From: Octopus vulgaris
Lineage: Eukaryota
DNA length: 64,000 nt
Reading direction: 5' to 3'
Assembly: GCA_951406725.2 (NCBI GenBank)
Contig: OX597822.1
Location: forward strand, 53,506,001-53,570,000
Shown here: positions 1 through 64,000 of the stretch, in pieces
Layout: each line of letters opens with the position of its first letter
How positions within the stretch are numbered: the stretch's first letter is position 1
Notes under the pieces: generated by a model
What the model was told of the DNA's origin: nothing
The model's input: the letters and a program-made list of their open reading frames with translations, nothing else
Databases searched by the model: none
Made by a program: the position numbers and the translations under genes

Positions 1-374
1 CAAATATTTTCTTAGAATATAATGGTGGCAAGTTTTACATCATCTGAAAAGTCATTAGTTGAACTATTAGTCCTTTTGCATTCTGGTGGGTATCGGAACG
101 TTTGAGTGACATTAGACCCAAACAAATGCCCATAAATTAAATGCATCTATCTGGGCCATGATCGTGGCCCGTCGCTCTTTATGTGTTAAGCAAAACACAC
201 TGTCACTTTGCTCTTGTACAGTAGACTGAATATGATTACCAGCCCCACCACGTGACGTCTCATTCTGTGGAAGGTCTTGTACAGTTAGCTAACCACTTGA
301 AAACAGGATAATCCTGTTTGCATTCGGTGGACTTATATAAATACAAACGCCATAGGAATAGAATAATTTTTTTT

Positions 375-537
375 TAAATGCTAAGATCGAAATAGCAGTC
401 AAATCTCAATCAAATTGCACCTTAGCAAGTTATACGAAGAAAATGTTACATTAAATAATGTTTTCAGATTTACCCTTGTAACGCTTTTGATCACAATTCT
501 GCTCAACCAGAGATGGCCTGGGGTTAAACAACCACAA
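375..537 (+). repeat. Interspersed retroposon 3'-end family (..gacctggggctaaacaacaac-type)
   Basis: Related pieces at about 15570-15625, 17455-17635 and 46905-47070, plus minus-strand pieces near 23545 and 45960. Confidence 0.55.
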
Positions 538-965
538 ATATGATAGTCATTGTGTTCAAATCAAGAGTGGGTTTGAGTCTGTCACCAATTATCACTTCTG
601 TGTCTCCTTCAGATGTCGTTTTTTTTATCTAACTGCATTTACATTTTACTAAAATATAAGTAATCTACTTTCAGTCTTTGATCAGTCACCTCCTATTCCA
701 AACTTTCAAATTAATTACCGGAGAAAATTTAATTTTTACTATTAAACTAAACTTGAGAATTTTCTAAGATACACTAAACAAAAGTAAGTTCCAATAACAT
801 ATGCCAGGATGGAAACTTAATAAAGACACAACATTCAAACAGACGCGGAAATTTGTCGCCATGCCTATTACTAGCTAGCAACATTTAAACTGCTAGATAC
901 GTTCATGGATGCTGCATAACTTATAGACTTACCTACATCTTTATTATTTTATTTATTATTATTAT

Positions 966-1175
966 TGTTTTTTCTATAGCGTACTTTCACTTCACTACCG
1001 AGCGCAGCTCTGTGTGCCTTGGGTATGTGCTGTGATTTGTTGTGATGCTCTGATGGTTATTGTATGGAAAGTGTTCTGCGTAGGATGTGTGCAGTGCCTA
1101 GTAGTGCAATTTTCTGTGTGTTATATGTGTTTGTAAGTCCTGGTGTTTTTGTTATGTATTTGTCTGAATATTTTT
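966..1175 (-). mobile_element. 5'-truncated R4/Dong-type non-LTR retrotransposon (REL-endonuclease C-terminus plus 3' UTR) in (TTA)n
   Basis: Minus strand encodes KYSDKYITKTPGLTNTYNTQKIALLGTAHILRRTLSIQ*. It is near-identical to about 21120-21325 and has TTA repeats on both sides. Confidence 0.85.
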
Positions 1176-1180
1176 ATTAC

Positions 1181-1240
<60 letters not shown>

Positions 1241-2005
1241 TCAATTCCGTCGCTGTCGACTTTATTTATCACCCATTCGAGGTCGATAAAACAAGTACCA
1301 GTCGAATAATGGTGTCGATGTAATCGACTTGTCACCTCCTCCAAAATTGCTGGCTTTATGCCAAAATTTGAAATCTTTATTATTATCATTATTAAGGTGG
1401 TGAAAGGCGGCAAGCTGGCAGAAACGTTAGCACGCTGGGCAAAATGCTTAGCGGCATTTCGTCCGTATATACGTTCTAAGTTCAATTTCTGCCCAAGTCG
1501 ACTTTGCATTTCACCCCTTTCAGGGTCGATGTAATTGACTGATCCCATCCTCTGAAACTGCTGGCCTTGTGCCAAAATTTGAAATCGTTATTAAGGCAGC
1601 GAGTCGGCAGATTCGTCAGCACGCTGGGCAAAATGCTTAGCGACATTTCGTCTGTCTTTACGTTCTGAGTTCAAATTCCTCCGAGGTCGACTTTGCCTTT
1701 CATCCTTTCGGGGTCGCAAAATTAAGTACCAGTGAAACACTGGGTTCGATGTAATCGATTAGTCTCCTTCTCCACAATTTCAGGCCTTGTGCAAAGGCAC
1801 AAGTAGAAAGGCTTAAATAAGGCGGCGATCTGACAGAATAGCTAAAACGTTGGAAATAATGCTAAACGGCATTTCCTCCGGTTTTACGTTTTGTATTCGA
1901 ATTCCACCGAATTTCCTTTTCTCCTTTCGAGGTAGATGAAATAAGTACCAGTTGAGTACTATAGTTCATGTAATAGACTTAGACCCACCTTCGAAATGAT
2001 TTGGC
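1241..2005 (+). mobile_element. Head-to-tail cluster of four tRNA-derived SINE copies (family A)
   Basis: Repeated units at about 1241, 1404, 1592 and 1818: aaggcggcgagctggcagaa..gttagcacg..ttctgagttcaaattcc..gaggtcgactttgcctttcatcctttcggggtcgataaa..aagtaccag..ggccttgtgcc. A/B-box-like motifs are present. Confidence 0.85.
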
Positions 2006-2558
2006 CTTCTTCTTCTTCTTCTTCTTCTTCTTCTTCTTCTTCTTCTTCTTCTTCTTCTTCTTCTTCTTCTTCTTCTTCTTCCAATCAGGATTCATGCCAT
2101 TAGCCACAAAGAATAATCTCTAATTCGAGCCTATTCTAAGCTACTAAGAATACGTGTGGCAACTTGAAGATCCACCCACCACACGCGATAGACTGGCGGT
2201 TGCACGGGCGCGAAAGCTACGTTGTTATCCTCATTCCGTAAACGGTGGCTTTTATCAGGTGGAGAGCTGAACCATCCTGGGATACAGAGGGTTCGCAATC
2301 TAGACTAGGGTCTGAAAGTTTACCACACCATACTGGGTTACACCATGGTTCCTCTACTTTGTGGCAGAAGTAGGAAGAAAGAAGGAGAGAAAGTCGTGAT
2401 GAAAAAGTACAGCGGGTTTCACTCACCCCCGCCGGAGCCTCGTGGAGCTTAGGTGTTTTTTTCTCAATAAACACTCACAATGTCCGGTCTGGGAATCGAA
2501 ACCGCGTTCTTACGACCGCGAGCCCGCAGCCCTAACCACTGGGCCACTGCACCTCCAC
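2006..2558 (-). mobile_element. tRNA-derived SINE (family C) with (AAG)n tail
   Basis: Minus-strand head gtggaggtgcagtggcccagtggttaggg...ggtttcgattcccagaccgg has A and B boxes and matches 34411-34570. The (TTC)n run at 2006-2080 is the tail. Confidence 0.8.
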
Positions 2559-3743
2559 ATTTGTTGTTGTTGTTGTTGCTGCTGCTGCTGCTGCTATAAC
2601 AGTAGCTGTTTTGTTGTTGTTAATTCTTTCTCGGCAAACTTTACAGAATCAATATATTTTTTGAACTCCATATTTTTCTCATTTCCTTTTCATCAAGAAT
2701 GTTCTGGAAGACAGATAAAACCTAATAAAAAAACATTCTTTTATTATCACAATCAAACATTTCAATAGTCAAATATGTATGTGTCCATGTATGATATATG
2801 AATATAATATATGCATACACGTTTATATGTATGAACGTAGGAAAGTAGGTTGGTATAGAAAATTTTTGCTACTTTATTTTTTTCATTTACATCAGTATTT
2901 GTAATGAATTATGTAATTCATACAACATGAATCGGGAACTTAATATATCCAACTGTACTTTCTCACGTGATATTATTGACAGTGGAAATAAATATCAATC
3001 TATCTCTCTATCTATCTATCGACTTCTATTCAGGAAATTTGGTTGATATACTATGTAAACAACACTTATTTATTTGGATATTTTATGTAACAGTTTATTA
3101 ACAGTGACGGCGTCGGTCATGGGATTCATTGGTCCATTGAATATTTCTGACAGTGAGAATGATTGAGGAGTATCTGTAACTCGGTGTAGAACAAATATTT
3201 TAAAGGAACTCGTTCGAAAAGCGCATGTTTTTCAATTGACAGCATTCGTTGCTATATCCGCGAAAAATACACGCTAACACGAAAAATACGCGCTAAAAAT
3301 ACACACGCTAGCACACATATACACAAGCACACACATATGTATAATACATATATAAGTAAAAGATGCGTATACGGCAGTATATTAAATAAAGCTACGTAGT
3401 ACTCAATACGATATAATACTTTGGAATCATTCTTATTCAAAGCCTCGTCTTCACAGATCGCTATTCTGGTTTAACGTTGCTGCTTTTGTAATCCGAACCT
3501 TACACTATCGATCTGTAAAGATACAGCTTTGAATTAAAGTTACACACACACACACAGATAGATAGATACTTTTAATAAAATCACATTACTCTACCCTCGG
3601 TATTCGAGTACTATTTTTTCCATCTTGTTTTGCATTTATGCGCTTACTCGTGTGTTATATATATGTAACAAATGGTATAATTATAAACGGGACAAATTTT
3701 AGCCATTTCCCTGCAGACTGAGAAAAATGATGATGAAGTACAT

Positions 3744-4097
3744 TAATCGATTTTCGAACCTTATTTGGTTCTCATCAGAGGCGTCTGCATCATTCTGACA
3801 GTCTCCAGAGAAGCAAGCAACCAAACTGTTAATATACTCAACAAATGCAGCAGTTACTCTATGAAGGAGTCCCTAATTTGCACACCGAAAGTGTTTAACA
3901 GCCTGTCAACGGGGATCTTAGTCCACACAGTATTAAGGTATAATATATCTGTAACATATGGTATAATGAAAAAATTATGAACAACTATAATCGATTTTCG
4001 AACCTTACTGAGTTCTCATCAGGGGCGTCTACACTATTCTGACAGTCTCCAGAGAAACAAGCAAACTGTTTATATACTCCACAAACGTAGCAGTTAT
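3744..4097 (-). repeat. Direct repeat pair (~110 bp; 3744-3857 and 3988-4097), each carrying a hammerhead-like core
   Basis: Both read CUGAUGA-GAAC(C/U)-6 nt loop-GGUUC-GAAA-AUCGAU-UA on the minus strand. Helix I pairing is not evident. Confidence 0.6.
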
Positions 4098-4110
4098 ATG
4101 TGTGTATGTG

Positions 4111-4143
<33 letters not shown>

Positions 4144-7100
4144 ATTATGTACGTATGTCATGAGATTTCCACACAGTCTATCAAATTCCTTTCCCAAAGT
4201 AAACTAGATAGAAAACACTTACTCAAGGTGCTGCGACTTAGGGTTGAAACAGGAACTACGTGGTTGCAAAGTGCACTTCTAAACCGTACTGCTATAATTA
4301 AGAGCTAGTAAGCATCAGGTTACAACCTTTATCTCGTTATACAGTTTATTGCTTTCTATCTTTATCTCTTCCTATAATCCCACATTGACCCAGCCATACA
4401 TTTACGAATCAATATTCAATTATCACGTGACTGGTACTTATTTTATAAAACCCAGAAGGATGAAGGCAAAAATCATCATAGCTTCATTTTAACTTGGGCC
4501 ATAAAGGACACTCTGCCATTTTTGAGAACACACTTCCCTTCAACATTTCAGCTAATGACGATGGAGATTTCCCAGGGATGTTTTCTGCTTGAATAACAAG
4601 TAGTTGAATATGAGTTCACATAATTAGTATAGCGGACTAAAGAAGACCTTTTTAAATCAATTAAAATAACACTTCTGTGGATAAGTAAATTTAGTTAAGA
4701 GAGGAGTAACTTGATTAGTAGAGGGAACCAAGGAAGAAATTTTAATCACTCGAAATTACATCTGTGTTGATAAGAAAAGACATTTCTCATTAGGACTGGT
4801 AAGGGAACGAACTCCTAAATTTAAATTGATTAAAAATTAAATGAAGGCACACCGTGGGTTGTTGTTGTGGGATAGGAAATTCAGTGACAACTCTAGTATG
4901 TTGCCTCATGTAGTGTCATTATAGCGTACAAGAGGAAAAAGATGTTTACGAGTGGGACCGCCAGGCACTTTAAGGGTTCGTAACGCGATCGTAATGCCTC
5001 GTCAAATTTGTAGCTTAATAAACACAGATTGGACTGAAAATCATGGATGTTGGTACAGAAGAGAATTTGGTTAAAGAAATGGTTTTTGTTACATTTTTTA
5101 ATTGAAAATGTTCATGTTGATGATGATGGAAGTGGTGGGGGGATCGGCGAATATTTCTTACAGGAACAAGGGAATCGTGGTTCGTGAGTTGCTGTTAAAC
5201 TACTAGATGGATCTCTGCGAGTAGCCCAATTTAAATTCATCGCCCTCAAATTGGCTCACCCAAATCCTGTGCGGACACAATCACTGAACCATAATTTTTT
5301 GAAAGCTTTAACATTTAGTTTGGGATCCTTATACTATTTGGAAAACCCACCTGTACCCTATGATGCAACAAATTCAACTAAATACACCCAAGATTCAAAT
5401 ATCAAAGTGTGAAACCGAACAAGACATTCGGCCTACCATCTCCTCATAAAAAGAGATTATGTATTTCATCAGGGCCTTAGCACTAGAGGAACTGCCTTAC
5501 AGGACTCTTTGCAACCACTGCCATGTACTTGTTATTTTATTTCAGATCGAATAAGCTCCTAAGCGAATTGCGTACTGTGTGACTGTAGATGTGTTTCTCT
5601 TAAATATATTAAGAATAACATTCCTAATTTTTTTACTAAATTCTATTACGTTTACTAAAATAATTAAGCGAAAGATCAAGTTCTATTTGATGATAAGTTT
5701 ATATGCGGCTCCATTTGTTAATAGTTATAGCAATAATCATCCTTGACTCTGATGTACTTTGATTTGATTTCAAGCATTATGTTACACATCTTTTTTTCAT
5801 CTTTTTCGTCACAACTCGTTTTAATTTCTCATTATTCTATTGATATTTAAATTTAAAAATAACTGCTGTGGTAATTCAAATGAATATAATATTTTAGAAA
5901 CATATAGATATCAAAAACTATTTAATTGAAAATATAATTTCATTCATAAAAATACTCCGTAACCTTTTCATGATAATTTCTTCAAATTTTACTAAATTTT
6001 TCTAAAGTTCTTTTTAACGAGAACAAAACCGATTATAACAATGTTTTTAAATGTAAAATTAAAAATCAATAGTGCTTCTAAATGTTTCTGTTCTCTTTAT
6101 GAAGCACATCTTCAAAAACACGGTTCCTTTAAGATCTTCAAATACATCATACTTCCAACATCTTTAAAACATGCGATTCAGTAAAAACATTTTTAAGATT
6201 AAATATGATGCTTAATTTAGAAATTCATGAGATTTTTTTTTTTCAGATTTAAAAGAAATATTTGAAAATTGATTTAAAACGAAGTAAGGCTAAATTTGTG
6301 AAATGATGCGTAGACAAAACATCGGTGAACTGTTTTAAATTGATATAACTTGAATAAATGTTCAACAAAGAAGCTAAGCTTCCTTTTTTGTACGATACAG
6401 TCGGCTCAAAGTTATTGTGCTTATTCATCATATAGTTTCGACTTCAAACATTTATTGAACTTTCAACAGAATTTTTAAAGCGGACTGTTTATCACAAATG
6501 ATTTTTTTTTCTTTTGTGAAGAATAAAAACGTTTCAATAAAACTAGTCTTTTAGTATTTATACCATTTCGTTTGTTGCTTTGTTAAAACCGGCAACATTT
6601 ATACAAAAAGGCATTTTTTATCTATATCTTTTCGTTAGATAATATTTTAATTAATATATTTCACCTCTTTTCCTAACAGTCCTATTTTCTATAAAACTAT
6701 ATTATGACAGTAATGGTGTATATATTGGTCCATATTATGGTGTATATAATGTTGTCAATGAAATGCAGTATAATGTCTCCTCTTTCACAACGAATAACAA
6801 TATCAGGGTAAAAACGAAGTAAAATGAGATGAAAATAAACCAATGTGTCTCATAGTATTTTTATTTTACATTGTATATACTTTTATAACGAATTATCTTC
6901 AAAACATCCAGAAACACCATCGAATGTGAGAGGCAAATTAATATCAAGAGGGCAATACGAAATATTAATCGTTAATATCGGCGAAGATATCTGAATCTAT
7001 GAGTTCATCTCAGGAAATATGATCTTACATGAAACGTAAATAATTGATTGTAAAATGATTATAAGCAAAATGGAAATATTATTTCGCGACTTTTAAGATT

Positions 7101-7145
7101 AATAGGGGGATAAGACAATCATACTTATCAGTTAGTGAATCAAAT

Positions 7146-7215
<70 letters not shown>

Positions 7216-7964
7216 ATTATTCAGTCAGTCATGTTTTCCGAAAGAGTTTCTATTGTAGGAAGAGAAAAATTATTTGTCAACCATTAACTCTAATCTTGGT
7301 TGAATTCTCCTGAAAATTGCGAATAACCCACTTTATGTGAAATACCTCATATACCACACAACCACATAATTATTCAGATGTTGGCGAGGTATTTGCTTTT
7401 AATCAAGTTTTAAATGATACGTCATTGTTATTTCCTGTGTGGTGGATCAGACGGAATCATCTTAACTATTGTAAGAATATCCATTCAATTTATTGATCCC
7501 TTGGATACATGAGTATGTATAAATTCTATGCCTTCTTACACATGTACATACATTTATACGTATAGCTACATACACATGCATATGTACATTCATTCTTTTG
7601 GCGGTGCTAATTAAAGCAGAAGTTTTGTACTTGCAGTTTATTTCTCCTATATCGTGAAGAAATTGACTGTGGCAAAACCTGGTAAAAGATGGACCATGCT
7701 TGGAATATAAATAACGGAGACAAATTTTATTTCACCAACTGTGCCCCTAATACTTCATTATGAGTTGAGCTGATGTTGTAAAGCAAGCCATATATATGTA
7801 TTATGTATGCATGTATGTATGTATGCACGTTCGTACATATGTATGTGTATACGAATGCATGATTATACATGTACATGAACATGATAAAGATGTACTCGAC
7901 ATGTATGAATATTTTTATATACATTTACTTATATTTACATACTCATAATTGAACATATTCATAA

Positions 7965-8011
<47 letters not shown>

Positions 8012-8480
8012 TACATACATGCATACATACAAACCATATACGCAGATAGAGGTTATTCGCAAGATCGAGTGCCTTTATATACAGACTAAAGATATAAACT
8101 TTTCCCAGACAATTTCGGTTTAAACTTCCATTTATTATTACCATTATTATTATTATTATTGAAGTCGATGCGCTGGAAGAATAGTTACCGCACCGGACAA
8201 AATTCTTTGCGGCATTCGTTCTGAGTTCAAATTCTTCCGAGGTCGATTTTCAGCCTTCCGAGTCAATGAAATAAGTACCAGTTGAGCAACTAGATTCCAT
8301 GTAATCGACTGACTTCCTCACCTAATATTTCAAGTCATAAATCCGAGTTTCTTTGCCCTAGGTGTCGGGAAGACATTCGGTACGAAATGAAAACAAAATT
8401 GAAAGAAGAGTTAATAATAACAGTAATAATAATAATAATAATAATTATTATTATTATTATCATTATTATCATTATTATTA

Positions 8481-8548
<68 letters not shown>

Positions 8549-8549
<1 letters not shown>

Positions 8550-8725
8550 TTTACTTCTCAGAGCTCTCGGTCATAGTTGCTCTGGTTGGTTCTATGAGAG
8601 CAGACAGCAGCCTGTTACCAGAGTTCTCTCAGGGTCGGTTTCCGCAAATTATAAGACTTGGTACTTAGAGTATGGTGGAAAATATTCAAGACCCAACCAA
8701 CAATCTCAAAATCCTAGCTGTCCCC
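8549..8725 (-). mobile_element. Extremely 5'-truncated R4/Dong-type element in (TTA)n
   Basis: Minus strand GGG ACA GCT AGG ATT TTG AGA...TGA gives GTARILRLLVGS*, the conserved R4/Dong C-terminal motif. A 3' UTR follows, with long (TTA)n on both flanks. Confidence 0.75.
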
Positions 8726-8845
<120 letters not shown>

Positions 8846-9505
8846 CATCATCATCAACATCGTGCGCATTACAATTTTGCTTACCAAACTAAATACTGAA
8901 ATTATACACATCTAAAACTGTGGTCTAAGAAAAAAAAAGAGCTTGTGGAAAATATACAGGAAACGAAGCAAAGATTACTTTGTATAACAAATCAAAACAC
9001 TAAACTATTCCTTTCTACATATACAGTAATTAAATATCGTCAAAATACGAATTCAAAGATGGTAGACAATGGGGAACAGAACATATTCAATAGTAAGCTT
9101 TGTTATCTTTATTGTGTCACCTATTATTATCGAATTCGATAAACTGTTTTTATCTGCTTTTCTTTATCTTTTTTGCAGTTATATCAAATGAAGGTTTGTC
9201 TGATCTAAGTACATCCTTGTTGCTATGGCCACACTATTTTCTTCTCTTCGCTCAGCTTTTTCAACACCTTTCATTATTTTTTAATACGCCCTTGCATGAT
9301 ATTCATATTTTTTCATTAATATATATATATTTTTTTTAAATCTTTTTAAAATATAATTGATGGATGGCACTATTTTACTTCGCTTTATCGTATCACTCTC
9401 ACTTCTTTTTTCTTACTTTTCCGTTACAGGATTCTCAATATTCCGATAACATTACTTGTATGTAAATTACGCACTTTTGCACACTTTAGCACACTTGGTT
9501 CATAG

Positions 9506-9568
<63 letters not shown>

Positions 9569-9570
9569 TC

Positions 9571-9642
<72 letters not shown>

Positions 9643-10401
9643 TATGATGCACTTTCGGTTTCTACAAGGAGAGAACTTATGATTGGTAAGACATTAGGAC
9701 ATTGGCTCTCGGAAATGAAAAAACGCATAAATACAGGTTCTCGGCCGTTTGAGATCTGGAATGTATTTATCCGGTTATATCAGATACACTAATATGTTAT
9801 TACATATTGAATCCAAAGCATGCTGTGCTAAAGTATCTGCATATAATAGCTAAGTGTAACTTACTATTATAAGCTGTATAATATCATGGCCTACTGCAAT
9901 GATATTCAAGAACCAGATTCAAGTGATTATTTAATGGTTACGTACAAATAGATATAGAAGTACAAAAACACATAAAACACACTACTTACATGTACACATA
10001 CATGTACACACACATAAACACATGTACACATACACACACAGAAGTATGCACATCTATCCCTTTACACAACGAAAGAGGTTATAAATTGCATATGTATTAT
10101 GAATGATGTTGAAGTCACAAAACAATTACTTGCAACGACATTTATATATATATGATGCGTGCATGTGTGTGTGGGGGGGGGTGTAAAATGTACACTAACC
10201 TGTGCTCAAGCAAATTATCTTCAATCATACTGGACTTCCGAATGTACACGAACAGATTGAATATTACTGTACATGATATATAAGTGTGTGTAAGTGCTTG
10301 TGTGTGTGCGTGTGTATGTGTGTAAGAATATATATGTATGTATGTATATATATATAGATGTATATATGTGTATATATATATGTATATATATACATACATT
10401 C

Positions 10402-10462
<61 letters not shown>

Positions 10463-10511
10463 CCATATATATATATATATATATATAAAAAGAGAGATAT
10501 AGTCACTCACA

Positions 10512-10553
<42 letters not shown>

Positions 10554-12351
10554 TCCAGGTTTATGCTAATGTTCGAGTATTGTTTGTAAACAGTACGTTT
10601 GATACATATGCATACATAGCATGTGTGTGTGTGTATCTGCAACCGTACATATCTATCTACCTATATTCATACATATGCATACATACATTCATATATGCAC
10701 ATAGAATTATCCCGGTCTTACCGTTATACGTATTCTTAATAGAACCATAACACAAACTAATTGAGCTTAACATTCAACGATAAGCAAGCTGTTCATATAA
10801 ATTCTTTGTTTACCCATAAATTCCTACTTCCGGAAACCTGAAAGAAGGAAATATTTCTTAGAATTAACTATAGAAATGCTGCTTCCGTTATTTTTACTTT
10901 TTTTTATCTCTAGCTTTTTTTCTTGTAATTCTTTCCTTTTATTGAAAAAAAAAAAGACATATTTATAACATTATGTGCTGTTTTAATGAACGTCAATTTA
11001 TGAATAATATCTTTAATTAGCACCTCTGCTTCGCATTCTTTTACTCACTTTGTTAATTATAGAAATATCATTTCCCTCATTAATATTAATTGAATGCAGT
11101 TGATGGTTTAGTTTTCTATTTCACAATAATATTGTTCGCTCAATTAATCGCATATATCTGGAGTATATTTTGAAGTGCATATTGGAAATGTTTATGTCTT
11201 TATATACATAATGGCTCGTTTAATTATCATATTAAGCATGTCCAATCATCTCTCTATCACACACAGTCCCTCTCTCTTTCCTTTTCTTTCTGCATACATT
11301 TGATACTTTTCCTTCAGTTCTTAAATGTTTCTTCAAGCCCAATGGACTGCATTGCTGTCTAATTATTCCTCGTTTAATGCCTTGAACTCGCGAAAGCCCT
11401 TCAGTAGGGAAGATTTTGTTTGGAAGACGAAAAAGCGGGTGACTATATGGTGTTTACGACTCGCTATTTGGTAGAAACATCTTTAGTTTCAGCAGTAAGT
11501 AAAAGCATGAGGCCGCCCGATTTTACGCCTGCCAGGAGTTTAGCCAATTGAAATCTCGCCTGCTATAGCGTACTCGTGGATTCAAAGGGTTAAGTTCTAG
11601 ATTGAAATACTGGTGGAAGTCTCTATGGATAATTCATTCTTTCGTGGTTGGTGGTTGATAAAACAACTGCCAGTTAATTACCGGAATTAATAAGGCGACG
11701 AGCGGGCAAAATCGTTTAACACGCCGGACGAAATTATCAGCGGAATTTCTTCCGGCTTTACTTTCTGAGTTGTAACTCTGCTGAGATTAGCTTTACCTTT
11801 CATCTTTTCGGAGATGCTAAAATAAATAACACTCGAGCACTGGGGTGGATGTAACCGATTAGCCTTTTCCTCCAAAATATCAGGCTTTGTTCCTATATGG
11901 GAATGAATTACTGGGATTAATCAATCGCTGCTACAAATCAATATATTGTTAAACAGCTTATACTGCAAGGCTTCTTTTGAAAAATTTGTGGATACATTTC
12001 TTGAAGGCATTTATCGTCAGTTATGTAAAACACATCAATAAGGCACACAACACTAGTTGTACGCTACTAAATAAGGAATATGAAACCTCTATGTGGGCGC
12101 TTGAGATGCCAGAAAGAACAGCACAAATTCCCTCAAATCACATCCCACCGCCTTCATTGTTAACTAGATATTATATAAATATATTCTCCTGTTTTGCTTT
12201 ATTTTCTCTACGTTCTGTGAATTACACAACTGTAAATTCCAATCAAATGAAACTCGGACTATAATACGAGTTCTCGAAGTTTCCTTTTGGATAAAAAGGA
12301 ATACATATCGGTGCATATGGAGTTCTAAATACTAATATTTGCTACCCAATT

Positions 12352-12415
<64 letters not shown>

Positions 12416-12485
12416 TGTATAAAGGAATGTATGTATATACATATATATATATTTATAAAAGAATGTATATATATATATATATATA

Positions 12486-14591
12486 GAAAAATGTAAAGAG
12501 TGAAAAAACTACAGAAGGCTTAAATGTTAAAAAATATATATATTTGCGTCAATATGTCTGAAGAATATTAGAAAATTTAAAAAAATTTTTTTTCTCTTAT
12601 AATGACATAATTTAAAAGAAAGACCGGTTTGGCGTTTAGCTTTTCAAATTTCTTGCGACGTTATGTTTATGTTCAGGAGAGTTCTAAATAAGGGAAGGTA
12701 GTGAGTGATTTCTTCCGGTGTAAGGGAGATAATCGCTTAAAATTTTTTTCCTTTCCCTTGGTGTGAATTTCTCTGTATGAGTATGTTCGAATGGTTGAGT
12801 CTGCGCTTGTATTTTTCAATGAAGAATGTTTCCTTGTTTAGTCTAATTTGTGTTGATGATTCGAAAGCACATTGGTAAAATGGAAAGATTAAAAATTGTG
12901 GTAGTAGTTGCTTTGCGCATTTTTCAATGTGCTCACTAAAAGGTATCATTCTATATTCTGAGAATGCAATCTGTTGTCGATGCAGTGTGCATCTACGTCT
13001 GAGTGATAGTCCCGTGGAACCCACGTAGTCTTGGTGGCAGCCCGAGCATTTTATGACATAAATTATGTTTTCAGAGGCACAAGTAAAGTTAGATTTGATC
13101 TTGAACTTCTGTCCCTCTTTACAGAGGAATTCTGATCCTTCTAGCAGGTTAGGGCATGTTGCACAGTTCGATCTACCACATTTTTTTACTTTTGCATCTG
13201 TAATTTCAGAAGACAATTTTGCCTTTGTGAGAATCTTTTTAAGTGATTTAGGCTGTTTGTAGCTTTTAATGATTTGGTGTATGTTTAGAATTTCCTTTAA
13301 TTTGGGGTATTTATGAAGTATTGGTAAATTCTGGGTGATGATGGTGAAGGCTTCTTTGTTTCTGGGGTTGTATGTAGATATGTAAGGTAGTATTTTCGGG
13401 GAAGGTGTGTTGTTGTGTTGAACTTTTCTTAAAGTTTCTATGTTGATTTCTGTTGCACGTCTGATCCCATCCTCTATGAGTTGAGCTGGGTAATGTCTGT
13501 CAATTAGGGTGTTTTTGAGTTCTTGCAGTCAAAAGTTCCTGGTATTTTGTTCTGACACTATTGTGCATATCCTTCTTGCAAGGTTGAAGGGGATGTTTGT
13601 TTTAGTGTGTCTTGGGTGGCATGAATTAAAAAGAAGGTATTGTTTGGCGTCTGTGGCTTTGTAAAAAATATCTGTTTCTATTTTAAGGTTAATTTTTTTA
13701 ATTAGTATATCCAAGAACGGGAGCTCCTTTTGGTTGTATTCCATTGTGAACTGTATATTTGGGTTTATGCTGTTCAATAGGTTTTTAAATTTTAGGAGTT
13801 TATCTGTGTTTTCATTCCAGAGAATAAAACAATCGTCTAAGAATCGTTTCCAATTCTCTTTTATGTATTGAGAGAGGGGTTTCCAAAGATTGATAAAGAT
13901 TCCTGGTAAATGATTATTTCCATGTATCCCATTGTTAAGTTCGCAATGACTGGTGCTGCCCTTGTACCCATAGCAATTCCGGATTTTTGACGGTAAAATG
14001 TATTGTCAAACATGAAGTGGTTATTGTGTAGGATGAATTCAATTGATTTAGTAATGAATTCTTTACTGATCCTTTTGGTATTTCTTCCGGAAATTGGTCT
14101 AACCAGAACTGTATTGCCTCCAGTCCATAATTATGAGGTATACTGGTATATAAGTTAACTACATCAAATGAAACCAGGATTGTTTCTTCCTTGGCTTTTT
14201 TGGAAGGTGGTTTAACATATCTAAGTCATCTCTGATATGGCTATCGATATGTTTAAGGAAGGGTTTCAGGAGGATGTCCATAAGTAGACTTAGTCTGTGT
14301 GTTTCACAGGTTGGGCCAGCTACAATGGGTCGTAGTTTTAGGTCCCCCGGGTTAGGTGTGTGTATGTATGTCTTTGGTGATTTTTTAATGGTTTCATTTA
14401 TAATTTGACTTTTATGAATTTTTGGCAGACCATAGAAAAGGCTAGGTTTGCATTTAAAGTTTGTTAGGAAGTCAATCTCTTTGGTTGTTAGTTCCTTTTC
14501 ATGGGTTTTAATTAGTGAAGATAGAGTTTTCATTATTTTTTGTGGGTGTAGTTGGTCATTTTTTCATAATGTAGGTCGTCATCAAGCAAGG

Positions 14592-14594
<3 letters not shown>
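12486..14594 (-). mobile_element. Penelope-like retroelement (RT plus GIY-YIG endonuclease), frameshifted and 5'-truncated
   Basis: RT motifs FYGLPKIHK, LRPIVAG, GIAMGTRAAP, WKRFLDDCF, LPFLDILI and SCHPRH. A Cys linker CGRSNCATC precedes the GIY-YIG-type IIYVIKCSGCHQDYVGSTG (ORFs 14159-14533, 13529-13777, 12737-13216). Flanked by (TA)n/(TG)n. Confidence 0.93.
12616..12654 (-). ncRNA. Degenerate minimal hammerhead-like motif in the Penelope 3' terminal region
   Basis: AAGAAA-UUUGAAAA-GC-UAAAC-GC-CAAA-CCGG-UC-UUUCUU: 6-bp helix I, palindromic CCGG helix III and a GUC triplet, but a non-canonical core. Confidence 0.45.
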
Positions 14595-14670
<76 letters not shown>

Positions 14671-14884
14671 AATGTATGTCCCTGCAGGACAAAATGCAAA
14701 AGCTGTCGAAGGGTGGATGAACTTAGCAGAGTCCACCTGGAATTGCGAGACCGCTAGTTTTTGTTTAGGTATCTCTTTAAAAAGAAAACTTCGTATACAT
14801 CTAATAATATAGACTAGTTCTTTCGGGGGAAATGCCCCTTATTTCTAAAGATTCTCAGACACAAGCATGTCTTGATGTTTTCAG

Positions 14885-15232
14885 GCGTTCGGTACCACTG
14901 TGTGGCACCTTGGGCAAGTATCTTCTGCTATAGCGTCGGGCCGACCAAAGACTTGTGAGTGGATTTGGTAGGGGAGAAACTGAAGGAAGCCCGTCGTGTG
15001 AGTGTATGTGTGTGTGTGTGTGTGTGTTTGTACCCCACCACCGTTTGACAACCAATGATTGTGTTTTTACGTCCACGTAATGTAGCAATTCGGTAGAAAG
15101 AGATCGATAGAATAAGTACCAGGCTTTAAAAGCAAATAAGTACTGGGGTCGATTCTTTCGACTAAAGAAATCCTTAAAAACGGTGCCCCAGCAAGACCAT
15201 GGTCTAATGACAAACAAGTAAAAGATAAAAGA
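14885..15232 (+). mobile_element. tRNA-derived SINE (family B), 5'-truncated
   Basis: Contains ccactgtgtggcaccttgggcaagtatcttctgctatagc...gatttggtag...(TG)n...aagtactggggtcgatt...acaagtaaaagataaaaga. Homologous to 38752-39200. Confidence 0.85.
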
Positions 15233-17994
15233 ATTCTATTAACATCTCTCCATTATGAGTTACATGCTATGGCTGGCTGTTGCCGAAGAAGGTAGATCAT
15301 TCAATGAAAAATTCCATGACGAAATGAAGGCATATGTCAGTCCGAGTGATAAGCTCCCTGAACCGATGCTGCAGACAGCCCTTATCGTCGCCAGATATGT
15401 ACAAAGGAGTGTCGGCCCCTAACAAAACGGAAAAGCCACATCTGTGCTACTAATGTTTTAAGAGAACAATCATCTAGCGATAGTTTTCTTCGAAATCGAG
15501 TTGCATTCATCAGTATTAAGTACTTGATACCTGAAGACATCATCATCAGGTTGATTACGGCTTGAATGTTTTTGTTTATAGACCTCCTCATTTAGTTCTG
15601 ACCTGGGGTCAAGATACAACAACAACACTAGTAACAAAATAACAGCCCACAACTTACATTGTTTATATCTAAACTCAATGCAGTGAGCTGGGCTTCAAAC
15701 AATCCAGTCAAGGGAATCTCTTAGTGTTTTTTCTATGAAATGTCTATGTGAAATATACAATTTGGAATAGAGAAAATCGTCCTTACGAATGCTAAATTAT
15801 GCACTACAGATTTATGTTCCAATCACATCGAGGATCGTCTTTAGATCCTGTCTTGAAACTGTCTCATTTAAGTTGATGTAATATTCGGGAAAATATCATA
15901 ATGGCTATCACAAGCTTCAACTTTCCTTTTCCATATTGATGTTTGCTAGAAGTCTATGTAAAAATCCTTATAGAAAATAAGATGTATTCCAATATAAGGT
16001 AGTATGTTGGCAGAGCTGTTAGCGTGTCAGATAGATTGTTTTGCGCTAATCGTTCCGAATTCAAATCTCGTCAAAATGAAGTTTGCTTTTATTCATTCCG
16101 AAGATGGTGACTAAAGTACAAATTCTGAACTAAGATTGGTTCGTTTCTTTCTTTCTCCTTGTCTATCTATTTTTTTTTTCTTTTACTGCAAGAAATTGGC
16201 TTTGACCAAATCTAAAGAAGGGTGAACTTCGCTAGACCTAAAAATATCCAAAACGCACCTTATTTCAGGATAGTGCCCTTCCCACCTAATCAAGGAGTCG
16301 AGAGCCCATAGCAAAGCATGTACTCCAATATATCGCACAGATACAAACGTATACAAATGAGTTTAATACTCAGCTTATACTAAAAAAAACTATGATTGTT
16401 GAGAAACTACACCCTAGAACCTTGTCTGAGTAAAAAGTATTATTGAGAATATGTCGAAAAGTATGTAAACACTCTCATTATTTTGGGGTGACGCAAACAT
16501 GGCTAATTATATAAATAGTTGAATTTAATAGAGTAATAGTATTTACTGTATAAAACTTGAATATATGAAAGGCAGAGTCCATAACAACGTTGTTTGAAAT
16601 CATAAACGTGAATTTCTGAACTAATCACTGCTAAGTAAATGTGTGTGTGTGTGTGTGTGTGCGTGCGTGTGTGTGTGTGTGTGCGTGTGTGTACAGAGAG
16701 ATAGAGGTTATTGGATTGGTAGATAAGTATATATATATATATATATATATATATAATCAGCATAATAAGGAGTTTGCCAGTTCCAATGCCTTAACCTTAG
16801 CACTGCCCTCAGAGCTTCCATTTTGTTTTAGAATTTTAAGTAGAGGTAAACTTTACCTTCAAAGAAATCTGACAAATCGTTCGTCTTTGACATATTTCTC
16901 CCAAGAAAAATCTGTTTCTTCATAAATTATTCTATTATTCAAAAGTTATGTCTTTCAGACTTACTATCGTAGTAAGTAATCTTTCATCTGAATCTTCATT
17001 TATCAATATATATGCTGCTCCGTACTAAATATTGTCTTTGGGATAAAGAAATTAGTCTTATTGATCTTAAAATAGCCGAACAGTAATTTAATTTTAAATC
17101 CTCAACAGGATAAAAATGTATATAAAATAGAATACATTTATGAGAATCGGGTTTCTAACAGCAGTGTCTTTGACTCAAGAGTATATCGCATCTAATAGAT
17201 CTTCATGAAACTCTTCAATTCTGTCCGACTACGTCTATAAATTCTAATTTTAAATTGAAGAGAGTTGGGGATGGTGACGATCGAAAGGACTTTTTACTGA
17301 CTACGTCAAATACAGCTGGGCTTAAGTGTATGTATAAACAGAATATCTTGAGAAACTTTTAAGGTAATGGATTACATTACTTTGTCCAGCGCTTCCCACA
17401 CGGGAATGAGTGACTTTCGGTAATTGCAAGCCAATGATGAAGGTTCTATATGGCTGTTTGGTTTGCTAGGAATATCAGCTAAATCGCCCTCAAATCACAC
17501 CTAGCATCTTAAATAAAATGAAAATAATACATTGTCCAAAATTGTGGCAGTCATGTACATTTACACAAAAAGGTAGGCAAATCAAGGAGGAAACGTCTTT
17601 CATCATAGTTCTGAACTGGGACTGAAAAACAACACCGTTCCACCAACCACTATGACTGAATTCGTCTTTGATCTTTCTGGAATTGAAAAAACAAAAGCAC
17701 CAGTCCCATCCTAGCGTTTATTTAACACACTGATCCACCTCAACCCAAATTTAAGCACTTTTCCCTACAAACAAATCATTGTTTCCAGATCTTTACATTC
17801 TGAGTTTAAAATCTGTCACAGTTAACTTTGCCTTTTATCCATCCAGAGCGATAAAACAAAGTACCTATCAAGCACTGGAATCGAAGATACTGACTTATAC
17901 CCAGTCTCTAAAAATTGCTGGCTTTGTGCCTACGTGAGAAGCAAGTTATTATTTTGTTCCGACTCTTTACATCTTAACATCGGCTGTTAACTTT

Positions 17995-20790
17995 GCTTTG
18001 ATAATTAATATACTTTTGGTTGTTCTTCACAGATACATTCATATCAATGAAGACATTCATATGATAGAAGAAGCAAATTTTTCACCTGAAATCCTTTAAT
18101 ATGGCCTTTTTGATTCTAGCTTTCTGCTAGTTTGAACGAAAAGTTCCATAGAACTGGGATGTGATCTTTTTCAAGCATTTAAGTTGAATTGTATTCCCAC
18201 CATTTTCAATGATGGGGCAGATCTACATCCTTGTAAATTACCAAGTGGGTGTGTTGTGTGGCTTTATCATACCTACTGATTTGGAAGATTGCCACAACCA
18301 GCAGAAGAACTTATCAATAGCTTTGTTAGACTATGGAAAAGTTTTCGATAGTCTACCACATAGCTGGATCAAGAAATGCCTGATAAAATAACATATCACC
18401 TAGTTAAAGAAACTTTCTGTCTATTAGTGCGAAATCACTGAATGCAACACTGATTTTGAACAATGAGAAGAAATTTCTGAATGTGAGGGAGCAAGAAGGT
18501 TATACATGGAGACACTGTAGCCAATGGTTTCAGACTGTTTGTTTTTACACTTTATATGTTGGGGTACTTCCATTCTTTAAAATGTTGGCCTGATAGCTTC
18601 GTGTAGGTAGGCATTGATCCTGAGCTGCTATGATTAACCATCCTATCTCTGATTTTAAACCAGAGGACGCTAACCACAGATGGGTAAGATATTTGTATTT
18701 GTCAACATCAGCATTGATAGCTCTCTCTCTCTCTTATTATTTATCATGAAGTGGTTCTTTCTTGCCATTTACCAGTAAGATTACTTAAGACTGCGTTTTT
18801 TAGTAAGGGTTTTCATGTATTTAGCTTTTACACTGCTTCTTCTGGGACTTTTTATGTTTGAAATTATCTTAAATATTTTCTTGGTTCTTTTATTATTGAA
18901 AATAATTATTTATTGATTTCGTACTTTAAAGCAATTTTTAGCATCCAACGCTCGGAATTTTTCAGAAGAGAGTTTGGGCTAATCGTGGCAATTTTCATTG
19001 AAAATTTAAGACGTAGGAGTCCATGGCTTCATTTTCTTCTTGGTAAGTAGAATCGTTCTGTGCCTGTTTTAGGGTAGCGCATTCTATTCATTGTAAAACT
19101 TTTCCGAATTTTTGAATCAGATTTACAGATTTCAGCACTTGACCAGTTAATTATGAAGAAATTATAAGTTACGAACGGTGCCGCTGAAGTATTGTTTTAT
19201 TCTGTTCCTTGCGTTTAGCTTTATCTTGAGTATTGCCTTTACCCTTCGCTTTCATTCTTTTCTTATCTTTTCCCTCATTGTTGAGTGTTTGGGTCTATCG
19301 TTTTCATATCTTTGTATGTATAACCTTCCTCTGGTTGTAACGCCTTTATAGCAATTTGATGACCATGTTCAACGGTGAATGACTTTGACAGTTTCCGTCT
19401 GATGAAGGTAGCTTTTGTGCATTTATTAAGGTCAAATTGCAACCTAGTGTCATCACTAAACTGTTTTACAATTGATTGTAGGCCTCGTAGTCGCTGATCA
19501 TTTTTTGCGAAGAGCTTTCAATCATCCATGAAAAAAGATGACCTGTGGTTTTCTCATAAATTTTATAGCCATACTGTGTTTCATAGATTAATCTGGCAAG
19601 ATAAAAGAAGAGTGATGATACAGAATCACCCTGAAAAATACCACACGAGATTTCAACATCCCTCACATTCAGAAATTTCTTCTCATTGTTCAAAATCAGT
19701 GTTGTATTCAGTGATTTCGCACTAATAGACGGAAAGTTTCTTCAGGTGATATGTTATGTTATCAGGTATTTCTTCATCCAGCTATGTGGTAGACTGTCGA
19801 AAACTTTTCCATAGTCTACCAAAGCTATTGATAAGTTTTCCCGCTGGTTGTGGCAATCTTCCAAATCACCTTATTGCTGAGAAGCTGATTTTTACAGCCA
19901 TAAGACTCATGTTTACAGCTTTTTTTGCTCATTGGGAAAGGTGCCATTTTCTATAAAGAAGTTGGACCCGTATTCAGTCAAAGTAGATGCTGATACACAT
20001 AGTTATGGGGGTGAGTAGTCTAGTCAGTAGTCCATAGCTTTCTGAGAAGACATTCAACCAAAAATTAGGAGATTTCCATTTACTTAATTTTTCAGAGAGC
20101 AGATCTTACATCCTGACTCAACCCCCTTTTGCTCTTCTAAATGGACTGAGTCAGTATAATCAGTCAATCCTAGGAGCATTTTTACTGTTTTCCTTTTTTT
20201 CTTCACAGATTCTACACCCAAATTCCTGTACTCCTCATTTCTGGGTTGTTTTAGAATATGTCCTTGAAGAGCCTAAAGCACTTTTCATATCGTGATATGC
20301 GGACACATTTAGAAGAAACCTTTCGCTTGATAGTTTCTATAGTTGTGTCAATGCCAAACCAGATTTTATATTATATTTTCTCGTCAATTTTCCTATTTTA
20401 AATGGTTTAATATTCTTCTCATTTGAAGTTTTTTTAAACATCCTATGCCAGGTCTAATTTAATTTGTTGATGAATTCGCTGTTGCCAAGCAGTCTATCTG
20501 TGGAGATACTTTCGTTTGTTTGTTTACTTGTTTGTTTTTCATCACATAGGTTCATTAAAATCTTAGCAAAAGCATAGTAAAGGTGGTTGAGTTTTGTAAT
20601 ATCGATATCCTTAGTTGCAATTATGCCTTTAAGAACAGTGCGAACCTTATCAATTGCTTTCAGGCTTTGCTTAGAATTGTGAATTGTTTTAGAGAGTGAT
20701 ACGTTTATCCACACCGGTTCCCTTAATTTTCAGCCATTCAATTATGATTTGATCCTTCAGCTCATTCAATTCAGTTGGGTCAATTTCTAC
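17995..20790 (-). mobile_element. Decayed near-full-length R4/Dong-type non-LTR retrotransposon
   Basis: Minus-strand remnants include RT GIFQGDSVSSLFFYLA (19466-19693), WLASSGLKSE..IIAAQDQCLPTRSYQANILKN (~18570-18690) and REL-domain remnants at ~18000-18270. Many stops and frameshifts. Confidence 0.8.
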
Positions 20791-20807
20791 TTAACATTCA
20801 TTATTAT

Positions 20808-21017
20808 TAAGGCGGTGAGCTGGGGCAATTGTTAGCACGCTAGACCAAATACTTAGCGGTATTTCACCCGTCGCTACGATCTGGGTTCAAATTCCACCGT
20901 GGTCGACCTTACCTTTCATCCTTCCGGAGTCGATGAATTAAATACCAGTTGCGTACATGGGTCGATCTAATGGACTAGTCCCCTCCCCGAAATTTCGGGC
21001 CTTGTACCTATAGTAGA

Positions 21018-21020
<3 letters not shown>
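20808..21020 (+). mobile_element. SINE family A with (TTA)n tail
   Basis: Complete unit aaggcggtgagctgg...gggttcaaattcc...cctttcatccttccggagtcgat...ggccttgtacctatagtagaaag followed by (TTA)n. Confidence 0.85.
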
Positions 21021-21108
<88 letters not shown>

Positions 21109-21111
<3 letters not shown>

Positions 21112-21629
21112 TAGTTTCATTTTTATAGCGTGTTTTCACTTCACTACCGAGCGCAGCTCTGTGTGCCTTGGATATGTGCTGTGATTTGTTGTGATGTTCT
21201 GATGGTTATTGTATGGAAAGTGTTCTGCGTAGGATGTGTGCAGTGCCTAATAGTGCAATTTTCTGTATGTTATATGTGTTTGTAAGTCTTGGTGTTTTTG
21301 TTATGTATTTGTCTGAATATTTTTTTATCATGCCTAATGCACCTACTATGATAGGAATTGTTTCTGTTTTTAGATTCCACATTCTGGTTACCTCTATTTC
21401 CAGGTCTTTGTATTTTGAAAGTTTCTCCATTTCTTTTAGAGACACGTTGTCATCTGCCGGTATTGATACATCAATTAGAAAGCATTTTTTTCTTCATGAT
21501 CTCTGACATCTATATCTGGTCTGTTGGCCTTAATTTCTCTATCTGTGTGTATCGGCATATCCCAGAGTATGGTTGCTTTCTCGTTTTCTGTGACCTTTTC
21601 TGGTGTGTGCCTATACCATCTTTTTTCTG

Positions 21630-21631
<2 letters not shown>
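21109..21631 (-). mobile_element. 5'-truncated R4/Dong-type element (REL endonuclease) in (TTA)n
   Basis: Encodes WYRHTPEKVTENEKATILWDMPIHTDREIKANRPDI and KLSKYKDLEIEVTRMWNLKTETIPIIVGALG...LLGTAHILRR, with (TTA)n on both sides. Confidence 0.9.
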
Positions 21632-21711
<80 letters not shown>

Positions 21712-21714
<3 letters not shown>

Positions 21715-21906
21715 GCCGGCGAGCTTAGCAGAATCGTTAGCACGCTGGACGAAATGCTTTGCGATATTTCGCCCGTCGCTACGCTTTGAGTTCAAATTCC
21801 ACAGAGGTCGACTTTGCCTTATATCCTTTCGTAGTGGATAAATTAAGTACCAATGTAATCGACTACCACCTTCCCACAAATTTTAGGTCTTGTGCCTATA
21901 ATAGAA

Positions 21907-21908
<2 letters not shown>
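21712..21908 (+). mobile_element. SINE family A between (TTA)n tracts
   Basis: Same head and central domain as 20808-21020. Confidence 0.85.
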
Positions 21909-21980
<72 letters not shown>

Positions 21981-21989
21981 TACTACTAC

Positions 21990-22451
<462 letters not shown>

Positions 22452-22499
22452 CATTATTATTATTATTATTATCATTATTATTATTGCTGTTGTTGTTGT

Positions 22500-23028
22500 T
22501 AGTTACTTTTAATTTGCATGTTTATTACAATCACTTGCTGAGACGCACCAAGCGCCCTAGGACGAGTGAAGAATAAGAGATGTTACACTATGACAAATCT
22601 TGGGGAAGGAAAGTGGAAGTAGAAGGGGTAGTAGCGCAATATCTTCATGTAATACAATACAAACCTTTGAATTGACAGGGTATTTCCAAGGACGTGGGCG
22701 GTACTTGCCAGCACAATCTTTTGGATTTCTCTGAGACATGGTTCTCCTGGGATGTTGTCTAGTTGTTTCTGACACCCTTTTTTTTATCATACCTAGGAAT
22801 AGTTCTTGCTTTAAGATGCCACATTGTATTTCAATTTCCAGGTCCTTATATTTACTTAATTTGTCAAATTCCTTTACAGATATACTTTTATCAGTGGAAA
22901 CATTTACATCTATTAGTCTACAAGTATTTTCTTCCCTCTCTTTAATAATTATATCTGGTCGATTAGTCTGTTTCGTTATGACAGTGTTGACTGGAAAACC
23001 CCAGAAGATAGAGACATTTTTACCTTGA
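22500..23028 (-). mobile_element. R4/Dong-type REL-domain fragment
   Basis: Encodes NRPDIIIKEREENTCRLIDVNVSTDKSISVKEFDKLSKYKDLEIEI...IQKIVLASTAHVL. Its 3' end abuts (TTA)n/(TTG)n. Confidence 0.8.
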
Positions 23029-23222
23029 AAAACTATCGAAATGGAAGGACCTGGAGATTGAGATATCTAAGACGTGGCAATTAAACCATCCCCGTTGTTA
23101 TGGATGCCTTGAAAATGATCCAGAAAGATATCGACTAGTACTTTTGATCAGATTCTTGGGAAAGCGACAATCTATGATGTTCAAAGTTTGGTGCTGATAT
23201 CAGCCTCTCACTTCTCGGGAAG
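23029..23222 (+). mobile_element. Inverted R4/Dong REL fragment, homologous to 24305-24505
   Basis: Encodes KLSKWKDLEIEISKTWQL..IPVV on the plus strand and is the reverse-complement match of 24305-24505. Confidence 0.7.
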
Positions 23223-23407
23223 AATCGTTATCGGGGTCGATAAATTAAGTACCAGTGAAACACTGGAGTCTATGTAATCGACTAGCCTCCTCCTCTTCAA
23301 ATGTCAAGCCTTGTGAATTTTTGTTGTTGTTGTTGTTGTCGTTGTCTTTGTTTTTGTTGTCGTCGTCGTCTTCGTCGTCGTCGTCGTTATTATTATTATT
23401 TCGTTGG

Positions 23408-23479
<72 letters not shown>

Positions 23480-24123
23480 TTCATTTGTTTCCATAGATAA
23501 TAATTAATTTTCCTATGTCTCCTTTTTAATGTAAAGCCGGTATGGTGTGATTTGAGAGACATTTGGCCGTTATTTTCTGCAAGTTAAGCAACAGCTGAAT
23601 TATTTGCCAAGCCCTGGCATATCTGATAGTAAAAATAGTGCTTTGTCATAAAGAGAAACATTAGCCATAACTACAATACGGTCTGTCCAAACATTTATAT
23701 ATAGAGATTTCAGGAATAGCTAAAACATTTAAAAACAAATTTATAAAATTCTATGACATTCTATAAAATTCTACAAAATTTGCGTAAACAAAACAAATTA
23801 TTTTTTTAATAGCTTTTTAAATTGGAAAGAATGTTTTTCTATACCCATCATTAAATATATTTTGGTCGGTAATACCTCAGCAAATTATACTTATTTTAAT
23901 GGGAATAAATATATTGCCACCAAGTACGAAACGATTCGCAGAAAACTACCATAGTACGCTATGGAGAGCATCAGAGTAAACATTTCTAGCTCACTCCTGA
24001 GTTTCCTTATATCCGTATTGTTCTTGTTTCTCTTTTGACCGATGTAAATCCCATCTTTTGTGTACTGTATTTCTTCCTTTGATACTGTCTTCAATGCCTT
24101 GGGCCCCGGTGGTCAATAAATGG

Positions 24124-24198
<75 letters not shown>

Positions 24199-24209
24199 CA
24201 TCATTATTA

Positions 24210-27200
24210 GTGGAGTTTTTTGCGTTTAATGTCCATTTTATTCATTTTCGACTTGGGTTTCAACGAAAGACCTAAGGCATATATATATATTAGATTGAGA
24301 GAAACTTCCTGAGAAGTGAGCGATTGATGTTAGCACGACTTTTTGAACATCGTAGATTGTTGATTTTCCCTAGAATTTGGTCAAAAAAACTAGTCGGCAC
24401 CTTTCTGGATCCTTCTTAGGATACTCACAACAACGGGGATGGTTTTGGTCTTAATTGCTACGTCCTAGATATCTCAATATCCAGGGCCTTGTATTTCGAT
24501 AGTTGTACAAGTTATTTTGCTGAGATGTTTCTATCAATAAGCACCGTCTTATCCATTGACAGACATGGTTTTTGCCTTATGATTTTGATGATGATGTCTG
24601 GCCTGTCTGTATGTATCCCATAACCCCATGGCATGGTAATATTCTCGCCCTCAGTGACTGGCTGTGAGTCATGTTCATACCAGTTCTTAGGGTGCAGAAT
24701 ATCATAGTGACGGCATATGCCCCAGTGCAAATATTGGCCAACCCACTCATGCCTGATTTTATATTACGAGCAAGGACTGAGCAACTGACGACAATGTGGT
24801 CAATGCTCTCAAGTTTGTCATCGCAGAGTCTACACTTTGTGTCTGCCCTACTGTGCGTGACATTAGCTAGATAGTTCCGAGCGAAGAAGCTCTGATTTTA
24901 CGCTGCTAGAATAAATCCTTGTTTCGGCTTTCAAACCAGTGCTCTGCTACCACTGATTAGTTCTTCTCGTATCTACATCAGCTTCCCAGCTCATTTGGGT
25001 TATTTTCCATGCGATGGTTTTCCTTGTTCATATAGAACAAGGAGATGATCTTATCAAACATTATGAATCTGTAATTTATTCTATTCATCTCGTGAGACAA
25101 GGGAATGATGAAAAGCCAGGAGAAAAGAGTCAATCGTCCTAGAATATTCCAGAATCTATTTTGATATTCTCTAACACATTCTCGCTTTTCTCGTGGTTGA
25201 GAAAAAAATTCAAACTTTCCTTTTGTTTTACACCTTTTTTGCTGCCTTAGTGGGTAGTGTGCCCGCATTGTCATCATCATGATTATGGGAGTTAAGCTCA
25301 TGTCTGTATTTATATGCCAGCTTTGAGATTGAGTGCAGTTTCTTACCCTGTTCGTGTTGTCTTACCAGATGTACTATGCAGTCGGTGTTACTTTGAATGT
25401 ACATTTGGTGTCACATTGTGGTCGTTTACAGGATGTTTTAAGTTCGATTAGGCCTCTATCACCTTAATTTCGTGGCATATAGAACCTGTGGGCGTCTGAT
25501 TTTGAGTGATGTATCCTGTTTAAAGTCAGACGTTTTCTGGCCTTTATGTCCATACGTTGGAGCTCACTCAAATTCTGTTTGATGATATTAAGTCTATACT
25601 GGACAACTCGTCGCGCCAATGAGTTTCTAGATGCATTACAGGTCCGCATTTAGGACCATTCTAACACGTTTATAATATTCTTTCTTTTTTTTCACTGACT
25701 CGTGTTGAATCCTTTTTCCTTCGTTTACCACAAGGTACTTATAAAAACATTCTTGATCAAGATCCTTGATAGTTGTATCATTATCAAGATGGGTCGATTT
25801 ATTGGCTGTCAATATACCACGTTTGAATGTAGCCTCTGCACACTTATCTAGGTCATATTCCATATTGATATCATCACTGAGTTTTTTGCACAGTTACCAG
25901 TAGCCCTTTCAGATCTTTGTCATCATTTGCATATAATTTCAAATCATTCATATAGAACAAAGAGATGATCTTATCAAACATTTTGAACCTGCAATTTATT
26001 CTATTCATCACGTGAGACAAAAGAACGGAGAAAAGGCAGGGGAGAAGCGTCAATCGCCCTGGAATATTCCAGAATCTATTTTGATATTCTCTTACACATT
26101 CTCGCCTTTCTCGTGGCTGTGAAAAAAATTCGTGTTCCACAGTCTCATACTATGTTGCAGAAAACCTTTTACGAAAAGAGAGATCTTGTATATATTTAGT
26201 TCATTTAAGATCCAGCTGTGTGGAACACTGTCAAACGCCTTACGATAGTCAATCCATGCTGTGCCAAGATTTCATTTTCTCAATGAACAACTTTCGAGTA
26301 TCATACGGTTTATTAATAGTGGATTTTGCGGCCATTCGAGTTTCTTTTGCACCCTTTTTGTTCAAGAGGAAGGTTGTTGTTTTAATCCAGAAATTGGTAC
26401 ATCCTTTTGGCGAGGATGGATGTAAGTATTTTATACATAGTTGTCAAAAAAGTGATCGGCTTATAGGTTTTTTTCGGTTTTTTACGTCACTCGTTTTAGG
26501 GATTAGGTATGTTATTCCTAATGTGAACACGTTTGGAGTCTTTTCGGAGTCTATGATGATATCAGAGAAACATTCCATTAGCTGGCGATGTGATGGTGAG
26601 AGGCAATCAAGCCAGAATTTTTGGATTTTATCATGTCCAAAAGACTTCCACTTATGAGCTTTAAATAATGCTTGAGACAGTTCCTGCATTGTAATATCCT
26701 CCCATCCCTATTCAATCTCAACCTTTCTTTCTTCTTTCCTATAGAATTCCTTAACATCAGTCTTAAATATCTTATTTTGTATGAAAAATGTGTGTCTCTT
26801 TTCATGACTACGTACGCGTAGGGCCTTAACCTAAACCTTTTGCTTAAACATCTCTTTTGCTCTCCAGACTTCATTCTCTTTATACTTTCTCTTCATCTTT
26901 CTAGACATTCTCGTCTTTACATTATTTACTTTGGAATGTTCATCTAAGATCGAAATTCCTGTCGGAAGCTCTTAATCTTTTTACGCACTCTTCCCATCTT
27001 GGTTGCTCGTGTGCTTTTTTGTGATCCTTTTTTCTTTATTTTGTTGAGTGTATAAAATGTTGTAATAAAGTTAAATGTCTTAGTTTCAAGAAACTCTTTC
27101 AGGGCATAGTTGTATGCTTCCCGTCCTAAATTCAACCACCCACTTTTGCACTGTTGATAAAGCTGGAGCTTTCTCCACTAATGTGTTAACCATGTCAATA

Positions 27201-27440
27201 TGAATGTCCTTGGGTCTAAGCCCTTTTCTGCAGGTACTTAATAGTGGCACGATACCAAATTTTGTCCATTTTCAAGAGAAGTCACTACAAATTATCAGGT
27301 CATCCCATAAGTTCTGTCCGAATTTTGAATAAAGAAAACAAGTAATCAGATGTTCTATTTAATTGAAATTTAATCATCAATGTACTTTCCCTGGTTATCT
27401 ATGACTTCCTTCCATCTCTTTACAAGCTTTTTAATTTCAT
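24210..27440 (-). mobile_element. Decayed near-full-length R4/Dong-type non-LTR retrotransposon
   Basis: Contains KAHKWKSFGHDKIQKFWL, YMNDLKLYA, LDKCA, YKYLVV and HWGICRHY...WYEH...HTDRPDIII. The 3' end runs into (TTA)n at 24127-24208. Confidence 0.85.
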
Positions 27441-27596
27441 CATATAAAACTCCTTTGGTTTCAATGTGAAGAACTCTGAAATGTCAGTTTCCACCTCCTC
27501 CTGGCTTGCGAAAGTTATGTCCCCCCCAAATGATTCTGTTAACTACGAAACAAATAGTAGTCTGAAGGAGCAAGTTCGGGAGAATAAGGTGAAAGG

Positions 27597-29687
27597 AATT
27601 TTGGGATGGAGTAACCCATATCTAGTTTGCAACTTCCTTGTCTGTCTGTCTGAGCTGTTTAGTTCGTCAACTGTCCATGCGCTTACCCCTGCTCCATGTC
27701 TAAGGAGTGAAACTGTCCAGGTGTTGATAGCTTCGATCTTATTCCGTTCGTTTAATTTCGTCTTAAGAATCAGTCTCAGTCTGTTATTTCTTTCTCCATC
27801 AATTTATCCATTTCCAAAATCCCCAAGTACTAATGACCCGTCTCTTCTATCTGCTTCATAACCTCCCCCCGACGGTATCGTTAGTCCGTCCATACATTTG
27901 ATTTTGCCGCTCTTCAATACTAACACACCTCACTTTCTTACTCCGAACCCCATTCTGATATCAGCACTGAAGGCATACACCGTATCAACAAGGGAACTGA
28001 CTTGGGCTTCATCTTTACCCATAAAGTTTGAGGCCATCCATGAATAACAAATGGTTGACTTTTTGCTGGCGGCTTTTGAATACATACCCAGCTTTTGCTT
28101 TCCCCAGAATCACTGTTAGTGGTATCAAGAACAGTACAAAGATCAGTGAGGACAGGCAGTCCCCTTGAAAGATACCCTTCCAAATTTCTACTGTCCCTAA
28201 ACTTCTCCTGTATGCTGTCAGGTCCATCCATCCAATTCGCCATGTTTTTTCCAAGCAATCGCTCAACATTCGATGCGATGCCAAATAGGTTCATACACTC
28301 TATAATCCAAGAATGTGGGATCATATCGTACGCCTTACGATAGTCGATCCATAACATGGCAAGGTTACTTTTCCTCCTCTTGCAGTCTCTAAGTACAGTT
28401 TTGTCTATCAGGAATTGATCCTTGGTACCTCTGCACATACGCTTGCAAACCTTCTGCTCATGTGTCAGGACTCCATATTTTTCCAGATGTTCGTACATTG
28501 ACTCTGCGAGTATTCCAGTCAATAACCTCCACATAAGTAGCAAACAGGATATCGGCCTGTAAATGTTTACCCTATTGTCTTTTTCGAAGTTTTTCAGGCA
28601 CAGCACCGTGCTACCCAGTGTCAACCACTCTGCTGTTACTTGGTCGGCATTTAACAAGGTGTTGAGATGCGCAGCTATTCGTGCATGACATTCACCAAAT
28701 ATTTTGATCCAGTAGCCTTGCACTCCATCTGCTCCCGGAGCCTTCCAGTTGCTCTTTTTTTGTTGATTTCCTCCACTTCCTTAACTGAAATGACTAGTTC
28801 TGCCTGTTTTGGACAGACTACTGTTTGCTTCAGTTCTTGCAACCATTCAGCATCCTTCTTGTGCTCCTTGTCTTTGCTCCAGATGTCACTCCAAAACCTT
28901 TGACTTTTAATGTCATCTGGTATCAACTTTTCATCTGTACACTTTCCATTTATTTCTTTATAGAAACTCTTCTGATCTACTCTGAACCACCTATTCTGGT
29001 GAAAACCCTTCATTCTTTGGTCGTATCTTTCCATCTTTGCATTCTTTGCAACGAGGCACTGTTTCAGTTCCTCCACTACTACATTCAGGTCCTTTCTTTC
29101 AATATTATACTTCCTTTTCAGCGCCCTGTATTTTTGTTCGCTTTTAAGCTCCCCTTTCCCTATTCTGTCTAACACAGAGATTTCTGTCGAGAGCATGTCT
29201 AACCCTACCTGGATTCTTCTTTTCCACATGGATCTTTTCTTTTATCGCTCCCATTATGTTTCTTTTTCTTTACATCAACACCCACGTTTTCTGCTACAAC
29301 AATACTTGCTGCCTTGATCAAATTATTTGTTTTGTGATGTTGTTTGTTCTGATCTATTTCAGAATTTCATTGACATTTTTCGTTTCTTGGTTCAATTTCT
29401 ATCGATCAAACTTTTTAAGGTTGCAAATAATGTCGTTATCGTTCTCCTGTAATCTTACATTTATTCTGTCGTAGATTGCTTTTTGTTCATTTGTCATGTC
29501 GTCATTAGTTTTATTATCTTCTTTTAGATCATCTATAAGTCTGTCATCAAGTAAACTACCACTACTTCTTTCCTGCGAAATGGGATTACTCTTACTACTA
29601 AGAACTGTATTTTCATTGTAATCTGTTATTTTCCATGACCTGCCTTTTGATAGCTTCGAGCTCTACAGTAAACCAACAATTTTCCCT
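27597..29687 (-). mobile_element. R4/Dong-type element, N-terminal and RT region (best-preserved RT in the window), 3' part missing
   Basis: Contains YRPISCL, EQKVCKRMCRGTKDQFLID, WIDYRKAYDMIPHSWI, GIFQGDCLSSLIF, HLLFMDGLKLYG and NKIEAINTW. Confidence 0.9.
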
Positions 29688-29697
29688 TATTATTATT

Positions 29698-30839
29698 CAC
29701 ATACACTCAACAGATTAGACAGCTGGAAAAGAAAAGAATCTTAACATCGGGCTACAATACGTTGCCTTAGATGCCAAGAACCTTCCAAAGTATCTTAGCT
29801 GTCCCTAATAACACTGTTTTCTGCAGCTGTACTAAACCGGGTTTTATGTCTATTTCCTCTACCCATCCGTTCAGATCTTTAGGGATAGTTCCCAATGCAC
29901 CTATAACTACTGGGATACATTTTACTCGCACTTTCCACTGTCCCTGTAATTCAATAGCTAGGTCCTGGTATTTTGCAGCTTTTTCTATACTCCTCATATT
30001 AATTTTTTCATCATTTGGGACTGTAAAGTCAATTATCTGTCACTTTCTATTCTCTTTATTTACTGCTACCAAATCAGATCTTCTAGCTTCTATTACTCTG
30101 TCAGTATGAATGTGAAAGTCCCACAATATATTGTACTTCTTACTTTCTAATACTTACTAGGTTCATGTTCATACCATTTATCAGTATGTTCTAAACCTAG
30201 CTTTCTACAAAGCTCCCAGTGGATTGCTCTCCCTAGATTGTCATGTATTTTCTTGTATTCTTCCTGTGCCAGCATGCTACATTCACTTACTATATGAGTA
30301 ACACTTGCCTCTTTTGATTTTCATAATCTACATTGGAAATTCAATTGGTTTTTGTCTATTTGGGCTTTTATCCAATTAGTCCGTAATGCTTGATCTTGTG
30401 CAGCTACTAACAAACATTCTGTCTCCCTCTTCAGCTTTCCCTTCTGCAGCCATAACCATGTCTCACTACTACTGTTTGATGAAACTATCTTTGGGAATCT
30501 ACCATGCAACGCCTTCTCCTGCCAGTCAGATAATTTCTATTCTTTTTTCCGGTTTTTAAGTCCTTTTGATGTTTTGGTTTACCTATGTCTTGCTGTGATT
30601 CTAACAGCTTTTAATAAACTTTCTTTACTATTACCTACATACCTATATAGGAGTCTATATCTACTCTAGCTAACTTCACGTGGTCTTCTACTGATATTAA
30701 CCCTCTTCCACCTTCCTTTCTAGGTTATTGCTGGGATTTTTCTTTGTCTATTTCTTTTGCATTTAGTTTAGTCCAGTATTTGCCTGCCATGAAGGGGCTT
30801 TTCTTGCCATCGTTTTATCATAGTCCAGTTGCTGTTCTA

Positions 30840-30840
<1 letters not shown>
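29698..30840 (-). mobile_element. 5'-truncated R4/Dong-type element (zinc knuckle plus REL endonuclease)
   Basis: Contains MHGRF..WLWLQKGKLKRETECLLVAAQDQALRTNW..CRL and KYQDLAIELQGQWKVRVKCIPVVIGALG..LLGTAKIL. TTA runs lie at 29688-29697 and from 30841. Confidence 0.9.
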
Positions 30841-30891
<51 letters not shown>

Positions 30892-31560
30892 TCACTGTTA
30901 TTATTATTACTATCACTATTATTATTGTTATTTGACTCATGGAATATGGGGAGAGTGCGAGGCATGATTTATTCAAACATTATCAAATGAAATTGGAGGT
31001 GCTTGAAAAAAGAACTAAAATTACCAAAGCAGGTCTACCCTCGATACCGGGTGGTAGACAATAAAAAAAGATCGTTTCGCAAACTTATAGAATTTTATTT
31101 ATACCCACTACATTTTCTTATCCTAAACGGCTATCAAATACATTTGTGCAACAAAACTGAACTCTAAAATTGAAGAAAAAAACACAACTGAATGTACTCG
31201 AGGAATGAAGAAATGAATGATTTACTGGAAAATTATTACGCGAAAATCTCCTAAATATTCAAATAAGTAATTTTAAGCATAGCGACATTAGGGATTACAA
31301 CAACAATAACAATCTCAAATACGGAGATCTGTTCATACCTTGTGTTAAGGTGAACCTTTGAACCTTCACTTAACACAAACTAAACATGCGTAATTTTTAG
31401 AATAATCATAGTTACATGAAAATAAGTGGAAAAAATTTGGAAAACCGAATATTGCTTTACCATAGGAGATAATTTAAACACCAAAATGAAATAGTTTAGA
31501 CGCAATAAACATTGTAACTCAATAAAGTGTAACACAATAATGTGGAAACTCGTAATATTA

Positions 31561-32133
31561 TATAACATTACAAACCAGTGTAACACGACAGAACAAAACG
31601 GTAACACGAGCAAACGAGGAAAACATTGAAAGAATTCTGGGATTATGTTGCGAATAAAAAAGACAAAAGCAAAAAAAACAAAGTGCCATTCTCAGGAAGA
31701 AACCTCGAGAGACACGAATTAATTAGAAAATATTAATTTATTAGATGTGAACAATAACATAGTAAAAGAAAGAGATGGGTGTACTCAACTATATTGGTCG
31801 ATAATACTGGCACTTCACAGAATCGTTAGAGCGTCGGAGAAAATGTTTTACCATATTTAGTAGTGGTTCTTTTTGCTCTGAGTTCAACTTCATTATACCT
31901 TTGTCTATCGTTTCTTGACCTTTTGACTAAGATCAAAGTATTACACCTTTGCCTTTCATCCTTCTGGAGTAGATAAAATTGTTTGAAATGTACTAGTCAA
32001 ATAAAGGGGTCGACTTAATTATCTAACCTCTTCCCCAACATTTGACGTCTTGTATGCTAGAAATCGATATTATATCCCACCAAGATCAACTTTCCTTTCA
32101 TTCCACTGGGATCGATAAAATAAATTACCAATC
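31561..32133 (+). repeat. Copy 1 of a ~570-bp local direct duplication (copy 2 at 35398-35951)
   Basis: Shared blocks include tataacatta(c/t)aaaccagtgtaacacgaca, aaaacattgaaagaattctgg, gcgtcggagaaaatgttttaccatatttagta and gatcaacttt. Confidence 0.85.
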
Positions 32134-32239
32134 AAGTACTGAGACCAATACAGTCGACTATGTTCTTCCTCTTTCGTCAACTAAAAATATCTTATAATAT
32201 GGATCCTCGTCCACTTCTATGTTGTTCTCCGCACTGTAA

Positions 32240-32513
32240 TATTCTTGTTGCCACTAATATGCTGTGGCGGTATTCCGCGCCTTATTATCTTTGACTCGTC
32301 TATCGTTCTATCGCTGATAGCTCCGCAAGACAACGATTTTAAAACGTCTAACTTGACGGTAACTCGAACTCGAATATATTACATAATTGACACTGACTCC
32401 GACTGAGAACTCGTACAACAAGTCTACTACTACTGACCTCGACTGCCTAACTTTATAATGGCTCGTTCATACCACTTGTCACTTAGGAAGGGGTGTACCA
32501 TTTTCACTACAAC
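32240..32513 (-). mobile_element. Possible Gypsy-type LTR remnant with PBS-like motif
   Basis: Minus strand begins TGTTGTAGTG and ends ...CACAGCA, followed by TATTAGTGGCAACAAG, which resembles a TGGCGACGAG-type PBS. Confidence 0.35.
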
Positions 32514-32694
32514 AAAATAATATCAATATTTTATCACTACTTAATGCTGGAAGCTGACCGAATCGTTACCTCGGCGACAAAATGCTTATCAGCATTTCTT
32601 CCGACTTTAGATTCTGAGTTCTATATTTAAGAGTTGAGGAATTATGTACATTATTTACATTTGACGGGTATTTGTCCTCATCTTGTTTGTTCTT

Positions 32695-32740
32695 AACACA
32701 ACGTTTCGGCTGATATACCCTCCAGCCTTCATCAGGTGTC
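32695..32740 (-). ncRNA. Minimal type I hammerhead ribozyme
   Basis: GACAC-CUGAUGA-A-GGCUG-GAGGGUAUAU-CAGCC-GAAA-CG-UU^GUGUU: helix I GACAC/GUGUU, 5-bp helix II, intact CUGAUGA and GAAA core, and palindromic AACGUU as helix III. Confidence 0.8.
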
Positions 32741-32792
32741 TTGGGAAAATTTCGAACCTGAGTTCTCATTCCTGAGGTCTCATTCGATGTTG

Positions 32793-32838
<46 letters not shown>

Positions 32839-32957
32839 CATCATCATTATTATTATTCAGGTCACCTCCTGGAATCGAATTCGGAATCTTGTGGTTAGTA
32901 GCCCGCGCTCTGGAATCGAACTCAGAATCGATTCCAAGCAGTGACCTGAACAATAAT

Positions 32958-32995
<38 letters not shown>

Positions 32996-33050
32996 CGACG
33001 ACGTCGAAAATTATCTTCGGATTGAGAATCCAGGTTCGAAAATTCCTCAA

Positions 33051-33093
33051 GACACCTGATGAAGATTGGAGGGTATATCAGCCAAAACGTGTT
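33051..33093 (+). ncRNA. Degenerate hammerhead copy (probably inactive)
   Basis: GACAC-CUGAUGA-A-GAUUG..CAGCC-AAAA-CGUGUU: GAAA is changed to AAAA, helix II has a mismatch, and 3 nt are missing at the cleavage site. Confidence 0.65.
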
Positions 33094-33559
33094 AACAACA
33101 AAGAAGCTGGGGATAACAATCAATCAAATGTAAATAATGTAAATAATTTAGATTCTGAGTTTACATGCCGCCGAGGTCGACTTTATCTTTCATCCCTTCG
33201 GGACCGATAAAATATGTTCCAGTTAAACAATGGGGCCGATACAATCGACCTGCCATCTCTCTCGAAATTGTTAACCTTATACTAAAATTTGAAACCAATA
33301 TTTTATTGCCACTTGAGAAACGAGAATGCAAAGATATAATACTCCTTTATATTCGAAACAAAGAACAAGACTACTAAACCATTTAATATATTGCTTGCGC
33401 CATGTCGTAGCTTCTGGGAAAGAAAATATATTGATTTTTGTATAGAGATAAAAATATATATGCAATATGTTCGGGTTAACTTGACGAATTATATGTCTTC
33501 TTTTTCCAAGAACAGCTTAATATATTGGTGAATAGTTAACACCATTGGGGAGCATAAAA

Positions 33560-34348
33560 ATGAAAGTTTTAGTCCAGAAAAAGTTAGCTGACATGGACGA
33601 CTGGAAGTCATCTGAATATTGGTTAAGAATTGCGTTCATCATGATGGTCCGTGCTCGCTATCAAATACCAGCATCATGACTGCCCGCTCAATGCTCTGTA
33701 AACACCGTAAAGGGTGTTAGACCTGACATGAACATCATAAAACCAAGTTTCCTCAAACTATGACGGTTCTTGGGTGTGTCTCTAGTCAGGTTGAAGGATA
33801 CCACCCCACCCTTTTGAAAAGGGCTTTAGGCTAAATTCAAATGACTAAGTGAAGCTTTTGGAGATTATGGTCAAATCCTGGCTGGAGAGGGTTGCTGCTG
33901 GGAAAGCCATATGCGTGGCAGTAGGATTAGGCTCCTTGCTATACATCCGGAAAGAGTCAGATGTTGTCGGAGAATTTCTACGACTTCACCAGCCCCAATT
34001 TCTAGCTTCGTAATTCCCCTTATTATAAATCCTATAGATTACTATGAATGTGGCACGTCTGAGAAAGACACTAACTGGTCTGCCTGCAATAGCAAGGCCG
34101 ACTTGGTGGCCAAGATGAAGGTGATCATAGACCTTCCCAAGTACACAGTAAGGAAGGCATACATACACTAGGTTCCGATACCGTTCTGAAGCTGTGGTGG
34201 AAGCTGAAGGTGATCACTTTCAGTAAACAGTTATCTTCCGGTTTTAATCTAGTAGATACTTTTTTTTTTGTGATTTTTAAAACACTTTTATTGTGGTATG
34301 GGATACTGTTTTCTTTTGTATGAAAACTGTGATATTTAGCCTGAACAC

Positions 34349-34352
<4 letters not shown>
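33560..34352 (+). mobile_element. Decayed Tc1/mariner (maT/DD37D-like) transposase remnant with right TIR
   Basis: Contains KTKFPQTMTVLGCVSS and NPIDYYECGTSEKDTN, and ends ...gcctgaacaccctg. Related to the 55128-55966 transposase. Confidence 0.65.
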
Positions 34353-34410
<58 letters not shown>

Positions 34411-34415
<5 letters not shown>

Positions 34416-34796
34416 AGTCGCAATGGCCCAGTGGTTAGGGCAGTGGACTCGCGGTCATAGGATCGCAGTTTCCATTCTCAGACCGGGCGCTGTGAGTGTT
34501 TATTGAGCGAAAACAACTAACGTTCCACGTGGTTCCGGCAGTGTGTGGTGGCGAACCCTGCTGTATTCTTCTATCATAACTTTCTCTCACTCTTTCTTCC
34601 TGTTTCTGTTGTACCTGTATGTCAAAGGGCCAGCCTTGTTACACTCTGTGTCAAACTGAATCTCCCCGAGAACTACGTTAAGGGTACACGTGTCTGTGGA
34701 GTGCTCAGCCACTTGCATGTTAATTTCACGAGCAGGCTCTTCCGTTGATCGGATCACATGGAACCCTCGTCGTCGTAACCGACGGAGTTCCACGAC
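34411..34796 (+). mobile_element. tRNA-derived SINE (family C head, different 3' body)
   Basis: Head tggagtcgcaatggcccagtggttagggcagtggactcgcggtcataggatcgcagtttccattctcagaccggg matches the 2006-2558 element. Confidence 0.8.
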
Positions 34797-34813
34797 ATAT
34801 ATACACACACACA

Positions 34814-34873
<60 letters not shown>

Positions 34874-34961
34874 TAATCCAAACATGAAAACACAAAGAGA
34901 AAACACAACGCGAGGACGTGGAACAAATATAGTATTATATGATATACATTGTATATCATAT

Positions 34962-34993
<32 letters not shown>

Positions 34994-35124
34994 TATATTT
35001 ATTGTATATATTATATCATATTATACAATATATTATGTTACATTGTATATCATATTATATTATGATATATATTATATTATATTTATTTTGTTGTATTTAT
35101 TACTATATTATATTATAGTTTGGT

Positions 35125-35250
35125 TCAGTCAGTTTCTTCGTATTCAGAGTTTCACCTGTGGGTACAGAGAATCTGCAGGCAAATTATGGCATATATTGCC
35201 TGTAAAATCCTGGACACTTACAGGCGAAACTCGGAGTAACAAGTGACTGA
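35125..35250. repeat. Imperfect palindrome whose arms carry partial hammerhead features
   Basis: tcagtca..gagtttcacctgt..caggcaa is mirrored by ttgcctg..acaggcgaaactc..tgactga. Confidence 0.7.
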
Positions 35251-35397
35251 TTCGATCATTAATCTCAACTAAGGTACTGAGTACTCCTATTTATATATTC
35301 AGTATAGAGATTCAGTAAAAATGAGTATCGGTAATCAGAACAATGACAAAAGACTGATATTTAACGAGATATGCATTATTATCTTTGATGCTGTTAG

Positions 35398-35951
35398 TAT
35401 AACATTATAAACCAGTGTAACACGACAAAATAGGCTGGTGCAGCAATATGGTTAACTGAACAAAACTATGTAACACGGCAAACGAGAAAAACATTGAAAG
35501 AATTCTGGAGTTATGCTGCGAATAAAAAAGACAAAAGCAAAAAAACCAAAGTGCTATTCCTACGAAGAATCCCCGAGAGACCTGAAGTAATTAAACAAAT
35601 ATCATTTTCATTAATGAAAATATTAATTTATCAGATGGGAACAATGACCTAGTAGCAGAAATTGGTCAATAATATTCAATAATATTAGCATTTCACAGAA
35701 TCGTTTGCGCGTCGGAGAAAATGTTTTACCATATTTAGTAATAGTTCTTTTTGCTCTGATTTAATCTTCACTATACCTTTGCCTTTCCTCCTTCTGTAGT
35801 TGAATAAAAGGGAAGAACAGAGGCGATTTTTTATTTTGCAACTTCTCCAAATTTAGTCGTATATTACAAATCGATATTTTATTGGTACTAAATCCTACCG
35901 AGATCAACTTTGCTTTCATCTTACTAGTGTCGATAAAATGAATTACCAGTC
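35398..35951 (+). repeat. Copy 2 of the local direct duplication
   Basis: See 31561-32133. Confidence 0.85.
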
Positions 35952-36153
35952 GTCAAAAAAGGAGATCTTTTAGCAGGATCGTTAGAGCGTTGAACAAAAT
36001 ACTGAGGGACATTTCTTCCAGTTGTTTACGTTCTAAGTTCAAATACCGCCGAGGACGACGTTATCTTTCAACCTTTTGGGATTGATAAAATAAGTACTAG
36101 ATGAACAATGATGTGTGTATGTATATATATATTTGTATGTATGTATATGTACA

Positions 36154-36218
<65 letters not shown>

Positions 36219-37719
36219 GCGAAAGGCTGCTTTTCAAAACTGACAATTCGTAAAGTAATTGGGGAATAGAATTTTAAACAATGGAATACTATAGCTATTG
36301 GGGTAGATTTTATGGGAAACTTTTAGTTTTACTTCAGGAGTAAATAAATAAATTTGCCAATAGATACCTTTGTGTAATGACTAGAAATCGAATTTGTAAT
36401 AAATCAATATAAATGCTATATCTCACCTTCAATTTATTAGAGTATTCTACTCACGTTTTAGAGGCTTTTTCCTGTTTCTTGCAAATGTTTTGCTCTGTTG
36501 CCGAAACATTTAGTTCTGATGACGACTAATGTTCATTATTTTGCGAATCAAGTATTCTTCTGCAAGAAATCTATCTCTATGATGGCTATTACTTTCAATG
36601 ACCGTTGCTATGTCAACTAATAAAATGTCTTTCCTGTGTTCGCTATAGCCACCTACAAGAAAAAGAAATAAAACTAATTATTATTAAACGTAAGATATTG
36701 TGTTAAGTTTCAGGAAATGGAAATATCTAAGTAAGAGGTGTTAGTTTTGTCAAGTCTCTAATCACATAAAGTAGTATTTTCATGATGAATTCAGTCAACA
36801 AACAACGGAGTGGGAAATGAAAGTTTTCTTTATTTTCCACTCAAATATATTTCTTCTGTAATTGTAAAACTAAAATGTTTTTATGATACTGGATATATAA
36901 TTTTTTACACGCCAGACAAACTGTAACCATAGACAATAGAAGTTATTATCCGTAGAAAGAAAATGAAACTGAATTCAACTGAACTTTTTTCTTTACCTTA
37001 CATCTTTTCAGGGTCGATAAAACAAGTACCATTACTTTCATCGTTATGTGTTAACACTTCTCGTTATGTGTTGCACTGTACCAACGTTACAAGTCTTTAT
37101 AATGACGAATACAAAAAAAAATGAGTATATTGCTTTTGTCTTTATTTTGGGGCATTTTTATGCTTTTTCTGTTTCTTTTTCTTATTTATTTATTTATTTG
37201 TTTATTTTTTTGCTACATGGAAATTTTAACCAGAATTATTTTTTAGAAAAAATACATTTATGTTTTTTATGTTTTTACCCTTCGAATATAGAAAATTATA
37301 AATGATATTAGGTCCTTAATGTTATTTAAAATTTAAAGTCGTTAATATGAAAATAGCAATGACTCAATGGCACGAAAGTCTTCGATCAAATTTAATTATT
37401 TCAAACATAAAATATAATAGTGTCGAGTTACGCTTGTTTAGGTAGTTAATATGAAGTTGATGCTAAAAAATATTAACAGAGACAACGACACGGAAGACAC
37501 TGAAATTTAATTATCGCAATTATAAAATATGATATTCTTGAGTTCCACTTGTTTAGAAAGTCATTTAATCTAAGATCACGTGTCTTGGAACACTCATTGT
37601 AACAATTATTCATCCCCTGAGATTCAGTAGAGGGGAATATCGGTAACCAAGTGAACGGCAGATGACTTTGATACTTAACGATATATGCATTATTATTGTT
37701 CTCGTTGCTTTTGTTGTCA

Positions 37720-38660
37720 TAAGGCAGCCAACAGAGCGTCGAGCAAATGCTTAGCGGCAGTTCTTCCGGCTCTTTACGGTCTGAGTTCAAACCGCCGATG
37801 TCCATTTTGTTGTTCATCCTTTCGGGGACAATAAAATAGGTACCCCCTAAGTACTAAGGTCGATGTAATCATCTGAACCACTTCCCCTAAAATTACTTTC
37901 GGAGACGATAAAATAAGTACCAATCAAGTATTGGGATCGATGACACCGATTAGATTCCTGCCCTTCAAAATTGCTGGTCTTGTACGAAAATCAGAAATCT
38001 AAAGGACATCTGATTGTCAGAATCGTTAACCCGGAAAATCGATGCCGGCTAGCAGAAACGTTTGCACGCCGGGCGAATTGTGTAGCCGTATTTCATCTGC
38101 CGCTACGTTCTGAGTTCAAATTCCGCCGAGGTCGACTTTGCCTTTCATCCTTTCGGGTTCGATAAAATAAGTACCAGTTACGCACTGGGGTCGATATAAT
38201 CGACTTAATCCGTCTGTCTGTCCTTGTTTGTCTCCTCTGTGTTTAGCCCCTTGTAGGTAGTAAAGAAATAGGTATTTCGTCTGCCGCTACGTTCTGAGTT
38301 CAAATTCCACCGAGGTCGACTTTGGATTTCATCCTTTCGGGGTCGATAAATTAAGTACCAGTTATGCACTGGGGTTGATGTAATCGGCTTAATCAATTTG
38401 TCTGTCCTTGTTTGTCCCCTCACGTTTAACCCCTTGTGGGCAATAAAGAAATAAGAATCGTTAACGCATCGAGCCTCGCGGTATTCTGGGTTTTTTTCGT
38501 TCTGGTTTCAAATCCTGCCGAGGTTAATTTTGTCCTTTATCTCTCCAGAGTTTGATAAAATACGATAAAGTGTCAGTCAAGTACGAATAACGAATATTTG
38601 GATCGATAGTATTGACTAATCGTTCCTCCTTAAAATTACTGGTCTTATACCTAAAGTTAA
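37720..38660 (+). mobile_element. Nested cluster of family-A SINEs including a tandem ~1.7-mer variant (38041-38453)
   Basis: Two units end ..ccccttgt(a/g)gg..a(g/a)taaagaaata. The sequence agaatcgttaac is duplicated at 38019-38030 and 38454-38465. Confidence 0.8.
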
Positions 38661-38751
38661 GCAATGAAGTTAAGTAAAGACGAGCCTAGTGAATACTTAG
38701 TTGGATGACCGCTTGGGAAACAGTGGTGTTGCAAGCATCTCACACTTCTAG

Positions 38752-39200
38752 GCCCAGGCGTGACTGTGTGGTAAGAAGCTTGCTTCCCAACCACATGATT
38801 CCGGATTCAGTCCCACTGCATAGCACCTTGAGCAAGTGTCTTCTATTACAGCCTCGGGCCAACCAAAGTCTTGTCAATGGATTTGGTAGACGAAAACTGA
38901 AAGAAATCCGTTGTATATATATATATACAGGGACATAAACACACCAGCATCGATTGTCAAGTGATGACGGGGAGGTTGTATGTGGGTGCGTCTGTATTTG
39001 TTTCCCCCTCCCCGTCATCACCTGACAATCGATGCTGGTGTGTCTATGTCCCTGTAATTTAGCGTTTCGGCAAAAAAAAGCACTTGGCTTACAAAGAACA
39101 AGTCCTGGATCGGTTTCTTTGACTAACACTCCAAGGTGGTGCTCCAGCATGGCTGCAGTCAGAAAACTGAAACAAGTAAAAGAATAAAAAAAATAAAAGA
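38752..39200 (+). mobile_element. tRNA-derived SINE family B, near full length
   Basis: Reads aggcgtgactgtgtggtaagaagcttgcttcccaaccacatgattccggattcagtcccactg..caccttgagcaagtgtcttcta..ggtgctccagcatggctgcagt..aaacaagtaaaagaataaaa. Confidence 0.85.
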
Positions 39201-39454
39201 ATACTAGACAATAATAATATAGTGGAATCTAAGTGGGGGTGTGTGTATGTGTGTTGTCTGTGTGTCTGTGTGTTTAATGGCTACAATCTGTCAGCCAAGA
39301 CGTAAAATTTAATGTCTTCTCGTCAAATCTAAACGCTTTGATCTTTTATAAAGTCTTCTAAATCTTTGTGAAAATATTGTATTTAAAACTTTAAAAAATA
39401 TATATACAAAGGAAATAATGTAAAGGGCCAGTGAACAAGTAGGCTTTCGCTCTC

Positions 39455-39540
<86 letters not shown>

Positions 39541-39602
39541 TATACATACATATATATATATATACATATATATACATACATATATATATGTATATATATA
39601 TG

Positions 39603-39753
<151 letters not shown>

Positions 39754-40465
39754 CTCTTTAATCCTGAGTGATTACTGTATTCCTTCCTTTGTACATCTTC
39801 TGCCCATTCGAATACATCAATATATTTGTTATTCTTATAATCACTGTAGTCTCTTCAGTTATCCACTACGCTTTATTTTTTCCTATCTTCAACTAACCTG
39901 AGGATAAGGAAATTTTATATGGCGCCAATGTTTGACATTTAGATTTTGCAGCGAGCACACGATTAAAGATTTTAATGCGTTAACTTCAATCATTGCTGTA
40001 AAATAGGAATTAGTCCGTATGATAACACTTGATAGATTAGTATATAATCAAAGATGGCTTTATCTTTCATCTGCTTATCGTTACAGAAACTAGCAGATAG
40101 TATACATCACAATAAACAGAGGACTGATTTTATTTTATTGTTTATCTATGAATAAGAACCGTTTCCTTGAAAGAGACCATCGAATGACAAATCTGCATAT
40201 TCCTATAAATACCTAATGTGTATGAGAGAAAGGAATAGAGAAAGTATATGTCGGAAGCTGTGCGCCCGCTCAGTGTGTGGTGGGTTGGAGAACGCTCCTA
40301 GCGGTAAAGACTATTATCCACATGTGCCAGTTTCTGGCTTATTGGAAAATAAAATCTGGTAGCTAAACATAAATAAAACGGATGACAAGTTTTGTATAAT
40401 GTTATTCTAACAAGATTTTCTTGAAGATACACACACACACATACAAACACGCACACACGCACACA

Positions 40466-40519
<54 letters not shown>

Positions 40520-40605
40520 CATACGTACATGTGGAAACTCTTGAACTTTAATAACTTTCTGGCGACTACAAATAATAAAAGATTATATAATATATATAAA
40601 TAAAG

Positions 40606-41106
40606 CGGGTGCGATGGGTAAATTGTCGTCATTTTATACTTTAAATTTTGTGCATGCGCATTGTTTGGTTTTGATTTTGTCGACTACACAGTATAGTAGG
40701 GTCAGTTGGGCATCGTCTGTAAGAACAGCAGCACCATGACGCAATACGCTCTGCCAGAAATTTGGAAACGACATGCTGTACTGCATGGCATTCGCGCCGG
40801 AAGCCCCAGTACGAACATTTCAGAGAGGTTGGGTGTCAATATGAGGACAATGCAATCTGAGGACGTGTGGCGCAGTTGAGCGAGAGACCAACAAAACTCC
40901 TTGTAACACTAAATATGAACTGAAAGCAAGGATTATGGCAGCATTCACCAAGTTAAACAAAGAGATCTCCAGAAGCGTTACAGGAGTTTCCGAAATCGTC
41001 TGCAGGCCGCGGTTGAAGCCAATGGCGTTTTTATTGAATAAATATTTGGTAAATATATCTTTGAAAATGAGATGTCAGTTTTATTTTCATTTTTCACCGC
41101 ATCCTG
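40606..41106 (+). mobile_element. Internally deleted Tc1/mariner (maT-like) element, same family as 55128-55966
   Basis: Ends are gggtgcgatgggtaaattg and ttttcaccgcatcctg|TA. Internal sequence matches both ends of the 55.1-56.0 kb copy. Confidence 0.8.
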
Positions 41107-41174
41107 TATATATATATAAATATATCGCCATGATTGACCGCTAACTCTAAAAGTTTTGCTTTCTCTCTCTCTCT

Positions 41175-41335
41175 CTCTCTGTGTTTATTTACTCGTGCTC
41201 GTTTCTGTTGAGGAGCGTAGGCTTGAAACGTAAAAGACTCTCTCACCTTCCCGACCGTCAAACTAATATACCTGTTTTTTGTTTATACACCTGTCTTCGT
41301 CTTTTGATGATTTTCTGTAAATTTCAACTATATAT
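41175..41335 (+). mobile_element. Short microsatellite-embedded insertion with hammerhead-like motif (41202-41236)
   Basis: UUU-CUGUUGA-G-GAGC-GUAG-GCUU-GAAA-CG-UA-AAA: hammerhead topology with an A6-to-U core variant, lying between (CT)n and (TA)n. Confidence 0.5.
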
Positions 41336-41404
41336 GCGTTTTGTGTATATATATGTATTATTATGTATGTATGTATATATATATATATATATATATACTA
41401 TATA

Positions 41405-41480
<76 letters not shown>

Positions 41481-41814
41481 GTATGTATGTATATATATAT
41501 ATATCATAATATATATATGTATATATATATATATGTATGTATATATTATGTATGCATGTATGTATGTATGCATATATGTATGCATGTATGTATGTATGTA
41601 TGTATGTATGTATGTATGTATGTATGTATGTATGTATGAACAGAGGGAATTTTACAAATGTCACCTTTGAAATATATAAACTCGGCTATTGTAATGACTG
41701 GAATATCTAAGCAGAATTCAAAGCAGAAACCAACCTTCAATTTCTTTTTTAGCCCTAGATTATTTATCCCATTTTCTCGTATATCGGGATATACCCAAAC
41801 AAGTAAAAGATATA

Positions 41815-42184
41815 TCATTTATCTTTCACTTGCTTCAGTCATTGGACTGCGATCATGCTGGAGCACAATCGGGCTGACTTTTTGTCCAAAGACATCGACG
41901 CTAGTCTGGTACTTATTCTATCAGCATCTTATCTTAAACCGCTAAGTTACAGGGACGTAAGCAAACCAACACCGATTGTCAAATGGTGGGGAGATAAACA
42001 CAGATACACACATACACACGACGTGCTTCTCCTTAGGTTTCGTCAACCAAATTCCCTTACAAAACATTGGTCAGTCCAGGGCTATAGTAGATATACTTTC
42101 CCAAGGTGCTGCATGGTGGAGTTGAACTCGAAACCACATGGTTTCAAAGAGGACTCCTTAACCACACTACCATACCTGCGCCTA
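41815..42184 (-). mobile_element. SINE family B
   Basis: Reverse complement of the 38752-39200 unit. Confidence 0.8.
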
Positions 42185-43962
42185 TAAACAAATATCAGTC
42201 ATGGGATACCGAAATACGAGTTTCACCAGGAACTTTTTTATCTTCCGTCTTGCGCTCTTCCAACTGAGCTTCTTTAAAAAAATAACGATGGCATTTGTAA
42301 TTTAAGGGTCATGTAGGGGCTACCATGCAGAGTCTCTTGTCTGTTTGTACCCTCTATCTATATGTCTATACATACGCACATACACACATAAATGTGTACG
42401 GATGTAAGTATGTACGTATGTATATATGCATGTAGTGTGTGCATATGTCATTCTCATTTTATCTGAGAATTACATTAAATGGTATTCAAGTTTCTGGAAT
42501 ATTCATCCACCTTGCAATATTAATTATCTAATTAATCGAACAACTTGATACCCTTCTATCGAAATCCACATCTGTGTAAGTTTGTGTGCCACGGTTTTGG
42601 TGCGCCACGGTTTGTGAGCGACCGTCTGTTTCTTTGTGCGTATGCATGGGTGCGTGTAAGCGTGTGATATTATGGGGGGTTTTCAGTTGTACTACGAATA
42701 TTTTTTGAAGGTGAATAATAAAATTATGAAAGCAGCGAGCTTCTGTTTTTGTTTTAAAAGAATAAAATCTGACACATAGATATTTGGAATATTTCTAATT
42801 AAATTTCATTTAATTAATCTTGTTTTCGAATCTGAGAATATTGAACTTTTCAAAGTTTAGCTGTGATTGAAAAGCAAAGAATATGTTAAGAGTTAACTAA
42901 ATTCATTTCCTTTGAGAATGTGTGAAACTTAGTTACCAAGTAGACAATGTTTCCGTGACATTTGAAAGAAATCACAATATATTTTAAGATTTTTAAGATT
43001 AAAAATTGATCAACAATTCTGTTACATTTCACAAATTAGGTATAAAAACATTACCATAAACTTATTAAATTTTAAATTCCAATCAAGACTATTCTCCAGA
43101 AAATGAATATAATTTTCTGCTGCTTCCTCGAATTGGCATTAATATTAATTCTTTGTTGTCTCTTTCATGTATGTATGTATGTATGTATGTATGTATGTGT
43201 ATTTATGTATGTATGTGCACATGTATACACACCTAATACGTACATACAAATATATTTTATATATTTAACATGTATATATGTATATATATATGTGTATGTA
43301 TGTATGTTCATATATATATATATATACATTTATATATACACACATACATATACACACACACATATTCTTCTTCTCCGTCATGCGATTTCCTCTTTCCCTC
43401 ACCACCTCTGTCTCTCCTATTTTCTCTAGCTTTCATTTTTCCTTTCTTTTTCTTGATGTATATATATGTATACACACACACACACACATATACATACATA
43501 CATACATACATACATACATACATACATACATACATACATACATACATACATACATACGTCATGGTCCCTTTCTCCACTCTATTTTCTTTTTGTCTTATTT
43601 CTTTATTTCCCCTGTCTCTACTATTTCCACAGGCCTTCTCCTTTTTTCCACTCTCTCTCTCTCTCTCTCTCTTTCTTTCTCTCTTTCTCTAATACATCCT
43701 TTGAAGTGTGGGAAACACTGAAGCTGACATAAACACCTCTACTATGTGTTCACTATTTCTGTGGAGGTGTGTGAAATGGAATATTTATTACTGTGTTGAA
43801 TTTACGTTTGCACTAAGCAGAAACACGTCATTCCCAAAAAAGAAAATCATGGAATAAATTTTAAGAACGTTCACTTTAAATTTCCTATGTTTCTTTAATC
43901 TATAATCACGGGAGAGAGTAATCAGAACCAACATAATAATGGAGAGAGAGAGAGAGAGAGAG

Positions 43963-44033
<71 letters not shown>

Positions 44034-46565
44034 GAGAATGGTAATTCCTTCACATTAGACCAGCAGCGAGAATTTGAAAATCCATATATTATCTTAATGA
44101 TTAATTCAGGTTTTAAAAGAAGAGGGCAAGGGAGACAACCATGAAACTTAAATTAATGATGATCAATGAAGAATTAAGCAGCATAGACCATGGGGTAGTT
44201 AAAGCTAGTTCTTGTACCATTAAATAATAAAAACTACACACACATAAACTCATACACATACATATCATATGAGAAGTTCTCACATCGAAATTGTCTTACA
44301 GTGTATGAACACTATACTGTACTTCTGTTTCATATAATGGTCACCACTTATAGCCATACTATCTTCTGTACGTCTATTTTTACCCCTTATCTTCCCTTGA
44401 ATCAGTCTTCTTAAAACTTACATAATTTTGAAGTCACTTTCAACGACCATACTTTTTTGTGTACTTCTCTTTAACATTTCGGCTGATTTCTATAATAAAT
44501 AGTTCTCCGTCACTCTCGACGATGACCATTCACTTGTTCGGTCAACCGAATTCTATACTCATTGAATTAGCCGGTGTTTACAAACTCAGGGGTTTACAAA
44601 CATCTCATACCACTTGCCGCTTTCAAGGAGTCGTTGATAATGTCTAATTGCTAAAATTTACCTTTGATATTTTCTGTCACTGCCCCACCCATCCCCTCAA
44701 AATTAAGGCCTTTGTATATTTTTAAATCGGATGATCTTTTATCTTTCCATATTCTATAACAGGAACATAGGCGTTGTTTTATTGGAAAATAATTATTTAA
44801 GTCCCAGTCTTGAATACTCTTGCAAATATTGCCAGCACTTCTTACTTTTGAGGGTTGCCGCTATGGATGCGGAATTTTTAAAAATGCAAAGAGTAAATTC
44901 AAAATTGTCAGACAACTGAAACCATTCTGAATAGGCAATAAATGCTTAGTAGAATTGAGCGTGTCTATAATGAAGTCTGCATAAAATGTCTGCTTTTGTT
45001 CTTAATTGGCCCACTAATTAGGCTGCTGGCATTACATATTTACTATGTGTATGCCATCGACGTGCTATCTGCTAAAGTATTTTTTTAAATGTCTTTGATG
45101 TATTTCGCATTGACCTTTTTTCAAATCGAATCTTATTCGTGTTTGAAAAGCAATTCGCTAATTACTAAGCACCCTTCATCCTCAAAATCGTTTGATAGCA
45201 AATTAAACCCCCAGGAGTTATGTTAACTGCTTTGTCAATTCTTGATGTAGCTGGATACAGTTACATGATTCTCGGCGAAAGCATTATGACCGAGTGTGAC
45301 GGTGAAATATTTAAATTACAAAGGAAAACCATCCGAAGCTTCCCAGATTTTTTTCGTAAACCTAATTCTAGGGTCGGCTTGCATAAAACCTGTGGTAAAA
45401 ACACTTGCCTAAGGTGTCAGACAGTGGAATCAAACCCTAGAACTCATGACCTCGAAGTGAACTTCTTAACTATTCGGCTATGTTGATCACCTTTTATCAC
45501 CACACTGTCCACTGTACTTCTATTGTGGGACCAGTTTTATGACCAGAGTTTTGTATAAAAGATATAAAAGAAATCAGATAAATTTAATTTTCAGCAATAT
45601 TTATGGCAGCAAGTATGGCTGTGTGGTGAAGAGGTTGGTTTCGAAACTAGTCTTTCGGGTTCTATCCCACTGTGCAGTCCCTTAGGCGTACATAAACATA
45701 TAGCTTCACACATAAAAGCAATTATGTTCATTATTTTGCTTCATATTACGCCGGTGTTATAAACTGAACTGACAATAATCCCATCAAATAAAGAGAATTA
45801 ATGGATTACAACATATATAAATATATTACTTTTCTCTTGAGGCACTTTTCTTCTCAGTGTATTGTAGTTTCTGAACAAAACAAAAAATAATATCGCTTAT
45901 CACACAAAAATATGATTAGTCGTGTTACAGAAGAAAGCTAGTATTGTTGTAGGTGGTGGTGGTGGCGTCGGTGGTGTTTGGCCCCAATTCGTCTCTAATT
46001 GAATAGATATATGATCAGAAGCATTCCGAGCGTAATTGTTTGTTCCATATATTTTTTTTTGTTTGTTTTACATTTAGGATTGCATTATTTTCAGTAGTTA
46101 TCTAGGATTACATTATCTAATGTATATGATTTTTTTAAAGGTCGGCTTCTTTCTTGTTATCCAATTATATAAAGACATTTTCTTTGATTACCAATATGGG
46201 GAACAGATTTTTTTTATGTAACAAAGTGTCCTGTTTTAATATCTGAAGAGAAGTGAGGAGCCGTAATGGAATAATTTTGCTCGCTTCTGTAATGAATTGA
46301 TCATGTTTGTCGATATATTAATGTACATAGTGTCAGGAGGAGAGAAATCAATATTGATATATATCTAAATTAGATATCACATCTCTGTATGTGTCTAGAC
46401 CGTAACAGCTGGAAGCTACCGAAATTTTGCTGAAATCGCGAAATTGTTCGATCTTAAACGATCATGTTTCTGATATTTTTCTAACTGACGTGTGGGATTT
46501 TAATTAAAACAATATTATTTATACGTATTTTCAAATCCGAAATATCCGCTTGTGTGTGTGTATAT

Positions 46566-46619
<54 letters not shown>

Positions 46620-47859
46620 ATATATATTTACACACACACCTACATATAGAGACAGACAGACAGACAGAAGGAAGTACGGACGGATGGATGCATAGATGGA
46701 TGAAATTTAATTAACTTTTGAAAAAGAGAAAAAATACGCACATAATGTCATTATTCTAAAGTAAGATTTATATAACCTTTTTTTTTATAATTTGAGTCGA
46801 TGATTCTAAATTAGAATGCCTCTAATGTTAATTTAGTATTTTGTTCTTCATTGCACAAAAAATCTGTCTCCCATAATAACTAGATTTATTCTAGTTTAAA
46901 TCTTGCAGGTAAATTTCCCTCAAATCACAGACTACTCTCTTTGAAAATAAGGGAGATCATTTAAATAATGTCGTTTTCAAAATAAATCGTCTGAATGAAT
47001 GGTCTTGACAAGAACGCCTTTTATCACAAGTCTATTCCAATGAAGTGACCTGGGGCTAAGCAATAATAGCAACGAGATCAAAAATGATTGGACGATTGAC
47101 ATAAAGTAATATTATTGAAGTAAAAATGTTAAAATCAGCATATTGTCGCGTAATGTTTTCTTAAGTATTTTCCAATTTCTCTGAGAAACTCTTACATTTG
47201 ATAGGGAAGGATATTTTATGTTGTGGCTCACGTCGTCCTCTCTAGTAAGTTAGTCCTCCCCATTAGTTTTCTCAAACCTTAATCATTCTGATTGAAGTTC
47301 CTTCTGAACATTTGTTTCTCAATGTTTACCAAAATAAAAACGTTGGTGAGTCAATATATGATGTAATATTTTTCCTAAGTCTACAGGACCCATGAGGTTT
47401 CTAACAAACTTTCTGCTCAAATGGATCAACTGTAATTTCGCCAGTTTCTTTTCGTTTTTGCATGATGTCATAACCCCAACGTTTAAACGCTTCTGTCGTT
47501 ACTTCTACATTTCATAGCATGTCAAATATTTGAATTCATAACAGGCATTTTTCGATAAAATAGACAATCAAATTTACATATTGGCTGTTATTGACCATAA
47601 ACGCGCCACTACAGATGAATGGGGACATAACAAATTGAAAATCCTGATCAGAGAATGTTGACAGCTTGCTGAGTAAACATTTTCAATACAAAACTATACT
47701 GATTTCTTTCTCCCTATTTTGCCCCTACTCCTCTCTCTCCCTCCCCCTCTTTCTCTCTCTCTCTATCTCTTTTTATTTTTATCTTTTTACATATCTACCT
47801 TTTACATGTTGTATTCTGTTTGATATATCTAATAATAATAATAACAATAATCCTTTCTA

Positions 47860-48060
47860 TTATAGGCACAAGGCCTGAAATTGAGGTTGAGGGATTAGTG
47901 TATTACATCAACTCCAGTACTCAACTTGTACTTATTTTATCTATCCCGAAAGGACGAAAGGCTAAGTTGACCTCAACGGTATTTGAAGTCAGGGCATAAA
48001 AATGGGCGAAATACCGCTAAGCATTTTGTCAGGCATGCTAATGATTCTGCCAGCCCATCG
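47860..48060 (-). mobile_element. SINE family A (minus strand) with tail at ~47830
   Basis: Reverse complement of the 20808 unit. Further minus-strand copies lie at about 48575, 48820, 49355, 49875, 52880, 53040 and 63080. Confidence 0.8.
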
Positions 48061-48280
48061 ATCTTAAAATTTATAATAATAGTCGCCGTATGTGCCGGTG
48101 TATAAGAAACTTTCTTTTGTTTGTTTTAAAACTATTAAAAATTGCCTTGCGTCTAATGCAGCCCTATGAGAGACCGGGTGTTGTAGACTAGGGAGCCAAA
48201 TAAGCATAAGTTTGCTAGATACTATAATAGTTGCTGATAATAAAATATTGACAAGCACAAACTTACTAAAAGTTGCTTAC

Positions 48281-48329
48281 AGCACGTCGGCAGTTATGTG
48301 GAGAGTTCTCATCATCTCATGCAGCTGAT
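48281..48329 (-). CDS. Candidate small host exon (xQLHEMMRTLHITADVL), product unknown
   Basis: Acceptor ttttattttatttcag, donor GTAAGC (or GTAAGT 14 nt further on). Only one frame is open and the sequence is non-repetitive. The protein is not recognised. Confidence 0.3.
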
Positions 48330-50665
48330 CTGAAATAAAATAAAACTTAAATACGGTATTCGTATAACGTTTACGATGCTCGTATAAAGTATGATTTCAT
48401 ACTTTATTACAGTATGCTATCACGGGATTGTATTTATATGTACAGAATCACACATTTTCCTCTACAAAACTACCTTAAAATATCTTTCAATAAGTGTATG
48501 ATGAAACATACTATTTTTGTCCAAAAACATAATAGTAAAATAAGAATGCATCTTATTAGCCGGTACTTCTAATTAAGATACAAAGCCAGCAATTTGGGGA
48601 GAAATTGGTTAAATTGAACCAGTATTTAAAAAGTACATTATTGTATTCATTCTGGAAGGATGGAAGGCAAAGTTCACTACGGCAGGATTTGGACTAAGAA
48701 TGGAACTAGATACTGCAAGGCATTTTGTCCGACGCCTCAACGATTCTATCAGGTGTGAGACATCTGTTTGTTATAATTGATTCTAAATTTATGAAGAGTG
48801 GGCACAATTATAACTGACTGTTACTTTATGTTATCAACCCCGGACGGACGAAAGTCAAACTTCACCTAGGCGAAATTTGAACTGAAAACAGTAAGAGTCA
48901 GGAAGACATTTTTCCGACATTAACGTCTTTGTCGGTCCACCGTCCTTTATGTTCATAATAGCCGATATAAATGTTAGTCGGTTGGTTGGTTGGTTGGTTT
49001 CCTGATTTCTCCACGCTTTACATCACTTAGAGAGAGTAAGAGAGATACAAAAATGGAGAACATAAAAGCTGGAGATGAGTGTCATGTCACTTTCTGAAAA
49101 TATATTTTTTTTTATGAAATTGTGCAGAGATAGATTTTCGATTTTCGATTGCGATTATGTTGATAAAATTTAGGAAAATGATAACATCTATTTATTGCAA
49201 ATATACAAAGGAGAAATGTGTTTCGTTTAAATTTATTTTAAGGTAGTAAATATTTAAAAATTAGTATTCATTTCATCATTTTAAAAATACAGGAAGAATT
49301 AACATAAGAGCTGCAGATATTTAATGTTTAATGTGTAAATATTATTTTCTACTCTAAGCACAAGGCCCAAAATTTTGTGGGAGGGAATCAGTTGATTAGA
49401 TCGACTCCAAAATGCAACTGGTACTTGATTTATCGATCCCGAAAGGATGAAAAGCAAAGTCGACATCAGCGGAATTTTTAATGTGCAAATATTAAATGTT
49501 AAATTAGAGTTTTGTAAGTATGCCATATTAACTGATATTACCCATGTGGAAAAGCTTTATTTCCAGAATTACCCTTCAGATGACAAGCAACACTCTAGTG
49601 ATAAGATAAGATAATCAACATTTCAGTATATATTTCTTACCAGCATCTTAATGATCTGACATTGAATAAGATCCTACATTTTAGAAATAGACGTTTCAGT
49701 CAATTCTTCACAATTTGCTAATAACAGGTAATTTTGTGAGATATTGAAATACTATAGTAATGCGGGGTTTCACTATGAGATGTTGATGTTGGCTCTTGGC
49801 ATAGGATGTTACTGTGATGCTTTAATGAGGGATATAACTATCCAGATACTAATATCTGTAATATTGGTATGAAATTATGGCACAAGATCAGTAATTTCGT
49901 AGGAAGAAGTAGGCCGATTAGCTCGACCCCGATGCTCAAGTGGCACTTATTTTATTGATCCCGAAATCGAACCTGGCGACATTTGAACGTAAATTTGAAG
50001 GTTAAGTCAAGAAATTTTGCCAGACATTTCCGGCGCAGTAAAGATTCTGCCATCTCGCCCCCTTACGAATAACTGTAATATCGTGTGATGTCGAATTAGG
50101 GTCTTAATGTCTGAATGTAGGGTATTAACATAGGCTGTTCCTGTAGGATGTTACTGTGAGGTGTTAGTGTGGGTTAATACTATCCATATACGATAAAATA
50201 CAGTGTATTTTTATATCATTGATGTGGAAATATATGATTCGATCTATATGTATCATGGTTTAGGAACAAAAAGAAATTTCAGAACAAATTTAATCAGATT
50301 TCTTTACAAGTATTTTCCCATAGTTAAAAAGACAAATATCATCAGTGATACAGCGAAGGTGAATGCAACTTAATTTGTTCGATTTCAGTAAAAATCTAAT
50401 ATATTGACTTCTTTGAACTTGGCTTTCGGCCAACATTTTTTCATTGCAGAGACCATTTTGCATTGTTTGTAGCAGAATAAATCAACATAGTATATCACTG
50501 ACATTATCACAAACAACTGCTGAAATATGAAAGGCGATTTCGTGCCGGCAGAATTCGAACTCAGAATATACAAATTATATACATTCAAGCATATAACCCA
50601 ATGCCGATCTAATATAATTTATTGATTCCTAATGATTAGGCACGATATCAAATGTATTTGGTAGA

Positions 50666-50786
<121 letters not shown>

Positions 50787-52458
50787 TTGCACAGTCGATT
50801 CCCTATTCATCAATTCCGGCGTAAGGAGACATAAAGTCCATCAAAAATTAAACTCGAAGTGTAATTGATTGAAAACTATACAATGCAAACTACTTTCAGC
50901 TCGCAGTAAATTAGTCGACTGAATGAGGTTGTATGATTAAATAGCTTCTGGTAATTGTTCAAGCTCCTTACGTTTTAAATTCGAATCCTGCTGGCAACAA
51001 ATCTTTTATTCATGTTTTTTGTTTTGTTTTGTTTTTGTTTGTTTTTTTCTAAAATAAAATAGCATTTCTGGTCGGGGAATTGCTAGTATGTTAAACAAAA
51101 TGCTGTACAGTTATTGAGGCAACGCCTTACGTTTTGAGTACTCAATTAGGCGTTGTGGACCTGTCTCTACTTAACTGACATGCTGGAATCTTATCAAAAA
51201 TATCCGAAAGAAGGCAGCAGGCAACCACCTTTTATATTCTCTTATGAAAACACTTGACAAGCATATAGTGTTTGTCATGAAAGTAACTTGATGTCGTTCG
51301 CGGCCAGATAGCATACAATGTTAAAAGATTTATGTAGTTATATACTTCTAATACAGACACGAAGCCATAAATTTGGAGGAGGGAACAATCGATTATGTGA
51401 AGTACTGATACTGTTGTGCTTCGTTCTCATTGAACAGCTCAAAGGCTTTCTAGTCGTAACCATTCTGTATTTTTATGAGTATTCAATACTATATTATCTC
51501 ATGTATCTTTCCAATTTTATGATGACAAATAGTGATACTGGCATTTAATATATTTGGTATATATTTTATAAACTTCGGAAAGATGAACAATAAAGTCCTT
51601 TAAGGAATTTGAAATCAGAATGAACGACTGAACGATGAAGTCGACAATGGGTTGATTTGTACACAGAATATAAAGGGAAGAGGTATAAGTAAATACCCAC
51701 GAAGTATTTTGACCATTGCCAGTTCTACCGTTTGCTATTCTTCTACACATTGTAATATGACCGATGCAAGAAGATATGGATGGAACATTCTCATGTTTAA
51801 ATCGTTTCCCATACTTGTAATATTCAGGGGATGAAAATGCCTGAACACCATAACCTCTCTTTTTCCGTCTGTCTTAGATTGATAACATTTATGCCTAATC
51901 GGCATCAACCAATATCTCCTGCACTGAAGTGGCATTATGTCTAAGATGCAGTACTGCTGAAATGTAATTTATGAGAAGTGTTAGATTCTACCTCTAATGT
52001 CCAAGACATTCTGTTGCTAATAGATAAACTGATATGATTTCAAATGGCATTTTAAAATTCAAATGCAATGTCCATTATGACTATTTCTGAGTAATGCAGA
52101 ATAGTAAAGCTGTCTTTATTGTCTTAGATAGTTCTTCTCCTTCATTTGGCATAACATCACTCAAGTAGCTAGGAAGAGCTAGAACGAAACATAATGATAT
52201 AACGGTTACACATTCAGCCCCAAAGGAAGCTGTATCAATTAAATTCGTTCATTAGTCATTTCCACGACTCTAAATATTTCGCTTTCTTTAATTCTTCACT
52301 TGGCCCCAGCTATTTTCGATTCTTTAATTTTTTAGTTGTCTGAAAGCGTTTCTGGAGCACCAACATATATGCATCTTCTTGATTTATCTACACATACATA
52401 CATACATACATACATACATACATACATACATACATACATACATACATACATACATACA

Positions 52459-52489
<31 letters not shown>

Positions 52490-52549
52490 GCGTGTCTACA
52501 TATATATGTATGTGTATAGTGAGAATTTACAAAAAAAAACAAAAGACGA

Positions 52550-52643
<94 letters not shown>

Positions 52644-53409
52644 ATGTATCACTGTTTGTATGTGACATATTGACTATAGATTCGACTATGATAGTATATA
52701 TTTTGTAATATATGGACTTTTCTTGAGCCTCAAGTGGCAGAGTGGCAGGGACACCGACATGAGACACGGCGTGTCTTTGATATCTAAACTATGCAGAGGT
52801 TACTCAGGATCTAACCGCAGCTGATTTCTCACAGAAAATGAGAGAGCCGATAAAAAAATAAATGATCTATATCACTATATGACTGGCATTTTGTTTATCG
52901 ACCCCAAAAGAGTGAAAGGCAAAGCTGACTTCCGTGTGATTTGAACTCAAAACTCAGACAGCCAGAGCGATTAGAGCAAAGTAAAGTGTCTGACACTCTA
53001 ACCGCACTACTAATTATCTGCCTTCTTAATAATCATTTCAAATTTTGGCAGAAGGCCAGCAAGTTCGGGGGAGGGGGTAAGTCGATTACATCTGATACTT
53101 ATTTTATCGACCCCGAAAAGATGAAAGACAAAGTCGACCTCGGTGGTATTTGAACTCCGAACGTAAAGACGGACAAATGCCGCTAAGCATTTTCTCCGAC
53201 AACCTAAAGATTCTGCAAGTTAGCTGCCTTAAATCTGCCTTACTGGTAATGATGATTACAACATCAAAGTTCCCCAAATAGTCTTCCAACTATTAACCAG
53301 GTTCCACGTCATTTAACATTGATGATCGATAACTGCTGCTTTCAACATGTTATGCATACACACACACACACACATATATACCCATATATATATATAGAGA
53401 GAGAGAGAC

Positions 53410-53448
<39 letters not shown>

Positions 53449-53617
53449 CAGACAAACAGACAGAGACAGAAAGAGGAAAATCTGCAAGACTTTTGTTGTA
53501 TATCCTATAAGTAATATGTAGATTAGACTAGTAATACACACTGGGATATGTATAGATTAACTCGTCAATGGCTGAAACTTCAATAGTTGGCAGAATCATA
53601 TATACTTACATACATAC

Positions 53618-53721
<104 letters not shown>

Positions 53722-54589
53722 ATATATATAGAATATGTATGTGTGTATGATATTGTTCATTTTTATTTCAAGATTTCTTGCCAATAGAGAAAGAGCCGGT
53801 TTCTAACCTAGATTAAAGGCTCCTTCATTGGAATTCTAGCATCAACAACAGGGTGTGTATGTATGTATGTATGTATGTATGTATGTATGTATGTATGTAT
53901 GTATGTATATGTAACGTGGAATCGAAACAGGATATTGGTCTCAATTTACATTTTATTCTGTTTCTCTCGCCTCATGATTAAGCTTTTCAACTTGAGAGCG
54001 TAAATATTTCTTTTGTGAGCAAAAAGAGCAGAAACTGAAAATCCCCAGTAGGAATTTTTTTTCTTTGTGGCTTTCTCTTGTCGGGAAAGTTTTTTCTCAC
54101 TTCACTTAGTTGTCGATAATTGGCTGCCTTACAACGGACATGAGTAATCTTCATCTCTGTATATCTTTCTGTATAACACACATAAAATCATGACCGTGTA
54201 AACGATAACTTTTTTTGTTACATTTTGTGACGTAATCTGTAGGTTTGACTCCGTTAGTGTTAACATTTTCAGGGATGTTTTTTCTCTCCCTCGCTGTCCC
54301 GCAATCTCTAATGCTTCCTTTCTGTTAAGATTTCGTGGAGCTGTGAGATTACGACAGAAAACGTTGTATTTACGATATCTGATGTAATGAAATTATTCTC
54401 GTAGAAGTGTGACCCGATTTATGATGAATAATATCTCGTAAGGTTGCTTGCTTTAAAAAGATTGCCCATATCTGCATTAGAGCTCACCTGACAGTTTACA
54501 GAGGTGCATCTTGTCCAAAATCTGATGAGTTGGGTCCACTTAAAGCTTCAGAATCAGAAAGTACAACAGCATAGGAATTTTTTTCTCTT

Positions 54590-54970
54590 TGTTGTTGTAG
54601 CCATTGGATTCAGCCATGTTGAGGCACCGCCTTGAAGGGTTTTTAGTATATTAAATTGACCCCAGTACTTAAATTTTCAAGGTCGTAAACAAAGAAATAC
54701 CGGTTGTCAAGCGATGGTGGTGTAACACAGACACACAAATACATACATATATACATACATGATGATGGTCGTCCACTCGTGACCGAGGAAGACCATTGCC
54801 GACCTTCAGGAACATTGTGCGCTCTGGGACTAACGTATATAGATATAAGGCGGGCCTTTTTTAGCTTCTGTCCACCAAATTCACTCATAAGGCTTTGGTT
54901 GGCTCGAGGTTATAGTAGGAGACACTTACTCAAGGTGCCACACAGTGAGAAGAAAGCTTCTTACCACACA
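54590..54970 (-). mobile_element. SINE family B, interrupted
   Basis: Reverse-complement match to family B, with an unrelated ~70-bp insert at about 54765-54835. Confidence 0.7.
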
Positions 54971-55065
54971 GTCAATATATGTAAACATATACATACATAC
55001 ATACATACATACATACATACATACATACATACGTACATACATACATACATACATACATACATACG

Positions 55066-55119
<54 letters not shown>

Positions 55120-55127
55120 CTTATATA

Positions 55128-55966
55128 CAGAGTGCGGTGAATAAACTGTCGTCTAAATTACGCAAACATGAAAATAACACTGACATCTCATTTTAACAAA
55201 TATATATACTAAAATTGCATAAAAATATCTTGAAATACTAAAAAGTGAATTTATTCAATAAAATCACCACTGACTTCAATCGCAGCCTCCAGACGACTTC
55301 ACAATCTCCTGCAACTCTTCTGGACGGTCTCCTTGTTTAACTTGGTGAATGCTGCTATAATTCTTTAGTTCATCTTTGGTGTTACAAGGAGTTTTGTTGG
55401 TCTTTCGCTCAACTGCGCCCCACACATAATAATCAAGGGGATTGCAGCCTGGGGACAGATGTTGGGGGTGATATGATCGTAGAAATTGTCTGACCGCCAT
55501 GACTGGTTTCTCCTGCTTCTGTGGCATGGTCCAGAGTCCTGTTGCCAGCAACCACACTCTTAACTCCGGGCAGCACTATCTCCTCCAGGCACTTCATATA
55601 GGCCTCCGTGTTGAGTCTGTGGCCGTGTGGGAGGATAAACGGAGGCATAACGTCGCCATCACTAGTGATCACTCCAAACACCATGATGTTGACTGGATGT
55701 TTGATTTTTATCACTCTCGGTACATGTCCTCAGATTGTACTGTACTCTGAAAAGTTTGTATTGGAACTTTCGACGCGAACGCCAAGCAGTACAGTATGTC
55801 GTTTCCCAATTTCTGGCAGAGTGTATTGCGTCATGGTGCTGTTTTTTCTCACAGACAATGCCCAACTGACCCTACTATACTGTGTCGTTGACAAAGTCAA
55901 AAACAAACAATGCGCATGCTCGAAATAAAAAATATGAAATGGCGCCAGTTTACCCATCGCATCCTG
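55128..55966 (-). mobile_element. Tc1/mariner superfamily DNA transposon (maT/DD37D-like), deleted and frameshifted
   Basis: Imperfect TIRs TA|cagagtgcggtgaataaactg and cagtttacccatcgcatcctg|TA. Transposase pieces KHPVNIMVFGVITSDGDVMPPFI..NTEAYMKCLEEIVLP and CNPLDYYVWGAVE. Confidence 0.88.
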
Positions 55967-56026
55967 TATATACATACATACATACATACATACATACATA
56001 CATACATACATACATACATACATACA

Positions 56027-56059
<33 letters not shown>

Positions 56060-56338
56060 GTAAGTATGTATATGTACATATAAACGACTGGTTTCTTCCA
56101 GTTTCCGTCTACCAATTCAACTTATTAGAATTTAATCGGCCCCAGGGCTTTGGTAAAACACACTCGCCGCGCAAATTACCACAACGTGGAACTGAACCTT
56201 GAACTTTGTGTTTGGGAAGCCAGCCTCCTAATCACACACCCGCGATGAAAAGAAGTGTGCATTAACTTCCTTTCCCGAACGTATACCATCTTATCTTTCA
56301 TTATTTCATTTCTCTATATAGTGTTTTTCGTGTGTGTG

Positions 56339-56428
<90 letters not shown>

Positions 56429-57194
56429 GCTAATCTCAGGCGATATAATGGTTTGTTTTTGGCTTTTGTATTATTTTCTCTCTTCGGAACTAACGTTATA
56501 TGATATCTAGTAGCACATAATGACCACATTATTTGCAGCCTTATCGAAGCAAACTTTTTATGTAAAGATCCTAAGTACATATTCACTTTTGCTTCACTCA
56601 TCAAAGTATTGGCTCTACTTTAATTCATCGATCTTCAAAGGCAGAATTTTATCTTTCCATTTGCCAAGATGTTTTCTGTTGTGTTTTTCTTTGATCGATG
56701 CAGATTTTAGTCACAAGCCGGGTTATGTTCGTGTATGAGTGTGTATGCGTGTATGTGTGTGTCTGTGTCTGTGTATGAGTTTGTGTGTGTGTGTGATGCA
56801 TTTATTCTTTATTCTGTTAGAGCTAGTATATTGTTCTATGCTATAACAGTGTTCCATCTTCTCCATATTAGCTAACTGATTATTTTGGGTAATCCGAAGA
56901 TTTCCTGTAAAATGTGACCGAAATATCAATCTCAGAATTCTTATGTTGAATTTTCAGAGTAATTTAGATAAAACTATAGGAAGCGTTGTAAAGCAATAGT
57001 TAAGCTTTCGATCGATAAATAACGAAATGTAGTTTCAATCCTCGCTGAGAGTTTGTTCATTTCGTTCACTACGCTAATCTCTGCTGAGAAAACATGCACA
57101 ATTAACTTGCCATTTCCTCTCCGCAAAAACTGGAAGTCTAAGTATTTGATCAAATGAAGAAACAAACTCTACGCAGATAAATACACGCACATGT

Positions 57195-57226
<32 letters not shown>

Positions 57227-57289
57227 TAAATAAAATGAGTCTACAAAGCCAAGACTGTGTGGAATTTGCAATGGGATCATCTGTCAGAA

Positions 57290-57980
57290 GAATTTTCCCA
57301 TACTATTTTGCAAATTGGAGAAGGAAGGTTAGGTATCAATCATGAAGGGGACTTGAATCCATCAAAAATCTGCACCTTAGTCAGTCGGTAGAGAAAGTTA
57401 TTGAAAATGTTTTTCCAAGTATAATTTCAAAATACACAAATGCTGCTTGTTTGTGCGTTACTGTGAATAATTTAAATGAAAGACTCGAGAAACCTTTACC
57501 AGGAAACGAGCATACTTGCAAATCTATAGACTCTGTTGTGGATGAATCGGAAATAGTCAATTACTCGGTTGAATTATTAAACAAACTGCAGCCACCAGGA
57601 ACTCCTCCTCGTTGCTTTCCATTGAAAATAGGCGCTCCAATCAGGCTTCTGCGCACACTTTCTCAACCAAAGTTCTGCAATGGCACAAGACTTGTCAAGA
57701 AATTAATGAGCAATGTCATACAGGCCATCATAATTTCTGGCTGTACAAAAAGGTGAAGATGTTTTTATTCCTCGCTTACCTTTAATACCTTCCAATATGC
57801 CCTTCGTGTTCAAATGACTTTAATTTCCACTACGTCTGTCTTTTGCGATGTCCATTAATACATCCTAAGTTCGACTTTGACAGTTGCTGATTTCTCACAC
57901 TGTCAGCTATATATTGGGACATCCAGAGTGAGGAGCAAGAACAATCTTTTCATTTTTGCCCCTACTATTAAAACCCGAAA
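57290..57980 (+). pseudogene. Helitron-type PIF1 helicase C-terminal remnant
   Basis: Contains [74 protein letters not shown] and TRNIVYKEV, with stops and frameshifts. Confidence 0.88.
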
Positions 57981-58579
57981 CATTGTCTATAAGGAAGTTT
58001 TTTTTACCATGGGACCAACAAACTAAGGTTCTCAGAATGATTGATAACTTTGAAGTGATATGTCAACGTCACACTATATTCGTCTAAGCAAAGCTATTTG
58101 TATTTTCGTTTGTTGTAATACTTAAGTTCAATAAATTATAGTACATAAGCTTTTAGTTTTCCCCGAGCTTAAATTTACTTATCTTGTAAGCCAAAGTCTG
58201 AGCGATGTTTGCTTCATTTATGGACTGAAATACTATAGATCATAGATCAGAAGTTTATATGTACCCATGATAATACTGGCCAATAGAAAACAGCTCTATC
58301 GTCTACATGAAAGTTAATAACCATTTCTTATATATATACAATCTAAGTGAAGGACTTTCAATATTCATAGTACAATTTTGGTGGGTTTTTTCAACCCAGT
58401 CAATGGCAAGTGCTTCTGCTAGTATATATATCAAATAATCATAATCCAGCGAAGCAAACCCAGTATTTACCCATCGGATGGGATTACTTAACATAAGCAC
58501 TCCTAGGCGCTCCTTACAACTCGATGTGGTTAGCCTGAACCCGGATTCTAATCGAGTGCTCGTACGCTAACCGCGAGGA

Positions 58580-58628
<49 letters not shown>

Positions 58629-58680
58629 CGTACTTAATATATTATAATATAAATTTATCGTTATAATATCTTATTGTATG

Positions 58681-58726
<46 letters not shown>

Positions 58727-59825
58727 TTAACTTTCATGCTTGGATAGTAGCGTTTTCGGGCGAGCTTGTATAGCGTGCGGTGTACAGTCCAACATTCCTC
58801 CATAGCACACTATGCCGGTCCTCCGATTATGATACTAGCAAGGTATGGAACTTGTAGGTTCATGCTCTTCCCTGAAGAGAATACTTTTTGTTTATCTTGC
58901 CACGAGAAGATGCTAGGGCAAGTAGAGAATGCATAAGAATACTAACTTAGTATTCGGACGGATCGATTCTTAAATTTCAACTTCTTAATCGGAGTAAAGC
59001 ACTCCACAAGCAGATGAGTTGGTTAGAAGAAATGTTCGTGCGGATATAAACGAGAAAAAGATGGAGAAACAATTATAGGAATAAGGAATGCATTTATACG
59101 AGATGCTACATATATTTTTACGGACTGTAAATAAGCCAAGCCGTTACAGCTGTTCCAAATATGCACCGAATAGTTGATATTATCATACATATCATGCAAA
59201 AAGGTGTACCTTATGTGTCAATATTTCTCAGAAGCAAATAAACAAACATACTTCAACACATGGGAATTTTGATACATGCAGTAGACACAATATATTTTTC
59301 GTATGTCAAAGTAGACACAGAATATATTTTTCATATGTCAAAGTTCATGTGTGTTGATAATACGCTTGCTTATATACTTTTGAATAATATCGTTCATAAC
59401 ATTCACTATAATATCAGCCATTCTCTGAATATTTAAAACAGATGTAAAATTTATTTCCATCCTATAACTATACGTAACATCTCGTATATCTTTTCATTCG
59501 TAATCGTTTGTCTCATTCCTCTTTGATATATATGTGTGTGTGTGTGAGTGTGTGGATGTGGATGTGTGTGCATGTACGTACGTACGTGTGTGTGCGTGGG
59601 GATGCGTGTGTGTGTGTGTGTGTGTGAGTGGTGTTAGGATTAATTGGAGGCTTCAAGATTCTCCAAGCAGTGTATTCAATTAGTGGTTGAATAAGTCTCG
59701 ACAAAATAAATCTGAAATCCCAGACAACTCTAACGCGATTGATAAATTTCCCCCCTGCTAGTTACATAAAGAAAACCACATGGTTAGTAAATTTGTTTTA
59801 TATAAATTTTATTGATCAACAACAT

Positions 59826-60206
<381 letters not shown>

Positions 60207-60220
60207 TGGAAGGTTTAAGT

Positions 60221-60710
60221 CTATTTGCCAACGCAACGTGGCACTCCTGCGCAGGACGATGTTACTTTTTTTATCCCCATGAAAACATCTTTTCTAGCTG
60301 GCTACAGACACATGATCTATGTCCATCTACTGTGAGCAAGGGAGTCTACTGCTACCTTTCTAGTCGTAGCGATACCTGTAAACAAATGGTTTCTGGGTAA
60401 ATTCCCTCCATCGGTACAGGACAAGCGCCGTCGCTCTTGCTCACAGTATATACTTTTGAAGTGACACACTGTCACTGATCTCTGAAAGGGAAAAACAACT
60501 AGTTTTAAATCTCCAAGCGAGACATATGTAATAACAGTACCGTACAGTAAAATCTATTTGCCAACACAAAGTGGCAGTCCTACGCAGAACGATGTTACCA
60601 CTTTTTAGCCCCTGGAAATCATCTTTTCCAGCTGGCTACCAACACATGACCTGTGTCCGTATGCTGTCACGTTGCGTTGGCAAATATACTTTACTGTTCG
60701 GTGCTATTAC
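60221..60710. mobile_element. MITE-like element (60528-60710, ~50-bp TIRs) plus an upstream direct copy of its left part (60221-60325)
   Basis: gtaata..accgtacagtaaaatctatttgccaacacaaagtggcag is the inverse of ctgtcacgttgcgttggcaaatatactttactgttcggtgctattac. Confidence 0.65.
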
Positions 60711-60768
60711 TACGTATTTCTCGCTCAGATACTTAAAACTATATATATATTATAAAACTATATATATA

Positions 60769-61065
60769 TTATAAACAATTTATAAGTAAGGGAAAAAGAA
60801 AAAATTTTCTAATGCCAAAATATGCTGAAAATAGACACAGCGTCAATAACCATTATAATTCGTCACTACATAAGGTTCTTATGAACTAACTCTGAAATCG
60901 GGTCCGATATGGTAATAACGGGATTTTTTAGAAATTTCTGTCGGCTTTCTTTGAAACACGTGCTTGTAGTGACGAATTATAATGGTTATTGACGTTGTGT
61001 CTATTTTCGGCATATTTTGGCATTAGAAACTTTTTCTTTTGCCCTTACTTATAAATTGTTTATAA
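60769..61065. repeat. Long inverted repeat: ~100-bp arms (60769-60870 and 60965-61065) with a ~94-bp spacer
   Basis: ttataaacaatttataagtaaggg...tcaataaccattataattcgtcactaca and its reverse complement, with only a few mismatches. Confidence 0.9.
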
Positions 61066-61143
61066 ATTTAACCTTTAAAGGTTTTTTTTTTTTAATATGC
61101 TGACCATTGATAGAATTTTTTTCGAAAAATTTTATCCTACATT

Positions 61144-61205
<62 letters not shown>

Positions 61206-61329
61206 CTGAAGAAATAAAATTAATCAACAGATATACTAAGTATGACTTCTTGCTGGAAATAACAGTCAAAACTCTTACTTAAATTGGTAACACGTGCTGA
61301 GGTGGGTGAGGCTATAATGCCAGTCCAGA

Positions 61330-61756
61330 AACCGGTCTTTTGAAGTGTTTGAGGGAGGACATATCGCGAAAGCGACCGGATCTGTGGAGCGCGAAGAATT
61401 TGATTCTTCCCGACGACAATGCACCCTGTCACCAAGCTCTCTTCACTTGTGAGTTTCTCGCCAAAAACAATCACCAAATTTAGACCTGCGGACTTTTATT
61501 TCTTCCCAAAGATGAAAATGATGCTCAAAAGTCTCAGTTTTAACACCGTTATCGAGATCGAGAGCAAATTGCAGAAGGTCTTTGACTCGATTACGGAAAT
61601 CGACTTCTAGCCCGGATTTGAAAAGTGGCAGGAATGCTGGGACTGGTGTATTGCTGCGCAAAGTGACTATTTTAAAGGAGCTCATGTTAAAACTTAGGTA
61701 TATATGTTATTTTTTATTAAGCATAACTAGTCCAGGAACTTTTTGATACCACCTCG
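61330..61756 (+). mobile_element. Mariner transposase C-terminal remnant with right TIR
   Basis: Encodes LREDISRKRPDLW..DDNAPCH..PADFYFFPKMK..W..CIAAQSDYFKG and ends agtccaggaactttttgataccacctcg|TA. Confidence 0.88.
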
Positions 61757-62426
61757 TATATATATGATAAAAACAGCGAAATTCCGTACAGATTCCATCT
61801 ACGAATCACTAGATGGAGACGGACTATGAACCAAGGGTTCTAATGGAAAATACTTTCCAAAAGTGCAAAATTGTAAGATCGAACCTGAAACGAGGTGGAA
61901 CGAATTACTGAAGAAAATAATATTTGTGAGAACATAGGCCTACTGATAGCATGGTTAACTAAAGGATACATTATTTTTGTTTATTAAATATTCTAACATT
62001 AAAGTGAACGTCCAACCTTTTTTGAATTTTCGCAACGATCAGCGTTTCGCTTAACCGTGATGTCTATCCTGGATTTTAAAAGATTCCCGAGCCAGGCAAG
62101 AATCTGAAGTCCAAATACTTCCGACACCACAGTATTATTCGCACATTTTTTGATGCATCTATCACATACATTTGTGTGGGTGGGATGCCGTCCATCTAAC
62201 TGGACGGCAGCATTCTCAACAGCATTAACCGCAGTAATTGTATATTCCCTCTCAATATCTTTTATTATTACAACAAAACAATATCTTCATGGTTAATGTT
62301 ACAATGTAGTATATTATTCACCAAAAGCATAGACATTATATATATCCACTTTCTCCTAATGTATCTCACCCTAGAACGCATTCTAGGTAAATACATTATT
62401 CAGTATTATTCAGTAAATTTTTCTCT

Positions 62427-62473
<47 letters not shown>

Positions 62474-63741
62474 TCACTGCAACACAACATCTTTTGTGAT
62501 CTAACTTGATTTTATAATGTAGTAAAAATTCACCAAGAGCACAGAAGATATATATGTTCCCTTTCTCTAGTTAGTTCTAGTGTATCACACCTAAGAATGT
62601 GTATTAACAAAATTTGTCGTTCAGTATTTCCTACTCATAGCCTCTTCCTATCTTGTACCTTCAGAGAGCAACCGACAGAAGCTAAAATAAACGTTAGCTG
62701 CATTGATTCAGCTAGTTATCCTCAAGAGAATGTGAATAGGCAAGTGAATTGGGTACAAGACAATCGATAATTGAACGAAACTAAAGCAGTGTGTCCATAA
62801 CTCGGCATATAACTATTAGCATCTGAGGCTACCTAATGCATGACAGATATTACTGTGTGGCATAATTAACCTTTAAAAGGAGCAGTATCTCTCTATAGCC
62901 ACTTCTATAAGGAGCACTAACCATAAGGATTTGAAAATATTTTGCTGATCTGTAATAGAAGGTTTTTCTTTCAGCAGAAAAACAATTACCTACAATAGAC
63001 TAGGGTCTCCCTCATCCAGGGATGAAAAGCTATGGGCACGAGTTCTTTTCGATCGATTATTTAATAATTTGTTATGTAGACGCAAGACCTCAAATTTAGG
63101 GGAAGGGCACATTCGATTACAACGAACCCAATTGCTAACCGATCCAGCATTTTACCGGGTCCGAAAGGTTAAGAGGTAAAGTTGGTCTCGGTGAGAATTG
63201 TTATTCATAAGAAAAATGAATGTGGGCCAGAGTCAAAGTCTGACTCTAGGAACATTTGATAGAGTTAACAGATAGATTAGCTTTAACATAAATGAGATAT
63301 ATTGATGGCGAAAGCATTATAATGAATTGGCTAGTTGGTTGTTTGATGGAAAATATAAATATGTTTGCAGAAAATTATAGTTAGAGAGAGTCATGAAGAT
63401 AAACAGAGACATAGAACAACAACGGGGGGAGGTGAAATAAAGGAAAGAAACAGATAATTAGACATTAGAGCGACAGCCATACAGACATACATGCAGACTG
63501 TCAGGCAAAAAAAGGAAGAAGAGAGAGGCTTTGTTGTCGGAATATCTCTGGTTTTCCAGCTGAATGAATCTTCCATCAATTGAAGTAATGGTATTACAAC
63601 TGAGATTGCAACCGAATCAGAATGCTGTGATGATCAGTGTAAACATATTAACTGCTGATAAGATCATTCCCCTAGAGGGCTGTTTATGTGAGGAGATGGA
63701 GAACAGTTGAAATTTCTCGGGAAACGTTTCGTCGGGAAAGG

Positions 63742-63810
<69 letters not shown>

Positions 63811-64000
63811 TAATAATAACTAATAGTAATAGGAATTTCTGACTATAGTAATATTTCTCTGTGGAACATAAGTAAAAGCAAACATATTCTCAATAACAAG
63901 ATAACGTTATTTATGGTTATTTAGAGTAATCCTAAGTCGAAATATTGGCATTTAACGGCCTATGGAATGGTGTTACGATGAGATAAAACAAAATATTTGC

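Follow-up and report, generated by a model that had tools for sequence, protein, structure and literature searches.

The closest described systems to the locus analysed here are the Penelope elements (PLEs), whose copies are inverted and truncated and carry a tail at one end (Craig 2021, PMC8557442). Work on the Poseidon protein of Anolis shows that both target strands are cut and extended, and that two internal start sites of reverse transcription define the tail (Frangieh 2024, PMC11167929). Here we describe an insertion in Octopus vulgaris (assembly GCA_951406725.2), located in a window, by which we mean the whole analysed stretch of 64,000 nucleotides (contig OX597822.1, positions 53,506,001 to 53,570,000 of the forward strand), together with its relatives across the genome. 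As in Anolis Poseidon (PAc; PMC11167929) and the minimal-hammerhead PLEs (PMC4209133), the element behind this insertion combines a reverse transcriptase (RT) with a GIY-YIG region at the C-terminus in an ORF of about 830-850 aa, with a hammerhead that overlaps the ORF start and a cut site downstream of the start codon. It further shares with these elements the unpaired base before helix II, the palindromic positions 15.2-16.2, an optional tail, inverted truncated copies and AT-rich targets. Unlike them as published, the octopus pseudo-LTR (pLTR) has an (AAT)n run and a head of 75 nt that derives from a tRNA and includes both an A and a B box. It is at this head that most copies begin, and the sense strand has no shared T4 run; the tail measures about 20-30 nt, compared with 30-40 nt in the published elements.

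Three other groups of repeats bear comparison. Schistosoma SM-alpha and Sj-alpha (PMC6765202) likewise unite an apparent Pol III promoter and a type I hammerhead in a short repeat; SM-alpha, however, forms tandem head-to-tail units freed by cleavage, with a partner element left unnamed in the review text, whereas the octopus repeat has a partner in the genome that shares its whole unit, and forms dispersed head-to-head pairs with ends that lie off the cut site. The non-LTR retrozymes of animals (Cervera 2020, PMC7229834; Li 2026) are also non-coding, pLTR-related hammerhead repeats thought to be moved by PLEs, but as described every one of their tandem units contains a ribozyme, and they give circular RNAs; tandem arrays are not characteristic of the octopus family, and instead of the head-to-tail hammerhead units that define non-LTR retrozymes we observed head-to-head arrangements at 53 of 90 loci. 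Neither 'tRNA' nor 'promoter' occurs in the Li 2026 preprint (10.64898/2026.07.22.740005). The TRIMp3 elements (Cassandra, Helenus and Ajax; Kojima 2024, PMC10886601) similarly place a small-RNA-derived Pol III promoter in a terminal repeat; these belong to the non-autonomous LTR elements, and it is argued that their autonomous partners lack the promoter, whereas the coding octopus PLE carries the promoter-like head itself. TRIMp3 elements are defined by two direct LTRs, a PBS and PPT, and 4-5-bp target-site duplications, where the octopus family has inverted arms and 8-15-nt duplications, and 'Penelope' does not occur in Kojima 2024 (PMC10886601).

The short form of the octopus element consists of about 75 nt of head, the (AAT)n run and 175 nt of body. 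SINEs are defined as passengers of LINEs, and Ohshima and Okada reportedly described in 1994 the octopus SINEs OK, OR1 and OR2, of which OR1 and OR2 are said to derive from tRNA-Arg and to have been found by in vitro transcription. The short form may be OR1 or another catalogued octopus SINE, a comparison made by description only; OR2 is listed as a CORE-SINE (PMC4758252), which does not fit a body of PLE coding sequence. Measured against the SINEBase definition (PMC3531059), the short form is shorter than 700 bp, non-coding and headed by a tRNA derivative, but it is partnered by a PLE and not a LINE, its simple repeat is internal and PLE coding sequence forms its 3' end. In its workings it is SINE-like, without being a member of that class by the SINEBase definition. 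Among the papers listed by full-text searches of largely open-access literature, none described a PLE whose promoter derives from a tRNA or a SINE driven by a PLE.

We consider it probable, if well short of certain, that the insert comprises two head-to-head, 5'-truncated pLTR copies that arose through retroposition, by the Penelope protein, of short Pol III RNAs made from the captured head. New are the pile-up of 5' ends at the head, the lack of a shared T4 run in the 2.6-kb sense strand and the absence of such a head from 76 relatives. The family would provide a short, tRNA-headed element whose Penelope driver is identified by sequence, a simple birth route for a SINE-like element through capture of a tRNA piece in the driver's terminal repeat, and a concrete model for orphan repeats such as SM-alpha that combine Pol III promoters and hammerheads.

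Layout of the insertion in the window

Direct inspection of the sequence bore out the predicted insertion, a 526-nt insert between identical 15-mers at 32606-32620 and 33147-33161 (plus strand), which interrupts a SINE of another, abundant family (5' part 32553-32620, 3' part 33147-33302, plus strand). As the left and right flank matches abut or overlap in four other copies of this host SINE in the window, a single SINE was split by the insert. The last 4 nt of the left duplication (32617-32620) are identical to the element's own 3' end, and the true duplication is therefore 11-15 nt long. Also as described at the outset, the insert is composed of two outward-pointing arms, 78-82% identical to each other, with internal (AAT)n and (AAC)n runs and an extra B-box copy at their junction.

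Arm A lies on the minus strand, and its body (32621-32790) corresponds to the pLTR together with the opening ~50 codons of the Penelope ORF, whose ATG lies at 32769-32767; what had been read as an A-rich SINE tail is in fact this coding sequence. Its outermost ~20-25 nt (32621-32640) represent the Penelope 'tail', which is absent from arm B and marks the distal of the two 3' ends of the family. Within the body lie a minimal type I hammerhead motif with an intact core (32695-32740; predicted cut between 32700 and 32699) and, more speculatively, a possible relic of a second hammerhead-like motif (32744-32772; AUGA-GAAC..GUUC-GAAA, with degenerate first core bases). The (AAT)n spacer (32791-32857), variable in length and an insertion target in other copies, is followed by positions 22-75 of the 75-nt tRNA-derived head (32858-32911), which retains a B box with one mismatch and has lost its A box through 5' truncation. 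Between the arms, an extra copy of head positions 45-64 (32910-32929, minus strand) shows 2-nt microhomologies to both, and we infer that this 20-nt piece is a template-switch scar. Arm B, on the plus strand, is made up of a head stub (32928-32948, positions 55-75), an (AAT/AAC)n spacer (32949-33000) and a more decayed body without tail (33001-33146), whose hammerhead (33051-33093) is broken by a changed G12, a 3-nt loss of the cleavage triplet and mismatches in helix II. The A box is thus absent from both arms.

Differences from the column majority are found at 8 of 131 sites in arm A and 18 of 120 in arm B (p=0.023), and the two arms have no variants in common; they may derive from different RNA templates, arm B from a copy that had already decayed. 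Two other readings were set aside. Arm B is not a distinct subfamily, its best other match being 90% and the remainder 85-88%, and the likeness between junction piece and target site probably comes down to one CpG change in a B-box-like sequence.

The coding element and its hammerhead

The original prediction that the arms belong to a retroposon family agrees with the results of genome searches, in which the arm A body gave 3,815 candidate matches in 2.8 Gb and a 35-nt core string 1,598 exact matches; its reversed control gave none, which excludes a chance match to the hammerhead arm. With a mean arm divergence of 6% from the column majority, the genome would hold arms in numbers of the order of 10,000. 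The (AAT)n run of this Penelope element also serves as a landing site for LINEs that we take, from their endonuclease motif, to be R4/Dong-like: their 3' ends lie in the run at three loci (L012, L049 and L057), and LINEs of this kind are present at 21475-23066 and 27938-29241 of the window as well.

A GIY-YIG-type ORF ends just before the head in three of four loci inspected. Among 20 coding copies chosen by their endonuclease region (20 of the 41 matches listed), the head lies directly 3' of the ORF in 18 and the hammerhead body is present in 17, in the order ORF stop, ~30 nt, head, (AAT)n, hammerhead body. One natural copy (L142) is full length, running from body through ORF and head to body; it is open in frame from the hammerhead body into a conserved N-terminus, which aligns with the N-terminus of P0003, an intact relative of 847 aa (37% over 92 columns, E 2e-13). 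Partial-tandem pLTR organisation was seen in this copy and in L167 and L168. Family copies cover positions 15-847 of P0003, and the family RT is 55% identical to that protein and 35% identical to an 836-aa Anolis protein. A total of 39 relatives of 658-2000 aa were recovered at E<=1e-30, with an RVT_1 match for P0002 and no Pfam family in a search of P0001, and the alignment indicates a GIY-YIG-type C-terminus (Y-x-I-P-C-x-C-G...Y-x-G-x-T, with H768 conserved and CCHH residues). An extra Zn-finger-like linker marks Neptune and Nematis (Craig 2021, PMC8557442) and is absent from the family alignment.

Judged by these structural tests, the element is a PLE of the Penelope/Poseidon type, and the order of its parts identifies head, (AAT)n run and hammerhead as its pLTR. 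The Penelope RT/GIY-YIG machinery invoked in the original prediction is thereby present in the genome, whereas the separate non-coding family said to borrow it turns out to be the terminal repeat of the coding element itself. No intact ORF was present in 40 coding stretches examined, the longest stop-free piece being 375 aa, and the family is therefore probably inactive today. The window also contains a broken Neptune-like Penelope element (12737-14563, minus strand) with an RT, a CxxxxCxxC linker and a GIY-YIG region, the linker finger being present at 12737-13528, as well as an ORF fragment (57346-57756, plus strand) that resembles, from its motif, what is presumably a PIF1-type helicase of Helitrons.

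As predicted, a minimal hammerhead motif is present in arm A (32740-32695). Its helices I and II measure 5 and 6 bp, with CUGAUGA (32735-32729) and an unpaired A between them; GAAA and an ACGU palindrome follow, with the predicted cut after 32700. This form corresponds to the minimal hammerhead of Cervera and de la Pena 2014 (PMC4209133). From the arm B motif, G12 and the cleavage triplet of 3 nt are missing. A search of Rfam, proposed as a check, matched nothing in the window at gathering score, and around the insert neither a hammerhead nor a tRNA reached E<=10; miRNA matches obtained in this search were microsatellite artefacts. Within the family (43 unselected arms), core columns decay like those of the loop (0.76-0.97 and 0.78-1.0 majority, respectively) and no covariation was detected. 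The expected pairing is upheld among relatives, where a helix II of at least 4 bp, differing in sequence, accompanies 24 of 28 downstream core motifs and 5 of 36 control motifs; as the family itself contains no covariation, structural evidence for the hammerhead comes from relatives only. Single-strand folding gave weak z-scores of -1.4 for arm A and 0 for arm B, and a transcript of the head-to-head insert is predicted to form a long hairpin (-222 and -253 kcal/mol), inside which its sense ribozyme would lie buried.

Taken by its sequence, the hammerhead is a genuine motif inherited from the coding element, without sign of selection in the dispersed copies. The head-to-head geometry leaves one sense ribozyme per transcript, and therefore no cleaving dimer in cis, and self-cleavage was probably not how copies of the type in the window moved. 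The ribozyme is probably likewise dispensable for the insertion step, and cleavage was dispensable for insertion in vitro (Frangieh 2024, PMC11167929). A recurrent in-frame 3-nt loss removes the cleavage triplet in arm B (33087-33090) and in L292-L302; it affects ~6 of the 43 unselected arms and has no clearly linked variants. A second hammerhead-like family occupies 3620-4095 of the window (minus strand) in head-to-tail units of ~310 nt, with cores at 4022 and 3778 (CUGAUGA-GAAC..GUUC-GAAA, AUCGAU palindrome) that resemble the relic motif at 32744-32772. This family has 1,336 candidates genome-wide and no PLE ORF in eight loci, and its arrangement looks like that of a non-LTR retrozyme.

These results bear on a further explanation, in which the short copies form an independent SINE or retrozyme, that is, a separate non-coding family propagated through ribozyme-cut, possibly circular monomers, the coding copies being later chimeras. 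Short copies do exceed coding ones, the ORF being reached by 6 of 90 anchor arms; SM-alpha offers a precedent for the union of Pol III and a hammerhead (PMC6765202), and animal retrozymes derive from pLTRs (Li 2026, 10.64898/2026.07.22.740005). We nevertheless regard this explanation as improbable. The ORF-head junction is identical among coding copies, and, among 60 loci anchored on the first 25 nt of the head (60 of the first 64 listed, including a few local duplicates), the body lies downstream in 50 and an inverted arm is present in 7 of the other 10, with no free head-only SINE. Family 3' ends fall at two sites ~55-80 nt past the predicted cleavage site and not at it, copies are arranged head-to-head with one head-to-tail body pair (L042) in 90 loci, and 6 of 43 unselected arms are without the first base of the deleted triplet.

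The tRNA-derived head and the start of the short copies

Fuller copies carry a 75-nt head with both A and B boxes. Compared with 30 sampled genomic tRNAs, the head best matches Arg-TCG (49 of 73 positions identical; score 62.5, shuffle maximum 40.5), in keeping with the tRNA-like 3' half and B box originally noted in arm A. Two Arg-TCT genes follow with scores of 58.5 and 57.5, tied with Ala, and as the sample spanned six amino-acid types the assignment to tRNA-Arg is provisional. Programs for tRNA detection did not recognise the head: ARAGORN called no tRNA in the window or in 13 loci with fuller heads, and Rfam returned no match for the head in fuller copies either.

Most copies begin at this segment. 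In 47 of the 60 head-anchored loci the match to the upstream context extends only 0-7 nt, the remaining 13 continuing into the ORF, such that 78% of copies end within 8 nt of the head start. Exact 25-mers placed 12 nt apart gave 2,521 matches at the head start, where degeneracy at two positions allowed for CpG decay, and 712 at the ORF end, and breaks occur at a rate of 0.147 per nt at the head start, about 20-fold above the 0.007 inside the head. Pol III starts just before position 1 of a tRNA gene, and the pile-up, 0-7 nt before tRNA position 1, coincides with this start position. Because most copies start at the tRNA segment, the element likely spawned a SINE-like short form. In the mechanism that we favour, the captured head would act as an internal Pol III promoter, likely making short RNAs, which the element's own RT/GIY-YIG protein would then likely copy into DNA.

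Exactly at the pile-up, on the 5' edge of the head, lies a 5-bp palindrome (-3.4 to -5.3 kcal/mol as DNA) with a 2-nt loop that occurs in either orientation, as AC or as GT, with decay to AT (e.g. L354, L318, L356, L085 and L090), as expected from fold-back copying on a small palindrome. The same pile-up might accordingly be produced by ordinary Penelope truncation, under which the 3' UTR carries the tRNA piece as a passenger, every copy derives from a long RNA (Pol II or read-through), stalling or fold-back of RT at the palindrome gives rise to both the pile-up and the head-to-head joints, and the insert in the window is a routine inverted Penelope remnant. The palindrome precedes the head in coding copies too, and many junctions are perfect fold-backs with either loop orientation (15 AC, 2 GT and 10 AT among 32 scored). 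Furthermore, one locus (L168) joins ORF end, head, body and ORF start, implying that some templates began upstream of a head, and copies that are inverted and truncated are a general feature of PLEs (Craig 2021, PMC8557442). This explanation is possible but in our view doubtful: weak as the hairpin is, the ends of 78% of copies fall within 8 nt; of the 47 short copies, 10 start at the head without any inverted arm; the start falls just before tRNA position 1, the place expected of Pol III; and no T4 run is shared on the sense strand.

The last of these observations was examined across the element and its relatives. The sense strand contains 32 T4 runs in 78.5 kb of aligned copies (0.41 per kb) against 907 A4 runs, and along its 2.6 kb no T4 site is shared by more than two of the ~12-37 covering copies, whereas the Neptune-like PLE in the window, equal to it in T content, has 10 in 1,827 nt. 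Among 76 distinct metagenomic relatives (80 minus four duplicates) the median is 3.1 per kb, and one of 33 T-matched relatives is as low as the family; none of the 76, of which 48 have at least 300 nt of flank, carries A and B boxes after the ORF. Compared with matched shuffles of di- and trinucleotides (k=2,3), the depletion is modest (p 0.003-0.08), and the R4-like copies at L012 and L049 are likewise T4-poor. Phenylalanine codons at independent sites are TTC in 13 cases and TTT in 6, which is not significant (p=0.07), and shuffling of synonymous codons yielded an expectation of 12.8 T4 runs for 5 observed, a result that does not count as independent, as the 13 segments overlap one another along the element and two are maybe off-frame.

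Present-day RNA adds a point in favour of ordinary truncation. In three unstranded raw RNA-seq runs (150-nt paired libraries, ~6% of each examined) the family is deeply covered and many reads cross inverted joints. The ratio of head to ORF-end depth was 2.9, 4.0 and 4.1, compared with a genomic ratio of 3.5, and among the joints listed (15 of 99) molecule ends do not pile up at the head or at the cleavage site, where ends had been sought as a mark of self-cleavage. As depth follows the genomic ratio and discrete ends are lacking, the RNA looks like passive read-through; 150-nt paired libraries may miss short Pol III RNAs. Pol III transcription, as originally predicted, is therefore indirectly favoured by the pile-up of 5' ends and the T4 depletion, and finds no counterpart in RNA-seq in the form of a discrete start.

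A more far-reaching form of the Pol III reading is that the captured tRNA promoter replaced the Penelope promoter, with Pol III reading the whole terminator-free 2.6-kb unit from an upstream pLTR. We think this rather unlikely; if true, one promoter would serve the autonomous coding element and, from solo repeats, its own SINE, and it would have to be asked how an uncapped RNA was translated.

Inverted arms and integration

To place the arms of the window in the context of the family, we examined 90 hammerhead-anchored loci in genome order (from 100 listed of the 1,598 core matches), of which 53 have an inverted arm. Exactly one arm is tailed in 48 of these 53 pairs, neither in four and both in one. 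A flank string of at least 9 nt is common to the two sides in 23 of 53 pairs, compared with 1 of 53 mismatched pairs, and the insertions are flanked by duplications of 8-15 nt that vary in length among loci; arm lengths and junctions differ at every locus.

These features bear on whether the insert is instead a DNA element of the MITE kind, or two old insertions that lie side by side and form a fold-back by chance. The overall palindrome and the modest likeness of its arms (~78-82%) are compatible with such an origin, to which we attach almost no probability: only one arm is tailed, arm lengths and junctions vary per locus, one duplication of varying length bounds both arms, and the sequence belongs to an RT ORF. 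The tail asymmetry, varying duplications and ORF membership refute this reading.

By analogy with described copies, inverted arms of which exactly one is tailed are the known signature of Penelope integration, and the simplest model would be priming from both nicks followed by joining of the two cDNAs. Extrapolating from the biochemistry of Anolis Poseidon, the Penelope protein would nick both target strands with a stagger, and each nick would prime cDNA synthesis at one of the two internal start sites, giving a tailed and a tail-less arm. The far ends of the two cDNAs would then be joined, either through microhomology or through folding back at the small palindrome that lies on the head's 5' edge. 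A single tail in 48 of 53 pairs, staggered duplications and unequal arms fit two-nick priming, which has hitherto rested on one in vitro study, and the thousands of palindromic copies represent a natural data set for Penelope integration.

Arm asymmetry across 43 pairs is mildly overdispersed (p=0.019), with two clear outliers. Paired arms have 26 variants in common compared with 11 in permuted pairs, which suggests that some pairs were copied from one template or have been converted. Long inverted arms that include ORF sequence were observed at five loci (L043, L087, L104, L144 and L180), and the head-to-head geometry is therefore not limited to the short form.
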